DNA of 64,000 bases, taken from sequence record OP870147.1, one strand, 5' to 3'. Below the pieces are notes generated by a model. The model ran no database searches. It saw nothing but the letters and a program-made list of their open reading frames with translations, and was not told the origin of the DNA. Below are positions 1-64,000 of the stretch, piece by piece. The position numbers and the translations under genes are program-made. How positions within the stretch are numbered: the first letter of the stretch is position 1; every line of letters starts with the position of its first letter. This DNA is from Escherichia phage vB_Eco_F31.

Positions 1-992
1 ACACGATACACGTCGATAATGTTATAAGAAATATATCGTTGGTGATTGCTTTCACGAAGCTTAGAAATAGGGCCGTCATATTTCAGTTTACCAACGTTCA
101 ATTCAAATTCTGAAATGTAATCCAGAGAATACGACGGTTGATTGGTAAAAGAGAATTTTTTGTAAAGGTCAATGTAATCAAGAACAGAGATACCGAACAA
201 TGTAATGATTTCACGAGAACCATACATGTTTTCGATAACTTTAACACGAGTTTTACGATGTGGTGATAAACGTTTCGCAGTAGATTCGCCAAAAATATTC
301 TTGATTCGGTTATACACATACGGAATATCAAATGACTCAACGTTCCATCCAGTCAAAATGACAGGAGTTTTCTGTTGCCAGAAGTTGAGATATTCCATCA
401 ATAATTCTTTTTCATTATCAAACGGCATATAAACGATTTTGTCGATAATTTCGGATGGAACTTCATCACCACCTTGTTCTTGAAGCTTAGCAGCGATTTC
501 AATAGACCATTCTTCCACATTACCATATGGAGAATTCAATAGATCAAATACGTAGAACCTGTCGTCAATTGAGTCATAATGGGTGATAGCATCAATCGGA
601 TGTTTTGCTTGTGACGGCTCAGGGAACCCGTCCGGAGATGTTACTTCGATGTCGAAGTTAGCCACACGAATTTTTGTATGGTCGTATTTGATTTCATAGT
701 TATAAGTGTCAGACAAATACGCCAATTTGAAATCGTCCATGCCAAGTGCTTCAAGCCCGATATCTTCCATGCGTTTAATCCATTGGGAGGCATCACGCAT
801 ATTAGCGAACAACTTACGAGTACACGGTTTACCGTAGATATCGAAATATTTCGTAGCCTGACTTTCTGGACAATGAGCAAACAGTGATGGTTTATATTCT
901 ACTTCACGAGTACGTTCACGGCCATTAGAATCGATGTAACGTTCAAAAATTGAATCACCAATCTGTTCAACCGTTAAGTAAAATTCTTTCAT
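1..992 (-). CDS. 43: DNA polymerase gp43, N-terminal ~330 codons (gene runs off the window start)
   Basis: Open minus frame from ATG 992..990 to window edge; translation MKEFYLTVEQIGDSIFERYIDSNGRERTREVEY matches T4-family (RB69-type) polymerase N-terminus from memory; SD AAGGAAA upstream. Confidence 0.93.
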   Translation of the reverse strand, partial: MKEFYLTVEQIGDSIFERYIDSNGRERTREVEYKPSLFAHCPESQATKYFDIYGKPCTRKLFANMRDASQWIKRMEDIGLEALGMDDFKLAYLSDTYNYEIKYDHTKIRVANFDIEVTSPDGFPEPSQAKHPIDAITHYDSIDDRFYVFDLLNSPYGNVEEWSIEIAAKLQEQGGDEVPSEIIDKIVYMPFDNEKELLMEYLNFWQQKTPVILTGWNVESFDIPYVYNRIKNIFGESTAKRLSPHRKTRVKVIENMYGSREIITLFGISVLDYIDLYKKFSFTNQPSYSLDYISEFELNVGKLKYDGPISKLRESNHQRYISYNIIDVYR

Positions 993-1051
993 TTAATTTC
1001 CTTTAGACGAGTTATTGTCTTTTGTTTGTTGATGAACTTATTATACTCCAA

Positions 1052-1069
1052 ATGGGACCGAAGTCCCAT
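1052..1069 (-). promoter_or_regulatory. C(UUCG)G hairpin in the regA-43 intercistronic region
   Basis: ATGGGAC-TTCG-GTCCCAT on minus strand, followed by TATAAT (1045..1040) and SD of gene 43. Confidence 0.5.
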
Positions 1070-1073
1070 TGCT

Positions 1074-1442
1074 TTAATTACCAATTGTATATTTTGCTTT
1101 CAAAGTCCAGTCATCTTTCTGTTTAAAAGAGATAACACGGAAGTTATTAGTCAGGCCAAACAGATCTTCACGAGCAGAGTCTTCAATAACAATCAATCCC
1201 CAGTCTTCAAGCAACTGAGCAATCGAATCACGTCGTTGATAGTCTTCACCATCAATATCAACTTGACGCCCGTCCATACGCAACATTTCTTTAAAGTGGA
1301 CGATGTAATATTTACCTTGCTTTTGGAGGATATGACAGGACTGATAAAGAACTTTATCCTTGTTATTAGCGATGCCCATACGGGTCAGAGTCTCTTTGAC
1401 TTTAAGAAAATCTTCAGGGTTCTTCAATTTAATTTCGATCAT
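1074..1442 (-). CDS. regA: translational repressor RegA
   Basis: 122 aa from ATG 1442 (MIEIKLKNPEDFLKVKETLTRMGIANNKDKVLYQSCHIL...), T4 RegA-like; position between 62 and 43. Confidence 0.9.
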   Translation of the reverse strand: MIEIKLKNPEDFLKVKETLTRMGIANNKDKVLYQSCHILQKQGKYYIVHFKEMLRMDGRQVDIDGEDYQRRDSIAQLLEDWGLIVIEDSAREDLFGLTNNFRVISFKQKDDWTLKAKYTIGN

Positions 1443-1444
1443 TT

Positions 1445-2008
1445 TTACCATTCCAATGCTAATTTTTTAAATTGTTTTTGTTCTTTCACATTTTTTGTAA
1501 CTTCTTTGAGAAACTCATCAGTGACCATGGCCTTCAGTTCTTTAAGGACTATTGGCAGCTTGTTATTTTTTTCAAGGAGCCGCTTATACTCGGTAGCATC
1601 ATTCATGTTGATTGTGTAATGTTTCATCAACAATTTGATAACTAGTAACTCTGAAGTGTCTTCAACCAGTTTAGCCCATTTAGAGAATCGTCGGCCACGC
1701 GGAATGGCGGCCATCATGTAGTTGAAGTGTGCTTCATCACTTAATTCAGAACCGACTAAGTTCATCATGTAAACAGCTGGCATACATTCCGGGAACTGTG
1801 ATAATGAGTTCTCAACCATAAATTTTGAGTAGTCAACCTGAGCAATTGACATAGATTTCTTTTCATTAATAGCATTAATGATTTTAAAGAATTCATTCTC
1901 AGGTTTTTCTTTAAACATGTCAGCACATTTTTGAATCGCATCAGCGTCGTTAGACTTCCATGCAATTTGGTGCTCGTTAAGTTGGACGTCATCATCAAAT
2001 AAGTTCAT
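1445..2008 (-). CDS. 62: clamp loader small subunit gp62
   Basis: 187 aa, T4 gp62 size and sequence pattern; directly downstream of gene 44. Confidence 0.9.
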
Positions 2009-2009
2009 A

Positions 2010-2972
2010 TTATTTCCAAGTCAGTTCGCAGGTCAGTTGAAGAAGCATATACATAACATGTAATTCAATATTACTTGCTAATCCATGAAACTTATTATTT
2101 TCGCCTGCAATTTCATAAAGCGAAATAATACTTTTACCAGGTGCAACTTGGTCATAACATTCTGAAACTAATTTATCGATGAACCATGAATAATCTGCGG
2201 CATATTTTGGAGCTAATGCACGAAGCTGTTTGATATCTTTGTTCTTCATTGCTTCGATAACATCAGAGACTGTGCCACGGTCATTAGTTACGATAGACAG
2301 AATACCTGCATCAAGAACACCTTTAGACGAGTACTGGTCTAATTGGCCAATTGTACGACGAAAGTCCGGGAAGTTCTTTTTAACCAGAGCTGCAACAACT
2401 TTCATATCAGCGATTTCGATATTTTCATTCTTACAGATTTCAACCATACGATGAATCATTTTCTTCATCATCGAGATTTTATCTTCTTCGGTTGGACGTC
2501 CGAATTCGATAACTCGACAACGACTACGTAACGGTTCGATAATTCCATCGATGTTGTTAGCAGTAATAACAATAGAGCAGTTACTAGAGAATTCTTCCAT
2601 AAACGTACGAAGGTGACGTTGTGATTCGGCGAGGCCACTACGGTCAAATTCATCAATAACAATAACTTTCGGCTTGCCTTCCATTGAGACTGAACGAGCA
2701 AATGCAGTTAACGGACCGCGTACAAAATCAATTTTACAATCAGAACCGTTGACGAACATCATTTCGGCGTTGATATCGTTACATAATGCTTTTGCCACGG
2801 TTGTTTTACCGGTGCCAGGAGAAGGAGAGTGCAAAATAATATGAGGAAGTTTTCCTTTAGATACTAAAGACTTGAATGTTTCATGGTCATACGCAGGCAG
2901 AATACATTCGTCAATGGAAGAAGGACGATATTTCTGTTCTAGAATGTGTTCTTTGGAATTGATAGTAATCAT
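2010..2972 (-). CDS. 44: clamp loader ATPase gp44
   Basis: 320 aa, Walker [11 protein letters not shown], Walker B VIVIDEFD; [17 protein letters not shown]... as T4 gp44. Confidence 0.95.
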
Positions 2973-2997
2973 GTAATTTTCCTCATTATCATTAAAC

Positions 2998-3015
2998 TGG
3001 AGGATTTCTCCTCCA
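2998..3015 (-). promoter_or_regulatory. intercistronic hairpin between genes 45 and 44
   Basis: TGGAGGA-GAAA-TCCTCCA, GNRA loop. Confidence 0.45.
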
Positions 3016-3047
3016 TAATCGTACTACATTAAACGTAAAGCTTTGAC

Positions 3048-3734
3048 TTAGAAGTCGTGAGTAGAATCGGCTTCCATCGCAATAACATAACTTACTTGAG
3101 AGCTTTCAAACTTAGCTGCAACTTTATCACCAGCTCCCCACAACATTACTTTATAGTTACCTGGCTGAATTTTCATATTAGCCATATTGATTACGAAGTT
3201 AAAGTTGTTAGAACCATCATAATCGGTAAGAGTCAAAGAATACTTAGGACGAGTCAAGCCAGAATCTTCAACTTTATTGTAACCGTTGATAACAATTTTA
3301 CCATCTTTATTTGTAATAGCAATTGTATCAATCTGAAGACCACGTGAAACTCGAAGCAATTGTTGAAGGTCTTCAGCTTTAATTTCAGTAATCACAGAAG
3401 CCACTGGGAATTGAATTGGCTTATTAGGAAAAACAATGGTGCTCTTGTCAGCGGCAGGCCAATAAACTGTGGAACGTGTATCTGCAATTTTAATGTTGCC
3501 ATCAGTGTGCATTGAAATTTCAGCATCATCAGACACTAGACTCAAAATGCTTAAGAAGCTATTCAAATCATAAAGTGCTACGTCAAAATCAATTTCATCA
3601 GAGATATTTGCTTCCGCATAAGTGGTGCCATTAACTGCACGAGTCATAATAAATTTACCTTGACTCAGCAGAATGCCGGAGTTAATAGAGGCAAAGTTTT
3701 TCAGAATAGCGATAGTATCTTTAGACAGTTTCAT
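3048..3734 (-). CDS. 45: sliding clamp gp45
   Basis: 228 aa from ATG 3734 (MKLSKDTIAILKNFASINSG...), T4 gp45-like; track start is TTG 5 codons upstream. Confidence 0.93.
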   Translation of the reverse strand: MKLSKDTIAILKNFASINSGILLSQGKFIMTRAVNGTTYAEANISDEIDFDVALYDLNSFLSILSLVSDDAEISMHTDGNIKIADTRSTVYWPAADKSTIVFPNKPIQFPVASVITEIKAEDLQQLLRVSRGLQIDTIAITNKDGKIVINGYNKVEDSGLTRPKYSLTLTDYDGSNNFNFVINMANMKIQPGNYKVMLWGAGDKVAAKFESSQVSYVIAMEADSTHDF

Positions 3735-3776
3735 TTTATTTCCTTTCAAGACAATTCAAAGTTTATAACAAATTTA

Positions 3777-4193
3777 TTATGCAGCAACCATCTGCTTTTT
3801 AATAGCTTCAGGCAGTGATTCAATATATTCTGGAATTTTAGAAGCAACAATTTCACCAGCTGCAATTAGTTGTTCGTCGGCATCAACACAGTAGAAATCT
3901 TCCAGACGCTCAGAACCGTCTTTATCAAGAACGATTTTTCCGCCAGCTTCAATAGAATCTTTATAGTGCTTACGCATCAGATGAATCCACATATCAGATA
4001 CATCGTTATCAATAAAACCATAAATCATAAAACGAGTTTCTTGTGGAAGAGATTGAAGCTTTTTAGCACTTGCGTCATCACAATGCAGGACCCATGCTTT
4101 ACGAACACGATTATGGTTATGTGGGTTAGCGTCAGTACGGATAGAAGTAACTTTCAGATCAGCAGCAGTGAAACCTTTAGCAGTAGTAAACAT
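3777..4193 (-). CDS. rpbA: RNA polymerase binding protein RpbA (by synteny)
   Basis: 138-aa ORF between 45 and 46 as in T4; sequence not independently recognised. Confidence 0.5.
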   Translation of the reverse strand: MFTTAKGFTAADLKVTSIRTDANPHNHNRVRKAWVLHCDDASAKKLQSLPQETRFMIYGFIDNDVSDMWIHLMRKHYKDSIEAGGKIVLDKDGSERLEDFYCVDADEQLIAAGEIVASKIPEYIESLPEAIKKQMVAA

Positions 4194-4205
4194 ATTATTT
4201 CTCTC

Positions 4206-4406
4206 TTATTCGTAGAAGTCGGTAACTGTCCATGCGGAATTGCGATTAGACATTATTTTATTATACTCATCTTTAAAAGCAGATTTGAGCATTTGTTCAG
4301 TAACAATATGTTCTTCACCTGAAAACGTATTGGTCAAAACATATTTTTTAATTTCAGGGACAACGAGAAGATGTTGACCAGTTGAATACTCCATGTTGTT
4401 CTCCAT
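4206..4406 (-). CDS. hypothetical protein
   Basis: 66-aa ORF, ATG 4406, in operon between 46 and rpbA. Confidence 0.5.
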   Translation of the reverse strand: MENNMEYSTGQHLLVVPEIKKYVLTNTFSGEEHIVTEQMLKSAFKDEYNKIMSNRNSAWTVTDFYE

Positions 4407-4422
4407 TTAATTTGATGTGGTC

Positions 4423-4447
4423 ATTATAACCACATCGTGTTAAAGCG
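4423..4447 (-). promoter_or_regulatory. candidate MotA-dependent middle promoter
   Basis: Minus strand CGCTTTA (MotA-box variant) + 12 nt + TATAAT; -10 sits in loop of 8-bp hairpin 4414..4436. Confidence 0.4.
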
Positions 4448-4448
4448 T

Positions 4449-6137
4449 TTATGAAACAGTCATTACCGTAAATCGTCCAACTTTGCTCATCTGAAGATGT
4501 TGTCCATAACGTTGAGGGTCATGGTCTCGATGAGAGATAATGAACACATTAGTATTTTGTAAACTTCCAAGAATGGTATCTATAGCCTTAACAGCTTCAG
4601 AATCTACAGCGCCGTCAAAAACCTCATCAAGAATCAGAGTGTTGATTTTAACACCAGAGACCTTTTCAGCAATATCTCGCCATGTAAACAACAATGCGAT
4701 ATCGATACGTGCCTTTTCACCTTGACTAAATGAAGCATAACTAAAATCTTCACGACCACGTGATTTTATAGATTCATTGAATTCTTCATCAATAGAAAAC
4801 ACGTAATCAGCTTCCATGATTTTAAGATAATGGTTAATCTGCTTATTGAACAAAGGCACGTATTTTTTAATGATAGCACCTTTAATACCAGAATCTTTTA
4901 ACATATCTGTGATAATACCACGATGGTATTTTTCAAGAACGATATCCGATTTTGTTTTAATGATTTTATCAAGTTCTTTTTGAAGCAAAGCTATCTCATC
5001 GGCATGGTCGATAAATTCCGCCGAGGCTTGTTCTATTGCAGCTTTAACTTTCTTAGCTTTATCAATAGTGGCAATCATTGCTTGTTTCTTGGTACGAATA
5101 TCAGATGCAAGGTCCTGTTTAGTCTTAACATTAGCTCTATATTCGTCCACTAGGACACTCAGATTATCTCTGTGACAGGTAAGTTGCTCGAATGAGTGAT
5201 TACATTCATGAAGCTTATCGGTAATCTTAGAGACAATAGGATCACCCTGGTGCAACTGTGATGCACAAGTAGGACATGTACCACCATCATGATACATCTT
5301 AATAACTTTGTTATATGAGTCGATTTTAGATTTAATCAAGAATGCTTCTTGTCCGATCTTGTTGAATGCCTCAGTAGGGTCTTCATCAAGAACGATATTA
5401 AGTAGTCGCTCATTAGCTTCTTCGATTTCTGCTTTTAATGAACGAGCTTCTTTGGCTAGGTCGTCATACATATTCTGTAGACGCGCTACATTATCACCAG
5501 ATAATTTCTTTTGACGTTCGATATTCTCGTTATAAATCTTAATTTGTTGGATAACACCATCTTTCTTGGCATCGAGAACTTGTCCCTGGGAATTAAGTTC
5601 TCGAACTTGAGACTTATTGATTTTATCCATTTCGGCGAGTGTGCCGACTTCTAAAAGGTCTTCGACAAGTTTTCTACGAGCAGGGGTGCTAAGAGCCATG
5701 AAAGGGGTATACCCTGCCGTCCCAAGCACAACGATTTGTTTAAAAGACGCGTATGACATTCCGATGCTACGTTCAAATTCTTCTTGGAAGTCACGACTGC
5801 TGGCAGATTCATCGAGACGAACACCGTCAACGGAGATTTCGAAAATATTGGGCTTTTGGCCGCGTCTAATGAAGTATTTTTTATCATCGAATTCCATCCA
5901 AAGCTCAACTAAGAGCTCTTTCTTGTTCGTGCTATTAATGATTTGTCCTTTCTTAACATCACGAAATGGTTTACCGAAAAGTCCGAAAGTAATGGCTTCT
6001 AACATCGTAGATTTACCACCACCATTTTTACCAGTGATTAATGTCTTTTGGACTTTATCTAATTGGATATCAATAGGATTCCCACCTACCGACATGATGT
6101 TTTGATAACGAACACGATTTAATTTAAATGATTTCAT
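4449..6137 (-). CDS. 46: recombination endonuclease subunit gp46 (SbcC/Rad50-like)
   Basis: 562 aa, Walker A GKNGGGKST near N-terminus, long coiled-coil, C-terminal LILDEVFDG signature. Confidence 0.93.
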   Translation of the reverse strand: MKSFKLNRVRYQNIMSVGGNPIDIQLDKVQKTLITGKNGGGKSTMLEAITFGLFGKPFRDVKKGQIINSTNKKELLVELWMEFDDKKYFIRRGQKPNIFEISVDGVRLDESASSRDFQEEFERSIGMSYASFKQIVVLGTAGYTPFMALSTPARRKLVEDLLEVGTLAEMDKINKSQVRELNSQGQVLDAKKDGVIQQIKIYNENIERQKKLSGDNVARLQNMYDDLAKEARSLKAEIEEANERLLNIVLDEDPTEAFNKIGQEAFLIKSKIDSYNKVIKMYHDGGTCPTCASQLHQGDPIVSKITDKLHECNHSFEQLTCHRDNLSVLVDEYRANVKTKQDLASDIRTKKQAMIATIDKAKKVKAAIEQASAEFIDHADEIALLQKELDKIIKTKSDIVLEKYHRGIITDMLKDSGIKGAIIKKYVPLFNKQINHYLKIMEADYVFSIDEEFNESIKSRGREDFSYASFSQGEKARIDIALLFTWRDIAEKVSGVKINTLILDEVFDGAVDSEAVKAIDTILGSLQNTNVFIISHRDHDPQRYGQHLQMSKVGRFTVMTVS

Positions 6138-6382
6138 ATGTATTCTCTTCGAATGAAGTCCTCTACATATTTTAACATGTCATCCCTATCAGCAAAATAT
6201 TCATCTAGTTCTGCATACATAACAACACCTGGCGCGTACTCACAGGTAACATACATTGTTCCAAAGAAACGAGGAGTTGATTCCTCGTAATTCTCAGTCC
6301 ATTCAACGATACCAATATAACCGTCACCAATACTAAATTCATGACGATGGATTTCATAATCAGTCTTCGTCATTATACGCAT
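6134..6382 (-). CDS. hypothetical protein
   Basis: 82-aa ORF; stop overlaps gene 46 ATG (ATGA). Confidence 0.5.
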   Translation of the reverse strand: MRIMTKTDYEIHRHEFSIGDGYIGIVEWTENYEESTPRFFGTMYVTCEYAPGVVMYAELDEYFADRDDMLKYVEDFIRREYI

Positions 6383-6617
6383 CCTTGATACATGCTTCAG
6401 CCATTTTAAGAATAGAACCAGGAGTATCGTTGTCCATTATATTAAAGCTAAATTCAATAGCCCAGTCAGTGCAGACATGAACTGCTTTAACTTCATTGCC
6501 TTCAACGCGTAATGGCTCAATCCAATACTTGATAGTGTTCTCGAATCCATCGTCATCTTTAACGTCCATTTCAACTTCAAGCCTGAGACCAGCATTGTTA
6601 AATTCATCTAAAGTCAT
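6360..6617 (-). CDS. hypothetical protein
   Basis: 85-aa ORF between 47 and 46. Confidence 0.5.
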   Translation of the reverse strand: MTLDEFNNAGLRLEVEMDVKDDDGFENTIKYWIEPLRVEGNEVKAVHVCTDWAIEFSFNIMDNDTPGSILKMAEACIKDAYNDED

Positions 6618-7633
6618 TGTGTTGCCTCAATATAAAGTTCGTTGGAATATTTGACCAGCGCTTCTCTGTCTTCGTCTGAGATATCTGGAATAGCGTCAAT
6701 ATATTCTTTAATGATATCTTGAAGTGATTTAATCTCGATTTCCTGGTCGTCATCAGATTCAACACTGTTATCAACTTTAGAAACCATACGAAGAGAGTGA
6801 ACTACTTTTTCAAGTTCAGATTCAAACTTAGTCAACTCAGAATCGATTTCTGATACTATAACACGTACGGCTAGATTAGTATAATCAGAATAATTGATTT
6901 TGCCTTTAAACGGATAAGTGATTCGTCGATGCCATGTTGTTTCATTAGGAATAAATTCCATACGTTCAACATCAGTGTCAAATACCCAGAATCCTCGAGG
7001 GTCGTTCTCATCGCCTGCAGTAAGGGTCCATGGTGTCCCAATATATTTGACGTTAGCAGCTTCAGAGATTGTGTGGAAGTGGCCGGACCAGACTTGTTTA
7101 TAAGTCTTTAAGAAATCAGGTTCAAGCCCATGAGACTTCATTCCTTTATAGAAATAAAAGCCGTTCAGTTCCCAGTGCCCAACACAATACGCTGCAGAAG
7201 AAGTCTTGATGTGCTCTAAGATTTCACCTGTATTTTCTTCACACATCCATGGAACGATATCAATCAGACATCCGTCAAAATCTACAGTAGTCGGATGCTC
7301 GTAAATAGTAAAGTTTTCAAATTGAGTTAACAATTCAGAAACAGTGTTAGGTGTTATTGTATTCTTAAACGCCATGTCATGGTTTCCTATCGTGACATGA
7401 ACGTGAATACCTGCTTTAGAAATCATATCAACGATTTCACGATTGAATTCCATTGTACGATGTGTTATTGCTTTACGAACGTCGAACCAATCACCGTACT
7501 GAATCCAAGTTTTAATCCCGTGTTTCTTAGAGTATTCAATTGCTTGTTGAATACCATCACGTTGAATATCTTGAACCCATGGGTCGTCTTGTTTGACTCC
7601 GATATGGAAGTCGCCTAAGTGCAAAATTTTCAT
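6614..7633 (-). CDS. 47: recombination endonuclease subunit gp47 (Mre11/SbcD-like)
   Basis: 339 aa, metallophosphoesterase motifs LHLGDFH, GNHD, GHWE. Confidence 0.93.
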   Translation of the reverse strand: MKILHLGDFHIGVKQDDPWVQDIQRDGIQQAIEYSKKHGIKTWIQYGDWFDVRKAITHRTMEFNREIVDMISKAGIHVHVTIGNHDMAFKNTITPNTVSELLTQFENFTIYEHPTTVDFDGCLIDIVPWMCEENTGEILEHIKTSSAAYCVGHWELNGFYFYKGMKSHGLEPDFLKTYKQVWSGHFHTISEAANVKYIGTPWTLTAGDENDPRGFWVFDTDVERMEFIPNETTWHRRITYPFKGKINYSDYTNLAVRVIVSEIDSELTKFESELEKVVHSLRMVSKVDNSVESDDDQEIEIKSLQDIIKEYIDAIPDISDEDREALVKYSNELYIEATQ

Positions 7634-7656
7634 ATTATTTCCTCATTAGTTAATTC

Positions 7657-7682
7657 ATTCTATCATCCGTTTATAAAGCAAA
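7657..7682 (-). promoter_or_regulatory. MotA-dependent middle promoter for genes 47-46
   Basis: Perfect MotA box TTTGCTTTA + 11 nt + TAGAAT; SD GAGGAAA and ATG 7633 downstream. Confidence 0.55.
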
Positions 7683-7704
7683 AAAGGAACTCCGAAGAGT
7701 TCCT
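7680..7704 (-). terminator. rho-independent terminator
   Basis: 8-bp stem AGGAACTC/GAGTTCCT with UUCG loop followed by T5 on minus strand. Confidence 0.75.
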
Positions 7705-7876
7705 ATCCACATAGTACACCGTACAGAGGCTCATTTGAACTTTTAAATCGAATGGGCTTGTACGTAATAGTTCCTTCGGCTTTAGCTTTATCATAAGACT
7801 CTTTAAAACGTCTCATTCTTTCTGCTTTGCCTTTACGGATTTTATCGAAATTTTCAGAAGTCGGGATGTTCGTCAT
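7703..7876 (-). CDS. hypothetical small basic protein (57 aa)
   Basis: ATG 7876, SD GAGGTG; below track length cutoff; stop lies in terminator stem. Confidence 0.3.
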   Translation of the reverse strand: MTNIPTSENFDKIRKGKAERMRRFKESYDKAKAEGTITYKPIRFKSSNEPLYGVLCG

Positions 7877-7915
7877 GCATAAGCACCTCTCAGAAAATAC
7901 CTAAATCGATTTCTC

Positions 7916-8137
7916 TCATCGTTTCCACCATTTCTTAACTTGAAATGAATCGACCCACACGAGTTGTTTTGGGTCTGCCTTTACAATAGGCGGACAAATT
8001 TCTGTAATAGAACCGTCGTGATATTCCTTTTCAGAAATTTTAACACAAAGAGGACCTCCCAATTTAAGGGTGAACCCTGCGTTCAGCTTCAGACGTTTAA
8101 ACTTTGTTTGAACTAGCGCCATTAATGATGTCCTCAA
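7916..8137 (-). CDS. hypothetical protein
   Basis: 73-aa ORF; start uncertain. Confidence 0.4.
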   Translation of the reverse strand: MRTSLMALVQTKFKRLKLNAGFTLKLGGPLCVKISEKEYHDGSITEICPPIVKADPKQLVWVDSFQVKKWWKR

Positions 8138-8420
8138 TAGCCTGACGAGTAGTAACCCACTGGATTTTAATTAACTTGTCATTGTATGGTTGTCGTAGAA
8201 TATCCCGAGATTTCTTAATAGCATATTCGTAAGCTTCGAAGTTGTTTTGAATTGCTGCTTCTTGAGCATGAGCATAAAGACGGTTTAGTTCAAAACGATT
8301 CTTTTTAAGAATCTTTTCGGATTTTTTACGTGCTTCAGCTTCATTTTTCTTTTGGATTTCTTGTAGCATTTTAGCTACTGCATCTTCTGCTTCTTTATTT
8401 TCAATAATCTCGGTAGTCAT
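8097..8420 (-). CDS. hypothetical protein
   Basis: 107-aa ORF. Confidence 0.5.
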   Translation of the reverse strand: MTTEIIENKEAEDAVAKMLQEIQKKNEAEARKKSEKILKKNRFELNRLYAHAQEAAIQNNFEAYEYAIKKSRDILRQPYNDKLIKIQWVTTRQAIEDIINGASSNKV

Positions 8421-8421
8421 A

Positions 8422-8637
8422 TTATCTCATTAAATTAAAATAAAAACGTCCATCCTCTTCAATACAGAACTCATATTCAACTGGAGTCCCGTTTATCGAA
8501 AATGACACGTCATGTGGGTTCAAAGGGTCGATGTCAAAATTAATTTTAAATTCACGACCCAACAGTTTTACCAAATAAGGGATTGCTTCGTCAAAAGGTT
8601 CTTCTAAGTAGTTAGAGATGTCAATTGTCATCCTCAT
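8422..8637 (-). CDS. hypothetical protein
   Basis: Track ORF 8422..8715 overlaps gp55 3' end; likely internal ATG start. Confidence 0.45.
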
Positions 8638-9178
8638 ATAAAAAATCCAAACTAGGCGAATCGCTAACAACTTCCTTCTTTTCAGCCCCAGGAGCTTTAT
8701 AAGCGGATTCTTCATAATGCGTCATTTTATCGTAGATGTCTTGAATAAACGTTTCATCTACCAACGCTACCATATCATCGTCATGACTGTCGTAGACATT
8801 ATGAACGAAGTAACTATATTTCTTTGCAACTTCCTTACGTTCTTTTTTGATACGTTGGACAAAAGCATTAAAACAAGCTCGAGTTATGTATGCATGTGGG
8901 TTATTGTACTTAGTTTCGTCGAAATTATGAAGTCCCTTAATAGAGGCTTCAATCCCATCTGCAATCATCTCCTGCTTCCAAGACTGGGTATATCCTGAAA
9001 AGTTGAAACGTTTGGACAGGCCTTCGGCGATAAGCATAATTGCTAAACCGATGGTATCATTCTGACGAATAATTTTGTTTGGGTCTTTATTATTTAAGAG
9101 CTCCTTTTTCCACTCGATTATAGCAGCGAGAAGCTCTTTGTTATTCACATAGTTATTTTTAGGTTTTTGTTCAGTCAT
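8621..9178 (-). CDS. 55: late-transcription sigma factor gp55
   Basis: 185 aa from ATG 9178 ([28 protein letters not shown]...), close to T4 gp55 from memory; SD AAGAGG. Confidence 0.93.
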
Positions 9179-9199
9179 AAGTACCTCTTGGCTCAATTC

Positions 9200-9243
9200 A
9201 TAGGTCTATTATATCATAATATTTAGAGACCTATCTTAAAGCA
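9200..9243 (-). promoter_or_regulatory. promoter/stem-loop cassette upstream of gene 55
   Basis: 8-bp inverted repeat ATAGGTCT/AGACCTAT encloses TATAAT; MotA-like TGCTTTA at 9237..9243. Confidence 0.4.
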
Positions 9244-9250
9244 CGAGATA

Positions 9251-9520
9251 CTATCGGAGCAAACAATAAGCCTGAAACACTTTTTCCATTAAACGTTTGA
9301 ACTCATGGATATCGATATAAAGCTCAGTAAGACCGGCATTATAAAGAAAATCTAAAAAGTTCTCATGTGTTTCGTTATAGTCGCCTTCGTTTAATTGAGA
9401 TACATGAGTTTCCCAAAAACCAACACCTTTAACGAATGGAAAATACGTGACTTTCATGTATTCGTCAACATAAAATTCGCCCAGCTTTTCTTCAGTTATA
9501 CTGATTCGAGTTAATTTCAT
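9251..9520 (-). CDS. hypothetical protein
   Basis: 89-aa ORF. Confidence 0.5.
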   Translation of the reverse strand: MKLTRISITEEKLGEFYVDEYMKVTYFPFVKGVGFWETHVSQLNEGDYNETHENFLDFLYNAGLTELYIDIHEFKRLMEKVFQAYCLLR

Positions 9521-9744
9521 TCTAGTTCCTTTGCTGCTTCAAGAGCAGCATCCAACGAATCAAATTGGTCAACGAAATCAATATTCAACGCATCGTCAAC
9601 CGTAGCATATAACCACCATTGTTTGAATTCGTATTCTAGGATAAATCCAGGCCCTTCAATCTGAGGAAGACCTAGACTATTTGTACCAACTTCGTAACCA
9701 GCTAGACGCAGGTCATTAATCAAAGTTTCTGTTAATACGCTCAT
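9517..9744 (-). CDS. hypothetical protein
   Basis: 75-aa acidic ORF. Confidence 0.5.
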   Translation of the reverse strand: MSVLTETLINDLRLAGYEVGTNSLGLPQIEGPGFILEYEFKQWWLYATVDDALNIDFVDQFDSLDAALEAAKELE

Positions 9745-10073
9745 TTTACCGCCTTAACAATTTTAAGGTCAACGAATTTTTTCTTACGTTGATTTTTCAT
9801 ACGACGGATAGTCTTTTCAGAGATTTCATGTTTCTGATAAGCTTTAGATTCAACACCAAATGCAGCAACGTCAAATTCAGAAAGAATATATTGTACTAGA
9901 ATTTCACGAATAGAATTACGTCCAATTTTCTGGTCGTGTTTTTGCATGATTTCATAAAGACGGAATTCCCACGCATCAAGAACTTGAGGAGTAACAATAT
10001 TGCCAGATTCCAGAAGAGCAACAACTTTATCGAAAGCGAAAGAATTAACTACGTTTTTGATTTTAGTAGACAT
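9741..10073 (-). CDS. hypothetical protein
   Basis: Start moved to ATG 10073 (MSTKIKNVV..., SD GAGGAA); track start lies inside the promoter cassette. Confidence 0.5.
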   Translation of the reverse strand: MSTKIKNVVNSFAFDKVVALLESGNIVTPQVLDAWEFRLYEIMQKHDQKIGRNSIREILVQYILSEFDVAAFGVESKAYQKHEISEKTIRRMKNQRKKKFVDLKIVKAVK

Positions 10074-10110
10074 ATTATTTTCCTCGGTTATTTTATTATC
10101 CAACGAGAGA

Positions 10111-10139
10111 ATTATACTCATCTCTCAAGAGTTTGTATA
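10111..10139 (-). promoter_or_regulatory. early promoter / stem-loop cassette
   Basis: TATACA-N17-TATAAT; inverted repeat GAGAGA/TCTCTC brackets the -10; near-copy at 40648. Confidence 0.6.
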
Positions 10140-10379
10140 CTATTTTTTAAGCATGAAAAGTAAGTAATTTGTATCACGTGGAGTAATATCAACACCCATA
10201 TCAAAGATGCCTTTATAGATTGGGTATTTGTTTTCGGTTGTATCGAAGCTGAAACTATTTCCATCACAACTAACAGTAATAGCATCTGTTAAAATGTCAT
10301 ACTCAATCCTAACAATTGAATCCCCAATTTTAACGTCGAGGTGTTTTTTGAATTTGATAAAATCTAATTCTTGGGCCAT
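10140..10379 (-). CDS. hypothetical protein
   Basis: 79-aa ORF downstream of promoter cassette. Confidence 0.5.
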   Translation of the reverse strand: MAQELDFIKFKKHLDVKIGDSIVRIEYDILTDAITVSCDGNSFSFDTTENKYPIYKGIFDMGVDITPRDTNYLLFMLKK

Positions 10380-10410
10380 GATATTTTCCTCATTTTAAGA
10401 CGATAGGAAG

Positions 10411-10439
10411 ATAATAACATGTCTTCCTATCGTTGTACA
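10411..10439 (-). promoter_or_regulatory. early promoter / stem-loop cassette
   Basis: TGTACA-N17-TATTAT; perfect 9-bp repeat GATAGGAAG/CTTCCTATC brackets the -10. Confidence 0.6.
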
Positions 10440-10442
10440 TTA

Positions 10443-10655
10443 TTAACCGAACTTTTTAGCGCCTTTCCAGCCTTCGTACATAACTGCACAAGTCAGTAGT
10501 ACAGCGTGCTGGCATTCTTTGTATTTGTAAATCCAGAACCAGCGTAAAAAGTCTTCATCCTCGACACCATTGAGTTTCATGTTGGCAAAGAATTCGGCCC
10601 GTTCTTCACGAAGCTTTTGCGATAACATAGATTCAGGATTCATTTTATATTCCAT
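10443..10655 (-). CDS. hypothetical protein
   Basis: 70-aa ORF. Confidence 0.5.
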   Translation of the reverse strand: MEYKMNPESMLSQKLREERAEFFANMKLNGVEDEDFLRWFWIYKYKECQHAVLLTCAVMYEGWKGAKKFG

Positions 10656-10867
10656 GCCCCATTTTCATCGATGAACTTAATCCAGTCATTTACAGACCAT
10701 TTAGTTGTATCACCCTTTGGATTAACATTTAAAGTATATAATCCCTGCTTAAAAAGCATTCGTTTGATATTCATAATTTCCTCAACTGTAACGATAACAT
10801 TCGTTAGCTTTACGTTTGGCTTCAGTATGAGAAGTATTATAATCATACTCTTCTTTACTGTAAACAT
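10640..10867 (-). CDS. hypothetical protein
   Basis: 75-aa ORF. Confidence 0.45.
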   Translation of the reverse strand: MFTVKKSMIIILLILKPNVKLTNVIVTVEEIMNIKRMLFKQGLYTLNVNPKGDTTKWSVNDWIKFIDENGAWNIK

Positions 10868-11075
10868 CTTTTTTCAACTTACGAACTTCTTTGCGGAGTT
10901 GTCGATTCATTTCGTTCTTGACTTCAGAATCAACGCCTTTCATACGTTTCCATTTATCTGAGCGGAAGATGTTTTCAACCATGTCTTTGTGGCTAACACC
11001 GTCAGGAGCTTTACGCTTACCAAAATAGTCGTAATCGCGAACTTTCAAATCTTTACGACGATATGTTTTACCCAT
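10782..11075 (-). CDS. hypothetical basic protein
   Basis: Lys/Arg-rich; start placed at internal ATG (MGKTYRRKDLK). Confidence 0.45.
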   Translation of the reverse strand: MGKTYRRKDLKVRDYDYFGKRKAPDGVSHKDMVENIFRSDKWKRMKGVDSEVKNEMNRQLRKEVRKLKKDVYSKEEYDYNTSHTEAKRKANECYRYS

Positions 11076-11082
11076 AAGTACC

Positions 11083-11331
11083 TCAGAGGTTGATTGATAC
11101 AACGCGTTTGATAAAATTCACTTCACTTACTGAAAGGTCTTTAAGACCGATTGATTCTAAACGCTGATTAAGCGTCAACATCGGGATATAATCCCAATGA
11201 GTTTTATTTGCTTGATAAGTACGAACGCCATTAGCAATTTCAACATGCAAATCGGAAATGGTAACGAATACCGGTCGCTCGTCATTAACTTTAAGGGTTA
11301 GAACAACTTTCTTTGAATCTAAACTAATCAT
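11083..11331 (-). CDS. hypothetical protein
   Basis: 82-aa ORF. Confidence 0.5.
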   Translation of the reverse strand: MISLDSKKVVLTLKVNDERPVFVTISDLHVEIANGVRTYQANKTHWDYIPMLTLNQRLESIGLKDLSVSEVNFIKRVVSINL

Positions 11332-11510
11332 GGCTTAATTTCCTTCGCAATTGAACAGAAGATACTACGGTCACAAAGCATTTCACCAATTTCTGGATAT
11401 TTGATTGAACGGTACCAAACATCCAGGCTTGAAACTCTGGTTATCTGTACGGCATTACCATTGACAGAATAGTACTGGTCAACCTTAATTTCTTTATCTT
11501 CAATTGTCAT
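11328..11510 (-). CDS. hypothetical protein
   Basis: Start placed at ATG 11510 (MTIEDKEIKV...), SD GAGGAAAA, promoter upstream. Confidence 0.45.
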   Translation of the reverse strand: MTIEDKEIKVDQYYSVNGNAVQITRVSSLDVWYRSIKYPEIGEMLCDRSIFCSIAKEIKP

Positions 11511-11538
11511 TTTGTTTTCCTCTATAGCAGATGGTTTA

Positions 11539-11566
11539 ATCTTAACATATCTATCGAGGATGTAAA
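11539..11566 (-). promoter_or_regulatory. early promoter
   Basis: TTTACA-N16-TAAGAT upstream of SD and ATG 11510. Confidence 0.45.
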
Positions 11567-11660
11567 CTGTTTTATGAAAAATATTTTTGATTTGAGAGGG
11601 GCACAAGGAGATAGTGAAGTGAAGATTCCAATGGATTATATTAGAAATGAGATAAAGAAG

Positions 11661-11677
11661 ACCAGGCGGCACCTGGT
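11661..11677 (-). promoter_or_regulatory. GC-rich hairpin at nrdH stop
   Basis: ACCAGG-CGGCA-CCTGGT followed by T-rich tract on minus strand. Confidence 0.4.
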
Positions 11678-12000
11678 CAATCTTCTATGATATCAGAGTC
11701 ATATCCTAATGAAATCAAGGACTTTTTAAACTCTGCAATATTCTTTTGTTTCTTATCATTTAAAAATATGACAGGATAACGAATATTAAGTGAAGTGAAT
11801 CCTGCACGTTTAGCAAGAGATACGATTAAAGGACGGTCATATTCAATCTTACCATTATTAGTGAGGACTTTATAAAATGTATAAGGAGCATTGAGCTCCT
11901 TTAAAAGTTTTGTAACAGCATAACATCCTGGACAACGTCCTACTTCTTCAGGGATGCCATAGATTTCAATCTTGTTCTTTAAGTTCGAGTTTTGTTCCAC
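11677..12000 (-). CDS. nrdH: glutaredoxin-like NrdH
   Basis: CPGCYAV redox motif after KIEIYG; probable GTG start 12000 with SD AAGGAA; upstream part of track ORF is out-of-frame overlap. Confidence 0.7.
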   Translation of the reverse strand: MEQNSNLKNKIEIYGIPEEVGRCPGCYAVTKLLKELNAPYTFYKVLTNNGKIEYDRPLIVSLAKRAGFTSLNIRYPVIFLNDKKQKNIAEFKKSLISLGYDSDIIED

Positions 12001-12283
12001 GAGAAATAATTCCTTGGTAAGCCCAATAAGGAGGATTAACAGAATCCTCACCAGAGTTTTCTTCAGGAAAATAAACCTGGATAACAAATCCAGACTCATC
12101 AAAGGTAAAATAAACCGTAGGCAGTTCACCTAACAAATCGGCACGAGCGTTGATTTCTTCGAGGTCTTGTTCACGTCCAGCCCAAAAACTAGGATTTAGA
12201 TTACATTCGTAAAAATAATAGTCATTACCGAACATATCAAACCCCTTCCAACTCTCTACCACATACCGCTCAAAACTAATCAT
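11966..12283 (-). CDS. hypothetical protein
   Basis: 105-aa acidic ORF ending where the glutaredoxin domain begins. Confidence 0.5.
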   Translation of the reverse strand: MISFERYVVESWKGFDMFGNDYYFYECNLNPSFWAGREQDLEEINARADLLGELPTVYFTFDESGFVIQVYFPEENSGEDSVNPPYWAYQGIISRGTKLELKEQD

Positions 12284-12285
12284 AA

Positions 12286-12501
12286 TTAAGCCTTTTTATC
12301 AAGAACAGAATTCAGTTTATTAGTAATTTTGTCCAAACGTTCATTGAATTCGCTGGAGGATAAACCCTTTTCTGGAGAAATTAAACTAATCACGAAAAAT
12401 ACACCAGTAAAAGGAATAAGAAAAATAGCTCCAACTGCCATAAACAAAAAGAACGTTACAGTTGTAAGAAAATCAGCTAAACCTTTACGAAATTTGTACA
12501 T
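12286..12501 (-). CDS. hypothetical membrane protein
   Basis: 71 aa, one hydrophobic helix. Confidence 0.5.
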   Translation of the reverse strand: MYKFRKGLADFLTTVTFFLFMAVGAIFLIPFTGVFFVISLISPEKGLSSSEFNERLDKITNKLNSVLDKKA

Positions 12502-12611
12502 ATTTACCCTTAATTAACTAAGCATTGATAATCATTAAACTATATTGCGAATAAAATTCTGGACCAAAACGAAAAATCATATCATTTATAGTATCCATAA
12601 TGTAATTCAAT

Positions 12612-13082
12612 TTAATCATGTTTCCACACCCCATCGGTATTTGACCAAAGTCGCTGATTATCTGATCCTCGCCACAGCTTTTTAGTCGGAAGATTTTTCT
12701 CATACTTCCCATCAATAATAACATCAACATATTTAAGCATTTCTAGTTGTTTAATATCTTCAAACTTATATCCTGTCCACAACCAAATGCTTTTATTGGG
12801 ATAAAGATTTTTTACTGTTTGAGCAATGCAATGAATAACATCTCGGTTATCAGGATAGAGAGGGTCACCTCCGGTTATAGTTAATCCTTCTATATAATCA
12901 TTATTCAAACATTCAATTAATTGTTCTAGTGTTTCACCAGTGAATGGAACACCATTTCTAGCATTCCATGTTGATTTATTATAACACCCTTCGCATTTAT
13001 GCAAACAACCCGTAACGAAAAGAACGACCCTGCATCCGGGGCCGTTCACAAAATCGCAAGGATAAAATCTATCATAATTCAT
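12612..13082 (-). CDS. nrdG: anaerobic ribonucleotide reductase activating protein NrdG
   Basis: Radical-SAM CLHKCEGC motif; directly downstream of nrdD. Confidence 0.9.
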   Translation of the reverse strand: MNYDRFYPCDFVNGPGCRVVLFVTGCLHKCEGCYNKSTWNARNGVPFTGETLEQLIECLNNDYIEGLTITGGDPLYPDNRDVIHCIAQTVKNLYPNKSIWLWTGYKFEDIKQLEMLKYVDVIIDGKYEKNLPTKKLWRGSDNQRLWSNTDGVWKHD

Positions 13083-14896
13083 TGGTGTTTAACCCTATGC
13101 ATGATTTCTTTATTTTTACCGAGATTAAATCCGCGTTCGTTCGGATTTCCCAAATAACCGCATGTTCTTCTTATGGTGTTCATCTTTTTAGGATCAGTTT
13201 CTCCGCAAACTGAACAAACAAATCCGTTTTCAGTAGGAGTCATTTCATGGGTACTTCCACATGTAAAACATTTATCTACTGGCATATTAACACCAAAATA
13301 ATCTAAATGTTGTGCAGCATAATCCCAGACGGCCTCAAGTCCCTTTAAATTGTTTTTCATATCTGGAAGTTCAACATAAGAAATGTGACCACCTGTCGCA
13401 ATGAAATGATATGGCGCTTCACGAGAAATCTTTTCAAACGGAGTAATATTTTCTTCTACTGAAACGTGGAAACTGTTAGTGTACCAGCCTTTATCGGTAA
13501 CATCCTTTACACTTCCATATTTTTCTGTATCGAGTTTACAGAAGCGATAACAAAGGTTTTCAGCAGGAGTCGAATATAAACTAAAAGCAAATCCAGTTCT
13601 TTCAGACCACTGTTTAAGATGAGCATTCATTTTAGTTAAAATTTCTTGCCCAATATCACGACCAACAAGAATATTCAATTCGTGAATACCAATGTATCCT
13701 AAAGACACTGAACTTCTACCGTTTTTAAATAACTCAATTATGTCGTCATCAGGTTTAAGACGAACCCCGAATGCACCTTCTTGGTAAAGAATAGGAGCAA
13801 CAGTCGCTTTAACTCCTTTTAAGGAACTAATTCTACACATCAAAGCTTCAAAACACAGGTCCATTCGTTCGTTAAATAGCTCAACAAATTTCTGTTCATT
13901 GAACTGTGTTCCAATATAAGAATCTAACGCAATACGAGGAAGATTCAGTGTTACAACACCAAGATTATTACGTCCATCAAGAATTTCATTACCAGTCGAA
14001 TCTTTCCATACGCTCAAGAAACTACGGCAACCCATTGGAGAAACTGGAACTGAAGAACCGGTAATAGCTTTATTATTCTTAACCGAAATAATGTCAGGAT
14101 ACATTCTTTTGCTTGCACATTCTAACGCAAGTTGTTTAATATCATAGTTTGGATCATCTTTATAAAGATTAACACCTTCTTCAACAAACATAACAAGTTT
14201 AGGAAAAATAGGAGTTATTCCATCACGACCAAGACCTTTAATGCGGTTTTTAAGAATTGCCTTCTGAATCATTCGTTCAGTCCAGTCAGTTCCCGTACCA
14301 AATGTAATTGTTACAAAAGGCGTTTGTCCGTTTGAACTAAAGAGAGTATTTACTTCGTATTCATAAGCTTGGAATGCGTCATAGACATCTTTTTCTGTTT
14401 TAGATTGAGCATAATTCAACGCATCAGCGATTTGCCATTTTTCTGCATCTTCAACATGTTTAGCGTATGTGCGTTTAACATAAGGAGAAAGAACTTTATC
14501 TACATTCGCAAATGTAGTTCCGCCATACTGGTGTGAAGCAACTTGTGCGGTAATTTGTGCCATAATTGCAGTAGCAACACCAATAGATTTAGGCGTTTCA
14601 ATTTGAGCATTGCCTAATTTAAATCCATTCTCAAGCATCCCCTTTAAATCGACTAAACAGCAATTGGTAAACGGAAGAGCAGGAGAATAATCAATATCAT
14701 GCATGTGAATGATTCCGCTTTCATGCGCATTCATAATAAAAGACGGGACCATATTTTTGGCAATGTGCTTAGACACAATACCAGCCATAAGGTCCCGTTG
14801 AGTTGGAAAAACACGAGAATCTTTATTAGCATTCTCGTTCAAAAGATCTTTATTAGTTTTATAAATTAATCCTTCAATTTCTTTTTCAATTTTCAT
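13079..14896 (-). CDS. nrdD: anaerobic ribonucleoside-triphosphate reductase NrdD
   Basis: 605 aa, C-terminal glycyl-radical motif RRTCGYLG and Cys-rich zinc site; uninterrupted (no intron). Confidence 0.95.
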   Translation of the reverse strand: MKIEKEIEGLIYKTNKDLLNENANKDSRVFPTQRDLMAGIVSKHIAKNMVPSFIMNAHESGIIHMHDIDYSPALPFTNCCLVDLKGMLENGFKLGNAQIETPKSIGVATAIMAQITAQVASHQYGGTTFANVDKVLSPYVKRTYAKHVEDAEKWQIADALNYAQSKTEKDVYDAFQAYEYEVNTLFSSNGQTPFVTITFGTGTDWTERMIQKAILKNRIKGLGRDGITPIFPKLVMFVEEGVNLYKDDPNYDIKQLALECASKRMYPDIISVKNNKAITGSSVPVSPMGCRSFLSVWKDSTGNEILDGRNNLGVVTLNLPRIALDSYIGTQFNEQKFVELFNERMDLCFEALMCRISSLKGVKATVAPILYQEGAFGVRLKPDDDIIELFKNGRSSVSLGYIGIHELNILVGRDIGQEILTKMNAHLKQWSERTGFAFSLYSTPAENLCYRFCKLDTEKYGSVKDVTDKGWYTNSFHVSVEENITPFEKISREAPYHFIATGGHISYVELPDMKNNLKGLEAVWDYAAQHLDYFGVNMPVDKCFTCGSTHEMTPTENGFVCSVCGETDPKKMNTIRRTCGYLGNPNERGFNLGKNKEIMHRVKHQ

Positions 14897-15366
14897 TTTA
14901 AACTCTTTCTAAGCTGCTTTTTGAATGAAGCTATTAATTGTGTTTTAGTATCAGATTCATTATATTCAAATCCTCTTTGAAGCATCTCGGACATCATTTC
15001 CTCTTTACCTAGTCTTGAGAACTCTTTAGTTTTGTCTGGAACAAAATTAGGATGGATATTATTATCAGAATAATCTTGTTTCAAATAAGCAAGAAGAGAT
15101 TCAAGCCATTCGAGGTAATCAACGTTTTGACCTTTAAGACCAGAACGGTTGAACTTATGCTTCATTTGGCCTTCTGCTGCGTTGCACAGATTACAGAGTA
15201 ACCCACGAACTTTACCGGCTTTTGGCCCGCTTAATTCGTGGTCGTGGTCAAGATGGTTACCTTGAACATCAGGGTCTAATTCACGGTGGCAAATTGGACA
15301 CTTACCATTCTGTGCATCATAAAATTTTTGTTTTTCTTCTTTATATTTTGCGCCTGATAATAACAT
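14893..15366 (-). CDS. 49: recombination endonuclease VII gp49
   Basis: 157 aa; MLLSGAKYKEEKQKFYDAQNGKCPICHREL...HLDHDHELSG close to T4 endo VII from memory. Confidence 0.93.
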   Translation of the reverse strand: MLLSGAKYKEEKQKFYDAQNGKCPICHRELDPDVQGNHLDHDHELSGPKAGKVRGLLCNLCNAAEGQMKHKFNRSGLKGQNVDYLEWLESLLAYLKQDYSDNNIHPNFVPDKTKEFSRLGKEEMMSEMLQRGFEYNESDTKTQLIASFKKQLRKSLK

Positions 15367-15371
15367 GATAA

Positions 15372-15396
15372 ACCCTTACCTTAAATAGATAAGGGT
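15372..15396 (-). promoter_or_regulatory. hairpin sequestering gene 49 SD
   Basis: 7-bp repeat ACCCTTA/TAAGGGT; downstream arm is the SD for ATG 15366; AATAAATA late-promoter-like element just upstream. Confidence 0.5.
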
Positions 15397-15401
15397 ATTT
15401 A

Positions 15402-15827
15402 TTAACTTAAACGTCTTTCTAAATATTCAATGTATTCTGCGGCTGCTTGCATCAGGTTACCTTCATAGCCGTCGTTATTTTCTTGTCCGGCTAATTTAGC
15501 TAATGCATAAGAAATTCGTTCACCTTCGAATTCACCAAGTTTACTACCTAGCACATCTGCAATATCAGCCGAATCAATTTCTTCGAGTTCATCTATTGAA
15601 TGTGATTCCCAGAAGCACCAAAGAGAAGTATCACGGTCATAGATGCAAAGTTTCTCACCAGTGTTCAACATCACTTCAATAATGCCATGGTCGCCATAAC
15701 CATCTTCGGTCGTAGTACCAATTACCTTGATGATTGTATCTTTCTTTAATTCAGGAAACTTAACTTGCAGTTCTTCGTCGTCTTTAACAATCTTGAACCA
15801 CTTACCACGTGTGTCGGAAATATTCAT
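15402..15827 (-). CDS. hypothetical protein (at the T4 pin position)
   Basis: Start placed at internal ATG (MNISDTRGKW...); not recognised by sequence. Confidence 0.45.
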   Translation of the reverse strand: MNISDTRGKWFKIVKDDEELQVKFPELKKDTIIKVIGTTTEDGYGDHGIIEVMLNTGEKLCIYDRDTSLWCFWESHSIDELEEIDSADIADVLGSKLGEFEGERISYALAKLAGQENNDGYEGNLMQAAAEYIEYLERRLS

Positions 15828-15828
15828 A

Positions 15829-15999
15829 TCAATATTCTCTATAAAAGTTACGATGAGAACGTTTAGCTTTGCGAAGCTGACGTTTAGTAGGACGAACTGT
15901 AAATGGTTGTCCAGAGAAAAAAATCGGATCGGTTTTAATAAGCAAATACCAATCATGCTTGCCATTTTTTAATAAACGGTACAATAATTTAACTTGCAT
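15829..15999 (-). CDS. hypothetical small basic protein
   Basis: ATG 15999 with SD GGAAGAG; promoter upstream. Confidence 0.4.
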   Translation of the reverse strand: MQVKLLYRLLKNGKHDWYLLIKTDPIFFSGQPFTVRPTKRQLRKAKRSHRNFYREY

Positions 16000-16048
16000 A
16001 ATAATCTCTTCCCATCTCCATATCAATTAATTCATTTATTGAAGGTTC

Positions 16049-16077
16049 ATCATAACACGTTTCTTCGTCGTTGTAAA
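16049..16077 (-). promoter_or_regulatory. early promoter
   Basis: TTTACA-N17-TATGAT. Confidence 0.5.
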
Positions 16078-16127
16078 CTGTTTCGACGTCTGGCTCGACT
16101 GTCTCCCATCGAGCCGAATACCATGGC

Positions 16128-16484
16128 TTAACCCCGGAGTTTATTGAGCTCTTCATAATCAATCCAGGATTCTAGCCCTGACGGCAGGTCACATTCAATG
16201 TTCCACAGAAGCTCTTCAATGGCTTGCAGGCGATTATATTCTTCAACGGTAATGGTAACCATTGGTGCAACCGGTTCTGCCTTTTTAACCATCATGTCGT
16301 TCATCAGGACGTAAAGGTCATCACGAACGACAGTGTCGTTCCATCCCCATGATTTGGCTTCGTAAGCTAATGATGAAGGGAGCACATTTAAAACTTCAAT
16401 AATAGTTGGAGCATCAGGACCAAGTTCATTGGCACAAACTTCGTATACATCTTGGAAATCTTTAAGATTTAATGAATATGTCAT
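16128..16484 (-). CDS. hypothetical protein
   Basis: 118-aa ORF. Confidence 0.5.
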   Translation of the reverse strand: MTYSLNLKDFQDVYEVCANELGPDAPTIIEVLNVLPSSLAYEAKSWGWNDTVVRDDLYVLMNDMMVKKAEPVAPMVTITVEEYNRLQAIEELLWNIECDLPSGLESWIDYEELNKLRG

Positions 16485-16502
16485 TTAAAATTTTCTCGCA
16501 GG

Positions 16503-16799
16503 TTATTGTTCTACCCATGAACAAGAGACTTCAAAATCAGGACCACCGTATTCCCAGTGATATTCACCAACAGGAATCCAGTCACCGTGCTCGTTTTCTT
16601 CATAGTCCTCAGGCTCAAGGCCAACGAATCGCCATTGGACACCGATGATTCGATTACCCATCATTACTCGAAATTCGCCCCATGGATTATCGATAGCATA
16701 CTGAATATCGTTCTTGGCACGAGAGCACATTTCTTGATATAATAAAGCTTCTAATTCACCCTGGTCATAAGGGCCAGGGAAAGTTAAATCAATACTCAT
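16503..16799 (-). CDS. hypothetical protein
   Basis: 98-aa acidic ORF. Confidence 0.5.
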   Translation of the reverse strand: MSIDLTFPGPYDQGELEALLYQEMCSRAKNDIQYAIDNPWGEFRVMMGNRIIGVQWRFVGLEPEDYEENEHGDWIPVGEYHWEYGGPDFEVSCSWVEQ

Positions 16800-17059
16800 T
16801 TAAAATATTCTCGTAGTTGGTCAAATCCACCAATGTGACTTCCGTCAGGAGCAAACACCTGAGGCATAGTCAATCCAACTTGTGATTCACGTCCAAGCTT
16901 AACCAGAAGCTCAGCAATTTTCTCATCATCAAAAACACCTTTTTCTGGCATAACGTTAATGAATTCGAATGGTTGTTTCTTAACAGTCAGCAATCGTTTC
17001 GCATTATCACAATAAATGCATTTATGAATAGTAGAGTCATACCCGTACACTTTAAACAT
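16796..17059 (-). CDS. nrdC: thioredoxin/glutaredoxin NrdC
   Basis: MFKVYGYDSTIHKCIYCDNAKRLL..., CxxC motif, near-identical to T4 NrdC from memory. Confidence 0.9.
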   Translation of the reverse strand: MFKVYGYDSTIHKCIYCDNAKRLLTVKKQPFEFINVMPEKGVFDDEKIAELLVKLGRESQVGLTMPQVFAPDGSHIGGFDQLREYFK

Positions 17060-17465
17060 TATTTTTCCTTTCATCGATTAAATATGCAATGCCAAATACA
17101 ATACATGTAATAAAACCTGTGATACAGATAGAAACCAACAATACTGTACCAAAGAACCAAATCAAGTTATCTTTGGTAGTTTGTTTGATATCCATCTCAC
17201 GAATTTCTATAGCTATCGTATCACCTTTATTCAGAAGCGTATAAAACGATGGCGATACACGCCTGTCAAAAACTCGTCCTTGCTCATCTTTATAGACTGC
17301 AATAAATTCTAATTTAGAATATTTTCCTGTAGATTGGCCTGAGATTAATTCCACTACCTCCACAGGAATTACTTTAGTTTCCATGTAAGTATTCTGGCTG
17401 TTCCAAATGAATGGAATAATAGCAAAAACTAAAGCTGTGATAAAACAACGAAGGCTATATCTCAT
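17052..17465 (-). CDS. hypothetical membrane protein
   Basis: 137 aa, N- and C-terminal hydrophobic helices. Confidence 0.55.
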   Translation of the reverse strand: MRYSLRCFITALVFAIIPFIWNSQNTYMETKVIPVEVVELISGQSTGKYSKLEFIAVYKDEQGRVFDRRVSPSFYTLLNKGDTIAIEIREMDIKQTTKDNLIWFFGTVLLVSICITGFITCIVFGIAYLIDERKNNV

Positions 17466-17770
17466 TATAATGTTCTCTCAAATTTGTGGAAGCATTTACG
17501 GCATTTCAATTTCAAGTTATCAGTTGTCCAGTTAACCAGTTGGACTTGGATAGTTCCACATTCCGGGCATGGATGTTTTGCTGCCGATTTGGCAGCATTT
17601 TCACGTCGTTCAACCATTTTCATTATTTCGTTCCATGCCGGAGGAACAAACTCTTCTTCACCGTGGATTTTATCTCGCTGAACAAATTCAATCTTTGAAC
17701 TATCGTCAATAAACTTAACCAAGCCATGATTAGTGCTCATATCAATATCCTCTAAAAGACGTAGTTTCAT
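17465..17770 (-). CDS. hypothetical zinc-ribbon protein
   Basis: CPECG...CRKC pair of CxxC motifs. Confidence 0.5.
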   Translation of the reverse strand: MKLRLLEDIDMSTNHGLVKFIDDSSKIEFVQRDKIHGEEEFVPPAWNEIMKMVERRENAAKSAAKHPCPECGTIQVQLVNWTTDNLKLKCRKCFHKFERTL

Positions 17771-18720
17771 TATAACACCTCAATGGCATTTCGTAAACCA
17801 TCCGCTTTCGCATTCAGAGCTTTTAACGATTTAGTTTGTTCTGCAATCTGGGCTTCGACTTCTTTCAGACGAGATTTGAGATATTCGCGTTCTTCTCTTA
17901 AGTTATCAACCTTTTCTGCTTTAGGCTCTTTAATAGGCTTAGGCTTATACTCGTTAGGGTTCTTCAACTTAATTTGAATGCGAGAACTGTATAACATTGA
18001 ACCATTATCTTCGGTTTCATCATACATTTCTACCACGTCCATGATTCTTAACATCATGCGAAGTTTATAAGACAGCGAACGAATGGTTTTATTGTGCTTC
18101 TTAATTTCTTCAGCTTTCATGGTGCCGAGATTACGTGAGTAATAATAAGGAACCTGAATATCAATTGATAATGATGCGGTACCATTACCGGTTGGTTTGA
18201 ACACTGCAGTAACCCAATCTTTAGCATGAACTGTATTTGTACGATCATCGCCGCCTGTGAATAATTTACGAGAATGTTTAAAAAGCATATTCACTTGGTT
18301 ATTGAATTCACAAGCAAATTTATCAGCAAATTTAGTTTCAGGAATGGTAGTTAACCAATCAGCCAAATGAGTCTTTTTAACATCATTAACAATAGTGAAT
18401 TCAACCAAATCGGTTTTAGATGTCACAGTTTTAATAAAGCTCGGCTTCATAAAGTTTTTAATGTTATCGCGAGCTACAGTAGAAGATAATAAACGAGAAC
18501 GTTTGAACCATTGAAGCAGTGTCCCTAATGAATGAGAATATGCATTTTGAGTATCTTTACAGATATGATTTTCTTGGCCTATGTATGTACCAAAATCTCG
18601 AAGAATACCACTTACTACATCTCGGTGTGGAACATCAAATCCTAGTGCACCAGAAGCACGTTGGGCATGAACGTTAGCGATAAGACCTGCAAAGTATTCA
18701 ATGTAATGTGAACGTGTCAT
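17770..18720 (-). CDS. hypothetical protein with C-terminal coiled coil
   Basis: 316 aa; heptad-like C-terminus; own promoter cassette upstream. Confidence 0.6.
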   Translation of the reverse strand: MTRSHYIEYFAGLIANVHAQRASGALGFDVPHRDVVSGILRDFGTYIGQENHICKDTQNAYSHSLGTLLQWFKRSRLLSSTVARDNIKNFMKPSFIKTVTSKTDLVEFTIVNDVKKTHLADWLTTIPETKFADKFACEFNNQVNMLFKHSRKLFTGGDDRTNTVHAKDWVTAVFKPTGNGTASLSIDIQVPYYYSRNLGTMKAEEIKKHNKTIRSLSYKLRMMLRIMDVVEMYDETEDNGSMLYSSRIQIKLKNPNEYKPKPIKEPKAEKVDNLREEREYLKSRLKEVEAQIAEQTKSLKALNAKADGLRNAIEVL

Positions 18721-18748
18721 AATATTTTCCTCTCGTTAAGATAAATTC

Positions 18749-18777
18749 ATTATACTCCAACCATCCTTGGTTGTAAA
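18749..18777 (-). promoter_or_regulatory. early promoter / stem-loop cassette
   Basis: TTTACA-N17-TATAAT with hairpin CAACCA-TCCT-TGGTTG in the spacer; 29-nt core identical to 19769 copy. Confidence 0.65.
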
Positions 18778-18782
18778 CTATT

Positions 18783-19742
18783 TTATGATTTTAATGCATT
18801 CATTGCGTTAAAAAGTTTAGAATACTGCAACTGGAGATTCGTTACAACACTTTGAGCATCACGAAGCTTAGCTTGTGCTTTGTCAAGTTCAACAGACAGT
18901 TGGTCCATAGTGGCCTTGATTTGATTGTAATGGTAATCTTCGGCCGGAAGAAGGTCATTAGAAACATTTAGTTTTACTGCAGACAGTTTGCACACATTTG
19001 GCAAACCTTTAAACATTGATTTAGCCGAAGTAGAATAAGCACTTAGGACTTCGGCTTGTTCAATTGGGGTCCCAGTAAGCGATGCTTCAAACAATGCATT
19101 TTCCTTTTTAAGATTTTGATAGTATTCAGAGTCTTTGTGCCACCATGGCGCAGGAACCTTTTTACCAATAGATACACGAGCCTGGATAGCGATATTGCCC
19201 TTATTCTTGATAGGGTCGATAATATTAAGCTCACGAGAATAAATTGCTTTAATCTGGTGAATATTATCACCTAACACTTCCAACGCTTGGTGGAATACAC
19301 GAGCAACGTTATCATTCTTAGGTTTATACGTGAGAGTGAACTCGTTCTCACTGATAACCATGATTTCCAACTTATCGTAAGTATATTTCAAATGTTTCAT
19401 GTTAATTGCTTGAGGACGAATACGAGAAGCAATGGCCATCAGATTGTTAAGGTTATTCCGGAACTGCTTAGCGAAATATTGTCCTTCACCGCCAATACAA
19501 AAATTACGAAGTTTCTGTTTGGCCAATAAACGGCTGAACTCACCATTTTTAATGAACTCTTTAACGGGTGTGTTAGTAACGCATTCAAATTTAGTAAACT
19601 TACGAGAATTAATCCCATAATACGAACAGATTTCCTCAATCTCTTCAGGAGTCTTTACAGGCATACGGATAGGATTAGGTCCTGGAGTATATGCGTTCGA
19701 GGTAAATTCTTTGATAAGTTCTTTACGTGTAATAAAAGCCAT
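18783..19742 (-). CDS. hypothetical protein with C-terminal coiled coil
   Basis: 319 aa; own promoter cassette upstream. Confidence 0.6.
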   Translation of the reverse strand: MAFITRKELIKEFTSNAYTPGPNPIRMPVKTPEEIEEICSYYGINSRKFTKFECVTNTPVKEFIKNGEFSRLLAKQKLRNFCIGGEGQYFAKQFRNNLNNLMAIASRIRPQAINMKHLKYTYDKLEIMVISENEFTLTYKPKNDNVARVFHQALEVLGDNIHQIKAIYSRELNIIDPIKNKGNIAIQARVSIGKKVPAPWWHKDSEYYQNLKKENALFEASLTGTPIEQAEVLSAYSTSAKSMFKGLPNVCKLSAVKLNVSNDLLPAEDYHYNQIKATMDQLSVELDKAQAKLRDAQSVVTNLQLQYSKLFNAMNALKS

Positions 19743-19768
19743 TTTATATTCCTCATGTTGAAAAATTT

Positions 19769-19797
19769 ATTATACTCCAACCATCCTTGGTTGTACA
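19769..19797 (-). promoter_or_regulatory. early promoter / stem-loop cassette
   Basis: TGTACA-N17-TATAAT; same core ttattatactccaaccatccttggttgta. Confidence 0.65.
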
Positions 19798-20793
19798 TCA
19801 TTCCTTAAGAAGTTTTACTACCTGAATAAGATTAGCTCGTTCTGTTTTATTTTTACCGTTTAAGCCTGCTAATCGTGAGATTTCATCGTCAGTCTGTTGA
19901 ATAGTTACATTAAGTTCGTTAATCAAAGCTTCAAAGTATTTGATTTGCTCAGCATGTTTTGATTCAAATTTCTGAACCGGAATAACGTCTTGGTTTAGTT
20001 CATCAATAAGGTCTTTAAGAGCATCTTCTTGGTTGATATCATATTCAACTTCTTTTATTTCTTCAATGAGCTCGTCTTTATATCTAACGTCTTTTAGTCC
20101 TGGTGCTGGTCCTGAAATCTCTTCTTTAAGAGTACAAACATATCCAATACGGTATCCAATGCCGTCTCGCTTGATATCAACTTCGTCGATAAATCCACAA
20201 TGTTTAAGCCCGGAGCCGATTATGTCAAAATATCCTTGACGTCGTCCTTCAAACGTTACACGAACTACTAAGACAGTTTTACCTGCAACCTTTTGAAGCT
20301 CACATTTATAAAAGTCAGTTGAACCTGAATAACGTGGATGAGTTTTAAAGTTCATCTGACGATCTAGGCCCATTTGTAAGCGTGCTGTTACGGCCATAAA
20401 ACGTGTTTGGTTCTCGTTAAGATGAGCAACAATCCATTTCAAAGGCATTTTACACTGTTCACGACCGAACAAATCAGTACGTCCTAGATTACGCAGGATG
20501 TTGTTAGAGTTAATCATCGACAGAACGTTAAGTTTATTCAGCGCGCTGAAGATTCCATCAGCCATTGATTTTCCATAACCTTTACACGCTTTAATAAGTG
20601 CTCGCGGCAGATTAGTATAGATTTCAGACGGCATATGAAAATCAAATTTACTAGTCAGTAATTGATGAACTTGGATAGCAATTTGCTCATAATTAAGTGC
20701 TCTGCGATCGTTATGGTCTTTAAACCACACTTTAATCTGTGAAGCACATAAACCGTTAATTTCATGTTTTACCGCATCAGATGTAATGCTCAT
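19798..20793 (-). CDS. hypothetical protein with C-terminal coiled coil
   Basis: 331 aa. Confidence 0.6.
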   Translation of the reverse strand: MSITSDAVKHEINGLCASQIKVWFKDHNDRRALNYEQIAIQVHQLLTSKFDFHMPSEIYTNLPRALIKACKGYGKSMADGIFSALNKLNVLSMINSNNILRNLGRTDLFGREQCKMPLKWIVAHLNENQTRFMAVTARLQMGLDRQMNFKTHPRYSGSTDFYKCELQKVAGKTVLVVRVTFEGRRQGYFDIIGSGLKHCGFIDEVDIKRDGIGYRIGYVCTLKEEISGPAPGLKDVRYKDELIEEIKEVEYDINQEDALKDLIDELNQDVIPVQKFESKHAEQIKYFEALINELNVTIQQTDDEISRLAGLNGKNKTERANLIQVVKLLKE

Positions 20794-20828
20794 AACTATT
20801 TCCTCAGATTGAATTGGAACTCAAAACC

Positions 20829-20854
20829 ATTATAACCCGTCCTTGGGTAAAGCG
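20829..20854 (-). promoter_or_regulatory. candidate middle promoter
   Basis: CATAAACGCTTTA + 13 nt + TATAAT, same 13-mer as at 4435..4447. Confidence 0.4.
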
Positions 20855-20855
20855 T

Positions 20856-21383
20856 TTATGCGTGAACCGTCTTTAAACGTTCTTCAAATTTCCGAAGAGT
20901 ACTAATACGTTCTGCTTTCTGTTTTGTATAGTTTGCAATACGTTCTGAAGTGAGAGCGTATCGTTCGTTTACTGTTTCTTTCATGAAGTCAGGGATTTCA
21001 CGAGAAGCTTTAATTTCATCAAACTTATCGAGTACTGCCTGGTCTTCAGCAATTAAATTTTCGTACATCTCGATATCTTTCTTGATGAAGTCGATATCTT
21101 CCTGGGTTACTTTGGATAAACGAGATGCTTTATCCTTTTTGTACTGCTCGTTAGTTTCACGAGACCAGAATAATGTACGTTTTTTGTTAGTGTTTTTGTA
21201 GACTTCCACAATTCCAACTGAATCGATGATAACAATCCAATTCCAGCGAGATTTGAAAATCTGACCTCCGTCCACGGTAATCTCGTTACCATAAGCAACG
21301 TCATTAAAGAACTTGCTTTGTGCTTCAGATTTAAATTTACCGTCGTTATAATTTACCAGGTTGAAAATATCTTTAGCGTTCAT
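20856..21383 (-). CDS. hypothetical protein
   Basis: 175-aa ORF. Confidence 0.55.
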   Translation of the reverse strand: MNAKDIFNLVNYNDGKFKSEAQSKFFNDVAYGNEITVDGGQIFKSRWNWIVIIDSVGIVEVYKNTNKKRTLFWSRETNEQYKKDKASRLSKVTQEDIDFIKKDIEMYENLIAEDQAVLDKFDEIKASREIPDFMKETVNERYALTSERIANYTKQKAERISTLRKFEERLKTVHA

Positions 21384-21410
21384 GTTTTACCTCCAGTAGT
21401 TGATAGGTCT

Positions 21411-21438
21411 ATAATAACATAACCATAGACCTTGTAAA
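21411..21438 (-). promoter_or_regulatory. early promoter / stem-loop cassette
   Basis: TTTACA-N16-TATTAT; AGGTCT/AGACCT repeat brackets the -10. Confidence 0.55.
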
Positions 21439-21441
21439 CAA

Positions 21442-21729
21442 CTAAAAGAAACTTTTTTCGGTATTTTTTCCACTGAACCAAACAGACTTCGGGATTTTTT
21501 GTAATTTTTCAGATTTAAGTTTCTCTTCTTGTTCTTTCTTATATACACCCTTGTCGTACTGGAGCATCTCTATGGCATTCTTTTGCAAACGATCTAAGGT
21601 AATTAAGGCTTTAGTTTTTCCTTTCAAGGAAGAGTCCTGGCGAACCTCCTCACTATATTGCATCGTAGAACTAACCATACGATGAGCATACAGTTCGACT
21701 GCGGCTTTAATTTTTTGCATAAAATCCAT
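21442..21729 (-). CDS. hypothetical protein
   Basis: 95-aa ORF. Confidence 0.5.
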   Translation of the reverse strand: MDFMQKIKAAVELYAHRMVSSTMQYSEEVRQDSSLKGKTKALITLDRLQKNAIEMLQYDKGVYKKEQEEKLKSEKLQKIPKSVWFSGKNTEKSFF

Positions 21730-21866
21730 AACATATCCTCTTTGATTTGTACATCATTATTTTAAATATTTCTATGCCCTCAGTAGGTTCCTGGTGTCCT
21801 TCTTTGAGTTAAGCCATATGATTATTCATCTTTATGGCTTTTGTTACCTCAGAACTTCCTATAAGC

Positions 21867-22868
21867 TTATTTCAGTAAAGTTACTTCAGAGATTTCTTCC
21901 CAACCATCTTTATCAGTTGAAATAAAATCTGCTACATAAAGAGCCGTACGTAATGATACATTGCGAAGACGAGATACATTAGCCTTCATCCAGGACAATG
22001 CTTTGTACGTTTCTGCATCCGTCAGGCCACGTTTCTGCATCATGTCAGTAGATAATATTACATCTTCAACTCGAACCATAATCTCTTCATTAGAGTGTAC
22101 TCCAAGGTCGAGATACACTGAACGAGATACTAAAGCTTGAAGGTGTGGAGCAAGTTTCGAACCCCGTTCTAACTCTTTATCGATATCAACGTTTGTAATG
22201 AAAACGATAGTACCTTCAAACTCAAATTCTTTATCAATACCCTTATCCTCGAGATAAGATGACGCAGTGCTCCAACAAACTTTGCGTTTATCGCCGGTAT
22301 CTAATGCTGCTTTAAGAAGGTTCAAGATGTCCATATCTGAGAATACGTCAACGTCGTCGATTAAGAGAACGCTGTCTGCGTCACGGTTGAGCCAAAGTTG
22401 TTCGTAAAGGCCAATACCAGAGATTTTACCATTAATGCTTTTGTATTTGATGAAACCATTATCATTAGCGTTATTAAGTGCTTTATCCAGAGAATACGTC
22501 TTACCAATACCGGCTGCACCTGAAATAATGAGTGAACGAATTTTGCCATCGATAATGCCATTCGTCATCATGTTCATTACTTTAAAGCGTTTGTTGATAC
22601 GAGTTTTCATATTTTCAGTGCTTTCAACAACTGCAACTGGCGATGTCTCAACTCCTTCCATTACGATGTCTGATTTGAAGACCCATACTCCACGTTCAGA
22701 GCCATCAATCATAACGAAAATTTTACCATCACCTAAGTGGGAACATTCAGGATTAAGCTTTGCCGGGAACCAGGTCTTTGTGGCAACATAAGAACCAGAG
22801 ATTTCGTTATTACGATAGATACCTTTTTTGATTTGAACGTTGAACATTTTATTCTCCAATTTACTCAT
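21867..22868 (-). CDS. P-loop NTPase (AAA-like ATPase)
   Basis: Walker A GAAGIGKT, Walker B LLIDDVD, sensor-like FITN. Confidence 0.65.
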   Translation of the reverse strand: MSKLENKMFNVQIKKGIYRNNEISGSYVATKTWFPAKLNPECSHLGDGKIFVMIDGSERGVWVFKSDIVMEGVETSPVAVVESTENMKTRINKRFKVMNMMTNGIIDGKIRSLIISGAAGIGKTYSLDKALNNANDNGFIKYKSINGKISGIGLYEQLWLNRDADSVLLIDDVDVFSDMDILNLLKAALDTGDKRKVCWSTASSYLEDKGIDKEFEFEGTIVFITNVDIDKELERGSKLAPHLQALVSRSVYLDLGVHSNEEIMVRVEDVILSTDMMQKRGLTDAETYKALSWMKANVSRLRNVSLRTALYVADFISTDKDGWEEISEVTLLK

Positions 22869-22885
22869 TTCGTTTCGATAGGTCT

Positions 22886-22913
22886 ATAATAACATATCCT
22901 AAAAGCATGTACA
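22886..22913 (-). promoter_or_regulatory. early promoter
   Basis: TGTACA-N16-TATTAT upstream of ATPase gene. Confidence 0.5.
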
Positions 22914-22939
22914 CTACTTTTTTAAAAATATTTTAACCC

Positions 22940-22961
22940 CCTAAAGGGACCCGAAGGTCCC
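22940..22961 (-). terminator. C(UUCG)G hairpin, terminator-like
   Basis: GGGACC-TTCG-GGTCCC on minus strand immediately after stop at 22967, then TTTAGGGGGTT. Confidence 0.5.
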
Positions 22962-22966
22962 CGCAT

Positions 22967-23233
22967 TTACTTATCGCACTTAGCAACATAATTAGGCATA
23001 TCACAGAATACAGAGCGAGTAACTACTCGTCCCTTTGACCATGCTTCAGTTGCTTGTCCGGCCGTGCTATTAATATAGCTTGATTTGATATTCTCAATAC
23101 CCTGAGAATGCGATGCATTTACCGAACCGTTGGAAGGTGCAGAAGACTGGTTACCACCAGCTCCTGCACCTGTGGTAGCACCAACAGAGAATGCCATCAT
23201 TACTGCGAATAAACCAATTACTAATTTTTTCAT
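22967..23233 (-). CDS. hypothetical secreted protein
   Basis: Signal peptide MKKLVIGLFAVMMAFSVGA then Gly/Ser-rich region. Confidence 0.55.
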   Translation of the reverse strand: MKKLVIGLFAVMMAFSVGATTGAGAGGNQSSAPSNGSVNASHSQGIENIKSSYINSTAGQATEAWSKGRVVTRSVFCDMPNYVAKCDK

Positions 23234-23264
23234 ATTTACCTCAAGTTAAGAGTTATTTATCTAC

Positions 23265-24254
23265 TTATTTATAGTAAGAATTATGATTTTCGAGATAGAC
23301 TTGCTCAAGGAAATCATCCCAGAAACTCATATCTACTTTTTGTTGCATACCGTTCTTAGCGGCTTGTTCTGATGCTTGTTCTACCTGGTCAACAATGTCT
23401 TCCAGGAATTCTTGTACAGTTTTAAACGTATGTTTACCAAGCTTAACATCGAGAATAAATGGAGCATCCTGAAGTGGGTAAACCAGGTCGCCGGTTTTGT
23501 AAATTTCCAATAATTGAAGTCCACCGCGACATGCATGACTCAATGCTTTCCAGTCAATACCTTCGTTAGCTTCTGCCTTACGAGCACGTTCGCCATAGTT
23601 CTCTTCCAGTTTAACCAGGATGGCATTGAACTCTTTATTGGTTAACGTATCTTGGAATTTACGGTCTAACAGATTATAGAATGTTTGCTTACCTGTTTTC
23701 TCGTTTTCGGTTTCAACCCACGAAGCAAATTCACCTACAGGCAGAACATTCTTCATATGTGATAAACGAATTACTGCACCATTATCAAAGTATTGTCCCC
23801 ATTCATTAGAACGTTTAAGGGCTTGACGAAGAACAGCCAGTCGAGAACCCTTGACACCGTATTTAGAAGCTTGCTTACGGACATACCCCAAATAAGATTT
23901 CATGTTAGTGGTATAGAAACGAGACCTGTTATCTTGAATATACTTCCACACGTCAGGCAAATCAGATTTAACCACTAGACTTGGTGGAGTGTGAAGCATA
24001 TCTAATGCGACAGTTTCACCATCCGCAGCTAGTTTAAAGAAATATTTGAGACTGTACAACTCATGATCCACATCGTCTTTTGTGTTCTTAGAAGATGTGT
24101 TATTCGTGTTCTTGCTCATGTGTTCTTTAACGTTACCGGTCAAGATATCACGAGCATGAGGGACATAAATTTCTTTAAAATCGACGTCAGATTCAGGAGT
24201 AGACGTTCCATAAAGGTGGCTACCAAAGTAGCCTTTCATAATTGTTTTCATCAT
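23265..24254 (-). CDS. nucleotidyltransferase-fold protein (Pol-beta/MNT type)
   Basis: GSHLYGTSTPESDVDF fits GSx(n)DxD signature; 329 aa. Confidence 0.55.
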   Translation of the reverse strand: MMKTIMKGYFGSHLYGTSTPESDVDFKEIYVPHARDILTGNVKEHMSKNTNNTSSKNTKDDVDHELYSLKYFFKLAADGETVALDMLHTPPSLVVKSDLPDVWKYIQDNRSRFYTTNMKSYLGYVRKQASKYGVKGSRLAVLRQALKRSNEWGQYFDNGAVIRLSHMKNVLPVGEFASWVETENEKTGKQTFYNLLDRKFQDTLTNKEFNAILVKLEENYGERARKAEANEGIDWKALSHACRGGLQLLEIYKTGDLVYPLQDAPFILDVKLGKHTFKTVQEFLEDIVDQVEQASEQAAKNGMQQKVDMSFWDDFLEQVYLENHNSYYK

Positions 24255-24724
24255 TTAGCCTTATATTCAAGAGTAGGACAGATTTTTTCTTTACGAGCTT
24301 TAAGGTATTCGCCTATTAATGATTTCTTACGTTCAATAGGCTCAAGTCCATTTTTAATTCGTTCTTGGTTTTGCGCAATGAGCTCAATTTCTTTATAATA
24401 TTTTCTGTCGTTATATTTGTCTAACAACCAAGACGGACCAATTACCAACCCGGTAGCAATAAAAGCCATGACTGCTACAATTAAAATGCCTACACCAATT
24501 GAGGCCGGAACTAATGTCCATAGACTGTTAAAAACAAAGAATTTAGTTAAAATTTCCTGGCCAATGATTGTGACTGCTGCTAAAATCGCAAATCCAATAA
24601 TTGAAACAGCCAATACCGGGATTAACGTTTTCCAAAAATAAGCACACAACGTTTTCGGACGATTCCATGTACTATTGAACGCGGCATAAATTTTAAAGTG
24701 CCAAGAGTTTTCATTGATAATCAT
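24251..24724 (-). CDS. hypothetical membrane protein
   Basis: Multiple hydrophobic helices. Confidence 0.55.
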   Translation of the reverse strand: MIINENSWHFKIYAAFNSTWNRPKTLCAYFWKTLIPVLAVSIIGFAILAAVTIIGQEILTKFFVFNSLWTLVPASIGVGILIVAVMAFIATGLVIGPSWLLDKYNDRKYYKEIELIAQNQERIKNGLEPIERKKSLIGEYLKARKEKICPTLEYKAK

Positions 24725-24733
24725 AATAATTCC

Positions 24734-25264
24734 TTATTTCAAAGTTGGGATAATAGAATCGAGATAAGCTTTAAGAGCAACTGTTTCATCTTTGTCTAAT
24801 GTAATGATATGTTGACGAAGGTCATCAATTTGGCGAATAACTACGACATCACCGTCTTCATAAGAAGGATTAACGCCTAGGACTGTTGTATAGTCAGGGC
24901 GGTCCTGATTTGTAATAAAAGCATTACGGCATTTAGCCCATTGAAGTTTGGCCTTTTTGGCAGTTTCAGATTCTATGAATTCTTTCACCTTAGTGACGAA
25001 TGTTTTCCAATTATTGATAGAAAGGCATTCATCTTCTGTTTCGATATTAACCCCACTATAAAGACCGTGATAAAAACGAACTTGAAGGTCTTCATCAATG
25101 TTAATTACAGATGCATGGCCGGGCGGATTGAGTTTCAAAATCTTGTCCAGTTCCATAGGAAGAATAGTAACAGCATCATCTTCTTGTGTCAGAACGTAAG
25201 CATAACCACGTTTTTCGATACATAAATCGCCAAACAACTCGGTTGTTTCAATTACAGTTTTCAT
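24734..25264 (-). CDS. hypothetical protein
   Basis: Start moved to ATG 25264 (MKTVIETTEL...). Confidence 0.55.
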   Translation of the reverse strand: MKTVIETTELFGDLCIEKRGYAYVLTQEDDAVTILPMELDKILKLNPPGHASVINIDEDLQVRFYHGLYSGVNIETEDECLSINNWKTFVTKVKEFIESETAKKAKLQWAKCRNAFITNQDRPDYTTVLGVNPSYEDGDVVVIRQIDDLRQHIITLDKDETVALKAYLDSIIPTLK

Positions 25265-25265
25265 A

Positions 25266-25445
25266 TTATTCACCAATTAAAGTTTCAACAAAATTCACCA
25301 AATCATTCAGACAAGCATCAACCTGATTTTCATAAAAGTCTTCGTTATCATTTACTGCATGATAAGCTACATCATTCAAATCTGAATCGGCTTCACGTAA
25401 GTTACGGATAAGTTCCATCAATTTATTAGCTTGTTCACGGGTCAT
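25266..25445 (-). CDS. hypothetical small acidic protein (59 aa)
   Basis: ATG 25445 overlaps stop of an upstream ~36-aa ORF (ATGA coupling); below track cutoff. Confidence 0.35.
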   Translation of the reverse strand: MTREQANKLMELIRNLREADSDLNDVAYHAVNDNEDFYENQVDACLNDLVNFVETLIGE

Positions 25446-25580
25446 TTTACCATACTCGTTTCAATAAGATTCACTATGCCGTTTACCATGTTATAAGTAA
25501 ACATCGGATAATTGTATTGTACTACAACATAAGCGATAAGCAAAAGTTTCATTTTGTTCTCCGTTTGTTTTGATAGGACT

Positions 25581-25609
25581 ACTATAACATAGTCCTACCA
25601 AGATGTAAA
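25581..25609 (-). promoter_or_regulatory. early promoter / stem-loop cassette
   Basis: TTTACA-N17-TATAGT; TAGGACT/AGTCCTA brackets the -10. Confidence 0.6.
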
Positions 25610-25843
25610 CTACCGATTGTGTTTTAAATGTTGATAAAGTTCTTCAACTTGTTTTGGGTCCAAAACAATTAAGTCATTTTCTTGACGAAGATAAATCCAT
25701 CCCTTATCCCCAGGGCCATTTTTACAAAACATCACCACCGTATCATCATCTTCAGCGCTTTCAGGTAAAAGTTCAAGTACACCGTCTTCAGATTTTCCAG
25801 TATAATCGTAAAGCATAATATCCTCACATAATCTCGTTAACAT
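25610..25843 (-). CDS. hypothetical protein
   Basis: 77-aa acidic ORF. Confidence 0.5.
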   Translation of the reverse strand: MLTRLCEDIMLYDYTGKSEDGVLELLPESAEDDDTVVMFCKNGPGDKGWIYLRQENDLIVLDPKQVEELYQHLKHNR

Positions 25844-26003
25844 ACATTTGCAATTCGGTGTGGGCTTCGGCCATCTTTTTCATAGCTCTGTTAATGTCGA
25901 TGTCTCCATCTTCGCAACCATGAGCATTTTCCCAATCAGATACCGCATTAGCGTACTCTTCAATCAAAAACATTAACTTAGAAATTTTTTCTTTACGTGT
26001 CAT
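25824..26003 (-). CDS. hypothetical protein (rI.-1 position)
   Basis: Start moved to ATG 26003 (MTRKEKISKL...), SD GAGGAG. Confidence 0.5.
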   Translation of the reverse strand: MTRKEKISKLMFLIEEYANAVSDWENAHGCEDGDIDINRAMKKMAEAHTELQMYVNEIM

Positions 26004-26030
26004 AACGTTCTCCTCTAGTAAGTAAGGACT

Positions 26031-26058
26031 ACTATAACACAACCTGAGGAGAAGTAAA
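26031..26058 (-). promoter_or_regulatory. early promoter inside SD-sequestering inverted repeat
   Basis: TTTACT-N16-TATAGT; repeat CTCCTC (26010..26015) / GAGGAG (26046..26051) pairs the SD of ATG 26003. Confidence 0.55.
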
Positions 26059-26070
26059 CTGATAGATGCC

Positions 26071-26099
26071 AAAAAAAGCCCCAACCATAAGGAAGGGGC
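26071..26099 (-). terminator. rho-independent terminator (GCCCC...GGGGC cassette) after rI
   Basis: Minus strand GCCCCTTCC-TTAT-GGTTGGGGC followed by T7; 8 nt after stop at 26107. Confidence 0.7.
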
Positions 26100-26106
26100 T
26101 AGTAAA

Positions 26107-26409
26107 TTAGATAGATGTAGGCTCTAATTTTATTTTCATGAACTCGGCAAATTGTCTGGCAGTTTTTATGCCTTGTTCATGACATTCAAATGCATCATCA
26201 CAGGGGCTATTTTTGTAATGCTTTGCCATATACTTATAGAATTTTTCAGAATTCTCGACATTTTGAATTTCAAACAAAGTATATACATTTTTAATCCCTG
26301 ATTCCATAAAGTTATCAAAATATGGGTCGATATATGCAGTGCCAACAATAGGAGTTGTTACTGCAAAAAACCCCAGCATCACCATGACGGCTATCGCTCT
26401 TAAGGCCAT
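26107..26409 (-). CDS. rI: lysis-inhibition regulator RI (antiholin)
   Basis: 100 aa, N-terminal signal-anchor; MALRAIAVMVMLGF...DPYFDNFMESGI resembles T4 RI from memory; adjacent to tk. Confidence 0.85.
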   Translation of the reverse strand: MALRAIAVMVMLGFFAVTTPIVGTAYIDPYFDNFMESGIKNVYTLFEIQNVENSEKFYKYMAKHYKNSPCDDAFECHEQGIKTARQFAEFMKIKLEPTSI

Positions 26410-26421
26410 ATAGGCCTCCTG

Positions 26422-26634
26422 TTAATTTTGGCCAGTATTTATTTTTCGCCTTTGGACGGCCTTAACATCTGCGAGGTATTTTTCCAGCTTGCGCTTGCGT
26501 GTATAATCAGCTTTAGAACCAGTTTGACGGATATCCTCGTTTAAATGAGAAATAGAATGTCCTAATTCTCTTCGGATTTCATCCAATTGGGTTACAGTAA
26601 GATTACGAAGTTGTCTTTCGTTTAATTGCTGCAT
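26422..26634 (-). CDS. hypothetical protein (rI.1 position)
   Basis: 70-aa basic ORF. Confidence 0.55.
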
Positions 26635-26661
26635 ATATACCTCTTGGTTAGATATTAGTAT

Positions 26662-27243
26662 TTATAACAACCCTGTCAAATCGTTCCAATGCTTCCGGCA
26701 TAATGACACATATCTATCGGTATCACCAATTTCAATTTGACTGCCATCTGTAATTGGAAGTCCGTCTTCCGTGACTCTAGCTACCATTGTGGCCTTTTTA
26801 CCACAATGACAGACACCTTTAAGTTCAACAAGCTTATCGGCAATAGCCATTAATGCTTGAGAACCTTCAAATAGATTACCTTTAAAATCTGTTCGTAGTC
26901 CATATGCCATTACCGGCACATTGTATACGTCAACAATACGACTAAGTTGATACACCTTTTCAGTAGTTAAGAACTGAGCTTCATCAACAAATACACAGTG
27001 AATATCCTTTTGTGCTGCAGCCCATTTATAGAATTCAAAGATATCCATGTCTTTTGTAATTATATTGGCGTCCTGTCGAATACCAATACGAGAGACTATT
27101 TCACCTTTTGAATCGCGAGTATCAATAGCCGGTTTAAGAACTAATACACCCATGCCACGTTCTTTATAGTTATGTGCGGCAGTAAGTAATGAAGCAGACT
27201 TACCAGCGTTCATAGCGGCATAGGTAAAAATTAAACTAGCCAT
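26662..27243 (-). CDS. tk: thymidine kinase
   Basis: Walker A AAMNAGKS; C-terminal zinc site CHCGKK...CRKH. Confidence 0.95.
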   Translation of the reverse strand: MASLIFTYAAMNAGKSASLLTAAHNYKERGMGVLVLKPAIDTRDSKGEIVSRIGIRQDANIITKDMDIFEFYKWAAAQKDIHCVFVDEAQFLTTEKVYQLSRIVDVYNVPVMAYGLRTDFKGNLFEGSQALMAIADKLVELKGVCHCGKKATMVARVTEDGLPITDGSQIEIGDTDRYVSLCRKHWNDLTGLL

Positions 27244-27252
27244 AAGAGTCCC

Positions 27253-27435
27253 TTATAGTGAATTCACGTAGTCAATGAGTTCTTGTTCTTTCCTGTCAAA
27301 TGATTCCAACAATGCTTGATATTCTTCGTCCGTCAAAGGAGCATATTCATCATACGCATTGGTGGCTGCTTGCTCATCCAATAGGTCATGGATAAGTTCA
27401 AACAGTTTAGTTTTCTCTTCTTTAGTCAATTTCAT
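27253..27435 (-). CDS. hypothetical protein
   Basis: 60-aa acidic ORF. Confidence 0.45.
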   Translation of the reverse strand: MKLTKEEKTKLFELIHDLLDEQAATNAYDEYAPLTDEEYQALLESFDRKEQELIDYVNSL

Positions 27436-27659
27436 TTAGGTTCACCTTCTTTAACGAAATCTGGGTAAGGGTAAAATCCTGAGTAAAACCCTTCACCTTT
27501 ATGATTGCTACAACCTTTGTTCGAACAGTAACACCAATAATCAAAATCACAAGCCATTTCGTCATTGCATAAAGCAAAAACTACAGGCCATTCGCATTTT
27601 TCGCATTTAGCACCTGTAAGAATTTTTGTTTGACTCATAGCCATGTCACCTTTAAGCAA
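27432..27659 (-). CDS. hypothetical Cys-rich protein
   Basis: Several Cys pairs (CEKCEW, CSNKGC). Confidence 0.5.
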   Translation of the reverse strand: MLKGDMAMSQTKILTGAKCEKCEWPVVFALCNDEMACDFDYWCYCSNKGCSNHKGEGFYSGFYPYPDFVKEGEPK

Positions 27660-27862
27660 TATTCTTCTACATGTTGTTTACGGCCTTTCTTATCAATAAA
27701 GGTATATTCAACGAATGTTCCGATGTAGTCTTTATCTACATCATGTGGACTATTAATTGGACATTTAGTACGACAAATGCGTTCCCATTGACGAATAATT
27801 ACTGCCTTATTCTTTGGATCGTATGGATGTGGATAATGTGTATTCATAATAACGGTTCCCAA
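27635..27862 (-). CDS. hypothetical protein
   Basis: 75-aa ORF. Confidence 0.5.
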   Translation of the reverse strand: MGTVIMNTHYPHPYDPKNKAVIIRQWERICRTKCPINSPHDVDKDYIGTFVEYTFIDKKGRKQHVEEYCLKVTWL

Positions 27863-28341
27863 TCAACAATCACAATTTCTAGTTTAGTAGAATACGTATC
27901 TAAAATCTCTTCGATGACATCCCAGTTTCCACCACCAATACCTGCACCAATTCTTGGCATATAAATTACAGGCTTTATTATCTTATTCTTTCCGAATTCA
28001 TTTAATTCTATTATACAATTCATTAAAGCAGAGTACTCAAAATTAGGTCCCGGCTCAAACTGTGTATAAAGATTAAAGCAATAAGCTTTATGGGTCTTAA
28101 AATATTTTTCATAAACCGAATAAGTCCCGAGTTTAGACTTGTCTCCGAATTCGGTTTGAAGTTTATCGGCTTCTAAAATTTTTGGATAAGCCTTTGCTAA
28201 TTGGCCTGCTACACCGGCGCCCATTGTATGAAAACAATTACACCCATGAGCAATATTATTACCTTTAGAAAACAGGGCGACAATATCGCCCTTGATATAG
28301 TTTTTAATCACTTGCTGCAAGTCCTCTATTATAAGAGTCAA
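27844..28341 (-). CDS. macro-domain-like protein (possible ADP-ribose binding/hydrolysis)
   Basis: KGDIV...NIAHGCNCFHTMGAGVAGQ and PRIGAGIGGG resemble macro-domain Gly-rich motifs. Confidence 0.55.
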   Translation of the reverse strand: MTLIIEDLQQVIKNYIKGDIVALFSKGNNIAHGCNCFHTMGAGVAGQLAKAYPKILEADKLQTEFGDKSKLGTYSVYEKYFKTHKAYCFNLYTQFEPGPNFEYSALMNCIIELNEFGKNKIIKPVIYMPRIGAGIGGGNWDVIEEILDTYSTKLEIVIVDWEPLL

Positions 28342-28651
28342 CTAGACGGTCTACCATAGAATTGCATGCTGCCTTATCTTTAGGTTCCGCCACCGAGCAT
28401 TCTAATATTTGCCATTTTTTATAGTATCTTTTAATTAAGGTAGACGCCTTGAACCTACTAGACGCCCCATCTTTTTCTCCGTCTTTATACGCATATAACA
28501 ATTTTTGTGAAAAATCTACTTTACACTCTTGACTTTTACCACAGTAATCAGACGCCGTTCTGTTTGTATACTCCGTTACATCAGTATATGTAGTATTAGC
28601 AAGAGCGTTAAATGAAACCAAGCTAACTATTAAAGCCAACATTTTGGTCAT
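28304..28651 (-). CDS. hypothetical secreted protein
   Basis: Signal peptide MTKMLALIVSLVSFNALA; 4 Cys. Confidence 0.55.
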   Translation of the reverse strand: MTKMLALIVSLVSFNALANTTYTDVTEYTNRTASDYCGKSQECKVDFSQKLLYAYKDGEKDGASSRFKASTLIKRYYKKWQILECSVAEPKDKAACNSMVDRLVDSYNRGLAASD

Positions 28652-29190
28652 TCTTTTATTTCCAGTAGTTTATTTGATTTAAGGTAATTAGCCTTTTCTA
28701 GGACTTCAGAAGCATATTTACTTCCAGCACTTGTCTTCCATCCCGCATTATATGAGGATATAGCTTTTCTTATATCCCCGTTATGTATATTTAACCAATA
28801 AGAAAATTCGATATAAGCCCATCTGGCTGAATTAGACCGCTTAGATAGCATTTTCTTAATTTGGGCATCAGTCATATTATAACCAAGCTGGTTAATTCTT
28901 GCCCTCATTGTTGGTAGATAATTTTGGAACATTCCATACGCATGGTGACCTTTCTTATCTTTAAGATTAATACCGGCAGATGATTCCTGCCATAGTATTG
29001 CGGCCATTATGTATCCAAGTCCTTTCTTATGCATATTTTCATGCGTTTTAAATTTTCCGTCCTTAGAAAACTGTTCCCCAAACTGATAAGCATAATTCAA
29101 GTTATCGAGTTGGACATTACTAAAAGTATGCTCGGAGCTATGTGCTGATAACGAAAGAGCAAATAGACCAGCGAGTAGTGCTTTTCTCAT
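28648..29190 (-). CDS. secreted lytic transglycosylase-like protein (SLT domain)
   Basis: Signal peptide; SLT motifs LWQESSAG, YGMFQ, SYNAGW. Confidence 0.6.
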   Translation of the reverse strand: MRKALLAGLFALSLSAHSSEHTFSNVQLDNLNYAYQFGEQFSKDGKFKTHENMHKKGLGYIMAAILWQESSAGINLKDKKGHHAYGMFQNYLPTMRARINQLGYNMTDAQIKKMLSKRSNSARWAYIEFSYWLNIHNGDIRKAISSYNAGWKTSAGSKYASEVLEKANYLKSNKLLEIKE

Positions 29191-29198
29191 GTTTACCT

Positions 29199-29657
29199 CT
29201 AGATTTTAATCACTGCTTTAGAAGCTTTTCCTGGTAGTCGTTTACTGTTAATAATAGCCATTCTACATTGAAGAGTCTTCATTTTGAATGCCGGATTTTC
29301 GCGACAAACTGTAAGTCCTAACCAAAGATTTCCGTCAGTTATTTCTAAACGGCCTGGACGATACTCGACACCTTCGACAAAATCTTCATCAACATCTGGA
29401 CGTGCCGGCATTGATAAAAATTCTGCAACTTCTTTAACGTGATTTTTTACTTTATGAAATAATTCAAAAACGTAATTCTCATCTATTTCTCTCTGGATGG
29501 CACGATCTAAGAGATGTTGAGAATACTTGATATGAAAGCCTGGTAGTCCAAGAGACTTTGCAGCATCTTTTATACCGGCATTTATTTTGCGGAACTCCGT
29601 TTCAAAGATTCGACGGAGTTTATTACGGCGGATAAAAACTTCCGAATTGATAGTCAT
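29199..29657 (-). CDS. regB: endoribonuclease RegB
   Basis: 152 aa; MTINSEVFIRRNKLRR...QHLLDRAIQREIDE...GRLEITDGNLWLG close to T4 RegB from memory. Confidence 0.92.
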   Translation of the reverse strand: MTINSEVFIRRNKLRRIFETEFRKINAGIKDAAKSLGLPGFHIKYSQHLLDRAIQREIDENYVFELFHKVKNHVKEVAEFLSMPARPDVDEDFVEGVEYRPGRLEITDGNLWLGLTVCRENPAFKMKTLQCRMAIINSKRLPGKASKAVIKI

Positions 29658-29685
29658 TTTGATTTCTCCTCTAGTTGACAGGTCT

Positions 29686-29713
29686 ATAGTAACACAACTA
29701 GAGGAGAAGTAAA
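29686..29713 (-). promoter_or_regulatory. early promoter inside 13-bp SD-sequestering hairpin (regB)
   Basis: TTTACT-N16-TACTAT; perfect repeat TCTCCTCTAGTTG (29665..29677) / CAACTAGAGGAGA (29695..29707); one arm contains regB SD. Confidence 0.6.
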
Positions 29714-29718
29714 CTACT

Positions 29719-29934
29719 TTATTGATAAAATGGAGTTAAAGCCCAAGATTCTTTAGATACCATATTGGCGAAATGCCTCATCTCTTCGATTTGGCGACGA
29801 CGCTGGTCAGCATAGTCTTCTTCGCCTTCTTCCTTACAATCTTCAAGGTCTTCTTCAAGATACTTTAAGTATTCACTACAAATTTTGTTGACCTTTTCTT
29901 GAAAGTCCAATAACCCAGTAATAGTAGAAGCCAT
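29719..29934 (-). CDS. hypothetical protein
   Basis: 71-aa acidic ORF. Confidence 0.5.
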   Translation of the reverse strand: MASTITGLLDFQEKVNKICSEYLKYLEEDLEDCKEEGEEDYADQRRRQIEEMRHFANMVSKESWALTPFYQ

Positions 29935-30200
29935 TAGTATTTTTCCTCAGGTCGAAATACTGCACGACATGCCCACATGCTGGCTTCTTTTAGATGTTGC
30001 TTAGCATACTTAAGAGCCTGTACTGCATCCATATCTTCTTTGGTTTGTTGCTCTGTTTCATTTTCTTTCAAGATATATGCTTCTTCAATCAGAGCATCAA
30101 ACAACAATCCAAGACGGACTTCTGCATCTTTAATAGCGTTCACTTTACCGATTTTATCGTCGGTATGTGGCTTGTAGCCTTTGATGTCTTCAATCGACAT
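29934..30200 (-). CDS. hypothetical protein
   Basis: Start placed at ATG 30200 (MSIEDIKGYK...), SD GAGGA. Confidence 0.45.
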   Translation of the reverse strand: MSIEDIKGYKPHTDDKIGKVNAIKDAEVRLGLLFDALIEEAYILKENETEQQTKEDMDAVQALKYAKQHLKEASMWACRAVFRPEEKY

Positions 30201-30414
30201 AAGGAATTTCCTCATCGGTGGCAAGGTCATATTCGACCAATTGGATAGGCTCATTAATACCATATCCACGTACAGTGATATCAGTTGTCGGATAGTTTCC
30301 AGTAATATCACCCATTCTAAATGCTTCAGTGAATGATTGCTCGCCTGAGCAACTAAACCAGGCGGCAAAACATTTTAAAACACCTTCAGACCCTTCTATA
30401 ATCAATTTAGCCAT
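30190..30414 (-). CDS. hypothetical protein
   Basis: 74-aa ORF; ATG overlaps stop of grcA-like gene. Confidence 0.45.
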   Translation of the reverse strand: MAKLIIEGSEGVLKCFAAWFSCSGEQSFTEAFRMGDITGNYPTTDITVRGYGINEPIQLVEYDLATDEEIPYVD

Positions 30415-30777
30415 TATAGACTCTCAGTAAAGGTACGAGCGATAACGTCGCGCTGCTGTTCCGGAGTCAGAGAGTTAAAGCGAACTGCATAACCGGATAC
30501 ACGGATGGTCAACTGCGGATATTTTTCTGGATGCTTAACTGCATCTTCCAGAGTTTCACGACGCAGAACATTAACGTTCAGGTGTTGACCACCTTCAATT
30601 TTAACTTTAGGGTTGATGTTCAATTTCAATTTCACGGGCATTCAAACCGTAGAAAATTTCCGGGTCTACAATAGCGTCTTCTTTAAAAGTCTTAGAGACA
30701 ATAATCCGGGCTTGAGTACCGTCTTCAAAATAAATAGTGCCTTTGTGTGTGCCTTCAAGAATTTGATATGCTTTCAT
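30414..30777 (-). pseudogene. grcA: grcA/yfiD-like glycyl-radical cofactor gene, split by a 1-nt frameshift
   Basis: N-part ATG 30777 to stop 30607 (56 aa); C-part 30641..30414 in the +1 frame ends [33 protein letters not shown]; the two parts align colinearly to GrcA across the shift. Confidence 0.6.
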
Positions 30778-30783
30778 ATAACC

Positions 30784-31092
30784 TCAATTAGAAAATAAAT
30801 TTATCCAAGTTTTTTCTTTAATCAAAAATGGGTCGGAATTAAACGCCATTAAACTTTGAGTGATTAATCCCTTAAATGGCCCATCAATAAATTCCATTTT
30901 GAAATGTGGAATACTAGTCATCAACCGTGCATTAGGAGCAGTACAAAGAACCTGCTGCCCTGCGAACGGACCTTTAGTCAAACGGTATCGTTTAGGTTTA
31001 AAATGGTAAATCTCGTAATTTTCTACAAGGGCCCTTTTATTGCATACTAGGCTGTTATAACAATATTCAAAAACTTCAATATTGGTCATCAT
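30784..31092 (-). CDS. hypothetical protein
   Basis: 102-aa ORF. Confidence 0.5.
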   Translation of the reverse strand: MMTNIEVFEYCYNSLVCNKRALVENYEIYHFKPKRYRLTKGPFAGQQVLCTAPNARLMTSIPHFKMEFIDGPFKGLITQSLMAFNSDPFLIKEKTWINLFSN

Positions 31093-31628
31093 TGCATTCC
31101 AATCACAAAAAATTGAGGACGAGCATTACCGCCAATGCAATATTTGCTTTTGCAACAGTGTTGGACTGTTTTAATATGTACATTGTAAATCTTATCCATA
31201 TCAGGAGCTTTAATAGGCTCGTCAATTATATACAGAATACGAGAAAGCGTTAATCCACGGAATTTAGAACCTTCATTGCCAATAAAACTACGAACAGAAT
31301 CAGTAAATAAACGGAATCGAATATCGTCGCTAGAATAACGAGAAAATTCTTTTTCAATGTTGCCAGCAGAAATTTTAGCATAAGCTGAAGTATTAGAAAG
31401 AACAATAACCGTTCCACCATCATACAGCCAATTAGCAGCAAAGTTAGTCACAGCAATTGATTTACCTGATTGTCGGCCACCGTCTAAACGAAGTGTACAG
31501 TACTGCTTGAGTACGTCTTCAAATGGTGGGACATAACCGTTCTTACAAATTTCTTCTACTCTAGCATCAGAATGGTGTGTAAAAGCATTCATCAGGGATA
31601 GATAAGGTCCAGTTAAAAATGTTCTCAT
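31089..31628 (-). CDS. small P-loop NTPase
   Basis: Walker A DGGRQSGKS, Walker B ILYIIDEP; start placed at ATG 31628. Confidence 0.55.
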   Translation of the reverse strand: MRTFLTGPYLSLMNAFTHHSDARVEEICKNGYVPPFEDVLKQYCTLRLDGGRQSGKSIAVTNFAANWLYDGGTVIVLSNTSAYAKISAGNIEKEFSRYSSDDIRFRLFTDSVRSFIGNEGSKFRGLTLSRILYIIDEPIKAPDMDKIYNVHIKTVQHCCKSKYCIGGNARPQFFVIGMQ

Positions 31629-31664
31629 ATTATTTCTCTTAAGGTTTGGGCCATTCCGTGGCAC

Positions 31665-31693
31665 ATGTTAGGTCCTTCGACTCGCTATGTAAA
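31665..31693 (-). promoter_or_regulatory. early promoter
   Basis: TTTACA-N17-TAACAT in the 173-bp GC-richer non-coding gap 31629..31801. Confidence 0.45.
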
Positions 31694-31801
31694 CCCATTA
31701 CCGCACTTGGGCTCGACCTTATTACAGGTTGGAAAAGGTACATCACTCAGAGGACTCGACGTTCATGAGGAGAGGTTGCGTTTCCCTTTATTAGGCAAGA
31801 A

Positions 31802-32131
31802 TTATACTCTAGGCTTTTGAGCTTGTTTGGTATTGGATTCCCATGCGGCTTTGGTAATTTTGTTAGCGGCATAACCAAAGGCATTAGATAGAACACCTTT
31901 AGAGTTGAATACATCCAATCCAATAAGTACACCGGCTGTGTTAAATTTAGGAGCAAAGTACGCATTAGTTTTAGAAAGAGCTTTTTTCAATTCAGGGTCT
32001 TGAACCAAGCCATCAAAAACGCCTTTACTATTTACTTTGTATGTTACTTTGGGATTTTTACCTTCTTCGATAGCAGCTTTCTGTTCCGCAGATAATGTAA
32101 CTTCAGTGATAAACTCCTGATATGTTTTCAT
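31802..32131 (-). CDS. internal protein (capsid-targeted)
   Basis: N-terminal capsid targeting sequence MKTYQEFITE. Confidence 0.75.
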   Translation of the reverse strand: MKTYQEFITEVTLSAEQKAAIEEGKNPKVTYKVNSKGVFDGLVQDPELKKALSKTNAYFAPKFNTAGVLIGLDVFNSKGVLSNAFGYAANKITKAAWESNTKQAQKPRV

Positions 32132-32156
32132 TTTGTTCCTATTGTTTTAATTTATG

Positions 32157-32471
32157 TTATTCTTTAGGGAAGTTTTTAGAGTATGCATCATAAAGTTTAT
32201 TACCAATACGACGGAAGACTTTAGCTGCAAAACGGTTTTCAGGGTTTTTAATCATGATTTGCATCATGTAAGTTCCTGCATCCGAAAGAGCTTCTTCATA
32301 GTACCCATTAATTTCTTTAAGAGTCCTACGTTTACCACCAGGACCATCAACAGTAATTTTCCATTTACCTGTAGAAGTGCGGCTCGGTGGCTCAACTTGT
32401 TCAATCCAAATATAACCACCTTCAACGCGTTGGTTGGCGGATTCTGCAATAAATTCTTTATACGTTTTCAT
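32157..32471 (-). CDS. internal protein (capsid-targeted)
   Basis: CTS MKTYKEFIAE. Confidence 0.75.
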   Translation of the reverse strand: MKTYKEFIAESANQRVEGGYIWIEQVEPPSRTSTGKWKITVDGPGGKRRTLKEINGYYEEALSDAGTYMMQIMIKNPENRFAAKVFRRIGNKLYDAYSKNFPKE

Positions 32472-32535
32472 TTTTTGTTTCCTTGTTTGTTTTGATAGAG
32501 TAATTATACCATATTAATACTTAAGCGTAAACAAT

Positions 32536-32796
32536 TTAAGCTTTACCGCCAGAAATAATTCCGAAGTTGTTAAAATCGTATCCAATATCGTCAACATCCA
32601 CTTTAGGACTTGCTACAACATAAGCAATTTCACTACGTTTTGCATAGGTGTTGATTTCTTTACCATCGCCACCTAAGAAAGAATACCCATTACGTTTTAA
32701 TGAGCCAAAGTCTTCGGCATCACCAATGAAAGCTTTAACTTTAAATTTAGGACATTTGGCATCTGCTTCAATGATAAATTCTTGATACATTTTCAT
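32536..32796 (-). CDS. internal protein (capsid-targeted)
   Basis: CTS MKMYQEFIIE. Confidence 0.7.
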   Translation of the reverse strand: MKMYQEFIIEADAKCPKFKVKAFIGDAEDFGSLKRNGYSFLGGDGKEINTYAKRSEIAYVVASPKVDVDDIGYDFNNFGIISGGKA

Positions 32797-32802
32797 TTTT
32801 CC

Positions 32803-33216
32803 TTAGTAAATTGATTTACCATAGTATTTGTACCAAGTCGGACGTTGAGCAATTTTTTCATCTAAGCGTGCTTGACTTATCGCAATGGACGCTTCGGACG
32901 GGACATAATTATTACGAAATTCGGCAGGGATGTCGGAAATATCCTGGACAGTCGTGTCCTTGATTTTGAAACCACGTTTCAAACATTCGGCTATTAGCTC
33001 GATTTGACGTAAACGTAAAAATTCGAGTTTGTCGTAAAAGAATGTTACGTGACCTGTGCCTAAGATAAATGTTGGAGAGATTTTAAAATCTTTTACACGT
33101 TTACCATTCTGAACATGTTTACGGACTGCACCAAATACGCGTGGTAATTCACGATACTCAGCCATAAGATGTTGGTCGGACAGTTCAGAAACAAGTGTTA
33201 AATTGATACGAGTCAT
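32803..33216 (-). CDS. denV: endonuclease V (pyrimidine dimer glycosylase) DenV
   Basis: From ATG 33216: [34 protein letters not shown]..., close to T4 DenV from memory. Confidence 0.92.
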
Positions 33217-33243
33217 AATTTCCTCCAAGTAGTTGATAGATGT

Positions 33244-33272
33244 ATAGTATCAAAGTCCTTGGAGGAAGTAAA
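33244..33272 (-). promoter_or_regulatory. early promoter inside SD-sequestering hairpin (denV)
   Basis: TTTACT-N17-TACTAT; 9-bp repeat TCCTCCAAG/CTTGGAGGA; one arm is denV SD. Confidence 0.6.
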
Positions 33273-33274
33273 CA

Positions 33275-33556
33275 CTATTTTTCTGAAGCGCCTGAAATAT
33301 ATTTTTCAAGACGTTGTTTCATTAGCGAGCCGTTCTTAGCGATTTCTTCTGGTTTATCGCACATACGCAACAAGGCTTCAAGCTTAGCGATATCGCTGGT
33401 ACGTTCAAATTTGCGAGTATCTATCTTACTAGCAAGTTCAGAAATACGTGCTAATAGACTTTCGGCTTCAACCAAAGCTGCACCTAGCTTAGTTGCAAAT
33501 GTGTCAGTAGCTTCGTTAAGAATAGATTCTGATAAAAATTCACTATATGTTTTCAT
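33275..33556 (-). CDS. internal protein (capsid-targeted)
   Basis: [13 protein letters not shown] from internal ATG. Confidence 0.7.
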
Positions 33557-34041
33557 ATATACGCTTTCCAAGTTCCTGTTTTAAATGTTGAGATTACGCG
33601 TTTCGCGCGATTAGGTGTCTGACGATACCATTTAGATTGGGCTAGATTTACTGCCGCTTCATCCCAACGTTTCTGTTGAAGCATACGAAGAGAATTAGTA
33701 AAACCGGCGACGCCTGATACACCCATTTGGAAGACCATATTGACCAATGCACACCGACGAACTGCATCTAAAGAATCATATACCGGTTTAAGTTTAGCAT
33801 TACCCAAGATTCCGCGGACGGCTTTATCAACGTCTTCATTAAATAGCTTTTCAGCCTCATCAAGGGTAATTGTACCGTTGCATTTACGTCCGATCATTCT
33901 GTCAAGTTCAGCTTTAGCTACGGCTAAAGACGGATTCTTTGTTACTAAATGGCCAATGCCAATCGTCCAAAAACCTTCAGTGTCTTTGTATAAAGTCAGT
34001 CTAAGACCTTCGTCATTACGAAGCATTTCAAATATATTCAT
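33553..34041 (-). CDS. e: lysozyme (endolysin)
   Basis: From ATG 34041: [32 protein letters not shown]..., T4 lysozyme-like. Confidence 0.95.
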
Positions 34042-34043
34042 AA

Positions 34044-34067
34044 TACCTCCCACGTTTATAGGAGGTA
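34044..34067 (-). promoter_or_regulatory. hairpin sequestering the lysozyme (e) SD
   Basis: 7-bp repeat TACCTCC/GGAGGTA with TATAAACGTG in loop; TATAAGTA and AATAAATA late-promoter-like elements adjacent. Confidence 0.55.
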
Positions 34068-34075
34068 TTTATTAC

Positions 34076-34534
34076 TTATAGGAGTGTAGTGAGCACCTTA
34101 TATAATGATTTGCCCATTACATATTCCCATTGAGAAGGTTTAATTAAAGCGAATGCATCAAATTCAGGAATCTGTCGTCCGTCTGGGAATGTATGATAGG
34201 AATTACAAACACTGTTTCTGAATTGCTCGTGCTCTACAGGGATGGTATATAGGAACAGATGAATATTCTTATTGTCTGAGTAATGATGTTCACCTAGGTC
34301 TTTCAGGAAGGCAGGGTCGTATTGTGTAAACCCAGTTTCTTCTTCGCATTCACGAATAGCGGCTTCAATAGGAGATTCGCCAGGTTCGACACGGCCTTTA
34401 GGAATATCCCACCTATGAGCTAATGCACCTTTAGAACGAGAACCAGTTACACGCCCCATGAATAATTCTTTATCTTCGGTAAGGAAAATAATACCGGCTG
34501 ATAGTTCTTTCACTTTATTTTTCTTACTCATCAT
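34076..34534 (-). CDS. nudE: Nudix hydrolase NudE
   Basis: Nudix box GRVEPGESPIEAAIRECEEETG; downstream of e as in T4. Confidence 0.9.
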   Translation of the reverse strand: MMSKKNKVKELSAGIIFLTEDKELFMGRVTGSRSKGALAHRWDIPKGRVEPGESPIEAAIRECEEETGFTQYDPAFLKDLGEHHYSDNKNIHLFLYTIPVEHEQFRNSVCNSYHTFPDGRQIPEFDAFALIKPSQWEYVMGKSLYKVLTTLL

Positions 34535-34775
34535 CTCGGTCCCATGATTTGGCCATTAATTCGGACATAAATTCTTCAATGCGCGTTTCTTTAGATGGAC
34601 TTTCACTATTAGAGACCGCAAGTTTGTAATCTGCAATAGGACAGAACATATCAAGGTCCATATTAAGGTCGTCTTTGATTTTTTCTTCTGACACATCTTT
34701 ATCGTATGTGTACAGATAACTATCACATGATTCTGATTTAATGTAAATTGCTATACTCATCTCAAATTCCTGCAT
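34524..34775 (-). CDS. hypothetical protein
   Basis: 83-aa acidic ORF; probable start at ATG overlapping upstream stop. Confidence 0.5.
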   Translation of the reverse strand: MQEFEMSIAIYIKSESCDSYLYTYDKDVSEEKIKDDLNMDLDMFCPIADYKLAVSNSESPSKETRIEEFMSELMAKSWDRDDE

Positions 34776-35248
34776 TCGGTAATAAAACGTTCAACTTCAT
34801 TATTCTTGGCCTTTATCTTGTCTTTACGTTCCTGTAAACTACTTTTAACAAGATTAATAATGATGCCTACAGTACCGCCGCCAATGATGCCGCCAACAAC
34901 ACTTATGATAATAGATGCTAATAAGATAGCAATAATATCAACAAAACCGAAAGAACTCACCTTAGTACTAAAAAACCATACCGACGGTACAAATATAATC
35001 CATCCTGTTATCCATTGGCACTTATTGAAAAACTTTTCAAGCTCAGCTTGAGTTGTTCGTATTACTTCATCGATAGGTTGATATCCATTAATGTATCTGT
35101 TCACGATAATACCTGCTGGCTGGTCGATTTTAAATTCTTGGCAAATATGTTTCACTAAGTAGGATGGACATCCTGTCCAATCTACTGAATAGTACGAAAT
35201 ACCTTCATTGCCGTCGTCAATATTAGACCAATATGTTTTGTTAATCAT
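34757..35248 (-). CDS. hypothetical membrane protein, C-terminal ERFITECR module
   Basis: Hydrophobic helices; C-terminus shares xFIxECR motif with four other ORFs. Confidence 0.55.
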   Translation of the reverse strand: MINKTYWSNIDDGNEGISYYSVDWTGCPSYLVKHICQEFKIDQPAGIIVNRYINGYQPIDEVIRTTQAELEKFFNKCQWITGWIIFVPSVWFFSTKVSSFGFVDIIAILLASIIISVVGGIIGGGTVGIIINLVKSSLQERKDKIKAKNNEVERFITECRNLR

Positions 35249-35934
35249 TACCAGCCTTCCATAGGGAATTCCAGATAAACTTGGGCATTGACACGAATTT
35301 CATTGGTAATCTTTTTAACTCGGTCTGTATTACGAGATACACGTCCGAACCAACGCCATCCGTTACTAATTGCACGAGAACCAGTGTGCCATGTTTGCCA
35401 ATCAAACTGAAGAAGAGTACGATCTGGAGCTTCCCATTTCTCTAGTTCACCTTTTTCAATTTTTTCGAGGACTTCTTTGTGCCACTGGCGATAGATAAGT
35501 TCGCCATCAGGAATCTGACTGAACTCTGCAGTTCCTGTTGCAAAATGAGTAGGACACACGTCAGCGTTAACAAGACCAAGAATATGTTCAGAATGGTAAC
35601 GAGGGTTGTCATAGTCAGGTTGTCCTGCAGTAATAAAGTGTTGACCAACTGGAATATCAGGGCGAGGAACATCGTCATGGTGGTATCCAGGAATAGCAGG
35701 ATACCAACCAGGCATCAGCATATGGACTCGTGAATCAAATACAACATGTTGATTAGTCCAATCAATTGGGAGATTGGCAATAAAGCTACGAGTGATTGAG
35801 CCACCATTATCCCAAGCAAAACCCAAATCACAATTAAAGAACATTGGTTCATTTTTGATTCGGTCATTTTGTACGTTATGTGCAAAACTACCAACTGCAC
35901 GAGCTTGACTATTAAAAGTTTTAGAACTATTCAT
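35248..35934 (-). CDS. hypothetical protein (His/Asp-rich, possible metal binding)
   Basis: 228 aa, PGYHHDD and YHSEH clusters; not assigned. Confidence 0.55.
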   Translation of the reverse strand: MNSSKTFNSQARAVGSFAHNVQNDRIKNEPMFFNCDLGFAWDNGGSITRSFIANLPIDWTNQHVVFDSRVHMLMPGWYPAIPGYHHDDVPRPDIPVGQHFITAGQPDYDNPRYHSEHILGLVNADVCPTHFATGTAEFSQIPDGELIYRQWHKEVLEKIEKGELEKWEAPDRTLLQFDWQTWHTGSRAISNGWRWFGRVSRNTDRVKKITNEIRVNAQVYLEFPMEGW

Positions 35935-35935
35935 A

Positions 35936-36241
35936 TTATTTTCCTCGACATTCTTTAATGAAATTTTCTAGATTGGTAGATTCAATAGCTTTTTTACGAG
36001 CTTCTGCATGTTCTTCTTCAGACAATTTACATTTATAATTAACCCAGACATTATGGTCGAAACTAGTCGTGGCATATAATAACAATGCTCCAACGAATAG
36101 CAAAAACGGCGATAAGAATACAAAACCAGGAACACCATCCATATCGTAAGCCTTTTGTAATACTGCAACAGAAAGAGCTGCGTAAAAAGGTGATGCAAAT
36201 ATTGTTAAAAGACCAATTCGGTTGGTTTCGCCTAATTTCAT
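35936..36241 (-). CDS. hypothetical membrane protein, C-terminal ENFIKECR module
   Basis: Two hydrophobic helices; C-terminus LENFIKECRGK. Confidence 0.5.
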   Translation of the reverse strand: MKLGETNRIGLLTIFASPFYAALSVAVLQKAYDMDGVPGFVFLSPFLLFVGALLLYATTSFDHNVWVNYKCKLSEEEHAEARKKAIESTNLENFIKECRGK

Positions 36242-36269
36242 AATATTCTCCTCATGTTTTAATAGGACT

Positions 36270-36298
36270 ACTATAATATAGCCCTATCAGTTTGTACA
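36270..36298 (-). promoter_or_regulatory. early promoter / stem-loop cassette
   Basis: TGTACA-N17-TATAGT; TAGGACT/AGCCCTA brackets the -10. Confidence 0.55.
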
Positions 36299-36299
36299 C

Positions 36300-36500
36300 T
36301 TATTTTGACATTTCTTCGATGTCACGACGATACCCATCACGAACTTCACGAAGAGCTTCAAGGCCACACATAGGCTCGATACCAGTAATGTGAACTTGAT
36401 TAATCTGATACTCTACATCTTCTAACTGAGCGAAAACATAACGACGTTCTGCTGCACAACCAGGTTTAGCTTTACCGAAACGTTTATTCAAAGTAGTCAT
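36300..36500 (-). CDS. hypothetical protein
   Basis: Start placed at ATG 36500 (MTTLNKRF...). Confidence 0.5.
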   Translation of the reverse strand: MTTLNKRFGKAKPGCAAERRYVFAQLEDVEYQINQVHITGIEPMCGLEALREVRDGYRRDIEEMSK

Positions 36501-36538
36501 TTTTATATCTCCATTCACTCATTTGTTTTGATAGGTCT

Positions 36539-36567
36539 ATAGTATCAACAACTACAGACCTTGTAAA
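36539..36567 (-). promoter_or_regulatory. early promoter / stem-loop cassette
   Basis: TTTACA-N17-TACTAT; AGGTCT/AGACCT brackets the -10. Confidence 0.6.
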
Positions 36568-36580
36568 CTGTTTTGTGAAA

Positions 36581-37537
36581 TTATTTGAAAGGTTTTACCA
36601 TATGAAAGTTTTGTTTGAAACGCTTGACGTAATCGTCGTGTCCTAAGCTTTGGTACATACTTACTACTTTGCTATAATTTTCCCAAGCGAACTCACGGAA
36701 CCATCCTGATGTGATTGATGTACAGACCTTTTCAAGGGCCATCATAAAACTATCACGTGGATGGATTTTAAAGTCGTTAGGAATCTGTGAACGTTCAAGA
36801 GCTAATACACAAGCTTCTTCATATACACCGGCTAATTTAACCATTTCTGGTAACGATTCGAACTTCTCGCGTGAGGTCATGACTTCAGAACCGTCTTTCA
36901 TATAAAACTTATAAGCAGGCTGGTCAGTTAGTGCAATGGCTTCATGGATAGTATCATGGTCATACGTATAGATGTCATCTTTAAAGAACGCACTTTTAGA
37001 AGTGTCAAGAACTGGGTGAGCATAATTCAAGGTTTCTTTCTGGCGTTTCAGCATAATTTCAGTAAGTTCATCGTTCAGTGTAACACCTTTACCACGAAGA
37101 TACTGAATATGGTTCATAGTCTTTAAAAAGAATGGATTATTTTTCTTGAAACGATGAGACATCTTAATTGCAAGACATATCTCAGGAGTTGCCCAGTAAA
37201 ACCCGTTCAAACGGTCTTTAGTCAAATTTTTCTTGGAGTATTTTAAAAGGTCATAAGAAGACGTGAAATCTTCAGGAGTGAGTTCACCGACTAGTTCGCG
37301 AACGTTAGTGATAGCCGGAACGATGTATGCTTCAAAATGAGTTTCGCGTCCATTATGGAAGCATTTGAAAACTTGGACATCAGGGTTATCTTGGTGAACA
37401 TATACACCCATCATTTGATTTTTGAATGCATTCCAAGAACCTTGGTCCGCAATAAAGTCCCAGTCACTATTTTTAATAGCGCTAGAATCAATAAGACCGT
37501 GATAGTGAAGTGCACGAGAACCAATAACTAACATCAT
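36581..37537 (-). CDS. hypothetical protein
   Basis: 318-aa ORF, no motif recognised. Confidence 0.6.
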   Translation of the reverse strand: MMLVIGSRALHYHGLIDSSAIKNSDWDFIADQGSWNAFKNQMMGVYVHQDNPDVQVFKCFHNGRETHFEAYIVPAITNVRELVGELTPEDFTSSYDLLKYSKKNLTKDRLNGFYWATPEICLAIKMSHRFKKNNPFFLKTMNHIQYLRGKGVTLNDELTEIMLKRQKETLNYAHPVLDTSKSAFFKDDIYTYDHDTIHEAIALTDQPAYKFYMKDGSEVMTSREKFESLPEMVKLAGVYEEACVLALERSQIPNDFKIHPRDSFMMALEKVCTSITSGWFREFAWENYSKVVSMYQSLGHDDYVKRFKQNFHMVKPFK

Positions 37538-37565
37538 AATATTTTCCTCGGATTAATTCATTAAC

Positions 37566-37817
37566 TTAAATTTCACGACATGCGATATTATATTCATCCC
37601 AGAGGTCATCATGTGAAGCCTCTACCAATGGAACGATTGTACCGTTTATGTCTTCATTATAAGGGCAAATTGTACAGTGCGCATCTTCGAATCGGATGCC
37701 TTTGTGTTCAGATTTTTTATAACGCATATCGAATATCTTTGCAAACTTTTCACGAGTAATGGTTTTACCAACCACTTTGGTTCCGATACTTTCGTAATAA
37801 ATCATTGTGGACTCCAT
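37566..37817 (-). CDS. hypothetical protein
   Basis: 83-aa ORF. Confidence 0.5.
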   Translation of the reverse strand: MESTMIYYESIGTKVVGKTITREKFAKIFDMRYKKSEHKGIRFEDAHCTICPYNEDINGTIVPLVEASHDDLWDEYNIACREI

Positions 37818-37833
37818 TTGTTTTGATAGGACT

Positions 37834-37862
37834 ACTATAACATAGCCCTATCTTGTTGTAAA
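37834..37862 (-). promoter_or_regulatory. early promoter / stem-loop cassette
   Basis: TTTACA-N17-TATAGT; GATAGGACT/AGCCCTATC brackets the -10. Confidence 0.6.
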
Positions 37863-37867
37863 CTGTT

Positions 37868-38065
37868 TTAGCAAGAATAACTAGATGATACCCAGCCTTG
37901 AACAGTGATATTATTGTGGGATAATGAGATCGCGTCCTGGAGATTCAGACCTGCGTTATCTTCAATCCATAATGTAACTTCTTCGCGTTCTTCTGTTGCA
38001 ATTTGGAACAGGTTTTCCAGAGCAGCTACTGCCGTACGTACAGCACAATCTAATTCACGAGACAT
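37868..38065 (-). CDS. hypothetical protein, GWVSSS-C family
   Basis: C-terminus QGWVSSSYSC shared with two upstream paralogs. Confidence 0.55.
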   Translation of the reverse strand: MSRELDCAVRTAVAALENLFQIATEEREEVTLWIEDNAGLNLQDAISLSHNNITVQGWVSSSYSC

Positions 38066-38074
38066 ATTGTTTCC

Positions 38075-38347
38075 TTAGCAAGTGTGAGAAGATGCGACCC
38101 AACCACCGGTTTCGAGGCTCAGGTTGTAGTCGTATTGGTAAACGTCAGCCCATTCAGCATAGCCGTTTTTTGTACAACGTTCAAGATCGGCTTTAAGATG
38201 TCCGGGTGAATGATAGGTTCCACCCATACCATAAGCTGGGTACAAGTTGAATGTTGTGTTTTGTTTATCAGCAATTTCTTTGGCAGCCTCAATAGCTGCA
38301 TAGATTTTTGCTACAGCTTCAGCCAGTTCGGTTTGTTCTTTAGACAT
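38075..38347 (-). CDS. hypothetical protein, GWVSSS-C family
   Basis: C-terminus GGWVASSHTC. Confidence 0.55.
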   Translation of the reverse strand: MSKEQTELAEAVAKIYAAIEAAKEIADKQNTTFNLYPAYGMGGTYHSPGHLKADLERCTKNGYAEWADVYQYDYNLSLETGGWVASSHTC

Positions 38348-38356
38348 AATGATTCC

Positions 38357-38662
38357 TTAGCACAACGCAGAAGACGAAACCCAAGCACCTTCAGTAATAA
38401 CGTATCCATTACCTTCACGCTTAACATCGCCGCCATTATTTTCAATTTCATCTTTCATCCACTGGGATACGATTTCACCCTTAGGATAATAAGTACGACC
38501 GCTACCATAATCACCTACAGAAAATGATACGGCATATTGGTCTGCGATCTTTGTTGCTTCTTCTTCGATACGTTCAGCTTGATTCAGAAGTTTATAAATT
38601 GCATCTGAAGCGGATTTGGCATCATTAAACTCTGGTACTTTAATTTCAATAATCTTACTCAT
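38357..38662 (-). CDS. hypothetical protein, GWVSSS-C family
   Basis: C-terminus GAWVSSSALC. Confidence 0.55.
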   Translation of the reverse strand: MSKIIEIKVPEFNDAKSASDAIYKLLNQAERIEEEATKIADQYAVSFSVGDYGSGRTYYPKGEIVSQWMKDEIENNGGDVKREGNGYVITEGAWVSSSALC

Positions 38663-39018
38663 TTTCTACATTCCTTAATAAAGTTTTCGATTGTTTCATT
38701 TTCACGTTTAGCTAGGAGTTCATTATAACTAATCATTTGAGAAGCGTAAACCTTTTTATTTTTCTTGTTATGGTTTATAAAATCGTAGTAAAAATAGACT
38801 ACAGTACAAAAGGATGCGATAGATGCAAAGGCTTGGGTATACCGTAAGTCCTGCCATTGGTCTGTGAATCCACCAGTGTTACCTATAAATCCTAACACAA
38901 CTCCGTCAATAAGAAATCCAACTAATCCAAAGGCAAATCCCATGCCAATACTCATAATAAAAATTAGAATGTTCTCACCAAGAGAAGGCCATACGGTTAA
39001 GAGTTGAGGCTTTTGCAT
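38659..39018 (-). CDS. hypothetical membrane protein, C-terminal ENFIKECR module
   Basis: Hydrophobic helices; C-terminus IENFIKECRK. Confidence 0.5.
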   Translation of the reverse strand: MQKPQLLTVWPSLGENILIFIMSIGMGFAFGLVGFLIDGVVLGFIGNTGGFTDQWQDLRYTQAFASIASFCTVVYFYYDFINHNKKNKKVYASQMISYNELLAKRENETIENFIKECRK

Positions 39019-39422
39019 CTTATTTCCTTAACGAATTCCATAGCTTCTTCATATTCATACTTTTTAACAGCTTCATCATACTGAGCTTGGGCTTTTGCGC
39101 ACTGAACTTTCCACTCACGAACTCGAGCTCTGTGATGACGGCCTTGGTGCCAATATCCTGCCCAATTAATAGGCATTAATAAAAACGGTACAATAAGTGG
39201 TGCGACGAACATTAATGAAAACGCTGCATCAGACGATATAACTTTATTGGAATCTAAAACAGCTCCTATAATCATAAAGATTAAAAATGCTAAAGCTAAA
39301 ATAGGACCAAATAGTACTTCGTTTGGGATTAATTTACGTTTGTATTCGTATGCCCAGGGCTTAATTGGCATGTACAGGGTTGGCTTTGACATATTCTCTA
39401 CATTCCATAATAAATTGCTCAA
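38997..39422 (-). CDS. hypothetical membrane protein
   Basis: Hydrophobic helices; C-terminus EFVKEIRCK variant; start uncertain. Confidence 0.5.
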   Translation of the reverse strand: MSNLLWNVENMSKPTLYMPIKPWAYEYKRKLIPNEVLFGPILALAFLIFMIIGAVLDSNKVISSDAAFSLMFVAPLIVPFLLMPINWAGYWHQGRHHRARVREWKVQCAKAQAQYDEAVKKYEYEEAMEFVKEIRCKSLNS

Positions 39423-39984
39423 GGATTAAATTGTTAGTGAAATTAGGACTAACAACCATAGTTTCATAAAGCGCATCAATAGCACTTAAAGCATCAACTC
39501 TCTTAAGCAAAGGCTTGCCTTCATACATAGTTTCAGAATCGACGATTAAAGTGAAGTAGTATTTTTTATTATTGACCAGAACTTCTGTATCAATATAAAA
39601 CATGTTAGACCTCAGAAGCTTATCTCTAAAACCATAATAATCTTCAGAGCGTTCGCTGATATATTCCCATTCGGTGTTTAAACAACAAACAGACCACGTA
39701 GGAGCAACGAAATCAGTGAATCTAATATCATGGTCTGCAACTAGTTTAGCAATAGCTCCGATATCATGAATCATAATACCTGGGGCTAATAAAGATTTTC
39801 TGCTATGGCTAGCCGTTTTCTCGGTGGTCTCATAAGAAGACGACCAGTACCATTTACGTCCAGTTGCAACATATCGTAATGAATCAACTAAAGACGTAGG
39901 TGGATTTACCTTATCTCGGAACTCTTCGAACATTGAGTCAATATCATTATTTTGGTTTCGCATGTTAACTCCTTTATTATCCAA
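39361..39984 (-). CDS. hypothetical protein
   Basis: 207 aa; near-C-terminal EQFIMECREY; start uncertain. Confidence 0.5.
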   Translation of the reverse strand: MDNKGVNMRNQNNDIDSMFEEFRDKVNPPTSLVDSLRYVATGRKWYWSSSYETTEKTASHSRKSLLAPGIMIHDIGAIAKLVADHDIRFTDFVAPTWSVCCLNTEWEYISERSEDYYGFRDKLLRSNMFYIDTEVLVNNKKYYFTLIVDSETMYEGKPLLKRVDALSAIDALYETMVVSPNFTNNLILEQFIMECREYVKANPVHAN

Positions 39985-40012
39985 AAGGAGGACCGGAGTC
40001 CTCCGTATTATT

Positions 40013-40606
40013 TTATTTCAAAGAGTTAATATATTCTTGTACATCAGCAGAAGTGGTTTCGACACCAGCTGGAGTGCCATTGAACGTTTCAACACGAGTT
40101 AGAGTGTCTTCGATATCAACCTTAGTCAGTGCAGCGATTTCAATTACATCATCGGCCGTAGAGATACCAAGGGCATTAGCTGCTCGAGTTTCACGAATGT
40201 ATTCGAGTTTGATTGCCAGATTCTGCCGAGCATCATCAAGTTCAACCACCTTACGAGCAATTTCAATTCGCATAGCGGCATACCCGTCAGCTTTTGTATT
40301 AAGTTGTTCGGCAGTTCGACGATACAGAAGACCAAGCTTAGCATGCATAGTAACATCTTGTCCTTCGGCCAGGAGCTTACGAATTTCACGTTCCTTAGAA
40401 GCGGCTTGCTTGTTCTTTTCATTAACAAGTTCGCGAATACGTTTTTCTTCATTAATAGATTTAACAGAAGCCGTTTTTAGTTCTTTGATTTGGGTAATCA
40501 ACTTATCTGCAGCTGCGTTATACTGTTCTTCGACAGTCAGATTTTTAGCCATAGCAGTACCCAGTTTAGTGCGGATGAATTCAACAAGTTTCTTCAGTGT
40601 GTTCAT
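40013..40606 (-). CDS. hypothetical coiled-coil protein
   Basis: Start placed at ATG 40606 ([10 protein letters not shown]...). Confidence 0.55.
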
Positions 40607-40647
40607 ATTATTACCTTTCAATTGGTGGTTTATTATCCAACGAGAGC

Positions 40648-40676
40648 ATTATACTCTGCTCTCAAGAGTTTGTAAA
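40648..40676 (-). promoter_or_regulatory. early promoter / stem-loop cassette
   Basis: TTTACA-N17-TATAAT; repeat GAGAGC/GCTCTC brackets the -10; near-copy of 10111 cassette with compensatory changes. Confidence 0.6.
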
Positions 40677-40904
40677 TTATTTTTTAATCAAATTGACATA
40701 AAACTTGGCGTCTTCAGGGTGCATGCCTTCGCAGTATTCTTCAACCATGAACTTCTTAACAGCTTCATAAGGACCACTCAGATTAAGCTCAGTTGTCCAG
40801 AACTTGGAATCTTGGACTGAATCGATACGAACTTCAGGGTGGCGGTTGCGAATAACTTCTTCGGTGTATTCATAATCAACGACATCAATACTAACTTTAG
40901 CCAT
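40677..40904 (-). CDS. hypothetical protein
   Basis: 75-aa ORF. Confidence 0.5.
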   Translation of the reverse strand: MAKVSIDVVDYEYTEEVIRNRHPEVRIDSVQDSKFWTTELNLSGPYEAVKKFMVEEYCEGMHPEDAKFYVNLIKK

Positions 40905-40931
40905 TTTGTTTTCCTCTTGATTTGATGTGAT

Positions 40932-40960
40932 TACTATAACATAAACTTACTTAGATGTAA
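40932..40960 (-). promoter_or_regulatory. early promoter
   Basis: TTTACA-N17-TATAGT upstream of ATG 40904. Confidence 0.55.
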
Positions 40961-41145
40961 ATTATTTCAACGTCACCTTTAGCTGCTTTATAACCTTCAG
41001 CCCAAGATACAACAGAGTTTTTATCTGAGGATTCAAATTCAGGCATTGGACTTTCACCAATATTCACACAGTATGTTTCTTCATTTTCATCGAACCAAAT
41101 AATTAAAGTAGTCATTTTGTTTACTCCTCTGTTGTTGATAAACCC

Positions 41146-41174
41146 ATAGTATCACCATCCTTGGTGCTTGTACA
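41146..41174 (-). promoter_or_regulatory. early promoter / stem-loop cassette
   Basis: TGTACA-N17-TACTAT with hairpin CACCA-TCCT-TGGTG in spacer (diverged copy of 18749 type). Confidence 0.5.
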
Positions 41175-41183
41175 TCATTATTT

Positions 41184-41489
41184 TTAATTTTTCCAACTTA
41201 ACAACTTGTAGTGTCCTTCATTCATACGTGGTTTATCCCAAGAAATACTAATATATGATTCACCGTCAATAGAAGTCGCCGGGTTTTTCTCTACCGTAAG
41301 ACCTTCACTTTCCAGCCATTCAATAGTATTTGAGCATAAATCAGAAGAACACCTCATCGGGAACCGGCAAGATTTTTCACCTTTAGCCGCAGTGTTATAC
41401 ATCTTTTCTAAAATACGCTTTTGCACGTTTTTAAAAATAGTTTCAGCAGATTCTTCAGATTTTTTATTCAGTTCAGTGTAAAGACTCAT
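41184..41489 (-). CDS. hypothetical protein
   Basis: 101-aa ORF. Confidence 0.5.
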   Translation of the reverse strand: MSLYTELNKKSEESAETIFKNVQKRILEKMYNTAAKGEKSCRFPMRCSSDLCSNTIEWLESEGLTVEKNPATSIDGESYISISWDKPRMNEGHYKLLSWKN

Positions 41490-41517
41490 AATATTCTCCT
41501 CTGTGGTTGATAAGTCT

Positions 41518-41545
41518 ATAGTATCATGTCCTTAGAAGAAGTAAA
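41518..41545 (-). promoter_or_regulatory. early promoter
   Basis: TTTACT-N16-TACTAT upstream of ATG 41489. Confidence 0.5.
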
Positions 41546-41579
41546 CATCTTTATGAAATATTTTTATGCCCTAGATGCC

Positions 41580-41606
41580 AAAAAGCCCCAACCATAAGGA
41601 AGGGGC
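41580..41606 (-). terminator. rho-independent terminator (GCCCC...GGGGC cassette)
   Basis: Same hairpin as 26071 copy followed by T5; 6 nt after stop at 41613. Confidence 0.7.
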
Positions 41607-41612
41607 ATTCTA

Positions 41613-42077
41613 TTATTTAATTTGTTTAGCAGACCAGATACGGTCTTTAATAAGTTTTTGGATATCTTCAACATACTCAAGGCTATGAGCGTGAGGATTA
41701 TCTTTGAAGCTATGTGCTCGTGCCAGTTTCTGTCCTTCTGTTTTGATTACTAAAAGCTCTTTAAGAATTGCTTCATACTTAGAAATAATTCCTTTGGCGA
41801 TATTTTTTTCTTGAGCTGCTTTAGGGTCCGCTTTTGGCGCAGGTGCTTTACCTGTAGCTTTCTGGAACAATTCACCTGATGCAGCTAGGCTTTTAAAAAC
41901 TCGGCTAACAGTATTAGCATTAGTAAAACCTTCGGCTTTAAAATCTCTAATAAAACGGAAACGTTCTTCATCAGAGGCGTCTTTGTAAGAATATTTACCT
42001 GCTTGAATTGCTGCAATCGCAGCGGCTTTTACATCTGAACTAGATTGTTCAGTCAAAAATTCAGCGTATGATTTCAT
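41613..42077 (-). CDS. internal protein (capsid-targeted; ipI-like position)
   Basis: CTS MKSYAEFLTE; terminator downstream. Confidence 0.7.
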   Translation of the reverse strand: MKSYAEFLTEQSSSDVKAAAIAAIQAGKYSYKDASDEERFRFIRDFKAEGFTNANTVSRVFKSLAASGELFQKATGKAPAPKADPKAAQEKNIAKGIISKYEAILKELLVIKTEGQKLARAHSFKDNPHAHSLEYVEDIQKLIKDRIWSAKQIK

Positions 42078-42122
42078 GTTGCTTTTCCTAAATTAATTAA
42101 CTTATCTATTTATTATTATGCC

Positions 42123-42149
42123 AAAAAGCCCCAACCTTTCGGAAGGGGC
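42123..42149 (-). terminator. rho-independent terminator (GCCCC...GGGGC cassette, GAAA loop)
   Basis: Minus strand GCCCCTTCC-GAAA-GGTTGGGGC followed by T5; closes the tRNA/RNA locus. Confidence 0.7.
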
Positions 42150-42201
42150 TATGCCTTGCGGCAACCTTGTCGGGGTTCCACCTGCTAAGGCAAGTGTTTG
42201 T

Positions 42202-42293
42202 ACGAAACGCCGGGATTTGAACCCGGTTATTAAGCAGTTGACGCTACTCAATATTTTTAAAAGGCCATATCTCGACCATATCCGAACGTTCCG
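42202..42293 (-). ncRNA. tRNA-like element (acceptor stem plus canonical T-arm, no canonical D or anticodon arm)
   Basis: Minus strand 5' CGGAACG pairs with CGTTTCG 3'; T-arm CCGGG-TTCAAAT-CCCGG at 42210..42226; no CCA encoded. Confidence 0.3.
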
Positions 42294-42637
42294 TCAAAAA
42301 CGCTACTCGGCTTACGGCAAAGATATTTCCTCGAATCGATAATTCGGTGCGCCGTTTCTGCTGTGATGTAAGGGGATATTAAAAAATCGTAAAGATTTAT
42401 TAAGACCAGTCCTTACTCAGGGAACATCAGTCCGACGACTTACCGGTAGCGACCCGGCTTCTTATTTTGGCATATCATCAATTTGCTCTCGACGCCGACG
42501 CCATAGATTAATAGCTTCATTAACACATTCGGCGTTTGGTATATGACGGCAATAATATAATGATTCGCGTTTCTGGAACCGATGTTGCAACGGGATTTCG
42601 TTTAAAAGGTCTTTACGGTCAAAGTATTCAAAACTAG

Positions 42638-42805
42638 TTAACCCGGAACGGTTTTAAGAAACTTCCAATGTCCGAATTCATTTTTAAAATAAACATAATC
42701 AGCATGTTGATATAATGAATTAATTAACCTATCGGAAATAACTGTTTCACGTTCGTTAAAATAAAACGTTAAATCATGAACTACCAGATACACATTGCCT
42801 TTCAT
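42638..42805 (-). CDS. hypothetical protein
   Basis: Start placed at ATG 42805 (MKGNVYLVVHDL...), SD GAGGAAAA, just downstream of tRNA-Arg. Confidence 0.45.
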   Translation of the reverse strand: MKGNVYLVVHDLTFYFNERETVISDRLINSLYQHADYVYFKNEFGHWKFLKTVPG

Positions 42806-42823
42806 ATTTTCCTCACTTGAAGT

Positions 42824-42900
<77 letters not shown>

Positions 42901-42903
42901 GAT

Positions 42904-42978
42904 TGGTGACCCTGGCTGGTTTCGATCCAGCTACCTATCAGTTATGAGCTGACAGCTCTCCCATTGAGCTACAGGGCC
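42904..42978 (-). tRNA. tRNA with CAU anticodon (Met, or Ile2 if lysidine-modified)
   Basis: 75 nt with CCA; acceptor GGCCCTG/CAGGGTC, anticodon loop CTCATAA, T-arm GCTGG/CCAGC; 3 nt from tRNA-Arg. Confidence 0.85.
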
Positions 42979-43040
42979 TTAATAACTTTCTATTATGAAA
43001 GGCACTTTAGAGCACCTTTGGTAATAGAGGGTATGAATTA

Positions 43041-43067
43041 ATAATAACACATAATTCTTAAAGCAAA
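43041..43067 (-). promoter_or_regulatory. MotA-dependent middle promoter for the tRNA cluster
   Basis: Perfect MotA box TTTGCTTTA + 12 nt + TATTAT, ~63 nt upstream of tRNA 5' end. Confidence 0.55.
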
Positions 43068-43573
43068 TCAATCATTTTAACAGTCGGCAAAACGATTTCT
43101 TCTTCAATATAAGCAAATTCAACACATTCAACTACACGCAAGAAATCATAATCATAATATTCAGAAGCATGGCCAAGAATATCAATGAGACCTTCTGATA
43201 CTAAATATCCATTCTCATGGAACAGGTCAAATATACGTGATTCATCTTCTTCAGATTTATTACCGAGGTCGACTTCAATATCAAAGACCTTTTTAATGAA
43301 TTCTGGATAAAGCTGGTCTGAGAACAGTCCTTCAACCAAGTATTCATAGATTAAAAGCGAGCAATCACTGAATGGTGTATTACCACAGTAACGTTCAGCT
43401 TTAGTGCTAGAATGACGACTCTTAAATTTCTTCAAGAGATATTTAAACTGTTGGAGCTCATGCTCTTCTACACCAAATAATGTTTTGGTTTTATAGTTAT
43501 CGCCGTCATTTTCCCAAGTAGTGACATCAATTACGTAACCTTTAGGAATTGTACTGCCTAAACAAATATTCAT
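43058..43573 (-). CDS. hypothetical protein
   Basis: 171-aa acidic ORF. Confidence 0.55.
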   Translation of the reverse strand: MNICLGSTIPKGYVIDVTTWENDGDNYKTKTLFGVEEHELQQFKYLLKKFKSRHSSTKAERYCGNTPFSDCSLLIYEYLVEGLFSDQLYPEFIKKVFDIEVDLGNKSEEDESRIFDLFHENGYLVSEGLIDILGHASEYYDYDFLRVVECVEFAYIEEEIVLPTVKMIDLL

Positions 43574-43577
43574 TTAC

Positions 43578-43868
43578 TCACCGTACCATATTAATGTAAT
43601 TATATTCAATGCAACGTAATTTCAAAGGATTCTTGAAAATATCATATTCAAGAGGGCCTTTTTCTGTTTCAATAAAGAAATCAAAGTTAACTGTGTTAAA
43701 TTTATCGTCTTCACAGAGTAATTTAACCTGTGAAGACGAACGGTCGATATAAACCTTTTCAACCTCAAAGTTAGTCAGAATACCGTAGTCATCGACTAGT
43801 GCTTTAGCTGCACGTCGGTCGCTTTCATATCCATTCTCAATGGACGATACTTTAGCATAAAGAATCAT
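43578..43868 (-). CDS. hypothetical protein
   Basis: 96-aa ORF. Confidence 0.5.
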   Translation of the reverse strand: MILYAKVSSIENGYESDRRAAKALVDDYGILTNFEVEKVYIDRSSSQVKLLCEDDKFNTVNFDFFIETEKGPLEYDIFKNPLKLRCIEYNYINMVR

Positions 43869-44245
43869 GAATGTTCCACCATTTCAAAGGTATGAGCATC
43901 AACAATATGATACCAGTCAAAATTTTCTTCTGCGTTTTTATAAATTTCGCGAAGAGCTTCAACAGTTTTTCCTGTAGCAACAAGGTCGTCAATACCACCA
44001 AGAGGATAACAGTCATAACCAGCAAACAGAAGAAAATTAATAGTTTCTGTAGGTTCTGGATGCAGAACACCGTTATCGTCTACCACTTCAAAGAAAGTGT
44101 AAGAAGGAGTACAAGTTTTAATCCAAGCCCATGCTTGAGCCGCTGAATCAAATGGTCTGCGTATCAAACGACAATCAGGGTCTTTAGAAGGATTTGCTTC
44201 AAAATCAGCATATACATGATATTTCATTTTACTCACCTTTTGCAA
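43865..44245 (-). CDS. hypothetical protein
   Basis: 126-aa ORF. Confidence 0.5.
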   Translation of the reverse strand: MQKVSKMKYHVYADFEANPSKDPDCRLIRRPFDSAAQAWAWIKTCTPSYTFFEVVDDNGVLHPEPTETINFLLFAGYDCYPLGGIDDLVATGKTVEALREIYKNAEENFDWYHIVDAHTFEMVEHS

Positions 44246-44435
44246 TTTTATCCATAACGATAGCGATTAAGCTGATTAGAAATGCTACTACCAATGAGAT
44301 AGAGTTTTCAGTTGTTGTCAGTAGTCCACAAATGAATCCTACAAACATCGAAAAACTAAAAGCCATTGAAGCAATTACTACAGCAACATTACGAATCAGT
44401 TCAGCGCGTTTCATTTTATTTCTCCATTTACTCAT
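44229..44435 (-). CDS. hypothetical membrane protein
   Basis: 68 aa, two hydrophobic helices. Confidence 0.5.
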   Translation of the reverse strand: MSKWRNKMKRAELIRNVAVVIASMAFSFSMFVGFICGLLTTTENSISLVVAFLISLIAIVMDKIAKGE

Positions 44436-44451
44436 TTGTTTTGATAGGACT

Positions 44452-44480
44452 ACTATAACATAGTCCTATCTGCATGTAAA
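44452..44480 (-). promoter_or_regulatory. early promoter / stem-loop cassette
   Basis: TTTACA-N17-TATAGT; perfect 9-bp repeat GATAGGACT/AGTCCTATC brackets the -10. Confidence 0.65.
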
Positions 44481-44484
44481 CTAC

Positions 44485-44772
44485 TTACAGAAGAGTTTTT
44501 GCAATAATTTTAAGCTGAGCTACAGAAATATGCTTAGCTTTAAACAGTGCAGTCTCTTCAGCCGGAGAGATAACAATAGTAGCGCCATCTTTCTTAGCGG
44601 ACCACCCATCCCCTAAGTAAACAGTACCTTTTACTTCTTCGCCGTCAACCAGACTAATCATTGGTTTACCCTCGCGTCCTTTATTTGCTTTAATAACTTC
44701 GGAAGTAAGGGTTGCTTCGGTCAGAGTAGAAACGTTAGCAAAAGGTGATATAAATTCTTTATAGGATTTCAT
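44485..44772 (-). CDS. internal protein (capsid-targeted)
   Basis: CTS-like MKSYKEFIS...LTE. Confidence 0.65.
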   Translation of the reverse strand: MKSYKEFISPFANVSTLTEATLTSEVIKANKGREGKPMISLVDGEEVKGTVYLGDGWSAKKDGATIVISPAEETALFKAKHISVAQLKIIAKTLL

Positions 44773-44806
44773 TTTATTTCCTTGAGGTTGTTTATTTGAT
44801 AGGACG

Positions 44807-44835
44807 ATAGTATCACACCAACATCCTTATGTAAA
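44807..44835 (-). promoter_or_regulatory. early promoter
   Basis: TTTACA-N17-TACTAT upstream of internal-protein gene. Confidence 0.55.
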
Positions 44836-44849
44836 CTGTTTTGTGAAAA

Positions 44850-45535
<686 letters not shown>

Positions 45536-45539
45536 TTTA

Positions 45540-46274
45540 TTACCTTAAGATTGTTTCAATTTTAGAATAAAGCTCTTCTAAAGAGCCGTCGTTTGTAATA
45601 ACTAAATCGCCTTCTTCAATAGGCAACCCAGCTTCTGTAATATGTTTATCGGTGGATTCCGTACCAGAGCGAACCACATGAATAACTGTAGCACCCATCG
45701 CTCTAGCGGTTTCCATTTCATGGACTTGACGTGTATCGGTTACGACATAGTAATCGAAATCACTTCCAATATAATCCATATAGTTTAATGCAAAAAGCTT
45801 AACCCAATACATACGGTCAAATAAATTAACGACAACATCCGTACCGAGGGCTTGCATAAGACGGCGGATTGACCATGTGTCGTTGATATTATTTATAGCT
45901 TCACGCAGGGCTTCATATGGTTTAATATCTAGATACGAATATCCACCTTCTAACGATGATAATACTTTAACATTATTAATTGGTAAATATTGACTTTGCA
46001 AATAAATTAGCGCTTCTTCCAATAATTCAATAACATCCAACTTATTGAGATTTAATGGTGTTTCACGGTCATATCCAATGCCTTCAAAGTATTCGTATTT
46101 CAACTCTGTGAATACATCAGGATTTTCAGCACGCCTACGTCCCCAGGCTATTGCTAAAGCGTCTTTAATTGGATACGCTAATTGGTATTTTACGGATTTA
46201 AAGTTTGAATTGATGTAATCAGCAGTAGTGTCTTTACCGCTACGTTTGATGCCACTTAAAAAGATTAGCTCCAT
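45540..46274 (-). CDS. 1: deoxynucleoside monophosphate kinase gp1
   Basis: 244 aa; P-loop SGIKRSGKDT; MELIFLSGIKRSGKDTTADYI... as T4 gp1. Confidence 0.93.
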   Translation of the reverse strand: MELIFLSGIKRSGKDTTADYINSNFKSVKYQLAYPIKDALAIAWGRRRAENPDVFTELKYEYFEGIGYDRETPLNLNKLDVIELLEEALIYLQSQYLPINNVKVLSSLEGGYSYLDIKPYEALREAINNINDTWSIRRLMQALGTDVVVNLFDRMYWVKLFALNYMDYIGSDFDYYVVTDTRQVHEMETARAMGATVIHVVRSGTESTDKHITEAGLPIEEGDLVITNDGSLEELYSKIETILR

Positions 46275-46301
46275 AGGTTTTCCTCATATAATTTATGAGT
46301 G

Positions 46302-46330
46302 ATTATAACATACGGAGCTAGAAGCGATTA
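46302..46330 (-). promoter_or_regulatory. candidate promoter for gene 1 inside start-codon-sequestering repeat
   Basis: TATAAT at 46307..46302 preceded 12 nt upstream by CGCTTC; 7-bp repeat TAGCTCC (46266..46272) / GGAGCTA (46314..46320) pairs the first codons of gene 1. Confidence 0.4.
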
Positions 46331-46912
46331 ACGCAAGGAAGGGTGTCTAGAAATGGATTTAGATTCGGCGGCCTGACGTGGTTGTTGAGATACAATGACT
46401 TCGCCATCTTTTTCTATCGTCATATACGCATAGTGAATAGTTGCTACGCACGTAACGGCAGGGTCAGAGTCTTCAGTGTAACTAAATTCAATTTCACTCA
46501 AATCAGAAATCCATGGTTTATAGAAATTTGCCGTCAAAACTACTTCAGTCTTATTGTTGTTTAAAATGTGCAAAGTAACAAACTCAGGACCATCGGAGTG
46601 GGCCGTATTATGTCCGGTTATATAGTTATTAGTGCTGAGCATCCATTTATACATGTTCATCCAGGACGTCATGTCTTCATCAACTATAAATCGTACAATA
46701 AAAGGGTCATATTCAAATGTGGTGCCTGCACGCATTGCACGCCCTAGCCCCATTGTGCCTGTCACCGTTTCAACAACAGGAATTCTCACACCTGGCAGTG
46801 GAGCCGTTTGGGCGTTGAGCACAAAACCTGAAGTTCGTGTACTATCCGGGATATCCACAACAAAGTTTGTTATATTTGTTTGGTTAAAAATCTGTCTCGT
46901 TGGACGAGTCAT
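46328..46912 (-). CDS. 3: tail completion / sheath stabiliser gp3 (by synteny)
   Basis: Start placed at ATG 46912; position between gene 2 and gene 1. Confidence 0.7.
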   Translation of the reverse strand: MTRPTRQIFNQTNITNFVVDIPDSTRTSGFVLNAQTAPLPGVRIPVVETVTGTMGLGRAMRAGTTFEYDPFIVRFIVDEDMTSWMNMYKWMLSTNNYITGHNTAHSDGPEFVTLHILNNNKTEVVLTANFYKPWISDLSEIEFSYTEDSDPAVTCVATIHYAYMTIEKDGEVIVSQQPRQAAESKSISRHPSLR

Positions 46913-47014
46913 AAGCACCTCAAAAACGCTTTAATAAAAATGCAGTATAATGGTTTTAGGTCTCTTCCATTAATCCGGTTCAACAGAATATCAGAAGAAC
47001 GGAAGAGAATAGAA

Positions 47015-47836
47015 TTAAGATTTCCAAACAGTATTCGCAGAGAAACGTTTTCCTTTTGACATAAACTGCTGAGTAGGTAACATGATTATGTTAGCCCAGT
47101 CTTTAGGAGCTATTTCTGTTATTGTTCCTCTAATGTGGCCTGGCAGGTATGCTTTAATCATTTTGTCAGCACCTTGAAATCCTTTCACCTTGCTCCAGTC
47201 TATCTTCAACTTTGTGTTATTAGTAATAGTAGTTGTGCTAGCATATTGCTTCAGCAATTCTTCAAGAAACTGTTGACGTGCTTTAGGCGGGATATAGTGC
47301 AAGTTTAACCCATACATCAAATTATGTTTACCTAATCCTAAATAAATAATCAAAGGATATCTGTCCCAATACGGCAGAGTATCTTTATGTTTAGCATCAT
47401 ACACGTAAGTATAAATTTTGCCTGGCGTAGGCTTGACTACTTTATGGCCTTTTACACTTTTCTTAATTGTTTCAACAAACCACTTAGATGATTTGTTGTT
47501 TACTGCTGCGCCTTCATTTCTAATCTTTTCTCGTATTGAACTGCGAAACGAGTTTATCATCAGAAGTTGACGTTCTTGCTTATTGAGTTTATTTTTAGGT
47601 TTAGATTCAAGCGTTTCAATTTTCTGTGCAGTCTTAATAGATGATGCATATCTAGACATTGCCGATGTAAACGACGAGTATTTTATTCCTTTTGATTCTG
47701 CAAATGCTTTTGCAGTGATTCCTTTCTCTTTAGCTTTCTTGTATTCTAATCCTATCTCAATCCATTTTCTTTCATTCATAGACTGAGCAATCTTAGGGGC
47801 TTGTACGCCTTCAGATATAATTTGGAATATGCTCAT
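47015..47836 (-). CDS. 2: DNA end protector gp2 (by synteny and size)
   Basis: 273 aa basic protein between 4 and 3. Confidence 0.75.
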
Positions 47837-47838
47837 AA

Positions 47839-48288
47839 TTACCCCTTGTATCCGAGTTTTCTAAGACCATCTTCGGTTAGAACTCGAAATTTTATATTTC
47901 TCTTTTCAGCAACAGCTGAGGCAGCTTTCCATTTGTCACAGTTCACAGACCACGTGTAGATTTCATTCATATAACGTTTCTTAGCCGCAGTTGTAAGATT
48001 CACTGGTTTAATAGGTGGCTGAGTTTCTTTCTTTGGTTTTATTTCTACAAAAAACTCTTGGCCTGATGCATCTTTCATCCATATGTCCATATAGTATCGA
48101 CGTTTCTTACCTTCAGCATTACAAAAATATGGAATTACTGCTGTTTCACTACCCCATGCAATAATTTCTGGATTTTTATCCAACCATTCGAAAAAGAATT
48201 TTTCCCAGTTTGAACGATACGTTATTTTGGTATGGTCTCCACGGTATTTTTTTAAATTTTTTGGGACCCATTTACCAGAGTAGGCCAT
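47839..48288 (-). CDS. 4: head completion protein gp4
   Basis: 149 aa from ATG 48288 ([19 protein letters not shown]...); late promoter and SD AAGGAGGA upstream. Confidence 0.85.
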
Positions 48289-48299
48289 GTTGTCCTCCT

Positions 48300-48307
48300 T
48301 ATAAATA
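48300..48307 (+). promoter_or_regulatory. late promoter for gene 53
   Basis: Exact TATAAATA, 43 nt upstream of gene 53 start. Confidence 0.65.
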
Positions 48308-48314
48308 GTATTAT

Positions 48315-48322
48315 TATTTATA
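48315..48322 (-). promoter_or_regulatory. late promoter for gene 4 (divergent)
   Basis: Exact TATAAATA on minus strand, 27 nt upstream of ATG 48288. Confidence 0.65.
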
Positions 48323-48349
48323 CCAATTTCATATTGGAAGGAGACTATC

Positions 48350-48925
48350 TTGTTATTTACATTCTTCGACCCAATAGGATATAGTGCTAAAACAGTTAAT
48401 AAGAATGCACCTACTATTCCTATGACAGACATATTTCGTAACTATAAAGAGTACTTTAAGCGTGTGGCTGCCAATTATAGATTACGTTCTTATTATATTA
48501 AAGGCTCTCCACGTCCTGAAGAACTAGCTAATATCATTTATGGCAACCCGCAATTATACTGGGTTCTTTTGATGTGCAACGATAACTACGACCCGTATTA
48601 TGGTTGGATTACATCTCAGGAAGCAGCGTATCAAGCTTCTATTCAGAAATATGCTAATGCCGGTGGAGACCAAATTCTTTACCATATTAACGAGAACCGT
48701 GAGAAATTTTACAATTTAGTTTCATATCCAGACGAGCCTTTAGTGTGGTACGATAAAGGTGATGAAGCTCGTAAGTATCCGCAATATAAAGGACCTTTAG
48801 CTGCAGTAGATACTTATGAAGCGGCAGTATTAGATAATGAAAAACTTCGTAAAATAAAAATTGTTGCAAAAGAAGATATAAACTCGTTTATTACTGATTT
48901 GATTCGTGAGATGGAGATTGCATAA
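48350..48925 (+). CDS. 53: baseplate wedge protein gp53
   Basis: 191 aa, TTG start 8 nt after SD GGAAGGAG; late promoter upstream; first plus-strand gene. Confidence 0.8.
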   Translation: MLFTFFDPIGYSAKTVNKNAPTIPMTDIFRNYKEYFKRVAANYRLRSYYIKGSPRPEELANIIYGNPQLYWVLLMCNDNYDPYYGWITSQEAAYQASIQKYANAGGDQILYHINENREKFYNLVSYPDEPLVWYDKGDEARKYPQYKGPLAAVDTYEAAVLDNEKLRKIKIVAKEDINSFITDLIREMEIA

Positions 48926-50658
48926 TGGAAATGATTAGCAGTAGCCTTAATTGGTTCGTGGGTGTTGTCGAGGACAGAATGGACCCATTAAAACAAGGGC
49001 GAGTTCGAGTGCGAGTGGTTGGACTTCATCCCGCACAGAGAGTACAAGGCGATGTGCAGGGTATTCCTACAGAAAAACTTCCATGGATGACTGTTATTCA
49101 ACCTATTACGTCTGCATCAATGTCAGGTATTGGTGGTTCTGTTACAGGTCCTGTTGAAGGAACTCGAGTATATGGTCATTTCTTAGACAAATGGAAAACA
49201 AACGGGATTGTACTTGGTACATATGGTGGAATTGTACGTGAAAAGCCTAATAGACTTGAAGGTTTTTCAGACCCGACAGGTCAGTATCCGCGACGTTTAG
49301 GTAATGATACGAACGTATTAAACCAAGGTGGTGAAGCTGGTTATTATTCAAACTCTAACGTAATTCAAGATAACAACTTGGATTATGGTATAAACCCAGA
49401 CGATACAGATTTAGCAAATATTCCAGAAGATGATGACCCTAATTTTACAATAACAGAAATGTTACGTCGTGACGAAGGTCTTCGTGATAAAGTGTATTGG
49501 GACCATCTCGGATATCCTACCGTAGGTATTGGACACCTTATAGTAATGGAAAAAACCCGAGATATGTCTCGAATTAATAAATTGTTATCCGATCAAGTAG
49601 GGCGTGAAGTAACAGGAAATCCAGGGACTATTACATTAGAAGAAGCAACAGCGTTATTTGAGAAAGACCTTGCTAAGATGCAGAAAGACATTCGTTCTAA
49701 TTCTAAAGTAGGTCCTGTTTATGCTAAAATGAACAGGTCTCGTCAAATGGCATTAGAAAACATGTGCTTCCAAATGGGTGTTGGTGGTGTAGCAAAATTC
49801 AATACTATGCTTAAAGCAATGGCCACAGGTGATTGGAAAACTGCATACAAATCTGGACGCGATTCGTTATGGTTCCAACAGACTAAAGGACGCGCTTCAC
49901 GTGTAACAACAATTATTTTAACTGGTAACATGGAATCATATGGCGTTCCTGTTAAAACACCACCTTCACCAGGAGTTGGTGCCGATTTAGTTACTAGAAA
50001 TACCGATCCAGAAGACCCTGCTGGTCCTCCTGTTCCATTAGATTCACGTATCCTTTTTAAAGAACCGGAATCAAGTTATCGTGGTGAGTATCCATACGTT
50101 CATGCTATGGAAACAGAAAGTGGTCATATCCAAGAATTTGACGATACTCCAGGTAATGAACGTTATCGCTTAGTTCATCCAACAGGGTCATATGAGGAAG
50201 TTTCTCCATCCGGGCGTCGTACTCGTAAAACTGTAGAAGACCTTTTTGACATCACTAATGGTGATGGGAACTTCTTGATTTCTGGCGATAAGCTTGTTAA
50301 CGTTGGTGCTAATGAAATATATTATAACATGGCAGACCGCCTCCATCAAATAGACGGCAATGACACAATCTTTATTCGTGGTAACCAATCTAAAACTGTT
50401 GAAGGCGATGGAACTCTTTACGTTAAGGGTAATATCAAAATAGTTGTTGACGGAAATGCAGATATTCTTGTTAAAGGCGATGCTAAAACTCAGGTCGAAG
50501 GGAATCATGATTACACCGTCAACGGAAACGTTAAATGGACTGTTAATGGTAATGTTGATATGACTGTTGCCGGGGATTGGGCAGAAACAATGTCTACAAT
50601 GAGCTCAGTAGCTTCAGGACAATACACTGTTGACGGATCTCGTATTGATATTGGGTAA
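48925..50658 (+). CDS. 5: baseplate hub and tail lysozyme gp5
   Basis: 577 aa; internal lysozyme domain (DEGLRDKVYWDHLGYPTVGIGHL) and C-terminal VxGxxxxxVxG beta-helix repeats. Confidence 0.93.
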   Translation: MEMISSSLNWFVGVVEDRMDPLKQGRVRVRVVGLHPAQRVQGDVQGIPTEKLPWMTVIQPITSASMSGIGGSVTGPVEGTRVYGHFLDKWKTNGIVLGTYGGIVREKPNRLEGFSDPTGQYPRRLGNDTNVLNQGGEAGYYSNSNVIQDNNLDYGINPDDTDLANIPEDDDPNFTITEMLRRDEGLRDKVYWDHLGYPTVGIGHLIVMEKTRDMSRINKLLSDQVGREVTGNPGTITLEEATALFEKDLAKMQKDIRSNSKVGPVYAKMNRSRQMALENMCFQMGVGGVAKFNTMLKAMATGDWKTAYKSGRDSLWFQQTKGRASRVTTIILTGNMESYGVPVKTPPSPGVGADLVTRNTDPEDPAGPPVPLDSRILFKEPESSYRGEYPYVHAMETESGHIQEFDDTPGNERYRLVHPTGSYEEVSPSGRRTRKTVEDLFDITNGDGNFLISGDKLVNVGANEIYYNMADRLHQIDGNDTIFIRGNQSKTVEGDGTLYVKGNIKIVVDGNADILVKGDAKTQVEGNHDYTVNGNVKWTVNGNVDMTVAGDWAETMSTMSSVASGQYTVDGSRIDIG

Positions 50659-50661
50659 TAT

Positions 50662-51177
50662 ATGGCACAAATACTTCCTTTAAATACCGACTTAGGAGAA
50701 GACATGGAAGGGGCGTCAATAGACGCCCTTTTTACTCCACAGTTAGAAACAACCGAAACTTTAGTGTCAATAAATATAACAGATTATGAACCGACACAAG
50801 GCATTACGGTAGATGGTAATCGTTTATATGGAACATATGAAAGTGTGTTTAGCTTTTCTTCGGACGCATTGAAATACCGATTAAATGATGATTTTGAAAC
50901 CGCATCTTCATGGGATGATTTACCAAAAGATGAGTCTACACAGTTATATTTGTGGAGAGCTCCTCAGAATCTTCGTAAAGTGTTTAGTTATACGGTTGAA
51001 ATGATTTATAACTACCAAGAAGAAAGTTCATCAGGCGGTTCTAGAAGTGACTCTGGTACAGAACCTCCACCGGCTCCAGTACAAAAAACTCTTACTAAGG
51101 TTTATACAAAAACTATAGTAGGAAATTGGAGCAAATGGGCTCATCAATTACGAAACTATGTTTATATGAGGCCGTGA
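50662..51177 (+). CDS. hypothetical protein (5.1 position)
   Basis: 171-aa ORF between 5 and 5.4. Confidence 0.6.
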
Positions 51178-51179
51178 AA

Positions 51180-51473
51180 ATGTCTGGCTTAAGTTACGAC
51201 AAGTGCGTTACAACAGGTCATGAAGCATGGCCTCCTACTGTAATAAATGCTTCCCAATCTAAAGTGTTCACCGGCGGTATTCCTGTTCTTGTGGCAGGAG
51301 ACCAAATAACACCTCATACAGAAATTAAAAAACCATACGAGACTCATGGAGGTGTTACTGAACCTCGTACATCTAAAGTATACGTCACCGGTAAAAAGGC
51401 CGTTCAAATGGCTGACCCAATTTCATGCGGGGATACTGTTTCTCAGGCCTCGTCAAAAGTCTTTATCAAATAG
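51180..51473 (+). CDS. 5.4: PAAR-like baseplate spike tip protein gp5.4
   Basis: 97 aa from ATG 51180; small Gly/Val-rich protein at T4 5.4 position. Confidence 0.7.
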
Positions 51474-51481
51474 GAATTAAA

Positions 51482-53455
51482 ATGGCAAACACTCCTGTAA
51501 ATTATCAGTTAGTCAGAACAGCGAATGCTATTCCCGAGATTTTTATCGGGGGCACATTTGCCGAAATAAAACAAAACATTATCGAATGGCTCAATGGACA
51601 GAATGAATTTCTTGATTATGATTTTGAAGGTTCACGCTTAAACGTATTGTGTGACCTTTTAGCATATAACACTCTTTACATCCAACAGTTCAGTAATAGT
51701 GCAGTGTATGAAAGTTTTATGCGTACTGCAAACTTGCGTAGTTCTGTTGTACAAGCGGCTCAAGATAACGGATATCTGCCTTCATCTAAATCAGCAGCAC
51801 AAACAGAAATTATGCTCACATGTACGGATGCATTAAATAGAAACTATATCACCATTCCACGTGGCACTCGTTTCTTAGCATACGCTAAAGATACTTCTGT
51901 TAACCCGTATAACTTTGTTTCTACTGAAGATGTCATTGTAGTTAAAGACAAAAATAACCAATATTTTCCACGTCTTCGATTAGCTCAAGGACGTATTGTT
52001 CGCACTGAATTAACATTTGATAGATTAAAACCTATCATTATTCGTGATAAGAATATTGACCGTAATTTGGTTAAGTTGTATGTTGACGGAGCAGAATGGA
52101 TTAACTGGACCCGTAAGTCGATGGTTCACGCTGGTTCTACGTCAACAATCTATTATATGCGTGAAACAGTTGATGGGAACACAGAATTTTATTTTGGTGA
52201 AGGCGAAATCTCTATTAACACATCAGAAGGTGCGTTAACATCTAACTATATTGGTGGCCTTAAACCTGTTCAGGGTTCTAAAATCGTAATTGAGTATATT
52301 TCTACTAATGGTGCAGATGCTAACGGTGCTGTAGGATTTTCTTATGCTGATACATTAGCTAATATCACGGTAATCGATATTAATGAGAACCCTAGCAATA
52401 ACCCAGACTTTGTCGGGGCCGATGGTGGCGGTGACCCTGAAGATATTGAACGTATTCGAGAATTAGGCACAATTAAACGCGAAACTCAACAACGTTGTGT
52501 AACCGCTTCCGACTATGACACATTCGTCTCTGAGCGGTTTGGTTCTATTATTCAAGCGGTTCAAACATTCACAGATTCATCTAAACCAGGGTACGCATAT
52601 ATTGCTGCTAAGCCTAAATCTGGATTGTATTTGACTTCTGTTCAACGCGACGACATCAAAAACTATTTAAATGATTATAACTTAGGGACTATTACACCTG
52701 TTGTTATTTCGCCCGACTATTTGTTTATCAAAATGAATATCAAAGTTACATACGCGTTGAATAAACTTCAAGAATCAGAGCAATACCTTGAAGGACAGAT
52801 TATTAATAAGATAGACCGTTATTATATTGAAGATGTAGAAATTTTTAACTCATCGTTTGCAAAATCTAAAATGCTAACTTATGTCGATGATGCAGATATT
52901 TCTATTATTGGTTCTTCAGCTACTATTCAAATGGTTCGCGAAGTACAAAACTTCTATAAAACGCCTGAGGCCGGTATTAAATACAATAATCAGATTAAAG
53001 ATAGATCGATGGAATCTAATATATTCTCGTTTGATTCGCACAGACCTAATCCAGAAAATGCAAACGAAACTATTAAATACGGTGTTCGCATAGTATCTTC
53101 TGACCGTAATGACCGTGGCATAGGTCAAGTTATTATTGGTCCATTTGCAGACGGTGATGTTGTTGAAAACGAAAATATACAACCTTATACAGGTAATGAT
53201 TTTAATAAACTTACTGTTACTGACGGACGAAACAAATACTATTCAATTGGTGAAGTGAATTATCCTGCCGATTCGATTTATTGGAACATTGCTAAAATTG
53301 ACCTCACTTCAGACCGTTTTGAAGTTCAAACAATTGAACTTTATTCCGACCCTGCAGATGATATTATTTTTACAAAGGATGGTTCTTTAATCGTATTCGA
53401 AAATGACTTACGTCCTCAGTACTTAACTATAGATTTGGAGCCTATTTCACAATGA
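51482..53455 (+). CDS. 6: baseplate wedge protein gp6
   Basis: 657 aa from ATG 51482 (MANTPVNYQL...); T4 order and size. Confidence 0.85.
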   Translation: MANTPVNYQLVRTANAIPEIFIGGTFAEIKQNIIEWLNGQNEFLDYDFEGSRLNVLCDLLAYNTLYIQQFSNSAVYESFMRTANLRSSVVQAAQDNGYLPSSKSAAQTEIMLTCTDALNRNYITIPRGTRFLAYAKDTSVNPYNFVSTEDVIVVKDKNNQYFPRLRLAQGRIVRTELTFDRLKPIIIRDKNIDRNLVKLYVDGAEWINWTRKSMVHAGSTSTIYYMRETVDGNTEFYFGEGEISINTSEGALTSNYIGGLKPVQGSKIVIEYISTNGADANGAVGFSYADTLANITVIDINENPSNNPDFVGADGGGDPEDIERIRELGTIKRETQQRCVTASDYDTFVSERFGSIIQAVQTFTDSSKPGYAYIAAKPKSGLYLTSVQRDDIKNYLNDYNLGTITPVVISPDYLFIKMNIKVTYALNKLQESEQYLEGQIINKIDRYYIEDVEIFNSSFAKSKMLTYVDDADISIIGSSATIQMVREVQNFYKTPEAGIKYNNQIKDRSMESNIFSFDSHRPNPENANETIKYGVRIVSSDRNDRGIGQVIIGPFADGDVVENENIQPYTGNDFNKLTVTDGRNKYYSIGEVNYPADSIYWNIAKIDLTSDRFEVQTIELYSDPADDIIFTKDGSLIVFENDLRPQYLTIDLEPISQ

Positions 53456-56400
53456 CAGTAAAAGCGCCAGCAGTCACAAGTCTCAGAATATCCAAGTTGT
53501 CCGCTAACCAAGTTCAAATACGCTGGGATGACGTTGGTGCTAATTTCTACTATTTCGTAGAAATCGCTGAGACTAAAACGGCAGACGGGGAAATTATTCC
53601 CCCTGCCAGCTACAGATGGATAAATTTAGGATATACTCCTAATAGCAACTGGTTCGAAAATAGTTTAGACCCATTAACTTCTTATATTATTCGTGTATCA
53701 ACTGCAGCCGAAGGCTTCGAGAGATCTGATTGGGTATATACCGAAATATTTGAATCATTTCAGACTAACGCGTATACATTTCAACATATGATTGAAATGC
53801 AATTGGCTAACACTTTTATTAGAGAAAAATTTACAAATAACAACATGGCTTATGTTGATTTTAATAACGACACTATAATGGCAGCTCTAATGAATGAATC
53901 GTTCCAATTTAGCCCTGCTTATGCGGATATTTCATCTATTAAAAATTTCATTATTGGCGAAAATGAGTATCATGAAATTCAAGGTTCGATTCAACAGGTG
54001 TGTCATGATATAAACCGTGTTTATTTGATGGAATCCGAAGGAATTCTTTATTTGTTTGAACGGTATCAGCCTGTGGTTAAAGTCTCTAATGATAAGGGAC
54101 AAACCTGGAAATCGGTTAAATTGTTTAATGACCGTGTAGGGTATCCTGTATCAAGAACAGTGTATTACCAGACAGATTACACCACGTATGTTCTTGGGTA
54201 TGATAAATTATTTTACGGCCGTAAATCAACTGACGTTCGTTGGTCTGCTGATGATGTGAGATTTAGTTCTCAAGATATAACATTTGCTAAAATTGGTGAC
54301 CAGTTAAATTTAGGATACGATGTAGAAATATTTGGTAACTACGCATCATTACCTGCTAACGTATCACGTATTGCAGAAGCTATCGTTTGCAATGACGATT
54401 ATGTATACGTTGCTGCTCGAGATAAAGTTCGTTTTATTAAAACTAGTAATGCCCCTATTGATTCAGACCCGTTATCTCCGACATATTCCGAACGTTTGTT
54501 TGAACAAGAAACATTTAACATCACAGGTAACCCTAAGGCAGTTTGCTATAAAATGGATTCTGTCGGTGGTAAAATATTTGCACTGATTATCGGTGAAGTT
54601 GTTAATCTTAATGATGACCCGAGGACCACTCCTATTGTTGATTCTGCTGATAAGGGTGTTTACGTTCTAGACCATGATGCTGGCACATTTAAACGTGTGT
54701 TTGGTAATACTGAAGAAGAACGTCGTCGTATTGAACCTGGGTACACCAGTATGTCTACTGATGGTGTTGAGTTATCTATATCATCTAGTAATTTTAAATT
54801 TTTAGAATCTGATATTGTTGATGACCCAAAAACACAAATCAAGTACGGTTTAATCGGTGCTGTTAAATATGAGTATCCTCGCGAATGGTTGGCTGATAAA
54901 CATTATCATATGATGGCATTTATTTCAACTGAAGACTCTCAATGGGAATCGTTCACTCCCCAACCAATGGAATACTATGCTGAGCCATTCTTTAGTTATT
55001 CTAGAAAGTCTGGTACTCGTTGTTGGATTAATAACTCAGACAAAGCCGTTGTAATTTATTCTGATTTACTTTACACTAAGGTTATTGAGAATCATCCACT
55101 TAGTTCTTCAGACCGTGAAGTTCATGAATATTGGAAGGACGGTGACTGTACAATAGTGATGCCTAACGTAGATTTCACCGGATTTAAAAAATATGCATCC
55201 GGCATGATTTTCTATAAATCATCAGGTGAGATTATTTCTTATTATGATTTTAGTTATCGTGTTAGAGATAATGTTTCTATAATTTGGAAGCCTACTAATA
55301 TATTCTTAACAGCATCGTTACAAAACCAAGAAAAAGATACCACATGGACTCCTGTAGAAGAGAACGGCATTACGGACCCAGATTTACGACCATTGCTCAC
55401 TACAATGATGCCGGAGTCTTATCTTTTAGATAATACAAACTTCGAAGCATTCTGCGAGGCTTATATTCAGTATCTTTCTGACGGTTATGGGACTCATTAT
55501 AACAACCTTTTAAATCTTATTAAAAATCAATATCCGCGCGAAGAACATGCGTGGGAATACTTATGGTCTGAGATTTATAAACGAAACATTTACTTAAACG
55601 CCGAAAAACGCGATTTAGTGTCTCGTTTCTTTGAATCAAGAAGTTATGACTTCTATTCAACTAAAGGAACTGAAGCATCATATAAATTCTTGTTTAAAGT
55701 GCTTTATAACGAAGATGTTGAAATTGAAATTGAATCTAGTTCCGGGACCGAATATGATATCATCATTGAATCTGATTCGTTGACAGAAGATTTGGTCGGA
55801 CAAACCATATACACCGCGACAGGACGTTGTAATGTGACGTATATCGAGAGAAGTTACTCTAAAGGTAAATTACAATGGACTGTAACAATTCACAACCTCT
55901 TAGGACGTTTAATCCAAGGTCAAGAAGTTAAAGCTGAAAGACTCCCGGGTTTTGAAGGTGAAATTGTTCGTGGTATTAAAGGTAAAGAGCTTTCTCAGAA
56001 CAACATCGATTACATAAATCGTGGTAGAGCATACTATGTAATGAAGATTAAATCTAAACTTCCATCATCTCGTTGGAAATCAGACGTATTACGTTTTGTT
56101 CATCCGGTTGGATTTGGATTTATCGCAATTACCCTTCTCACAATGTTTATTAACACCGGATTAACACTTAAACATGTTGAAACCATTATTAATAAATACA
56201 AAAACTATAAGTGGGATTCTGGATTACCGACTAAATATGCAGACCGAGTGGCTAAATTAGACCCACAAGGAAATGTTGAGTTTGACCCTATTACAGGTAA
56301 AGCGATATATGAAATAGGCCCTATGGCTGGTCAAGATTATCCATTGCCTGAAGATTATAACGCTGAAAACAATAACTCCATATTTCAAGGTCAACTTCCA

Positions 56401-56550
56401 TCGGAACGACGTAAACTGATGAGCCCATTATTTGATGCGTCCGGAACAACATTCTCTAGATTTAGAGATTTGGTTGAACAACGGTTAATCGATAATGTAG
56501 GAAATCCAAGAGACCCCGTGAATCCACCGCAGGTTAAATTAGATGAATGA
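53452..56550 (+). CDS. 7: baseplate wedge initiator gp7
   Basis: 1032 aa, same length as T4 gp7. Confidence 0.85.
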   Translation: MTVKAPAVTSLRISKLSANQVQIRWDDVGANFYYFVEIAETKTADGEIIPPASYRWINLGYTPNSNWFENSLDPLTSYIIRVSTAAEGFERSDWVYTEIFESFQTNAYTFQHMIEMQLANTFIREKFTNNNMAYVDFNNDTIMAALMNESFQFSPAYADISSIKNFIIGENEYHEIQGSIQQVCHDINRVYLMESEGILYLFERYQPVVKVSNDKGQTWKSVKLFNDRVGYPVSRTVYYQTDYTTYVLGYDKLFYGRKSTDVRWSADDVRFSSQDITFAKIGDQLNLGYDVEIFGNYASLPANVSRIAEAIVCNDDYVYVAARDKVRFIKTSNAPIDSDPLSPTYSERLFEQETFNITGNPKAVCYKMDSVGGKIFALIIGEVVNLNDDPRTTPIVDSADKGVYVLDHDAGTFKRVFGNTEEERRRIEPGYTSMSTDGVELSISSSNFKFLESDIVDDPKTQIKYGLIGAVKYEYPREWLADKHYHMMAFISTEDSQWESFTPQPMEYYAEPFFSYSRKSGTRCWINNSDKAVVIYSDLLYTKVIENHPLSSSDREVHEYWKDGDCTIVMPNVDFTGFKKYASGMIFYKSSGEIISYYDFSYRVRDNVSIIWKPTNIFLTASLQNQEKDTTWTPVEENGITDPDLRPLLTTMMPESYLLDNTNFEAFCEAYIQYLSDGYGTHYNNLLNLIKNQYPREEHAWEYLWSEIYKRNIYLNAEKRDLVSRFFESRSYDFYSTKGTEASYKFLFKVLYNEDVEIEIESSSGTEYDIIIESDSLTEDLVGQTIYTATGRCNVTYIERSYSKGKLQWTVTIHNLLGRLIQGQEVKAERLPGFEGEIVRGIKGKELSQNNIDYINRGRAYYVMKIKSKLPSSRWKSDVLRFVHPVGFGFIAITLLTMFINTGLTLKHVETIINKYKNYKWDSGLPTKYADRVAKLDPQGNVEFDPITGKAIYEIGPMAGQDYPLPEDYNAENNNSIFQGQLPSERRKLMSPLFDASGTTFSRFRDLVEQRLIDNVGNPRDPVNPPQVKLDE

Positions 56551-57577
56551 TTCAAGTGTTATCTATCGTGCAATAGTTACATCAAAATTTAGAACAGAAA
56601 AAATGCTGAATTTTTATAATTCAGTTGGGGATGGAGATGATAAGAACTCCATTTATATTACGTTCGGACGTTCAGAGCCTTGGGCGTCAAATGAAAATGA
56701 GGTGGGCTTCGCCCCACCTTATCCTACAGATTCTGTTCTTGGTGTTACTGATATGTGGACCCATATGATGGGTACCGTTAAAGTTTTACCTTCAATGTTA
56801 GATTCTGTTATTCCTAGGCGTGATTGGGGAGATGTGCGATATCCGGACCCTTACACGTTTAGAATTAACGATATAGTCGCGTGTAATACTGCTCCGTACA
56901 ACGCGACAGAAGTTGGAGCTGGTTGGTTAATTTACCGTTGTTTAGACGTCCCTGACGTAGGGCTCTGTTCAATAGAATCTTTAGATAATAAAGATGAATG
57001 TCTTAAATTGGGTGGTAAATGGACTCCGTCTGTTCGTTCTATGTCTCCTCCTGAAGGCAGAGGCGATGCTAATGGGGTTATCGAAACCGGTGATGGATAT
57101 ATTTGGGAATATCTTTATGAGATTCCTGCCGATGTGTCAATTAACCGTTGCACTAATGAATACCTTGTAGTTCCATGGCCGGAAGAAATTAAAGAAGACC
57201 CAACCCGTTGGGGATATGAAAATAACTTAACTTGGCAACAAGATGACTATGGCTTGATTTACCGTGTTAAAGCCAATACGATGCGGTTTAAAGCATATTT
57301 TGATTCGGTTTATTTCCCTGAGGCAGCTTTGCCTGGTAACAAGGGTTTTAGACAGATATCAATTATCGCAAACCCGTTAGAAGCTAAGAAAAATCCAAAT
57401 GACCCTAATGTTAAAGCAGAAAAGGATTATTACGACCCTAGAGACTTGCAACGTCATTCTGGTGAAATGATTTATATGGAAAACCGACCACCTGTTATTA
57501 TGGCAATGGACCAAACAGAAGAAATTAACATTTTGTTTATGTTTTCCCAACCCGTTGGGGATATGAAAATAACTTAA
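56543..57577 (+). CDS. 8: baseplate wedge protein gp8 with aberrant 10-residue C-terminal tail
   Basis: 344 aa; frame runs from duplication copy 1 into copy 2 out of frame, adding SQPVGDMKIT after ...INILFMF. Confidence 0.85.
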   Translation: MNDSSVIYRAIVTSKFRTEKMLNFYNSVGDGDDKNSIYITFGRSEPWASNENEVGFAPPYPTDSVLGVTDMWTHMMGTVKVLPSMLDSVIPRRDWGDVRYPDPYTFRINDIVACNTAPYNATEVGAGWLIYRCLDVPDVGLCSIESLDNKDECLKLGGKWTPSVRSMSPPEGRGDANGVIETGDGYIWEYLYEIPADVSINRCTNEYLVVPWPEEIKEDPTRWGYENNLTWQQDDYGLIYRVKANTMRFKAYFDSVYFPEAALPGNKGFRQISIIANPLEAKKNPNDPNVKAEKDYYDPRDLQRHSGEMIYMENRPPVIMAMDQTEEINILFMFSQPVGDMKIT

Positions 57578-57892
57578 CTTGGCAACAAGATGACTATGGC
57601 TTGATTTACCGTGTTAAAGCCAATACGATGCGGTTTAAAGCATATTTTGATTCGGTTTATTTCCCTGAGGCAGCTTTGCCTGGTAACAAGGGTTTTAGAC
57701 AGATATCAATTATCGCAAACCCGTTAGAAGCTAAGAAAAATCCAAATGACCCTAATGTTAAAGCAGAAAAGGATTATTACGACCCTAGAGACTTGCAACG
57801 TCATTCTGGTGAAATGATTTATATGGAAAACCGACCACCTGTTATTATGGCAATGGACCAAACAGAAGAAATTAACATTTTGTTTATGTTTT
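57199..57892 (+). repeat. perfect tandem direct duplication, 2 x 347 bp
   Basis: 57199..57545 and 57546..57892 are identical on inspection; flanking bases differ so boundaries are exact. Confidence 0.9.
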
Positions 57893-57894
57893 AA
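57601..57894 (+). pseudogene. duplicated 3' fragment of gene 8
   Basis: 97-aa TTG-initiated ORF identical to gp8 residues ~238-334, ending at the original stop. Confidence 0.7.
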
Positions 57895-57897
57895 TTA

Positions 57898-57921
57898 GGG
57901 AGCCTTCGGGCTCCCATTTTT
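57898..57921 (+). terminator. rho-independent terminator after gene 8 region
   Basis: GGGAGCC-TTCG-GGCTCCC followed by ATTTTTG. Confidence 0.75.
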
Positions 57922-57926
57922 GTATC

Positions 57927-57934
57927 TATAAATA
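57927..57934 (+). promoter_or_regulatory. late promoter for gene 9
   Basis: Exact TATAAATA 33 nt upstream of ATG 57967. Confidence 0.65.
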
Positions 57935-57966
57935 GAATATAATATCGGACAACAAAAGGCAGAATT

Positions 57967-58839
57967 ATGGCATTTTTTAAGCAAACTCCTAAACAATTAA
58001 TCGATACCGGCGAAATTGGTAATGCCTCAACAGGTGATATCTTATTCGACGGTGGTAATAAAATAAATGACGATATCAACGCTATTTACAATGCATTTGG
58101 CGATCAACGTAAAATGGCCGTAGCAGATGGAACCGGACCTACAGGTCAAACTATTCATGCCACAGGATATTATCAAAAAGGAAAGGCGGTCGATTATCAA
58201 ACTCCTATTAAACCAGGCACCATGCATGATATTGATGCTTCTGATGGCGGTGTGATTGTTATTATTGACCGTCCTGAATTAGGTGACTCTGTAGAATTCA
58301 TAAACTCTAATGGGTCTATTTCTGTTAACAATCCTTTAAGTATCCAAGTAACCGATGGTTCGATTAAAGGTGTTCTTAATAATCTTGTTATTTCCACCCC
58401 TTATACCCATGTTGTTCTTCGTTGTGTTGAACTTAATGGACCAACTTCAGTATGGAATTATTCTACTGATAGCATGTTTGGGCAGAAAGAATCTCCTGTC
58501 GATGGGACTTGGAGTCTTACAGGAAACACAGTTTCTATTCCTCTGTTTTATCGCACGGATTATAACATGGCTAAATTGCTTGTTACATGCCAATCCGCTG
58601 ACGGTAGAAAAATAAAAACATGCGAAATAAATATTCTAATAGATACAATTAACTCAGAAGTTCTTTCTACCGAATTTGCAGTAATGCGAGTTGGTAATGT
58701 AGATGAAACCGACGAGATTGCTAATATTAGCTTTAGTATTATTAACAACTTTGCTACTATGACGATTACATCCGATATTATTGGATTACGTTCAGCAGTT
58801 AAAATTATCTCAACTCAGAAAATTGGGGTCGCTCAATAA
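57967..58839 (+). CDS. 9: baseplate wedge tail-fibre connector gp9
   Basis: 290 aa; late promoter TATAAATA at 57927. Confidence 0.85.
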   Translation: MAFFKQTPKQLIDTGEIGNASTGDILFDGGNKINDDINAIYNAFGDQRKMAVADGTGPTGQTIHATGYYQKGKAVDYQTPIKPGTMHDIDASDGGVIVIIDRPELGDSVEFINSNGSISVNNPLSIQVTDGSIKGVLNNLVISTPYTHVVLRCVELNGPTSVWNYSTDSMFGQKESPVDGTWSLTGNTVSIPLFYRTDYNMAKLLVTCQSADGRKIKTCEINILIDTINSEVLSTEFAVMRVGNVDETDEIANISFSIINNFATMTITSDIIGLRSAVKIISTQKIGVAQ

Positions 58840-60644
58840 TGAAACAAAATATTAAAATTGGTAACGTCGTTGATGACGGACAAGGCGATTACCTTCGTCG
58901 AGGTGGTGAAAAAATAAATGAGAACTTTGACGAAATCTATTATGAATTAGGTGATGGTGAAGTTCCTTACGCCGCTGGTGCGTGGAAGACTTATGATGCG
59001 GCTGATGGTCTTAATCTTAAGGCCGCTTGGGGTAAATCTTATGCAATTAATACTACTTCTGGACGAGTTTCGGTAAATCTTCCTAAAGGGACAATTGCAG
59101 ACTATAATAAAGTTATTCGTGCTCGTGACGTATTTGCAACTTGGAACATTAACCCTGTTACTTTAATTCCGGCAAACGGAGATACGATTAAAGGTTCTTC
59201 ATCTCCGGTAGAAATTAACGTTCAGTTCTCTGATTTAGAATTAGTTTATTGTGCTCCTGGACGTTGGGAATACATCAAGAACAAACAAATTGATAAAATA
59301 GTTAGCTCTGACATTAGTAATGTTGCTCGTAGAGAATATCTGGTTGAAACCCAAGGTCAGACCGATTTCATGGATGTTTTTAACGGGACCTCTTATAATG
59401 TTAACAACATTCGCGTAAAACATCGTGGCAACGAATTGTACTATGGTGATGTATTCAGTGATAATAGTGATTTTGGTTCTCCAGGCGCTAATCCTGGTGA
59501 ACTGGTTGCACTCGATGGATTTAATATTAGATTACGCCAACCGTGTAATGTTGGGGACACTGTACAAATTGAGACATTCCTAGATGGTGTTTCTCAGTGG
59601 CGTAGTTCATATACTCGTCGCCAAGTTCGCATTTTAGATAGTAAATTGACTGCTAAAAAGTCTATTGACGGAAGTATTTACGTCACTGATTTGAGTACGT
59701 TCCGGTCTATTCCATTTACAGCATTTGGTATTAATCCTACGGAACCACCTAACCCGAATTCGTTAGAAGTTCGCTTCAATGGTATTCTCCAAGAATTAGC
59801 TGGTACTGTTGGAACTCCTATTTTCCGTTGTGAAGGTGTGGATGCTGATTCTGAAGAGTCATGCGCTAATCTCGGTGGGACGTGGACTCAATCGTATACA
59901 GATTATGCGATTGAATATACTGATAATATCCCTAGCGCAATTCTGTTTGACCGTCAATTTGAAGACCAAGACATTATTACCATCACATGGTTTAATAACG
60001 ATTTAGGAACTCTTCTTGAAATGGAAGAAATCCTTGATGTCGCTGATGAGAAATATGTTTCTCAAGGGTCTAACATTGAAATTACTGGTGACGTTGCATT
60101 AACCGATTTCGATAAAATTGGATGGCCTAATGTAGAACCTGTTCCTAAGTATGAACGTGAATTCTCGACTATCTCGGCAATATTTGATACAATTTATCCT
60201 GTCGGGACTATTTACGAAAATGCGGTTAACCCTAATAATCCGGCAACTTATTTAGGTTTTGGTTTGTGGAAAATTTGGGGACAAGGCAAAGTATTAGCAG
60301 GTTGGAATGACGACGCGTCGGATCCTAATTTTGCATTAAATAATAATGACCTTGACGTCAATGGTAACCCTACTCATACCGCAGGTGGTACCGTTGGTGT
60401 AACAACCGTCACATTAGAAAATGCTGATTTACCGGCTACACAAACCGATGAAAAGGTTCTTATTTCTGATGATAATGGTACAGTAATTATAGGCGGTTGC
60501 CAATATGACCCGGATGAAGAAGGTCCTATTTACACTAAATATCGTGAAGACCATGCAAAGACTAACGGATCTCATGTTCCAGCGCGTTCTATAACTAATA
60601 TTCAGCCATCTATAACTGTATACCGTTGGGTAAGGATTGCATAA
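58839..60644 (+). CDS. 10: baseplate wedge / tail pin gp10
   Basis: 601 aa, T4 order and size. Confidence 0.85.
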
Positions 60645-61303
60645 TGACTGTACTTAATACAAAGGCGGGAGTTATTTCCCGTCATGCTGATTTTTTGAAT
60701 TACAGAAAAAATCCAGCTCAAATTGATGTTTTAAACAACCAAGCTGTAGGTTCCGTGACTATTTCTCAGTTAGCTCGCGGTTTTTATGATGCTAACGTAG
60801 AATCTGCAATAAATGATGTCCATAATATGGCACGAGCTGATATTGGTACTGTTGTCACAAACACTTCAGGAGTATCGCCTGAAGGTACAGCACAAGTTGA
60901 TTATTGGACTTTTTCTGGTGATGTTCTCGACGATACTTTGGCCCCTGGAACGCCGGTCGTTATTAACGTATTTGGACTTGCTGTTAAAGCAACAATCGGT
61001 ATGACTGATAACGAATTAACGGCACAAGTTCGTATAGCTTTACAAGAAGCCATTGCTAATCAAATCGCTATTTCTTCTTATAAAGACCATCCGTCTGAAG
61101 GTAATAAACTTCAGGTGACATATTTAGATAACCAACGTCATGTGTTGCCAACATATGCTTCGTTTGGTGTAACAATTTCGCAAGAAATTTTGTCTGAAGC
61201 AAAATCCGGATACGGAACATGGAATTTATTGGGTGCCCAAACGGTTACTCTTGATAACCATGATACTCCTACCGTTTTCTACCACTTTGTGAGAGCCTCA
61301 TGA
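60644..61303 (+). CDS. 11: baseplate wedge / tail pin gp11
   Basis: 219 aa from ATG 60644 ([17 protein letters not shown]...), overlapping gene 10 stop. Confidence 0.85.
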
Positions 61304-62883
61304 GTAATAACAATACATACCAACACGTTTCAAATGAATCTATTTACGTTGAATTCGACCCTACGGGGTCGAATTTTCCAGACACAGTCACTAATGTCCA
61401 AGCCGCATTAGCTGCCATTTCTCCTTCAGGTGTTAATGGCGTACCGGAAGCAACAACTACTACACCTGGAATTATTCAAATAGCCACTCCACAAGAAGTT
61501 ATTGATGGATTAGATAATAGTAAAGCTGTTACTCCGGCATCACTGAATGCTCGTCTACAATATCCTAATGCAACCGAAACTCAATATGGTTTAACTCGTT
61601 ATGCTACTGAAGATGAAGCAGTAGCCGGAGTAATTGATGCATCGTCAATTACTCCGCTTAAATTGAATCAAAAAATAGACAATGTATTCCAGACAAAAGT
61701 ATCAACAGAAGCAACAAATGGTGTAATTAAAATTTCAACTTCTGCTGCGGCATTAGCTGGTTCTGACGATACAACGGCAATGACCCCGTTAAAAACACAA
61801 CAATTAGCAATTAAACTTATTTCACAAATTGCTCCAAATAATAGTGACGCCACCGAATCTATTACAGGTGTTGTTCGTTTAGCTACAGTTGCACAAGCAC
61901 AACAAGGCACCCTGCGTGAAGGCTATGCAATTTCACCTTATACCTTTATGAATTCAGTAGCATCAGAAACTAATAAAGGTGTCGTTAAACTAGGGACACA
62001 GACTGAAGTAAATAGTAACAACTCTTCAGTTGTAGTGACCGGCGCAACATTAAACGGGCGTGGGGCTACAACTTCTTTACGTGGAGTTGTTCGTTTAACT
62101 ACACAAGCGGGTAGCCAATCAGGTGGTGATGGTTCTTCTGCCCTTGCTTGGAATGCTGATGTTATCCACCAACGAGGTGGTCAAACTATTAATGGCACTC
62201 TTCGCATTAATAATACGTTGACGGTTGGTTCTGGTGGTGCTAATATAACGGGTAATGTCAATATGACCGGTGGTTATATTCAAGGCAATCGTATTGTGAC
62301 TCAAAATGAATTAGACCGAATTCTTCCAGTTGGCGCTATTACAATGTGGGCTGCAGATAGTTTGCCGAGTTCGGACTGGCGTTTCTGTCACGGTGGGACA
62401 GTTTCTGCTTCAGAATGTCCGGTATATGCTTCCAGAATTGGGACACGATATGGTGGTAGTTCTTCTAACCCAGGCTTGCCCGATATGCGTGGATTATTTG
62501 TTCGCGGCTCAGGTCGTGGTAACCATTTAACTAACCCTAATGTTAATGGTAATGACCAATTCGGTAAGCCTCGTCTGGCGGTAGGTTGTACCGGTGGATA
62601 TGTTGGTGAGGTGCAAAAACAACAGATGTCATATCATAAGCATGCTGGCGGTTTTGGTGAACATGACGATGCAGGAGCATTCGGTAATACTCGTCGTTCA
62701 AACTTTGTTGGTACTCGTAAAGGACTTGACTGGGATAACCGTTCGTATTTTACTAACGATGGATATGAAATTGATCCAGCGTCTCAGCGTAACTCTAAAT
62801 ATACCCTGAATCGTCCAGAATTAATTGGAAATGAAACTCGCCCATGGAATATTTCTTTAAACTATATCATTAAGGTAAAATAA
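61300..62883 (+). CDS. 12: short tail fibre gp12
   Basis: 527 aa, same length as T4 gp12; Gly/Thr/Ser-rich repeats. Confidence 0.88.
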
Positions 62884-64000
62884 TGACTGATATAACTCTG
62901 GTAGATTTACCATATGTTGACGGCCCACCAGACGCGGGTCAGAGTCGTATTGAATGGATTAAAAACGATGAAGAAATAACAGGTGCTGACACAAAATACG
63001 GTTCTGAAGGTGTAATGAACCGTCCTATTGTTGAAGTTCAACGTAACGTAGAAGCGTTAGATGTTAATATTAAAACTATAGCATCTTCTTTGAATACGGC
63101 CAATGAAGATATCAAAGCTATTCAAGGTATTTTAGATGTTTCTGGGGATGTTGATGCTCTTGCACAGATAGGCCAGAACACCCAAGATATCGATGTCATT
63201 AAAGTCACAGTTCAAACCCATGCCAGTGAATTGAATGATTTGAATGAACATATTGATGCGAATACTGACGATATTGGTGTTTATAATCAGGAAACAGATT
63301 CAGTTTATAGAACGGTTCGTAACGACCTGCTTTGGATTAAAAATGAATTAGGACAATATACCGGTCAAGATATTAATGGGGTTCCTACTCCAGGAAATGA
63401 TAGCACTGGTATGAAACGCCGTATTATGACTAATAGCTCCGTAATTGTTGACCACGGTGTTCGATTAACTGATTTGGAAACTAAATTTGCTGATTCTGAC
63501 GTCGGCTCTTTAACTGTTGAAGTTGAACACTTGCGCGAAGAAATGGGGCCTCGCACTTCTTTCACTACTCCAGTGTTTAGTCGTCTTTCCGGTATTGATT
63601 TAACTTTGTCGCGTCAAAATGCTGACTTGGATGGCATTAAACAGTCTATTGGGTATCCTAATACGACTTCTATTATTACTACAACTAATGCGAATAGTTC
63701 AGCAATAAACGACATTAATCTTGAGCTCAATCAATCTGGTGGTATTAAACCTCGTTTGACTACAGTAGAAACTGCCATTGGCGCCGATGATTTGCCTACT
63801 ACAATCCAAGGACGTATTAAACTCAATACTGATGCTATCGGAGCATTGAATACTGTTGTCGGCTCTGATTCTTCGTCAGGATTGCGTTTTAATGTGTCAT
63901 GGTTAAATAACGTAGTTGGTGTTGACGCTTCAGGTGGGAAACCGGAACCAGACGGCTCTTTGCTTTATCGTACTCGAGAGCTTGAAGGAACTATCGGTGG
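62883..64000 (+). CDS. wac: fibritin (whisker) Wac, N-terminal ~372 codons (runs off window end)
   Basis: ATG 62883 overlaps gene 12 stop; [43 protein letters not shown]... as T4 fibritin. Confidence 0.88.
   Translation, partial: MTDITLVDLPYVDGPPDAGQSRIEWIKNDEEITGADTKYGSEGVMNRPIVEVQRNVEALDVNIKTIASSLNTANEDIKAIQGILDVSGDVDALAQIGQNTQDIDVIKVTVQTHASELNDLNEHIDANTDDIGVYNQETDSVYRTVRNDLLWIKNELGQYTGQDINGVPTPGNDSTGMKRRIMTNSSVIVDHGVRLTDLETKFADSDVGSLTVEVEHLREEMGPRTSFTTPVFSRLSGIDLTLSRQNADLDGIKQSIGYPNTTSIITTTNANSSAINDINLELNQSGGIKPRLTTVETAIGADDLPTTIQGRIKLNTDAIGALNTVVGSDSSSGLRFNVSWLNNVVGVDASGGKPEPDGSLLYRTRELEGTIG

Follow-up and report, generated by a model that had tools for sequence, protein, structure and literature searches.

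Candidate promoter-gated hairpins over the ribosome-binding sites of early and middle genes in a T4-like phage

In Escherichia phage vB_Eco_F31, the early promoters of regB and denV and a middle-type promoter of gene 1 are nested within inverted repeats, the 3′ arm of which contains the Shine-Dalgarno (SD) sequence or the first codons of the gene located downstream. The best explanation of this arrangement, which we consider probable, is that the repeats form promoter-gated RNA hairpins that mask the ribosome site; the start sites used in the phage, the read-through RNA and the effect on translation we infer. In T4, genes e, soc, 49 and I-TevI are masked by a hairpin, with e being repressed ca. 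100-fold (PMC3014915), and a 2010 review of T4 mobile elements states that the genes under such control “are all late genes” (PMC2988022). No statement of an early-promoter version was found in the literature, though several key older papers lay beyond reach, and masking of genes other than late ones appears not to have been described before.

Inverted repeats around the promoters of the window

The window (the whole stretch of 64,000 nucleotides analyzed here) is Mosigvirus DNA, from the RB69 group of T4-like phages, and shares 99% identity with phage pEB20. From position 1,000 to 48,300, nearly all genes are carried by the minus strand. Early promoters were called by the T4-type pattern GTTTAC-N16-18-TAnnnT, for which a scan of the window returned 21 matches (3.0 ± 1.7 expected), 18 of them on the minus strand and directly 5′ of gene starts. 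A generic σ70 scan was dropped: it yielded 29 sites, with 29.4 expected, and missed the regB and denV promoters. The GenBank record of T4 contains no promoter or stem-loop features. When perfect inverted repeats were sought with arms of 10 bp or more and a loop of 4–45 nt, 18 seed matches at 8 distinct sites were obtained, compared to 5.4 ± 4.2 in shuffled sequences.

The original prediction had placed promoters inside hairpins in front of six genes: regB, denV, the gene in the rI.-1 position, gene 1, e and 49. The arm coordinates given for the first four proved to be exact reverse complements, and the hairpins of e and 49 were also found in place. In all six repeats (minus strand), the 3′ arm is the SD or the first codons. 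Four of the repeats are longer than first described: 14 bp at regB, 10 bp at denV, 8 bp at the rI.-1-position gene and 9 bp (with one G·U pair) at gene 1. The further claim, that a −10 element sits in the loop, holds for regB and denV (TACTAT in both), the rI.-1-position gene (TATAGT) and gene 1 (TATAAT), but not for e and 49, where a late-promoter-like AATAAATA overlaps the 5′ arm. The units are as follows:

29709..29714, minus strand: regB −35 element GTTTAC, T4-type early consensus, with a 17-nt spacer next
29695..29708, minus strand: 5′ arm of the regB hairpin, UUCUCCUCUAGUUG (anti-SD), occupying the promoter spacer right after the −35 element
29686..29691, minus strand: regB −10 element TACTAT, in the hairpin loop; predicted start site ca. 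29679-29680
29664..29677, minus strand: 3′ arm of the regB hairpin, CAACUAGAGGAGAA, holding the SD and a RegB-type GGAG; AUG at 29657-29655
29199..29657, minus strand: regB coding sequence, 152 aa, annotated as RegB in the 99% identical Mosigvirus pEB20
33220..33273, minus strand: denV unit; −35 element 33268-33273, 5′ arm UUCCUCCAAG 33258-33267, −10 element TACTAT 33244-33249, 3′ arm CUUGGAGGAA 33220-33229
32803..33216, minus strand: denV coding sequence, with AUG at 33216
26008..26059, minus strand: unit of the rI.-1-position gene (59 aa, DUF7438); −35 element 26054-26059, 5′ arm UUCUCCUC 26046-26053, −10 element TATAGT 26031-26036, 3′ arm GAGGAGAA 26008-26015, AUG 26003
46266..46326, minus strand: unit of gene 1 (dNMP kinase); MotA-box-like CGCTTCTA 46319-46326, outer 5′ arm UAGCUCCGU 46312-46320, −10 element TATAAT 46302-46307, outer 3′ arm AUGGAGCUA 46266-46274
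34043..34073, minus strand: unit of lysozyme gene e; late-promoter-like AATAAATA 34066-34073, 5′ arm AUACCUCC 34061-34068, 3′ arm GGGAGGUAU 34043-34051, AUG 34041
15372..15403, minus strand: gene 49 unit; AATAAATA 15396-15403, 5′ arm ACCCUUAUC 15388-15396, 3′ arm GGUAAGGGU 15372-15380, AUG 15366

The regB repeat (29664-29677 with 29695-29708) is the longest short-range perfect inverted repeat of the window, and the gene itself is ca. 76% identical to T4 regB. Its leader runs, along the coding strand, GTTTAC-UUCUCCUCUAGUUG-ugu-TACTAT-agaccugu-CAACUAGAGGAGAA-aucaaa-AUG. Within the 3′ arm lie GAGGAG in regB and the rI.-1-position gene and GGAGG in denV; in gene 1 the arm covers AUGGAGCUA, which is the start codon and two codons, and an inner stem (46294-46301 with 46281-46288) lies over the SD. 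A late (gp55, TATAAATA) internal promoter is present neither in regB, denV and the rI.-1-position gene, which carry GTTTAC-N17/18-TAnnnT, nor in gene 1, which carries a MotA-box-like element and TATAAT; AATAAATA is found at e and 49 only. The proposed extension of the e/49 arrangement to several early genes thus stands for regB and denV, which have T4-type early promoters, but has to be widened for gene 1, the promoter of which is of the MotA (middle) type.

Rfam covariance models run over the whole window reached the gathering score for two tRNAs only, and these two genes (42827-42978, minus strand) are its only Rfam matches. No U-tract was found 3′ of the SD-masking stems and none of these stems was called terminator-like. 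Intrinsic (Rho-independent) terminators were rejected as an identity of the masking stems since they lack a U-tract, RNase III sites were rejected by inference since the stems are too short, and a chance origin of the hairpins was considered and rejected as well.

Another arrangement involving SDs was observed at 48292-48345, in the intergenic region from which late genes 4 and 53 diverge: their SDs are mutually reverse-complementary (GUCUCCUU with AAGGAGGAC) and TATAAATA motifs lie between them. RNA crossing this region on either strand would mask an SD, a near-automatic outcome of opposed SDs.

Folding of leaders and replacement of stems among relatives

The opening cost of a ribosome site was defined as the energy required to free positions −13 to +3 from pairing when −80 to +15 is folded, and was calculated for the 138 called starts of the window (median 4.95 kcal/mol). 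Gene e ranked first (17.1 kcal/mol), gene 1 second (16.3) and regB third (15.5); 49 (14.0) and denV (12.9) came next among real genes, within the top eight, and the rI.-1-position gene stood at 10.0. When RNA was taken from the predicted start site, the cost decreased to 2.9 kcal/mol for regB, 2.8 for denV and 2.6 for the rI.-1-position gene, and to 2.2 and 2.3 kcal/mol, respectively, for the established cases e and 49. In general, short RNAs from predicted start sites fold at ca. −2 kcal/mol with z above 0 (regB, denV, gene 1) and their sites open at 1–3 kcal/mol. The predicted difference between long and short forms amounts to 7.5–12.6 kcal/mol for the early cases, compared to 11.8–14.9 kcal/mol for e and 49. 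The long RNAs of regB (−23.2 kcal/mol, z −4.06), denV (−19.9 kcal/mol, z −3.79) and gene 1 (−24.3 kcal/mol, z −6.34) were each more stable than all 200 dinucleotide-shuffled versions. For the rI.-1-position gene, z was −0.29 and 73 of 200 shuffles were as stable, which is not beyond chance when taken alone.

Leaders of regB were drawn from IMG/VR contigs, giving 32 distinct sequences with RegB identity down to ca. 40%. All 32 contain a T4-type promoter, with a distance from −35 to AUG that is typically ca. 59–61 nt and reaches 65 nt in divergent leaders. Masking, in the sense of a long-short difference above 5 kcal/mol, is predicted in 28 of the 32, and 26 are significant against shuffles at p ≤ 0.05. 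The stems themselves are made of at least 10 different sequences: the pair UUCUCCUCUAGUUG/CAACUAGAGGAGAA of the window is replaced by UUUUCCUCUUGACUG/CAGUUAAGAGGAGAA (two G·U) in T4, and by AUCUCCUUUUAGU/ACUAAAAGGAGAU, UCUCCUGUAAG/CUUACAGGAGA and AUCCUCAUUUG/CAAAUGAGGAU in further relatives. A plain MAFFT alignment was dropped because it put paired positions out of register, and constructs anchored at the SD core were used instead. With the arms so anchored, 12 of 15 pairs vary on both sides. The covariation score was 0.357, compared to 0.152 ± 0.024 for shuffles (none of 500 reached it) and 0.07–0.11 for slid registers, in a register set by each sequence's own fold, which leans towards structure.

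Masking is likewise predicted in 25 of 26 denV leaders that have a T4-type promoter, at 10–23.5 kcal/mol for the long and 0.8–3.6 kcal/mol for the short form. The 5′ arm either adjoins the −35 element or overlaps the end of the −10 element and the discriminator, as in TATGAUGUCUUCC with GGAGGACAUC, and it is upstream of the expected start site in every masked arrangement. This position is not independent evidence, because a leader of ca. 20 nt forces the arm to be upstream of the start. In some variants of both regB and denV, SD pairing is down to 5 bp around an inner hairpin. A different structure was observed in front of denV in jumbo phages (L039, L041, L045 and L047; contigs of ca. 350 kb), where a terminator hairpin contains the −35 element (GGGTTGACttcgGTCAGCCC, then a T-run and TATAAT); this is a true overlap of terminator and promoter, without SD masking. 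The abstract of a 1986 sequence paper reportedly mentions potential stem-loops before ipIII, ipII, denV and orf61.9, and structures at early promoters may have been noticed long ago, without a tested function.

The gene 1 stem is built from AGUUUCAU and AUGAAACU in T4-type phages and from UAGCUCCGU and AUGGAGCUA in the window. A change of codon 2 from lysine to glutamate is therefore compensated in the promoter spacer. Hinton's table (PMC2988021) puts the mapped start of the T4 middle promoter P1 at 75393. With the gene 1 AUG at 75374, 19 nt further on, this start falls inside the gene 1 hairpin loop.

The rI.-1-position gene is a weak case. Its relatives in IMG/VR, like those of the gene with AUG at 41489 described below, are near-identical ones only. 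A strong terminator-like hairpin with a U-run (agccccuuccuuaugguuggggcuuuuuuu, 26070-26100) was observed directly 5′ of its promoter, and since this terminator is just upstream, read-through into the gene is perhaps low. The prediction that short transcripts free the SD and read-through transcripts occlude it is thus supported in silico by energetics and covariation for regB and denV and by folding and the T4 P1 start for gene 1, but receives weak support from the rI.-1-position gene, given its z value and its relatives. Close by, at rI (start 26409), a hairpin at 26390-26415 pairs the spacer between SD and AUG with codons 2–3 (AGGCC uauau GGCCU), and T4 rI has it too. It is contained in long and short transcripts alike and is a constitutive structure rather than a promoter-gated one.

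Palindromes at promoters could also act on the DNA level, through a cruciform, promoter opening or protein binding, with RNA consequences being secondary. In keeping with this, the −10 element is in the loop at 12 of 18 early-promoter repeats, and T4 early promoters are reported in the literature to have extra consensus positions that are unexplained. However, among in-register non-Watson-Crick positions of 78 distinct helices, there were 41 G·U against 16 A·C (p = 0.0013), and even when helices were picked on the antisense-strand fold, the sense-type wobble was still ahead (36 versus 26). Folding is also more stable for the sense than for the antisense strand, by a mean of 1.8 kcal/mol (p = 4 × 10⁻⁵). 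A bias towards G·U on the sense strand is unexpected for a DNA palindrome and therefore points to selection on sense RNA; since only ca. 20 nt separate the start site from the AUG, the selected sense RNA must be the read-through transcript. In addition, the stems of gene 1, e and 49 extend into the SD, AUG or first codons, remote from promoter contacts. We therefore regard an effect on the DNA level as highly improbable.

Early promoters with and without masking hairpins

The 18 strict early promoters of the window were folded. Five of them mask the SD, seven have a hairpin that leaves the SD free, and six are without such a hairpin. Among the 15 genes with an early promoter, five (regB, denV, the rI.-1-position gene and genes with AUG at 41489 and 11510) had a long-short difference above 5 kcal/mol. 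The threshold was passed by only 3 of the 109 genes for which no promoter was detected, and these three include gene 1, the MotA-type promoter of which is missed by the pattern. The early genes with AUG at 41489 and 11510 were absent from the original list. Their promoters are:

41494..41546, minus strand: SD-masking early promoter with GTTTAC; UUCUUCU pairs with AGAGGAGAA (one G·U), −10 element TACTAT in the loop; gene 41184-41489
11518..11567, minus strand: SD-masking early promoter; UCCUCGAUAG pairs with CUAUAGAGGA (9/10), −10 element TAAGAT in the loop; gene 11328-11510

In positions 1-77000 of T4, the same threshold was exceeded in 9 of 28 detected promoter-gene pairs, namely modB, nrdC.8, regB, e.8, motB.2, denV, mrh.2 and mobD.5, together with gene 1 and its middle promoter P1. 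Swapping upstream halves among T4 promoters abolishes the effect (p = 5 × 10⁻⁵). The same permutation was not significant in the window alone (p = 0.13), because CU-rich spacers can pair with any SD. The anti-SD words CTCC/CCTC occur between the −35 element and the start site in 4 of 18 promoters of the window and 6 of 27 of T4, versus 6–7% of background 30-nt windows, i.e., 3–4 times more commonly than in the background. A scan with the pattern GTTTACTTCTCCT... was set aside since its matches were mostly due to chance, often being the reverse complement of an SD on the opposite strand.

In the pattern scan, further genes with spacer-SD stems of 11–14 bp were seen in six other T4-like contigs (L123, L138, L153, L177, L189 and L191). 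One such stem, GTTTAC-UUCUCCUCAUG...CAUGAGGAGAA, precedes a gene whose product starts with MKIYRVES; the apparent orthologue, starting with MLVYRVER, has UUCUCCUCUGGUU...AACCAGAGGAGAA. At 9180-9252 of the window, in front of gene 8621-9178, there is a nested double hairpin: outer arms AGUAUCUC/GAGGUACU mask the SD, inner arms AUAGGUCU/AGACCUAU enclose TATAAT, and the opening cost of the long form is 13.4 kcal/mol.

The seven promoters with a free SD define a second class of hairpins, at −35 hexamers ending at 44836, 44481, 37863, 36568, 25610, 21439 and 10865 (minus strand). Here the spacer holds the 5′ arm, the loop holds the −10 element and the 3′ arm is located at ca. −6 to +3, e.g., AUAGGACU...AGUCCUAU. 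In T4, such hairpins are found at ipI, ipII, ipIII, dmd, mobD.2, motB and trna.4. Masking accounts for 5 of the 18 early promoters of the window but leaves these 7 unexplained; because their hairpins leave the SD free, selection for a hairpin over the −10 element needs no SD masking. One idea is that the second class serves as a barrier to 3′-exonucleases after RegB cleavage. The ipI leader hairpin over the −10 element (window 44772-44844, T4 73878 region, L283 and L284) is kept with differing stem sequences, GAUGAGGUAGUG.../...CCUCAUC in T4-type phages and AGGAUG/CGUCCU in the window, and this replacement suggests that the second class is under selection too; no ipI relatives were found in IMG/VR. 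At nrdC.8 the class is switched: T4 (53885-53943) masks the SD by GUUCCUCUG with CGGAGGAAC, and the window (21383-21439) has a hairpin over the −10 element only (AGGUCUAU with AUAGACCU).

Cassettes in which an early promoter is followed by a stem-loop, SD and ATG have been described in T4-like phages as PeSLs, with terminator activity reported for one of them (Arbiol 2010, Comeau 2014). Like the units described here, they are intergenic and have AT-rich DNA upstream of an early promoter, a stem-loop in the −35/−10 interval or across the −10 element, and then SD and ATG; they lie among small genes of variable regions. Their stems have been read as terminators/attenuators and recombination sites; “ribosome” and “translation” occur zero times each in the 2010 paper. 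On this basis, any stable stem over an early promoter might be selected, whether as an attenuator, pause site, 3′-exonuclease barrier, processing signal and/or recombination cassette. Pairing with the SD would then be incidental, the G-rich SD being the handiest partner in an AT-rich intergenic region of ca. 60 nt. The SD-free hairpins at 7 of 18 promoters of the window and at many in T4, the ipI hairpin kept in spite of its different sequence, and orthologues that switch hairpin class all agree with such a generic role.

We nevertheless consider a generic role, which is the main alternative to masking, unlikely, and an incidental pairing with the SD equally so. The SD stays the partner through many independent stem replacements and two positions of the 5′ arm, in 25 of 26 denV and 28 of 32 regB leaders; the lack of U-tracts and terminator-like calls sets the masking stems apart from PeSL stems; at gene 1 the stem pairs the start codon and coding sequence, with a codon change being compensated; and anti-SD words are specifically enriched in promoter regions. 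The PeSL definition also includes a well-conserved repeat of ca. 100 bp that mediates recombination between copies. Three second-class hairpins, those at 44481, 37863 and 25610, are near-identical to one another, and the stems of regB, denV and gene 1 are unique sequences.

Proposed mode of action and relation to known systems

The favored explanation, promoter-gated masking, would work as follows. The 5′ arm is situated 3′ of the −35 element (or MotA box) but ahead of the start site, mostly in the promoter spacer, which would be little constrained by promoter function, and the SD and/or start codon form the 3′ arm. RNA from the nested promoter would start in the loop and lack the 5′ arm, so that its leader of ca. 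20 nt would be unstructured and ribosomes could load. RNA from an upstream promoter would contain both arms and fold during synthesis, hiding the ribosome site, and the cistron would be poorly translated. The gene would then be translated only while its own promoter fires. For regB, denV and probably the rI.-1-position gene, this would be right after infection; gene 1 would be translated in the middle mode, and e and 49 late. In T4, the middle promoters Pvs.7 (64382) and PipIII (66724) are upstream of regB and denV (PMC2988021), and read-through RNA is therefore expected across both genes; in the window, no terminator-like sites were found between upstream early promoters and regB or denV.

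As in the late-masking system of T4, which includes e, 49, soc, I-TevI and other homing-endonuclease genes, the SD/AUG is in the 3′ arm and transcripts from the gene's own promoter would lack the 5′ arm; read-through RNA is translationally silent in the T4 system. The e and 49 units of the window are direct orthologues of T4 late-masking units. In contrast, the early and middle cases use σ70 early or MotA middle promoters instead of gp55 late ones, the 5′ arm of the early cases is encoded in the −35/−10 spacer, and their timing is proposed to be reversed, with translation in the earliest period and silencing of read-through from later promoters. A similar principle has been reported for σ54 “insulators” by Levy et al. 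(bioRxiv 10.1101/086108), in which a CT-rich motif within the promoter pairs with the SD and silences translation of read-through RNA only. Those motifs are 3–5 nt long and come from host σ54 promoters and synthetic libraries, whereas the phage stems are of 8–15 bp, belong to σ70 or MotA promoters and show deep covariation.

According to the literature, the regB early promoter is off after 2–3 min, regB is tightly regulated and RegB cuts its own SD. This autoregulation works on the GGAG that is part of the regB leader hairpin and, as the hairpin would, restricts RegB synthesis to the first minutes. It relies on a nuclease that acts in trans on promoter-proximal RNA; the hairpin would work in cis, on RNA that reads through, and the two would be complementary. 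One may also suppose that the hairpins shield the SD GGAG from RegB (and RNase E/G) on long polycistronic RNAs, with mRNA stability as the main effect. RegB cuts GGAG in early ribosome sites and is blocked by structure, and 16 resistant T4 RNAs with a structured GGAG are known from the literature; the regB SD is itself cleaved by RegB, and the GGAG of T4 denV and gene 1 is resistant or nearly so in vivo (PMC1702504). However, Durand et al. ascribe the resistance of denV and gene 1 to the sequence 3′ of GGAG and not to structure, and changing that sequence made denV a substrate (PMC1702504). Moreover, a masked SD is untranslatable anyway, so its protection would be useless to that cistron, the outer stem of gene 1 covers AUG and not GGAG, and the e and 49 hairpins act late in infection. 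Shielding from nucleases as the main role is accordingly improbable in our judgment.

Promoter-gated masking plausibly extends the logic of e and 49 to roughly one early promoter in three (5 of 18 in the window and ca. 8 of 27 in 77 kb of T4). More tentatively, one can envisage that across Tevenvirinae some one in three early and middle promoters contains, within its spacer or discriminator, an arm able to pair with the downstream ribosome-binding site, so that the promoter of origin alone would license translation (of regB, denV, modB, gene 1 and others). This might amount to a general and evolvable “promoter-of-origin code” that parts immediate-early from delayed-early/middle expression, with the second class of −10 hairpins doing something else on read-through RNA; we see such a code as possible rather than probable.

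T4 is the reference system for timed gene expression in phages, and a 2022 omics study still called the post-transcriptional control of its early mRNAs an open question. If true, promoter-gated masking would explain how RegB, DenV and ModB are confined to the first minutes of infection in spite of later read-through, and would assign a role to some of the “extra” sequence of T4 early promoters. It would also offer the promoter spacer as a translation insulator against read-through in engineered phages and operons.

Follow-up and report, generated by a model that had tools for sequence, protein, structure and literature searches.

The Escherichia coli autonomous glycyl-radical cofactor YfiD/GrcA and its phage T4 counterpart Y06I are described in PMC8683613 (citing Wagner 2001) as the sole two biochemically validated spare parts that restore oxygen-cleaved pyruvate formate-lyase (PFL). 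The structured domain of YfiD comprises residues 61-127 (PMC8683613). The host PFL activase puts a glycyl radical on the C-terminal domain of Y06I, which then takes the place of the oxygen-cleaved C-terminus of PFL. A second point of comparison is the psbA gene of cyanophages, a case of mosaic intragenic recombination between host and phage in auxiliary metabolic genes. T-even phages are known to recombine with homologous DNA that is present in the cell they infect; because they destroy host DNA, flow from host to phage is usually thought rare.

The DNA analysed here is a stretch of 64,000 nucleotides from Escherichia phage vB_Eco_F31 (sequence record OP870147.1; hereafter the window, with positions counted from its first letter). 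It comes from a Mosigvirus, an RB69-type T-even phage, whose closest record is APCEc01 (97.8% identity over 24 kb). On the minus strand, positions 30414..30777 hold 364 nt that are, on orthology and domain content, the RB69-type ortholog of T4 vs.6/Y06I, a member of the GrcA/YfiD/Y06I family (TIGR04365, IPR011140); the gene measures 363 nt in all relatives. Comparison with RB69-type genomes found one intact 363-nt vs.6 at the same position in RB69, NBG1 and APCEc01, as also in T2 and T4, and the RefSeq annotation of the RB69 gene is 'autonomous glycyl radical cofactor GrcA'. The gene order vs.8-vs.7-vs.6-vs.5-vs.4 is kept in RB69, APCEc01 and T4, with regB after vs.4 in the T4-type order, so that the locus shares with T4 Vs.6/Y06I its orthologous position between vs.8 and regB. 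vs.6 is an already known gene, carried here with a private one-base lesion.

Two overlapping minus-strand reading frames, colinear with GrcA, cover the locus exactly as the original prediction described. The upstream frame (30607..30777 in the list of open reading frames) encodes a phage-type, AT-rich N-terminal fragment of 56 aa that ends at a premature TAA and exactly matches the protein record WBF80810.1. The downstream frame (30414..30641) is a 75-aa ORF whose start is an internal ATG; it coincides with the true GrcA frame below 30607 (from 30606 on) and contains the whole glycyl-radical domain, including the codons of the motif RVSGYAV (30483..30503), which is the same as in E. coli GrcA, with the radical glycine codon GGT at 30492-30494. 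A Shine-Dalgarno sequence, GAGG (30782..30785, minus strand), precedes vs.6 and overlaps the stop codon of vs.7; its predicted pairing energy with the anti-Shine-Dalgarno sequence (-6.3 kcal/mol) falls within the best 10% of the local background.

The membership in the GrcA/Y06I family that had been read from the sequence was borne out by Pfam, NCBIfam, BLASTP and synteny. The Pfam domain Gly_radical (PF01228) matched both the protein repaired by removal of one base (E = 2e-18) and the 75-aa ORF (E = 5.6e-19), and the 56-aa upstream fragment gave no domain match in Pfam. Against the NCBIfam GrcA profile the repaired protein scored 159.1 bits, with residues 18-120 aligned to profile positions 23-126 of 126, and the 75-aa ORF scored 139.9 bits; the equivalog cutoff of this profile (TIGR04365) is 170 bits, and the repaired protein falls below it because its N-terminal half is diverged. 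BLASTP aligned the repaired 120-aa protein to E. coli GrcA with 74% identity over 100 residues, and its last 60 residues are 100% identical to those of E. coli GrcA, as the prediction had supposed. Like T4 Vs.6/Y06I (Y06I_BPT4) and E. coli GrcA, the repaired protein thus joins a diverged N-terminal half to a Gly_radical domain, its length being 120 aa and its C-terminal 60 residues being those of E. coli GrcA. Unlike them, the locus as encoded does not yield a single GrcA chain of about 120-127 aa: the frame is broken after codon 56, the products would be 56 aa and, at best, 75 aa, and removal of one base restores a single chain.

Alignments to RB69, NBG1 and APCEc01 placed the break. The coding strand of the window reads CAT CAA CCC TAA AGT where NBG1 and RB69 read CAT CAA CCT AAA GTT; the CC run of these phages is CCC here, with one extra nucleotide (30610..30612, minus strand), and the insertion creates the premature TAA (30607..30609), which together with CCC forms a CCC_UAA_A shifty stop (30612-30606). 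The true switch of frame lies at ...EIEHQP|KVKIEGG: the prediction was right that one nucleotide separates the two frames, and it set the break a few codons too early. With the extra base taken out, neither half of vs.6 differs from the intact allele of NBG1 (100% identity), which indicates that the gene has undergone no further decay; no second lesion of the sort that marks a decaying pseudogene, with its extra lesions or relaxed constraint, was found in vs.6.

The insertion was then sought in other genomes. A 71-nt probe was run against 50,697 phage records, a collection that does not include the genome of the window itself, and none of the 568 matching records carried the extra base (best match 70/71, 98.6%, with a gap in each match); an exact 36-mer spanning the insertion had 0 matches in IMG/VR. 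In a collection of 15 billion proteins the 56-aa fragment occurred on 1 contig (WBF80810.1, named 'autonomous glycyl radical cofactor', from phage vB_Eco_F31) and the repaired 120-aa protein on 32 contigs. A literature search returned no paper on phage vB_Eco_F31. Judged by this distribution, the insertion is either a lesion private to this phage and of very recent date or an error of base calling, and not a conserved programmed frameshift; its absence from all 568 relatives makes it very unlikely that the gene requires a +1 frameshift, one of the options that the original prediction had offered.

We incline, with confidence only a little better than even, to a real mutation. That the extra base is instead a sequencing or assembly error, and that the phage really carries an intact 363-nt NBG1-type vs.6, has a substantial probability, though one short of even. 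The change is a singleton (0 of 568 records, 1 contig among 15 billion proteins) in an allele otherwise 100% identical to the intact allele on 32 contigs, it sits in a mononucleotide run, and a private one-base change without further decay has the look of a consensus or base-calling error. Comparison of the window with APCEc01 over 64 kb also disclosed a second coding-breaking indel, a private homopolymer change near 42656, 12 kb from vs.6, in the ortholog of RB69ORF150c, a small accessory ORF. Against an error stand the facts that there are just two such events in 64 kb, both in small non-essential ORFs, that long homopolymers elsewhere match the relatives or show polymorphisms common to them, and that a change from CC to CCC is short for a typical homopolymer error. 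All other indels of 1-2 nt between the two genomes are intergenic, and at least two of these are common to other phages, which marks them as natural variation. By sequence comparison, the overall pattern of indels fits equally well a clean assembly in which two dispensable genes are truly mutated and an assembly with two rare consensus errors.

Natural loss alleles of vs.6 do exist, which likewise speaks against an error. In RB55, a phage of the T4 species, a 13-nt deletion in vs.6 removes the SGYAV codons, and no CDS is annotated there; by this comparison vs.6 is a dispensable gene that has been lost elsewhere. The RB55 allele resembles that of the window in that vs.6 of a sequenced T-even phage has been disrupted, by a separate event, and differs from it in that the radical-glycine codons are deleted and slippage could not rescue them, whereas the window has a 1-nt insertion upstream of an intact domain. 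We regard the insertion, if real, as a mutation of very recent origin that leaves a dispensable gene null or leaky. The frameshift itself would be a minor, strain-level event, and the locus is better annotated as a frameshifted vs.6/GrcA ortholog than as the 56-aa 'GrcA' of the NCBI record.

The two halves of vs.6 have different origins. Maximal-segment analysis delimited a putative host-derived conversion tract at 30424..30598 (minus strand), in which 3 of 175 nt differ from E. coli grcA. Every one of the 5,426 complete E. coli genomes has a grcA that matches the 3' 185 nt of vs.6 at 96.8% nucleotide identity, a likeness far beyond chance, and megablast aligned nothing else in the 64-kb window to any of these genomes. 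The tract begins at Glu68 and covers the structured domain of YfiD; the counterpart of the phage-type 5' half is the disordered N-terminal region. This 5' half aligns to grcA at the protein level only (about 35% identity, residues 22-59) and is 90% identical in nucleotides to the same half of T2 vs.6. Composition changes with it: GC is 0.46-0.48 in the tract region against 0.29-0.38 in the flanks, and GC3 is 0.38 in the C-terminal part against 0.27 in the N-terminal part. From the 5' to the 3' half, GC3 rises from 0.18 to 0.45 in T2 and from 0.23 to 0.60 in the Jiaodavirus pKp20, and it is 0.28-0.30 in genera whose gene is of phage type. The original prediction had read the locus as a host 3' segment with host-like composition, fused to a diverged, AT-rich phage-type 5' half, and all of this held.

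Among more than 80 grcA genes, enterobacterial and Pasteurellaceae, that of E. coli was the best donor: the tract is 96.7% identical to it, compared with 92.9% for E. albertii, about 91% for Citrobacter, about 92% for Salmonella and about 85% for Klebsiella. The 3' half is host DNA, as judged by how closely its nucleotides match, by the codons it uses and by where it falls in the phylogeny, and its donor, on these identities, is specifically Escherichia coli. The direction of transfer, as judged from the same alignments, is from host to phage, since GC3 is host-like in the tract, the dS between E. coli and E. albertii grcA is equal in both gene halves (0.17), and the unique phage substitutions in the tract are biased from GC to AT (8 against 3, at 11 sites only). 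Transfer from phage to host was rejected, the E. coli tract diverging from E. albertii and Citrobacter as does the rest of grcA and being host-like in composition.

The tract is not peculiar to this phage. When the 3' 186 nt of E. coli grcA were compared with all phages, identities were bimodal: 638 records, of T4/T2/RB69 type, reached at least 95% (up to 99.5%), and the rest lay at 60-90%. The tract of T4, the host-identical tract that the window shares with Vs.6/Y06I, is 98.4% identical to E. coli grcA; T2, over 172 nt, and Shigella phage SsoM_113, over 175 nt, match E. coli without a single mismatch. A recent capture, which had been proposed as a feature of this particular phage, therefore fits a clade or a recurring process and not this phage alone. 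Chimeric assembly or contamination was rejected, the tract being present in 638 independent genomes that include T4, T2 and RB69.

The genera Winklervirus, Karamvirus, Slopekvirus, Pseudotevenvirus and Krischvirus and the T5-like phages encode nearly the same amino acids at 71-84% nucleotide identity, and maximal-segment analysis found no long host-identical tract in them. Protein selection thus cannot explain the identity of the tract. When vs.6 of the window is compared with that of T2, the synonymous divergence of the 5' half is 0.39 and that of the 3' half 0.15; identity between the two phages is 85% in the neighbouring gene vs.7, 72% in vs.5 and 75-80% in the wider flanks. The tract is therefore less diverged than its surroundings, which indicates that it is younger than the Tequatrovirus-Mosigvirus split or has been refreshed since. 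As a control, Salmonella grcA was used as the query: no phage exceeded 91.9% identity, which is the E. coli-Salmonella distance itself, and no Salmonella-type tract was found in any phage.

A counterpart was found in phages of Klebsiella. In the Jiaodavirus pKp20, a tract of 164 nt differs from Klebsiella grcA at 3 positions, whereas comparison with E. coli gives 9 mismatches in 103 nt; the Klebsiella gene that matches belongs to a cluster to which NCBI gives the name K. variicola. Klebsiella grcA is matched at 90-96% identity by a total of 142 Klebsiella-phage records and at 84-87% by E. coli phages. An exact 29-mer of the Jiaodavirus tract had a phage contig as its sole match in metagenomes, with no bacterial donor among the matches, and the Klebsiella donor was instead traced by protein search and through Klebsiella contigs. 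The presence of two host-specific tracts in sister genera argues for recurrent gene conversion by the host gene.

Taken together, the sequences point to repeated host-to-phage gene conversion: a discrete, near-identical tract with a donor in the host lineage, a shift in composition, and a second lineage with another host. vs.6 is a mosaic of an old, AT-rich phage 5' half and 3' 175 nt of E. coli grcA DNA that encode the whole structured radical domain. The tract presumably entered the gene when it recombined with its homologue in the host chromosome (gene conversion), and was then inherited with, or refreshed within, the T4/T2/RB69 lineage. At about even odds, we go further and propose that the catalytic half of vs.6 evolves in concert with host grcA, recombination during lytic infection repeatedly overwriting the phage copy and leaving an E. 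coli tract of up to 100% identity in T4, T2 and RB69 types and a Klebsiella tract in Jiaodavirus. The parallel with the psbA mosaics of cyanophages lies in a host-identical tract with host-like composition, in phage-type flanks and in specificity for the host by lineage; the difference is that the phages with vs.6 are virulent T-evens of enterobacteria that degrade host DNA, and that the tract is restricted to one structural domain of a tiny gene. Were concerted evolution to hold, vs.6 would serve as a natural, datable recorder of DNA flow from hosts to virulent phages and of past host use. The host-identical stretch of 172-175 nt in classical virulent coliphages, with the reciprocal tract in Klebsiella phages, offers a simple, testable case of conversion from host to lytic phage. 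In our literature search no paper describing the nucleotide-level identity of vs.6 and grcA was found, though an earlier mention may exist; the host-derived half is a striking feature of the whole clade, and its reciprocity between phages of E. coli and of Klebsiella may be modestly novel.

A clade-wide tract would also result from a single capture followed by spread from phage to phage. Improbable, in our estimate, is one ancient capture kept identical by selection on nucleotides or codon usage, with no recent or repeated conversion. Such a history would suit a protein domain that is nearly invariant across phages and hosts, the strong codon bias of grcA, and a 5' breakpoint that is the same in T2 and Mosigvirus. 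It is opposed by the other T-even genera, in which nearly the same residues are encoded at 75-83% nucleotide identity and low GC3, so that synonymous sites are free to change, and by the hosts, which themselves diverge at these sites (dS 0.17 for E. coli-E. albertii and 0.3 for E. coli-Citrobacter). Between Tequatrovirus and Mosigvirus, moreover, the tract has diverged less than have the 5' half and the flanks, and Klebsiella phages carry a tract of Klebsiella type.

As a whole, a vs.6 mosaic with a host tract that has suffered a real, recent null or leaky mutation is the explanation we favor, by somewhat more than an even chance. A CC run would have gained a single C in the hypervariable linker that immediately precedes the host tract. 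Translation would then end after 56 residues, and the radical domain would not be made except by +1 slippage. The stop codon of vs.6 overlaps the ATG of vs.5 (TAATG; vs.5 ATG at 30412..30414, minus strand), an overlap also present in RB69, T2 and others, so vs.5, downstream, is probably translationally coupled to vs.6. The Shine-Dalgarno sequence of vs.5 is weak (-2.7 kcal/mol) and, given this and the overlap, termination about 190 nt upstream may lower the expression of vs.5. Both leaky slippage and polarity on vs.5 may thus be consequences of the insertion.

The downstream frame might be thought to act alone, as one part of a two-part gene whose 75-aa ORF is translated into a minimal spare part like GrcA2/GrcA3, but we give this very little credence. 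The ORF does contain the entire structured domain, natural short GrcA2/GrcA3 families of 78-80 aa exist, and YfiD from which residues 1-60 have been removed can still sustain catalysis by PFL in vitro, although its activation is about 4-fold lower (PMC8683613); the truncated YfiD, however, binds cleaved PFL too weakly for measurement by ITC (PMC8683613). The internal ATG (30641) has no usable Shine-Dalgarno sequence, the best pairing there being at background level (-3.3 kcal/mol) and wrongly spaced, and it lies inside the translated upstream frame. No exact protein record of the 75-aa sequence was found in the 15-billion-protein collection. Independent translation of the ORF was accordingly set aside as unsupported by the Shine-Dalgarno analysis.

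Least probable of all is a programmed +1 ribosomal frameshift at the CCC_UAA shifty stop, needed for full-length Vs.6 and possibly regulatory. The site has a P-site CCC that can re-pair in the +1 frame, followed by a stop: in CCC_UAA_A the peptidyl-tRNAPro could re-pair on CCU, and the product would be the exact RB69/NBG1 protein. In E. coli, CCC_UGA is prone to +1 shifting, and phages Q54 and SPP1 use CCC_UAA (PMC3082878). The bare CCC_UGA, on the other hand, generally shifts at 2% or less (PMC3082878), and both release factors recognise UAA. Conservation of the site is lacking (0 of 568 relatives, 0 IMG/VR contigs), and any 1-nt insertion in the run makes such a site automatically. A known stimulator of +1 frameshifting is the upstream Shine-Dalgarno-like element of prfB; inspection of the sequence GAAATTGAAATTGAACATCAA upstream of CCC_UAA revealed no such element. 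Programmed frameshifting was rejected because the site is not conserved and has no stimulator. Like shifty-stop recoding sites, the site in vs.6 has a stop directly after a proline codon CCC, in the same P-site and A-site arrangement, and functional sequence downstream in the +1 frame; unlike them, it occurs in no relative, lacks an evident stimulator and stems from a private insertion. At most it would provide 'compensatory' leakiness of the kind reviewed in PMC5009743, a +1 slip yielding the exact wild-type protein at a rate of probably about 1-2% or less.

The positions proposed for NrdD and NrdG (12612..14896) agree with the annotation of APCEc01 mapped onto the window. The suggestion that a GrcA-type cofactor could act on the chemistry of NrdD found no support: the C-terminal domain is of PFL type and identical to that of E. 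coli GrcA, and PFL is the enzyme that the two characterised members, YfiD and Y06I, rescue (PMC8683613, citing Wagner 2001). Functionally, a phage copy that supplies the host's own radical domain would fit a role in keeping PFL running in the micro-oxic gut. Formate is the reductant of the class III (anaerobic) ribonucleotide reductase, and a metabolic link through supply of formate by PFL to this enzyme is possible. As to the position of the lesion, the private frameshift sits in the indel-prone linker beside the conversion junction.

The two halves of vs.6 are joined by a hypervariable linker (window 30607..30640) consisting of GAAATTGAAATTGAA and codon 54, the latter of which varies among phages and encodes H, Q, T or P. 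The insertion in the window falls within this indel-prone linker, with the conversion junction following 12-20 nt downstream, and OES_C-2 carries an in-frame 6-nt deletion in the same linker. A different lesion was found in the vs.6 of RB55, a T4-species phage (KM607002.1; about 200-590 of the RB55 sequence, L100), which has lost 13 nt, a deletion that takes out CGGTTATGCAGTT, the SGYAV codons of the glycyl-radical motif. The RB55 annotation contains no vs.6 CDS at the deletion locus, and the deletion is a null allele of vs.6 independent of the lesion in the window.

In the Klebsiella T-even phages (Jiaodavirus), the 3' half of vs.6 holds a 164-nt Klebsiella-type tract with 3 mismatches to Klebsiella grcA and a GC3 of 0.60. 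Comparing Klebsiella grcA with phage records revealed about 142 of them at 90-96% identity. This tract is a second, host-specific conversion. In every lineage the final ~10 nt of vs.6 are phage-type, and in the window the vs.6 stop overlaps the vs.5 start (TAATG, 30412..30416). The phage-type end is perhaps kept for a role in vs.5 initiation, and the vs.6 frameshift may be polar on vs.5, whose SD is weak.

Comparison with APCEc01 revealed a second private frameshift in the ortholog of RB69ORF150c/APCEc01_156 (window 42462..42853), where shortening of an A5/T5 run by 1 nt near 42656 splits a protein of 114-130 aa and unknown function into two ORFs of 71 and 42 aa; none of the 121 related records has this frameshift. 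In the tRNA-Met gene (window 42904..42978), two 1-nt indels set the sequence apart from its APCEc01 counterpart; ARAGORN still calls the gene but places the anticodon at position 33 rather than 35. Within the ortholog of APCEc01_210, a hypothetical protein, a short and highly diverged stretch (window 18976..19026) gives a net gain of 24 nt, in frame, relative to APCEc01. Intergenic homopolymers differ in length from those of APCEc01 at window 7682, 21764, 22923, 24732, 26076, 31706, 32476 and 32800; at least the variants at 31706 and 32476 are common to other phages, indicating that such shared run-length differences are natural polymorphisms and not errors.

Phage Vs.6 proteins in the protein-collection cluster of P0124 are filed at NCBI under E. 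coli, Salmonella enterica or Enterococcus faecalis. The contigs that carry these bacterial-labelled proteins are either about 165-169 kb long or tiny, and they are T-even phage contigs concealed in bacterial assemblies. In the NCBI record of vB_Eco_F31 itself, the name glycyl radical cofactor is given to the 56-aa fragment, which lacks the radical domain.

Follow-up and report, generated by a model that had tools for sequence, protein, structure and literature searches.

Six genes with a T4-type capsid targeting leader in a Mosigvirus genome: known internal proteins and putative new members

Results

Gene set and genomic context

The 64-kb stretch of DNA analysed here, referred to as the window, belongs to a Mosigvirus with 98-99% identity to the phages RB69, NBG1 and APCEc01 and is AT-rich (37.5% G+C). 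A six-frame scan of the whole window for the pattern MK.Y.EF returned exactly six matches, each representing the first methionine of an ORF of 86-154 amino acids that is preceded by an in-frame stop 2-18 codons before the start (Table 1). Relaxed patterns, M[KR].[YFW].[ED][FLIMV] or K.Y.EF anywhere, added no further match in the 64 kb. The scan confirmed the exact coordinates of the six ORFs that the initial annotation had listed with an MK-x-Y-x-EF leader, which are here named ipA to ipF. All six are situated on the minus strand, a detail that was unstated in the initial annotation.

Applied to the complete genome of RB69, the relaxed pattern picked out exactly seven real ORFs. They are all located at 63.4-77.1 kb, a stretch that corresponds to 31.8-45 kb of the window, and occupy the same three loci. 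Because the RB69 genes are confined to the matching stretch, the window probably holds the full set of genes with the capsid targeting sequence (CTS) of this phage. [quoted passage not shown]

Table 1. Coordinates of the CTS genes and associated features in the window.
Feature	Position	Strand	Description
ipA	31802..32131	-	109-aa CTS protein MKTYQEFITE|V..., RB69ORF123c orthologue
ipB	32157..32471	-	104-aa CTS protein MKTYKEFIAE|S..., Ip10
Early-type promoter-like site	32503..32531	-	TTTACG, 17 nt, TATAAT, with TG; upstream of ipB
ipC	32536..32796	-	86-aa CTS protein MKMYQEFIIE|A..., orthologue of RB69p125 'internal head protein'
ipD	33275..33556	-	93-aa CTS protein ...|SILNE|A..., orthologue of RB69p127 'internal head protein'
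ATGA overlap	33553..33556	-	Stop codon of lysozyme gene e / start codon of ipD (sequence read)
ipE	41613..42077	-	154-aa CTS protein MKSYAEFLTE|Q...
ipE upstream region	42107..42150	-	Hairpin and late-promoter-like site
ipF	44485..44772	-	95-aa IPI orthologue, MKSYKEFISPFANVSTLTE|ATLTSE...
Early-type promoter-like site	44807..44835	-	TTTACA, 17 nt, TACTAT, with TG; upstream of ipF

The genes ipA-ipD flank denV, between vs.8 and e. The ipA product (predicted mature form 99 aa, pI about 9.7) is 98% identical to RB69 p123, and its family comprises only Mosigvirus proteins and ORF115 of Dhakavirus WG01 (36% identity); despite the intact leader it is called 'hypothetical' in every named database entry seen. 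A HMMER scan with ipA against 1.8 billion representatives likewise recovered its own family and the relative of the WG01 type; all further matches were short stretches in very long proteins and were taken as spurious. The ipB product (predicted mature form 94 aa, pI about 9.6) falls into a 90%-identity cluster that includes 'Ip10 [Enterobacteria phage Pol]' (CAA84455) and internal head protein entries, and it shares 72% identity with Ip10 of Shigella phage SP18; judged by this sequence identity, ipB is Ip10. The RB69 copy (ORF124c) diverges at the C-terminal end. Since ipA and ipB both match phrog_3966, they were considered as possible paralogues, which was rejected because the leaderless bodies do not align (E = 0.54); ipA aligns to Ip10 over the leader only.

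The gene ipC starts 7 nt past the denV stop; its product (predicted mature form 76 aa, pI about 6.4) matches phrog_2667 'internal head protein' (E = 1e-20). The ipD product, with two candidate cleavage sites after residues 10 and 15, would, like that of ipC, give a near-neutral mature form (pI about 6.3-6.4 for the two). It matches phrog_3499 'internal head protein' at E = 2e-46 and is named 'Internal head protein' in UniRef. Both genes already carry this label in RefSeq or UniRef.

The third locus harbours ipE (predicted mature form 144 aa, pI about 9.6) and is bordered by the tRNA genes and the e.6/e.8 region. Of the 511 phage records with a relative of ipE, about 400 belong to Tequatrovirus, at about 74% identity. 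Among the 40 matches listed, all are 'hypothetical' or unannotated, and every named member of its cluster is 'hypothetical' or 'uncharacterized'. The tRNA-e.8 locus also carries CTS genes in RB69 and ime09.

Finally, ipF is located between tRNA.4 and 57B. Its residues 20-95, which correspond to mature IPI*, match the Pfam family PF11634 IPI_T4 with E = 1.4e-50 (169.6 bits against a gathering cut-off of 25; profile positions 1-76 of 76) and the PDB entry 2JUB of mature IPI* with E = 5.8e-42 (on positions 1-76), and the whole protein is 87% identical to T4 IPI and 98% to RB69 IpI. On these matches ipF is the IPI orthologue; PF11634 gave no match among the other five CTS ORFs. The gene set as such is not new, since ipF is IPI, ipB is Ip10, and ipC and ipD were already annotated as internal head proteins. 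Hence, the gain in annotation is limited to the families of ipA/RB69ORF123c and ipE, which should be labelled putative internal proteins instead of 'hypothetical'.

The leader peptide

The N-terminus of T4 IPII and IPIII reads MKTYQEFIAE and that of T4 IPI MKTFKEF. Mutational mapping of the T4 leader assigned targeting to residues 4 and 7, which are aromatic, and processing to residues 8 and 10, within the I/L-x-E motif at positions 8-10 that serves for cleavage by the gp21 protease (PMC9026906). The identification of the window leaders as the T4 capsid targeting sequence therefore holds, because they match both the starts of IPI-IPIII and the mapped determinants. Y4 and F7 are present in 6/6 leaders, directly after the initiator Met-Lys, and I/L8 and E10 are kept in five (residues 8-10 being ITE, IAE, IIE, LSE and LTE in ipA to ipE). 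The exception is the IPI orthologue ipF, in which the cleavage motif LTE is found at residues 17-19 and the match to mature IPI* begins directly after it; ipD has a second site of the I/L-x-E type, LNE at residues 13-15.

The leader peptides share 6-8 of 10 residues, and the leader-coding DNA is identical at 18-25 of 30 positions between the six genes. The high peptide identity at low DNA identity indicates that it is the peptide which is conserved and not a DNA repeat of recent origin, and a repeat at the DNA level as the cause of leader conservation was rejected in view of the many synonymous-site differences. Leaders can drift, as seen in RB69, where p123 lacks Glu10 (IAA in place of ITE) and p127 starts with MKTYMNFYQN; these drifted leaders still have Y4 and F7 and an L-x-E or I-x-E downstream. 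RB69 encodes gp21, gp22, gp67 and gp68 (genes 67, 68, 21 and 22 at 105.5-107.6 kb) and served as proxy for the present phage, with 98% identity over the tested stretch, because the right-hand end of the window falls short of this group of genes.

The bodies behind the leader

An all-against-all BLASTP without the first 10 residues gave E = 0.54 for the best pair, so the bodies are unrelated at the sequence level, as had been proposed. Searches of Pfam, NCBIfam, PHROG, PDB and BFVD revealed no match of the ipA-ipE bodies to a family of known function; at the sequence level, no significant hit to these five proteins came from Pfam, NCBIfam or the PDB, the last being queried with ipB, ipE and ipF only. 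Structure prediction of the bodies, which the initial annotation had suggested as a check, covered ipB and ipE. For ipB, the AlphaFold2 model obtained from a 4-sequence alignment reached a pLDDT of 45.6 and was unusable for a fold search, hence the CsgH and filamin Ig-like folds to which weak Pfam/PDB matches pointed (E = 0.07-0.8) are unsupported. For ipE, the AlphaFold model (pLDDT 71) predicts a three-helix N-terminal domain, a disordered Lys/Pro/Ala linker and a helical hairpin; a fold search with this model found nothing in the PDB (best E = 4.4) and only its own family in BFVD.

Expression signals

The early-type promoter-like site upstream of ipB probably drives ipB and ipA, judging from its sequence and position, and the site upstream of ipF lies within a stem-loop, as upstream of T4 ipI. 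Sites of the GTTTAC...TATAAT type are also found upstream of T4 ipI, ipII and ipIII. A canonical late promoter (TATAAATA) was found directly upstream of none of the six ip genes, and T4 ipI, ipII and ipIII likewise lack one at this position. The assumption of such a promoter for each ip gene was rejected, because only 7/8 variants occur, upstream of e and ipE. The near-consensus late promoter TAATAAATA upstream of e is arranged as in T4 e and is accompanied by a hairpin over the ribosome-binding site, again as in T4 e; the ATGA overlap between e and ipD suggests that the translation of both genes may be coupled. Upstream of ipE, a GC-rich hairpin with a T run is present at about 42123-42150 and the octamer AATAAATA, a 7/8 match to the T4 late promoter, at 42107-42114, while the similarity to RB69 ends at about 42122/42123.

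Turnover among relatives

Related phages differ through gain, loss and swapping of CTS genes. In RB69, the place of ipE is taken by another CTS gene, and p156 is present beside ipI as an additional one. The two third-locus genes occur together, in tandem, in the Tequatrovirus ime09, and truncated or frame-shifted-looking ip copies are found among relatives. The promoter, ribosome-binding site and first codons of ipF are those of RB69 p156 and not those of RB69 ipI; with the p156 promoter and first codons fused to an ipI body, the junction lies inside the leader-coding DNA. This turnover is compatible with an arms race.

Discussion

Relation to known internal proteins

The assignment of the six ORFs as internal proteins with a T4-type capsid targeting leader, a kind of protein long documented in T4-type phages, is supported by our data. 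In this respect the six-gene result confirms a textbook feature and represents a check rather than a discovery. T4 IPI and ipF agree in length (95 aa), the 19-residue propeptide, the map position trna.4-57B and the TE|A cleavage site (LTE|A in ipF, ITE|A in T4 IPI). They differ in twelve residues, six of them within the propeptide, in the promoter and first codons, which in ipF derive from the neighbouring ip gene of RB69, and in the DNA to be protected, which is arabinosylated in the phage of ipF and glucosylated in T4. The statement in the initial annotation that IPI is an injected anti-restriction protein is correct: inhibition of GmrSD (CT596-type) was reported for T4 IPI*, and RB69 IPI was reported to prevent GmrSD restriction (PMC6024577). 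By analogy, ipF most probably acts as IPI*, i.e. as an inhibitor of a type IV nuclease.

The functional model for ipA-ipD is provided by T4 IPII and IPIII, which share the leader of the MKTYQEFIAE type, the locus beside denV/e, the small size range and early-type promoters. The gene order around denV differs, being e-ipIII-ipII-denV in T4 and e-ipD-denV-ipC-ipB-ipA in the window. BLASTP of the six ORFs against IPII and IPIII gave alignments of 11-21 residues that cover little beyond the leader, all with E >= 4.6e-4, the longest being one of 44 residues between ipE and IPII; according to these alignments, none of the six is an orthologue of IPII or IPIII.

The polymorphic Ip set of the T-even phages (Ip4-Ip10 and others) resembles the present set in having unrelated bodies, one conserved leader and hypervariable loci. 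This polymorphic set was reportedly described, and Ip10 named, by Repoila, Tetart, Bouet and Krisch in 1994 (EMBO J 13:4181). Ip10 of the window is found at the denV/e locus; the sequence from phage Pol presumably comes from the ipI locus. At least 10 Ip types had been reported in 1994, as cited in a later study (PMC12373910).

Similar strategies are known from other phages. The anti-restriction proteins DarA and DarB of P1 are contained in the capsid, injected and active before gene expression; they are unrelated to the Ips in protein and packaging route and target type I instead of type IV restriction. T4 Alt and the ejection or inner-body proteins of the giant phages phiKZ, SPN3US and 201phi2-1 are likewise loaded into the prohead, trimmed after Glu by a gp21-type protease and injected (PMC9026906), but they are large, have other propeptides and lack the MK-x-Y-x-EF leader. 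Moreover, Alt is an enzyme, whereas the Ips are small and without a recognisable catalytic domain.

Proposed mechanism and alternative explanations

We assign a probability of about 0.7 to the reading that the Ips are packaged, cut by gp21 and injected, and that they act as single-target inhibitors of first-response defences. According to this model, the first ten residues of the precursor, M-K-[T/S/M]-Y-x-E-F-[I/L]-x-E, would bind the scaffolding core of the assembling prohead, and the gp21 head maturation protease would cut after the Glu of I/L-x-E, at residue 10 in five proteins, possibly at residue 15 as well in ipD, and at residue 19 in the IPI orthologue. The mature proteins of about 76-144 aa would stay inside the head alongside the DNA and pass with it into the cell ahead of all phage gene expression. 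The ten leader residues of T4 alone suffice to package GFP, beta-galactosidase and a nuclease, and injection was demonstrated for T4 IPs and CTS fusion proteins (PMC9026906); by analogy, the proteins of the window may be injected with the DNA as well. For ipA-ipE we infer packaging, cleavage, injection and an anti-defence role with corresponding targets. The literature searches turned up no virion proteome of a Mosigvirus.

The likeliest targets would be modification-dependent nucleases (type IV, GmrSD family) attacking sugar-modified cytosines. T4 Ip1, Ip2 and Ip3 each inhibit one distinct GmrSD type IV enzyme, the targets of Ip2 and Ip3 being GmrSD-ECOR21 and GmrSD-ECOR17 (PMC12373910), and leaderless IPIII is functional when provided from a plasmid (PMC9391042), hence it acts in the cytoplasm. 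Mosigvirus DNA contains arabosylated 5-hydroxycytosine and not glucosyl-hmC (PMC13390438), therefore the relevant nucleases may differ. Host diversity might select a changing set of such genes, which would be gained, lost and swapped at the three hot spots vs.8-denV-e, tRNA-e.8 and tRNA.4-57B.

It is a possible, though clearly less probable, explanation that the proteins are packaged and injected while most of them are not restriction inhibitors but address other defences, host transcription, the envelope or a narrow unrelated target, with the packaged ADP-ribosyltransferase Alt acting on early targets as the model. The ipA-ipE bodies show no relationship to one another or to Ip1-3, the predicted two-domain helical architecture of ipE differs from IPI*, and Silas et al. 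found no new inhibitor-target pair when ten further ip genes were screened against five more active GmrSD systems (PMC12373910), so that inhibition of GmrSD by all Ips is not established. On the other hand, all three Ips of known function inhibit enzymes of the GmrSD family (PMC12373910), Mosigvirus DNA is cut by such enzymes (PMC6024577, PMC13390438), and no ipA-ipE body matches a family of known function. A purely structural cargo, i.e. basic, DNA-associated head filling that neutralises charge or aids packing and ejection and has no specific host target, appears unlikely. It would fit the basic predicted mature forms of ipA, ipB and ipE (pI 9.6-9.7), the about 300 copies of each T4 IP and their DNA binding at low salt (PMC9026906), and the contacts of internal-protein lysines with DNA phosphates in the head (PMC3012670), but ipC and ipD are near neutral, and a role as counter-ion leaves bodies without shared sequence unexplained. 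It also fits poorly with the finding that phages of 98% identity differ in which of these genes they possess, with the strict specificity of Ip1-3 for one enzyme each and with the description of the T4 ip genes as non-essential (PMC12373910). For T4 IPIII, moreover, a specific host-range defect of the deletion is rescued by leaderless protein made in the host (PMC9391042).

It is still more doubtful that packaging has been lost for part of the set, with the leader kept as a remnant or as a translation start or recombination site and the protein acting only after expression. The early-type promoters together with the absence of a canonical late promoter, the drifted leaders of RB69 p123 and p127 and the use of leader-coding DNA as recombination junction could be explained in this way. 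However, the window leaders are intact with regard to Y4/F7 and the cleavage motif, which ipF keeps at 17-19, synonymous changes in the DNA have left the leader peptides conserved, the targeting residues and a downstream cleavage site persist even where leaders have drifted in RB69, and the T4 ip genes with the same promoter type are packaged (PMC9026906). A last reading, in which AT-rich ORF starts give rise to the motif by chance or through their composition and the ORFs are not genes, is refuted; it could appeal to general AT-richness only, and the six observed matches compare with a mean of 0.02 (maximum 1) in 200 shuffles of the window, while homologues of all six ORFs are conserved in dozens to hundreds of phage genomes. 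In the same direction, an IMG/VR scan found the leader codons in real order at >120 loci and in scrambled order 11 times; the scrambled order was chosen as control because the leader with Y and F swapped proved to be a natural variant.

Wider occurrence and significance

Returning to the reading of the Ips as injected single-target inhibitors, their action before any phage gene expression implies that they help to decide whether a T-even phage becomes established in a wild host. Mosigviruses are used in phage cocktails and have unusual arabinosyl-cytosine DNA, which makes ipA-ipE reasonable candidates for new inhibitor-defence pairs. It might be equally right or wrong to regard the six genes as a local sample of a larger system, in which the CTS represents an ancient address tag across the T4 superfamily and ipA, ipE and the tRNA-e.8 locus are newly recognised Ips. 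If true, any tag-bearing ORF would be a predicted injected protein, candidate first-strike effectors could be listed from sequence only, and the targets of ipA, ipE and the tRNA-e.8 locus may be defences recognising arabinosylated DNA. In environmental viral contigs, the tag M-K-T-[Y/F]-x-E-[F/Y]-I-x-E starts many unrelated ORFs; many of these contigs resemble marine or freshwater T4-like myoviruses, and some of the tag-bearing ORFs are situated directly upstream of the gp21 protease gene.

Six leader-bearing genes

The six ORFs that the initial annotation described as starting with the ten-residue T4 capsid targeting sequence (CTS, or leader) were all found, on the minus strand and at exactly the coordinates it gave; they are named ipA to ipF in the table. 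The motif MK-x-Y-x-EF has exactly six matches in all six frames of the window, each at the first methionine of an ORF, with a mean of 0.02 in shuffled windows, and relaxed versions of the motif gave no further matches in the window. Tyr4 and Phe7 are kept in 6/6 ORFs, Ile/Leu8 and Glu10 in 5/6, and ipF follows the pattern of the T4 internal protein IPI with a propeptide of 19 residues. Without the leader, the best pairwise alignment reached E = 0.54, which bears out the statement that the bodies are unrelated. Between the ip genes, 6-8 of 10 leader residues are identical, whereas the leader-coding DNA agrees at just 18-25 of 30 positions; hence, it is the peptide that is conserved, and not a stretch of DNA copied recently.

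Minus-strand ORFs of the window starting with MK-x-Y-x-EF, with the predicted size of the mature protein and the identity of the RB69 orthologue
ORF	Coordinates	Strand	Length (aa)	Predicted mature size (aa)	RB69 orthologue
ipA	31802-32131	minus	109	99	98%
ipB	32157-32471	minus	104	94	RB69ORF124c (Ip10), 95% over 86 aa
ipC	32536-32796	minus	86	76	97%
ipD	33275-33556	minus	93	83 (or 78)	91%
ipE	41613-42077	minus	154	144
ipF	44485-44772	minus	95	76	98%

Identity of the members

Genes of this kind are textbook knowledge and their multiplicity is documented; four of the six are already identified, one as IPI, one as Ip10 and two as "internal head protein". By its sequence, ipF is IPI: residues 20-95 match Pfam IPI_T4 (E = 1.4e-50), identity to T4 IPI is 87%, and the alignment with the NMR structure of mature IPI* (2JUB) begins at residue 20, which places the cleavage after LTE19. 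Similarly, ipB is identified as Ip10 from its matches, since its 90%-identity cluster includes "Ip10 [Enterobacteria phage Pol]" and it shares 72% identity with Ip10 of phage SP18; the RB69 orthologue diverges at the C-terminal end and is shorter than the window copy. Both ipC and ipD have matches to PHROG families called "internal head protein", the name they already bear in RefSeq or UniRef. The 90%-identity cluster of ipD also includes an 89-aa partial protein, WP_046973418, from a 358-bp contig recorded as Dyella japonica; contamination of that assembly with coliphage DNA is the most likely explanation.

The small new elements are ipA, ipE and the tRNA-e.8 locus, which are all without an internal-protein label among the records listed. 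Every named entry among the matches listed calls ipA and ipE "hypothetical" or "uncharacterized". The ipA family is restricted to Mosigvirus plus a 36%-identical relative in Dhakavirus WG01, and the ipE family comprises 511 phage records, of which about 400 are Tequatrovirus at about 74% identity. In sequence searches, ipA-ipE matched no family of known function and, for ipB and ipE, no solved structure in PDB. Of the structure predictions, a check that the initial annotation proposed, the one for ipB was of insufficient quality. The ipE model (pLDDT 71) has an N-terminal domain of three helices that a disordered Lys/Pro/Ala linker connects to a helical hairpin, and fold searches of PDB and BFVD gave no match outside its own family.

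Proposed packaging, processing and function

The first ten residues of T4 IPIII are necessary and sufficient for loading into the prohead core, with residues 4 and 7 serving targeting and residues 8 and 10 processing by the prohead protease gp21, and fusion to the tag leads to packaging of 20-200 copies of a foreign protein, which then reach the infected cell (PMC9026906). We infer that all six proteins would be loaded into the prohead via their leader, then trimmed by gp21 and injected into the host. The predicted mature forms have a pI of about 6.3 to 9.7. The RB69 genome also codes for gp67, gp68, the protease gp21 and the scaffold protein gp22, whose genes lie outside the part covered by the window.

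The anti-restriction role ascribed to IPI is published: IPI* inhibits GmrSD of strain CT596. T4 Ip2 and Ip3 each act against a further, very different GmrSD enzyme, and cross-protection is absent (PMC12373910); IPIII expressed in the host without its leader is still active (PMC9391042). RB69 DNA is a substrate of GmrSD-family enzymes, with protection reported for RB69 IPI (PMC6024577), and BrxU cleaves Mosigvirus DNA, which is now described as carrying arabinosylated 5-hydroxycytosine (PMC13390438). In the reading with the best support, ipA-ipE would each block a single target among the first-response defences, most likely modification-dependent nucleases. It is quite possible that they act on other kinds of target, because no new pairs emerged when ten other ip genes were assayed against five more GmrSD systems (PMC12373910). 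The targets of the five putative single-target inhibitors are directly testable, which lends the set modest interest.

The leader in environmental phages

IMG/VR was scanned for DNA encoding MKTYxEFI and MKTFxEYI, each of which gave at least 120 loci (all within L005-L243, for example L019, L045, L070, L100, L081 and L099); a control in which these codons were scrambled had 11 matches. Among the matches listed, leaders on contigs that are not T-even-sized stand at ORF starts, and Glu occupies residue 10, which was free in the pattern, in 52/67 and 70/94 of the unique proteins (~75%). The neighbours of the leader ORFs among these matches include homologues of T4 gp44/45, gp46/47, gp5, gp6, gp13-15 and gp17-23, and in at least four loci the leader ORF lies directly upstream of a gp21 homologue. 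The first scan alone held at least 58 unrelated body clusters. From the leader counts, Glu10 and the T4-type neighbours, the tag seems to be in use across environmental T4-like myoviruses. In the limited literature searched, no paper paired "capsid targeting sequence" with cyanophage, pelagiphage or KVP40; prior publication is possible.

Gene order and turnover between relatives

The window has a G+C content of 37.5% and is 98-99% identical to Mosigvirus NBG1, APCEc01 and RB69 over the 2.6 kb tested. In coding-strand order, the lysozyme gene e is followed by ipD, denV, ipC, ipB, ipA and vs.8; about 8 kb upstream of e, at higher coordinates, lie tRNA-Met and tRNA-Arg genes, ipE and then e.6-type genes, and still further upstream 57B, ipF and tRNA.4. 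In T4, which indeed has the three internal proteins attributed to it, all leader-bearing (MKTYQEFIAE in IPII and IPIII, MKTFKEF in IPI), the e-denV interval holds ipIII and ipII, and the 57B-trna.4 interval ipI. A scan of the whole RB69 genome found seven real ORFs with the leader, confined to 63.4-77.1 kb; hence, the window probably holds the complete set of this phage.

In place of window 41502-42122, the ipE locus of RB69 has 1.2 kb with e.8 and a different leader-bearing gene, ORF149c/148c, and Tequatrovirus ime09 carries both genes in tandem between the tRNAs and e.8. In ime09 (segment L259, 3100-3663), a single intact CTS protein of 187 aa corresponds to RB69ORF149c plus ORF148c (RB69 segment L001, 23281-23843), which suggests that the RB69 record holds a frame-shifted copy, either a pseudogene or a sequencing error. 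The ipI locus of RB69 includes one more CTS gene, p156, which lies upstream of ipI and is absent from the window (window 44750-44835 versus L001 26560-27010). The promoter, ribosome-binding site and first codons of ipF are those of p156 and continue in frame into the body of ipI; the junction of this insertion or deletion therefore lies inside leader-coding DNA. In Dhakavirus WG01, four genes around denV carry the leader, one of them an IPIII homologue, and truncated variants of the ipE family occur in public data. Two RB69 leaders have drifted (Glu10 to Ala in p123; MKTYMNFYQN in p127) with Tyr4, Phe7 and a downstream cleavage motif still present. This turnover matches the hypervariable ip loci that later papers credit to Repoila et al. 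(1994).

In a metagenomic protein of 94 aa, the last ~30 residues of the ipE family follow an unrelated N-terminal part resembling the tRNA.3-type ORF at window 43865-44245; the protein looks like a recombinant chimera of neighbouring-locus genes. Five minus-strand ORFs of the e.2-e.5 region (34757-35248, 35936-36241, 38659-39018, 38997-39422, 39361-39984), several with hydrophobic stretches, share the C-terminal motif F-[I/V]-x-E-[C/I]-R (for example NFIKECRGK, NFIKECRK, EFVKEIRCK, QFIMECREYV) and look like a gene family; T4 e.3, e.4 and e.5 end with a looser version. Three adjacent small minus-strand ORFs in the RB69ORF136c-139c area (37868-38065, 38075-38347, 38357-38662) all end with W-V-[S/A]-S-S-x-x-C and a stop (GWVSSSYSC, GWVASSHTC, AWVSSSALC) and look like tandem related genes.

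Expression signals

The expression signals fit the proposed loading, trimming and injection. Sites resembling T4 early-type promoters precede ipB and ipF, and T4 ipI, ipII and ipIII have them too; ipC begins 7 nt past denV, and the ipD start overlaps the e stop in ATGA. No canonical TATAAATA late promoter lies directly upstream of any ip gene in the window or in T4. Upstream of e (window 34041-34110) there is a near-consensus late promoter, with TAATAAATA and TATAAACG in place of the two exact TATAAATA of T4, and a hairpin (ACCTCC...GGGAGGT) like that of T4 e covers the ribosome-binding site; e probably starts at the ATG at 34041 and not at the GTG at 34053 chosen by the ORF tool.

Repeated early-promoter stem-loop elements are proposed mediators of module shuffling in T4-type phages. 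An intergenic element of ~50 bp at window 44433-44484 resembles them; it carries an early-type promoter (TTTACA, 17 nt, TATAGT) and recurs with 82-93% identity at five or more other intergenic sites of the RB69 segment L001.

Follow-up and report, generated by a model that had tools for sequence, protein, structure and literature searches.

Five ORFs in the 64,000-nt stretch of DNA analysed here (the window), which comes from an RB69-like (Mosigvirus) T4-type phage, carry the sequence F-[I/V]-x-x-[C/I]-R within 1-11 residues of their stop codons, and comparison with related sequences indicates that selection keeps this motif at the protein level, not at the DNA level. On balance, we favour the interpretation that it is a short C-terminal amphipathic-helix motif, selected as protein in unrelated T4-type early proteins and acting as a putative docking or assembly tag for a common partner. 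The five carriers (A-E) are all encoded on the minus strand, and the ORFs and their tails are present as first described. They are homologues of T4 e.2, e.3, e.4 and e.5 plus one RB69-type ORF:

34757..35248, minus strand: ORF A, 163 aa, T4 e.2 homologue (phrog_2203)
34769..34786, minus strand: motif codons of A (TTT ATT ACC GAA TGC AGG)
35936..36241, minus strand: ORF B, 101 aa, phrog_9798, without T4 counterpart
35945..35962, minus strand: motif codons of B (TTC ATT AAA GAA TGT CGA)
38659..39018, minus strand: ORF C, 119 aa, T4 e.3 homologue (phrog_2330)
38665..38682, minus strand: motif codons of C (TTT ATT AAG GAA TGT AGA)
38997..39392, minus strand: ORF D, 131 aa from ATG 39392, T4 e.4 homologue (phrog_2604)
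39018..39035, minus strand: motif codons of D (TTC GTT AAG GAA ATA AGA)
39361..39963, minus strand: ORF E, 200 aa from ATG 39963, T4 e.5 homologue (phrog_2607)
39397..39414, minus strand: motif codons of E (TTT ATT ATG GAA TGT AGA)
39987..40004, minus strand: terminator-like hairpin between e.6 and e.5 (context)
40013..40606, minus strand: e.6 homologue, a conserved gene (context)

The gene order e.6-e.5-e.4-e.3 is the same in the window and in T4, and the annotation of phage ATK47 agrees with the e.3/e.4/e.5 orthologue assignment. The preliminary description had ORF D starting at TTG 39422 and ORF E at 39984; ATG 39392 and ATG 39963 are most likely the correct starts, and both match the annotation of phage mobillu. 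The genes of all motif carriers lie in a variable interval bounded by e.6 and nudE/e, and the gene content between e.6 and nudE was different in every genus examined. In every motif-bearing phage examined e.6 directly precedes a soluble motif carrier, which is an e.5-family protein in seven phages and a 93-aa protein in fHe-Yen9-01. Repeated early-promoter cassettes were observed in the carrier interval of the window at 36217-36305, 36520-36539 and 37781-37869, and early-type promoter-like sites lie upstream of several genes of the interval. An internal-protein gene with an N-terminus of the CTS type (see below) is located at 33275-33556, adjoining the lysozyme gene e.

ORF A matches phrog_2203 with a score of 3e-55, has the invariant columns common to 18 relatives and shows the layout of the e.2 family, in which an N-terminal domain with W..LDD..G...VDW.GC is followed by a membrane region and the tail. 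Its soluble N-terminal domain of roughly 70 aa precedes a hydrophobic region, in which two overlapping windows above the hydropathy threshold make up one clear segment, and then come a charged helix and the motif (tail VERFITECRNLR, terminal residues FITECRNLR). Two 1-nt indels truncate e.2 of the T4 reference, which still retains a remnant of the tail. By the same threshold ORF B has two TM segments, followed by a charged helix and the tail LENFIKECRGK. ORF C, 36% identical to T4 e.3 over its full length, is a membrane protein with one TM segment and ends in IENFIKECRK. ORF D (54% full-length identity to T4 e.4) has two TM segments, and its tail, MEFVKEIRCKSLNS with the terminal residues FVKEIRCKSLNS, is a variant in which Ile replaces Cys. 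ORF E, 47% identical to T4 e.5 over the full length, lacks a hydrophobic segment and is soluble; AF2 gives an alpha/beta domain, and in the tail LEQFIMECREYVKANPVHAN the sequence FIMECR belongs to the last predicted helix (residues 179-194).

In its general form the motif reads φ(-3)-x-x-F-[I/V]-x-x-C-R-(K/R/G), where the last position is generally basic. A six-frame search of the 64-kb window for strict F[IV]..CR in the last 24 residues of ORFs of at least 50 aa found it in 4 of 198 ORFs, compared with a chance expectation of about 0.05 ORFs estimated from the per-position frequency. All four matches are in real genes within 5.2 kb, and even the tripeptide ECR was not found in any other long ORF of the window. 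Three to six copies per genome occur in the e.6-nudE interval of SP18, PEi20, Mineola, AS6, fHe-Yen9-01 and Tequatrovirus (six other Tevenvirinae genera were sampled). Aeromonas phage AS-gz has a single copy, and Aeromonas phages carry only the e.5-type copy. The six-frame scan of the whole T4 genome gave three strict matches only, all in e.2-e.5, and nine loci scanned over 7 kb upstream of e.6 contained none. When an HMM was built on nothing but the five tails of the window, true tails of other phages ranked in its top 6 of 2,507 ORFs. The motif was C-terminal in 34/34 instances, 0 to 15 codons from the stop codon. No description of it was found among database families, solved structures or searchable papers.

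Across these 34 instances the codons of the motif vary. Phe is encoded by TTT (21) or TTC (11), the two Cys codons are used about equally (TGT 12, TGC 14), and Arg is encoded by AGA (12), AGG (5), CGA (5), CGT (6) or CGC (4), that is, 15 times by CGN and 17 times by AGR; among the e.2 orthologues by themselves AGG, CGT and CGA all occur. The peptide is far more constant. Seven e.5-family sequences with 15-47% identity have as invariant columns only M1, N96, F184, C188 and R189, so that, M1 aside, three of the four invariant columns of this very divergent family are F, C and R. F[IV]xxC[R/K] was kept in 13/13 full-length e.5 cluster representatives newly retrieved by searching 1.84 billion proteins. 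Between near-identical cluster variants the x positions change and F, C and R almost never do (in roughly 70 distinct tails there is a single F→L and a single R→K), and T4 e.3, e.4 and e.5 retain the motif despite overall identities of 36-54%. The e.4 subfamily and one other group have I, V, S or M where the other carriers have Cys, which shows that Cys-specific chemistry is not essential. The shared C-terminal module that had been proposed is thereby borne out at the amino acid level in T4 and in the six other Tevenvirinae genera sampled; it had been considered that nucleotide identity of a shared junction might explain the motif, or that related phages might lack it, and neither is the case.

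The carriers are of two classes, the soluble e.5 family and fast-evolving small inner-membrane proteins. The membrane carriers (e.2, e.3, e.4, the RB69-type ORF B and further ones from other genera) have one or two TM segments; hydrophobic segments are absent from ORF E and from at least six further carriers. Describing them all as a family of small membrane proteins is not supported, since E is soluble, the five ORFs fall into five different PHROGs and little similarity is left without the tail. In 7 of the 10 pairs of window ORFs BLAST similarity is limited to the last 9-32 residues, and profile-profile comparison (hhalign) of the membrane groups, with shallow alignments of 1-9 sequences per group, gave probabilities of up to 93% with the tail and of at most 18% after trimming it. 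It is conceivable that the membrane carriers have a common ancestry of which the tail alone survives, as small membrane proteins diverge fast. A broader version of this idea would have all carriers form a single ancient family in which only the tail evolves slowly enough to be recognised, its role being intramolecular (helix stability, membrane insertion or topology, packing in cis) with no shared partner. Consistent with this, the membrane carriers share the order TM, short loop, TM, basic stretch, charged helix and motif, weak BLAST links (E = 1e-3 to 1e-4 over 80-130 aa) connect e.2, e.3, e.4 and other membrane carriers, ORF B matches the e.2 PHROG at E = 0.002, and the annotation of a single database protein includes the Pfam models of e.4 and of e.2. 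However, in soluble e.5 it is an unrelated alpha/beta domain that carries this motif, homology outside the tail was undetected in the shallow alignments, and a topology signal does not need the invariant F...CR. We therefore consider a single family unlikely.

The tails are rich in K/R, helical and amphipathic (mean hydrophobic moment 0.52). The last TM segment of the membrane carriers runs on into a long charged helix, which has the motif at its end. In the AF2 models the motif belongs to the last helix of e.5 and, in ORF A, lies at the end of a helix that continues from TM2; these two models are of low confidence (pLDDT about 62; pTM 0.64 and 0.29), and are compatible with a motif helix that is either exposed or packed in cis. 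The K/R-rich composition suggests that the tails are cytoplasmic, and the module behaves as the conserved cytoplasmic tail that had been put forward.

According to another explanation, the bases that encode the motif are short direct repeats which flank cassettes and serve for in-frame duplication, deletion or swapping, and the peptide is mainly a trace of this history. The carriers are unrelated outside the tail and lie in a hyperplastic interval of variable gene content, a family of 22-nt direct repeats (77-91% identity) joins the tails of A, C and E, and e.4 and e.3 share, besides the tail, an M-x-[K/R]-P-x-L N-terminus which overlaps the upstream tail. But B is outside the repeat family, and the DNA similarity of the junctions stops at the 18-22 motif-coding bases, with nothing in the flanks (z = 2-4 for 93-nt segments), a result that also leaves the reused coding/junction module suggested earlier unsupported at the DNA level. 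Moreover, codons differ between genera while the peptide is kept, and a scar without protein selection would decay. Recombination of this kind may account for the spread of the tag, not for its persistence, and as the explanation of the motif it is improbable.

A C-terminal turnover or regulatory tag, either a degron for a host or phage protease or adaptor, or a nascent peptide that pauses the ribosome at the junction, would agree with a motif that stands at the C-terminal end, or close to it, in every carrier and mostly lies shortly before the next start, and with the early-type promoter-like sites mentioned above. Distances of 0 to 15 codons to the stop and of -2 to 103 nt to the next start fit poorly with positional stalling, and we regard such a tag as decidedly improbable. 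To our knowledge, the motif is unlike any known class of degron or arrest peptide (ssrA, MuA, SecM, TnaC).

As first reported, the motif codons supply the Shine-Dalgarno (SD) sequence or overlap the next start codon at the junctions of A-E. At A (AGG AAT TTG AG-ATG-A) the SD AGGAA starts in the Arg codon and the next ATG (34760-34758) overlaps the stop codon as ATGA; at B (CGA GGA AAA TAA T ATG) the SD GAGGAAAA extends across the Arg and Gly codons and the next ATG is at 35934; at C (AAG GAA TGT AGA AA-ATG-A) the K-E codon pair is the SD AAGGAA and the ATG at 38662 again forms an ATGA overlap; at D (AAG GAA ATA AG-ATG-C) the e.3 start codon (39018-39016) overlaps the Arg codon; and at E (AGA GAA T-ATG-TC) the e.4 ATG (39392) is 4 nt past the Arg codon, with ORF E continuing for 11 further codons. 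Among all instances, the next start is -2 to +14 nt from the Arg codon in 29/34, AAGGAA(G) encoding K-E acts as SD in e.3, e.4 and SP18, elsewhere the SD consists of the Arg and Gly codons (CGAGG, AGAGG, AGGAA), and in e.5 the motif tracks the e.4 start and not its own stop. That the peptide is nonetheless a mere by-product of the T4 ribosome-binding region (U/A-rich stretch, AAGGA, spacer, AUG) read in the upstream frame, reflecting nucleotide constraint and translational coupling, is highly improbable, since Arg and Cys codons vary as described, the SD occurs in two different registers with no fixed register to the downstream AUG, the motif is kept in the five instances (including Aeromonas e.5) whose next start is 37-103 nt away, four equally tight junctions in the same stretch of the window lack it, and T4, with several hundred annotated and often tightly packed genes, has it nowhere else. 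The overlap with the next ribosome-binding site is real but incidental; it results from the tight packing of T4 genes and the C-terminal position of the motif, and is not the reason for the motif.

Returning to the docking or assembly tag, the face formed by F, I/V and C, together with the adjacent Arg, could constitute a portable surface through which all carriers would bind the same partner on the cytoplasmic side of the inner membrane. A binding surface is suggested by the conserved, putatively exposed hydrophobic patch and Arg, found on unrelated scaffolds and several times per genome, and judging from these features the carriers are probably tied to one partner through the peptide. Candidate partners are the carriers themselves, e.g. 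e.5 might be tethered by its membrane paralogues, or, alternatively, a shared phage or host factor. As Aeromonas phages carry only the e.5-type copy, carrier-carrier pairing is not the universal role.

Among known systems, the capsid targeting sequence (CTS, of the MKTYQEFIAE type) of T4 internal proteins offers a parallel: it is also a terminal peptide of roughly ten residues on unrelated proteins of hypervariable T4-type loci, serves as a portable address, and its core resembles that of the motif (E-F-I-x-E). The CTS occupies the N-terminus, sends proteins into the capsid and undergoes cleavage by the prohead protease. In contrast, the present motif is C-terminal in all instances, has an invariant C-R, occurs on membrane and cytosolic early proteins and has Glu at position +3 in only 16/34 instances; the CTS is followed by a prohead-protease site of the form L/I-x-E. 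We suggest, tentatively, that the motif helix could serve as a portable address, like the CTS but at the C-terminus, that plugs a changing set of early proteins, namely soluble e.5 and interchangeable small membrane proteins, into one inner-membrane hub. New genes entering the e.6-nudE interval would then gain function by acquiring the tag, an entire block of T4 "ORFans" would be explained by one hub, and the tag could help to find that hub.

The junctions also resemble ATGA stop/start coupling, as four of the ORFs (A, C, D, E) run into the next gene and the motif codons hold the SD and, in D, the next start codon as well. Such coupling, however, is generic and imposes no particular peptide, and the four other tight junctions and all other T4 gene ends are without the motif. 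Promoter-early stem-loop cassettes (PeSLs; PMC2839356, PMC4122927), going by their name and the titles of these papers, are promoter-terminator DNA elements mediating modular shuffling in T4-type phages. Like the motif they are short conserved sequences at gene borders in hyperplastic T4-like regions, and the early-promoter cassettes of the carrier interval are similar to them. We take PeSLs to be non-coding and conserved as nucleotides, whereas the motif lies inside coding sequence, is conserved as amino acids with free synonymous change between genera, and has flanks without DNA similarity.

Finally, A, C, D and E are clear orthologues of the e.2-e.5 families, and B lies outside these. The families (PHROGs 2203, 2330, 2604 and 2607) are catalogued as separate and of unknown function, and their database clusters carry Pfam PF26896 (the e.2 family), PF26873 and PF26876, none of which was returned by our Pfam scans. 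None of the catalogued families captures the motif that links e.2-e.5, ORF B and further families of other genera.

Five ORFs of the window (ORFs A to E) end in versions of the same sequence, F-[I/V]-x-x-C-R, located close to the stop codon and hereafter called the motif, with its Phe as position 0. ORFs A, C, D and E are homologs of e.2, e.3, e.4 and e.5, respectively; ORF B (35936-36241) is an RB69-type ORF without a T4 counterpart (phrog_9798). The five tails matched exactly the readings in the preliminary description, including those of ORFs D and E, for which it was the proposed starts that had to be revised: the annotated ATGs in phage mobillu place them at 39392 and 39963. In the six-frame translation of the 64 kb the strict pattern F[IV]x[ED]CR was found four times, in ORFs A, B, C and E, and always at most 11 residues from the stop codon. 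The raw count of the looser F[IV]..CR pattern was ordinary (1.7 expected from composition). Within the last 24 residues, however, this pattern was present in 4 of the 198 ORFs of at least 50 aa, versus approximately 0.05 expected, as estimated from its per-position frequency, and these four ORFs fall inside 5.2 kb. It is the placement of the matches, and not their number, that is unusual. A simple hydropathy window identified two TM segments each in ORFs B and D, one clear segment in ORF C and none in ORF E; in ORF A a soluble N-terminal domain is followed by a hydrophobic region. In phage mobillu, two overlapping CDS, both named 'putative membrane protein', take the place of a single homolog of ORF A (mobillu 2258-2750, corresponding to window 34757-35248), and the mobillu record may therefore contain a frameshift or a split annotation; ORF A is intact in the window.

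The 6.7 kb around ORFs A to E shares 98.5% identity with Escherichia phage vB_EcoM_MM02 and 97-98% with many other RB69-like Mosigvirus phages (Straboviridae, Tevenvirinae). The following gene map, in which every gene is on the minus strand, was derived from annotated relatives and from T4 itself.

Gene map of the region in transcription order
40013-40606, minus, e.6, first in the region
39987-40004, terminator-like hairpin between e.6 and e.5
39361-39963, minus, e.5 (ORF E), 200 aa, directly after the hairpin
38997-39392, minus, e.4 (ORF D), 131 aa, after e.5
minus, e.3 (ORF C), after e.4
minus, three small paralogs, after e.3
minus, several RB69-type ORFs with early-promoter cassettes between them, after the three paralogs
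minus, ORF B, after the RB69-type ORFs and followed by a 228-aa ORF
minus, ORF A (e.2 homolog), after the 228-aa ORF and followed by a 78-aa ORF, nudE and the lysozyme gene e

The hairpin has a perfect GC-rich stem of 7 bp with a T-run after it. No promoter-like site for the e.5-e.4-e.3 block was found directly after the hairpin, and the block is presumably expressed by read-through or from a promoter of a type outside the scan. The intergenic cassettes are repeated at 36217-36305, 36520-36539 and 37781-37869, two of them as 89-nt copies of 71% identity and the additional one as a 20-nt core at 95%; in each, a T4 early-type promoter-like site (TTTACA/TGTACA-N17-TATAGT/TACTAT) lies just upstream of a small ORF.

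It had been proposed that the motif codons overlap the Shine-Dalgarno sequence or the start codon of the next gene, and this was right in all cases for which it was claimed. In a set of 34 motif instances from eight phages (see below), the next start is located between -2 and +14 nt past the Arg codon in 29 and 37-103 nt past it in five; two of the automated starts at -2 are doubtful GTGs, the annotated starts there being approximately 22-24 nt away. Moreover, the tails of ORFs A, C and E belong to one family of 22-nt repeats (77-91% identity), outside of which ORF B falls. The overlaps and the repeat family could mean that the motif is a reused junction at the nucleotide level, a reading that does not agree with the following observations. 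The Phe codons were TTT in 21 and TTC in 11 instances, the Cys codons TGT in 12 and TGC in 14, and the Arg codons AGA in 12, AGG in 5, CGA in 5, CGT in 6 and CGC in 4, i.e. both Arg codon families are used about equally; among the e.2 orthologs alone, Arg is encoded by AGG, CGT or CGA. The Shine-Dalgarno sequence occurs in two registers, either in the x-x codons (AAGGAR, encoding K-E) or in the Arg codon and the codon after it (CGAGG, AGAGG, AGGAA). Four other tight junctions nearby in the window lack the motif (e.g. tails SSALC, EGW and RDDE), and DNA similarity among the five junctions is confined to the motif codons, with dissimilar flanks. We conclude from these sequence comparisons that the constraint acts on the protein; the overlap with the ribosome-binding site is real but secondary.

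Protein alignments gave the same picture. In approximately 70 distinct tails from database clusters the changes were at the x positions, with F replaced by L once and R by K once. Among seven sequences of the e.5 family (15-47% identity) the only invariant columns were M1, N96, F184, C188 and R189. When 1.84 billion cluster representatives were searched in full for this family with HMMER, 22 clusters were retrieved, and all 13 of the newly retrieved full-length e.5 members had F[IV]xxC[R/K].

The motif was found also in related phages, namely in T4 and in phages of six further genera sampled. The T4 homologs of e.3, e.4 and e.5, which are 36%, 54% and 47% identical to the window proteins, retain it in their C-terminal tails.

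Tails of the T4 homologs
e.3: EFVIDCRKIK
e.4: KFVKESRCKSQS
e.5: EKFVKECREYVKAITIPSK

The e.6 neighborhoods of phages of seven further genera were compared using INPHARED records.

Motif copies per phage
SP18, Gaprivervirus: 5
PEi20, Kanagawavirus: 5
Mineola, Jiaodavirus: 5
AS6, Karamvirus: 6
fHe-Yen9-01, Tegunavirus: 3
AS-gz (Aeromonas phage), Tulanevirus: 1
GAP161, Pseudotevenvirus: 0

Thus 34 instances were available, five in the window and the remainder in seven other motif-bearing phages. In the six Tevenvirinae genera sampled, the interval between e.6 and nudE holds every copy, and the strict F[IV]..CR had only three matches in six frames of the whole T4 genome: one each in e.5 and e.3, and one in an e.2 remnant of 53 codons. 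An HMM made from the five window tails alone, and independent of the loose pattern used for collecting instances, was searched against all 2,507 stop-to-stop ORFs of the whole T4 genome and of seven other loci. The six top matches were true C-terminal tails from the e.6-nudE intervals of T4, AS6 and SP18. The motif is confined to a single variable interval in the genomes of Tevenvirinae. Gene e.6 is always upstream of the first soluble protein carrying the motif, but it is present also in GAP161, which has no carrier at all, therefore the link between e.6 and the motif is weak. An IMG/VR scan with e.5 gave 6 loci, from close relatives only, and word-indexed protein searches matched mainly close relatives.

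The C-terminus of thymidine kinase, YVSLCRKHW (window 26695-26712, minus; T4 59799-59816), fits the loose pattern and is the same in both phages; we regard it as a conserved segment of the enzyme that resembles the motif by chance. Neither a plus-strand match at 46517-46534 nor a match at 27176-27193, which sits in a 9-codon frame, was counted as an instance. In the T4 reference, the annotation of e.2 (NC_000866 67484-67960; 102 aa, without the motif) is truncated. Compared with other Tequatroviruses, the T4 record lacks one nucleotide in an A-run and has one inserted approximately 78 nt further; the stretch between the indels reads correctly in another frame, and the tail NNFITECRKLK is intact in the 53-codon leftover ORF abutting nudE. 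The indels are either a real lesion of the laboratory strain or old sequencing errors.

The carriers had been described as a family of small membrane proteins. This was not supported, as the five ORFs belong to five PHROGs and ORF E has no hydrophobic segment. In seven of the ten window pairs BLAST similarity was limited to the C-terminal 9-32 residues. When eleven membrane groups, the alignments of which are shallow, were compared profile against profile, the probability reached up to 93% with the tail and never more than 18% after removal of position -4 to the end. Nevertheless, weak BLAST links (e.4 of SP18 to e.3, E = 4e-4; ORFs of AS6 to ORF B and to e.2), a match of ORF B to the e.2 PHROG (E = 0.002) and the N-terminus M-x-[K/R]-P-x-L common to e.3 and e.4 suggest that the membrane carriers may be very diverged paralogs. 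The soluble carriers, comprising the e.5 family and several 93-135-aa proteins of other genera, clearly represent a scaffold distinct from these. The motif has several copies per genome, and the scaffolds that carry it are of at least two unrelated kinds. Database clusters place e.4 (PF26873), e.2 (PF26896) and e.5 (PF26876) in separate families, which were absent from the results of scans with a local Pfam copy. Searches of Pfam, NCBIfam, PADLOC and PDB sequences with the carriers and e.6 gave only weak chance matches below curated cut-offs; a PspA-like nature of e.6, suspected from its sequence, was not supported by Pfam and PDB.

Information content in the 34 instances, which is partly circular because these were gathered by the loose pattern, was 4.3 bits for F at position 0, 2.7 bits for I/V at +1, 4.6 bits for C at +4, 4.1 bits for R at +5 and 1.1 bits for a hydrophobic residue at -3; Glu is frequent at -2 and +3, and +6 is basic or Gly. 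The spacing -3, 0, +1, +4 corresponds to a single face of an alpha-helix, and the mean hydrophobic moment of the tails was 0.52. The low-confidence AF2 model of e.5 (26 sequences; pLDDT 62, pTM 0.64) is an alpha/beta domain with the motif within the last helix, residues 179-194; a Foldseek search of the PDB with it gave no match with TM >0.29 or E <0.01. In the poor model of ORF A (pTM 0.29), informative for helix continuity only, TM2 extends as a single helix through the motif to residue 161. The motif is a C-terminal helical element under selection as a peptide. Nearly all membrane carriers have a K/R-rich stretch in their final 30-35 residues, which would be consistent with a cytoplasmic location by the positive-inside rule.

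A second family defined by its C-terminus was noticed in the interval. It comprises the three tandem paralogs at 37868-38065, 38075-38347 and 38357-38662 (minus), which share the tail G-x-W-V-[S/A]-S-S-x-x-C with Cys as the final residue; such a conserved terminal Cys is unusual. Twenty ORFs of this type were found in six genera (SP18 5, PEi20 5, fHe-Yen9-01 4, window 3, AS6 2, AS-gz 1), nearly all interleaved with the carriers, the AS-gz copy being upstream of e.6; their sole family match was to the C-terminal part of phrog_899. An 83-aa ORF at 37566-37817 (minus), left out of the instance count, ends with LWDEYNIACREI, in which C-R follows a hydrophobic residue at a similar position; it also has HCTICP, and an ORF of like size in the corresponding part of the PEi20 interval ends with NTYCQEI. 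The end of the 83-aa ORF could have degenerated from a relative of the motif or, alternatively, belong to a Cys-rich metal site.

An essential Cys chemistry, for example in a rhodanese-like C-R-x-G loop, was rejected: the e.4 subfamily has I, V or S in place of Cys, and the protein end follows the Cys too soon for such a loop. Some records label e.4 'sulfurtransferase', as several phage records do for genes of the e.3/e.4 region; one e.4 homolog, encoded on a 508-bp contig, was deposited under the name 'sulfurtransferase [Xanthomonas pisi DSM 18956]'. This suggests that phage DNA contaminated a bacterial assembly and that a name lacking a visible basis was propagated. The invariant hydrophobic face and the Arg are most simply read as a putative binding surface, which would be displayed where a charged stalk ends or as the final helix of a soluble domain. 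That several co-expressed proteins have this surface suggests a common partner. This could be the carriers themselves, with e.5 tethered by the membrane proteins, or, alternatively, a shared phage or host factor. That Aeromonas phages have the e.5 copy only argues against carrier-carrier pairing as the universal function. The tag probably spread via junction-preserving duplication or recombination, which is plausible since e.5, e.4 and e.3 are in tandem, and it is maintained by selection at the peptide level.

Approximately half of the T4 genes have no assigned function, and few parts of the genome are as poorly understood as the e.2-e.8 block. The motif joins unrelated 'hypothetical proteins' into one testable group, and a common partner, once identified, could reveal the role of the whole block; if the motif were only a structural remnant, the gain would be a modest improvement of annotation. 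It is also a clean case of a coding motif coexisting with the ribosome-binding site of the next gene, a dual constraint relevant to compact phage genomes. No description of the cross-family motif was found in the literature searched, of which coverage was incomplete, so an earlier description is possible; nothing of relevance was retrieved for the gene names or for a motif at protein C-termini in the hyperplastic regions of T4.

The cassettes in the interval recall the published PeSL shuffling cassettes, which are described as promoter-terminator DNA elements (PMC2839356, PMC4122927); such promoter cassettes are present in the interval and are distinct from the motif. Adjoining the lysozyme gene e is a small internal-head-protein-like gene (33275-33556, minus) with a capsid-targeting-type N-terminus, whose core E-F-[I/L]-x-E resembles the E-x-F-I-x-E of the C-terminal motif. 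In its logic, the closest analog of the motif is the N-terminal capsid targeting sequence of the T4 internal proteins, although the two are unlike in position, processing and destination.
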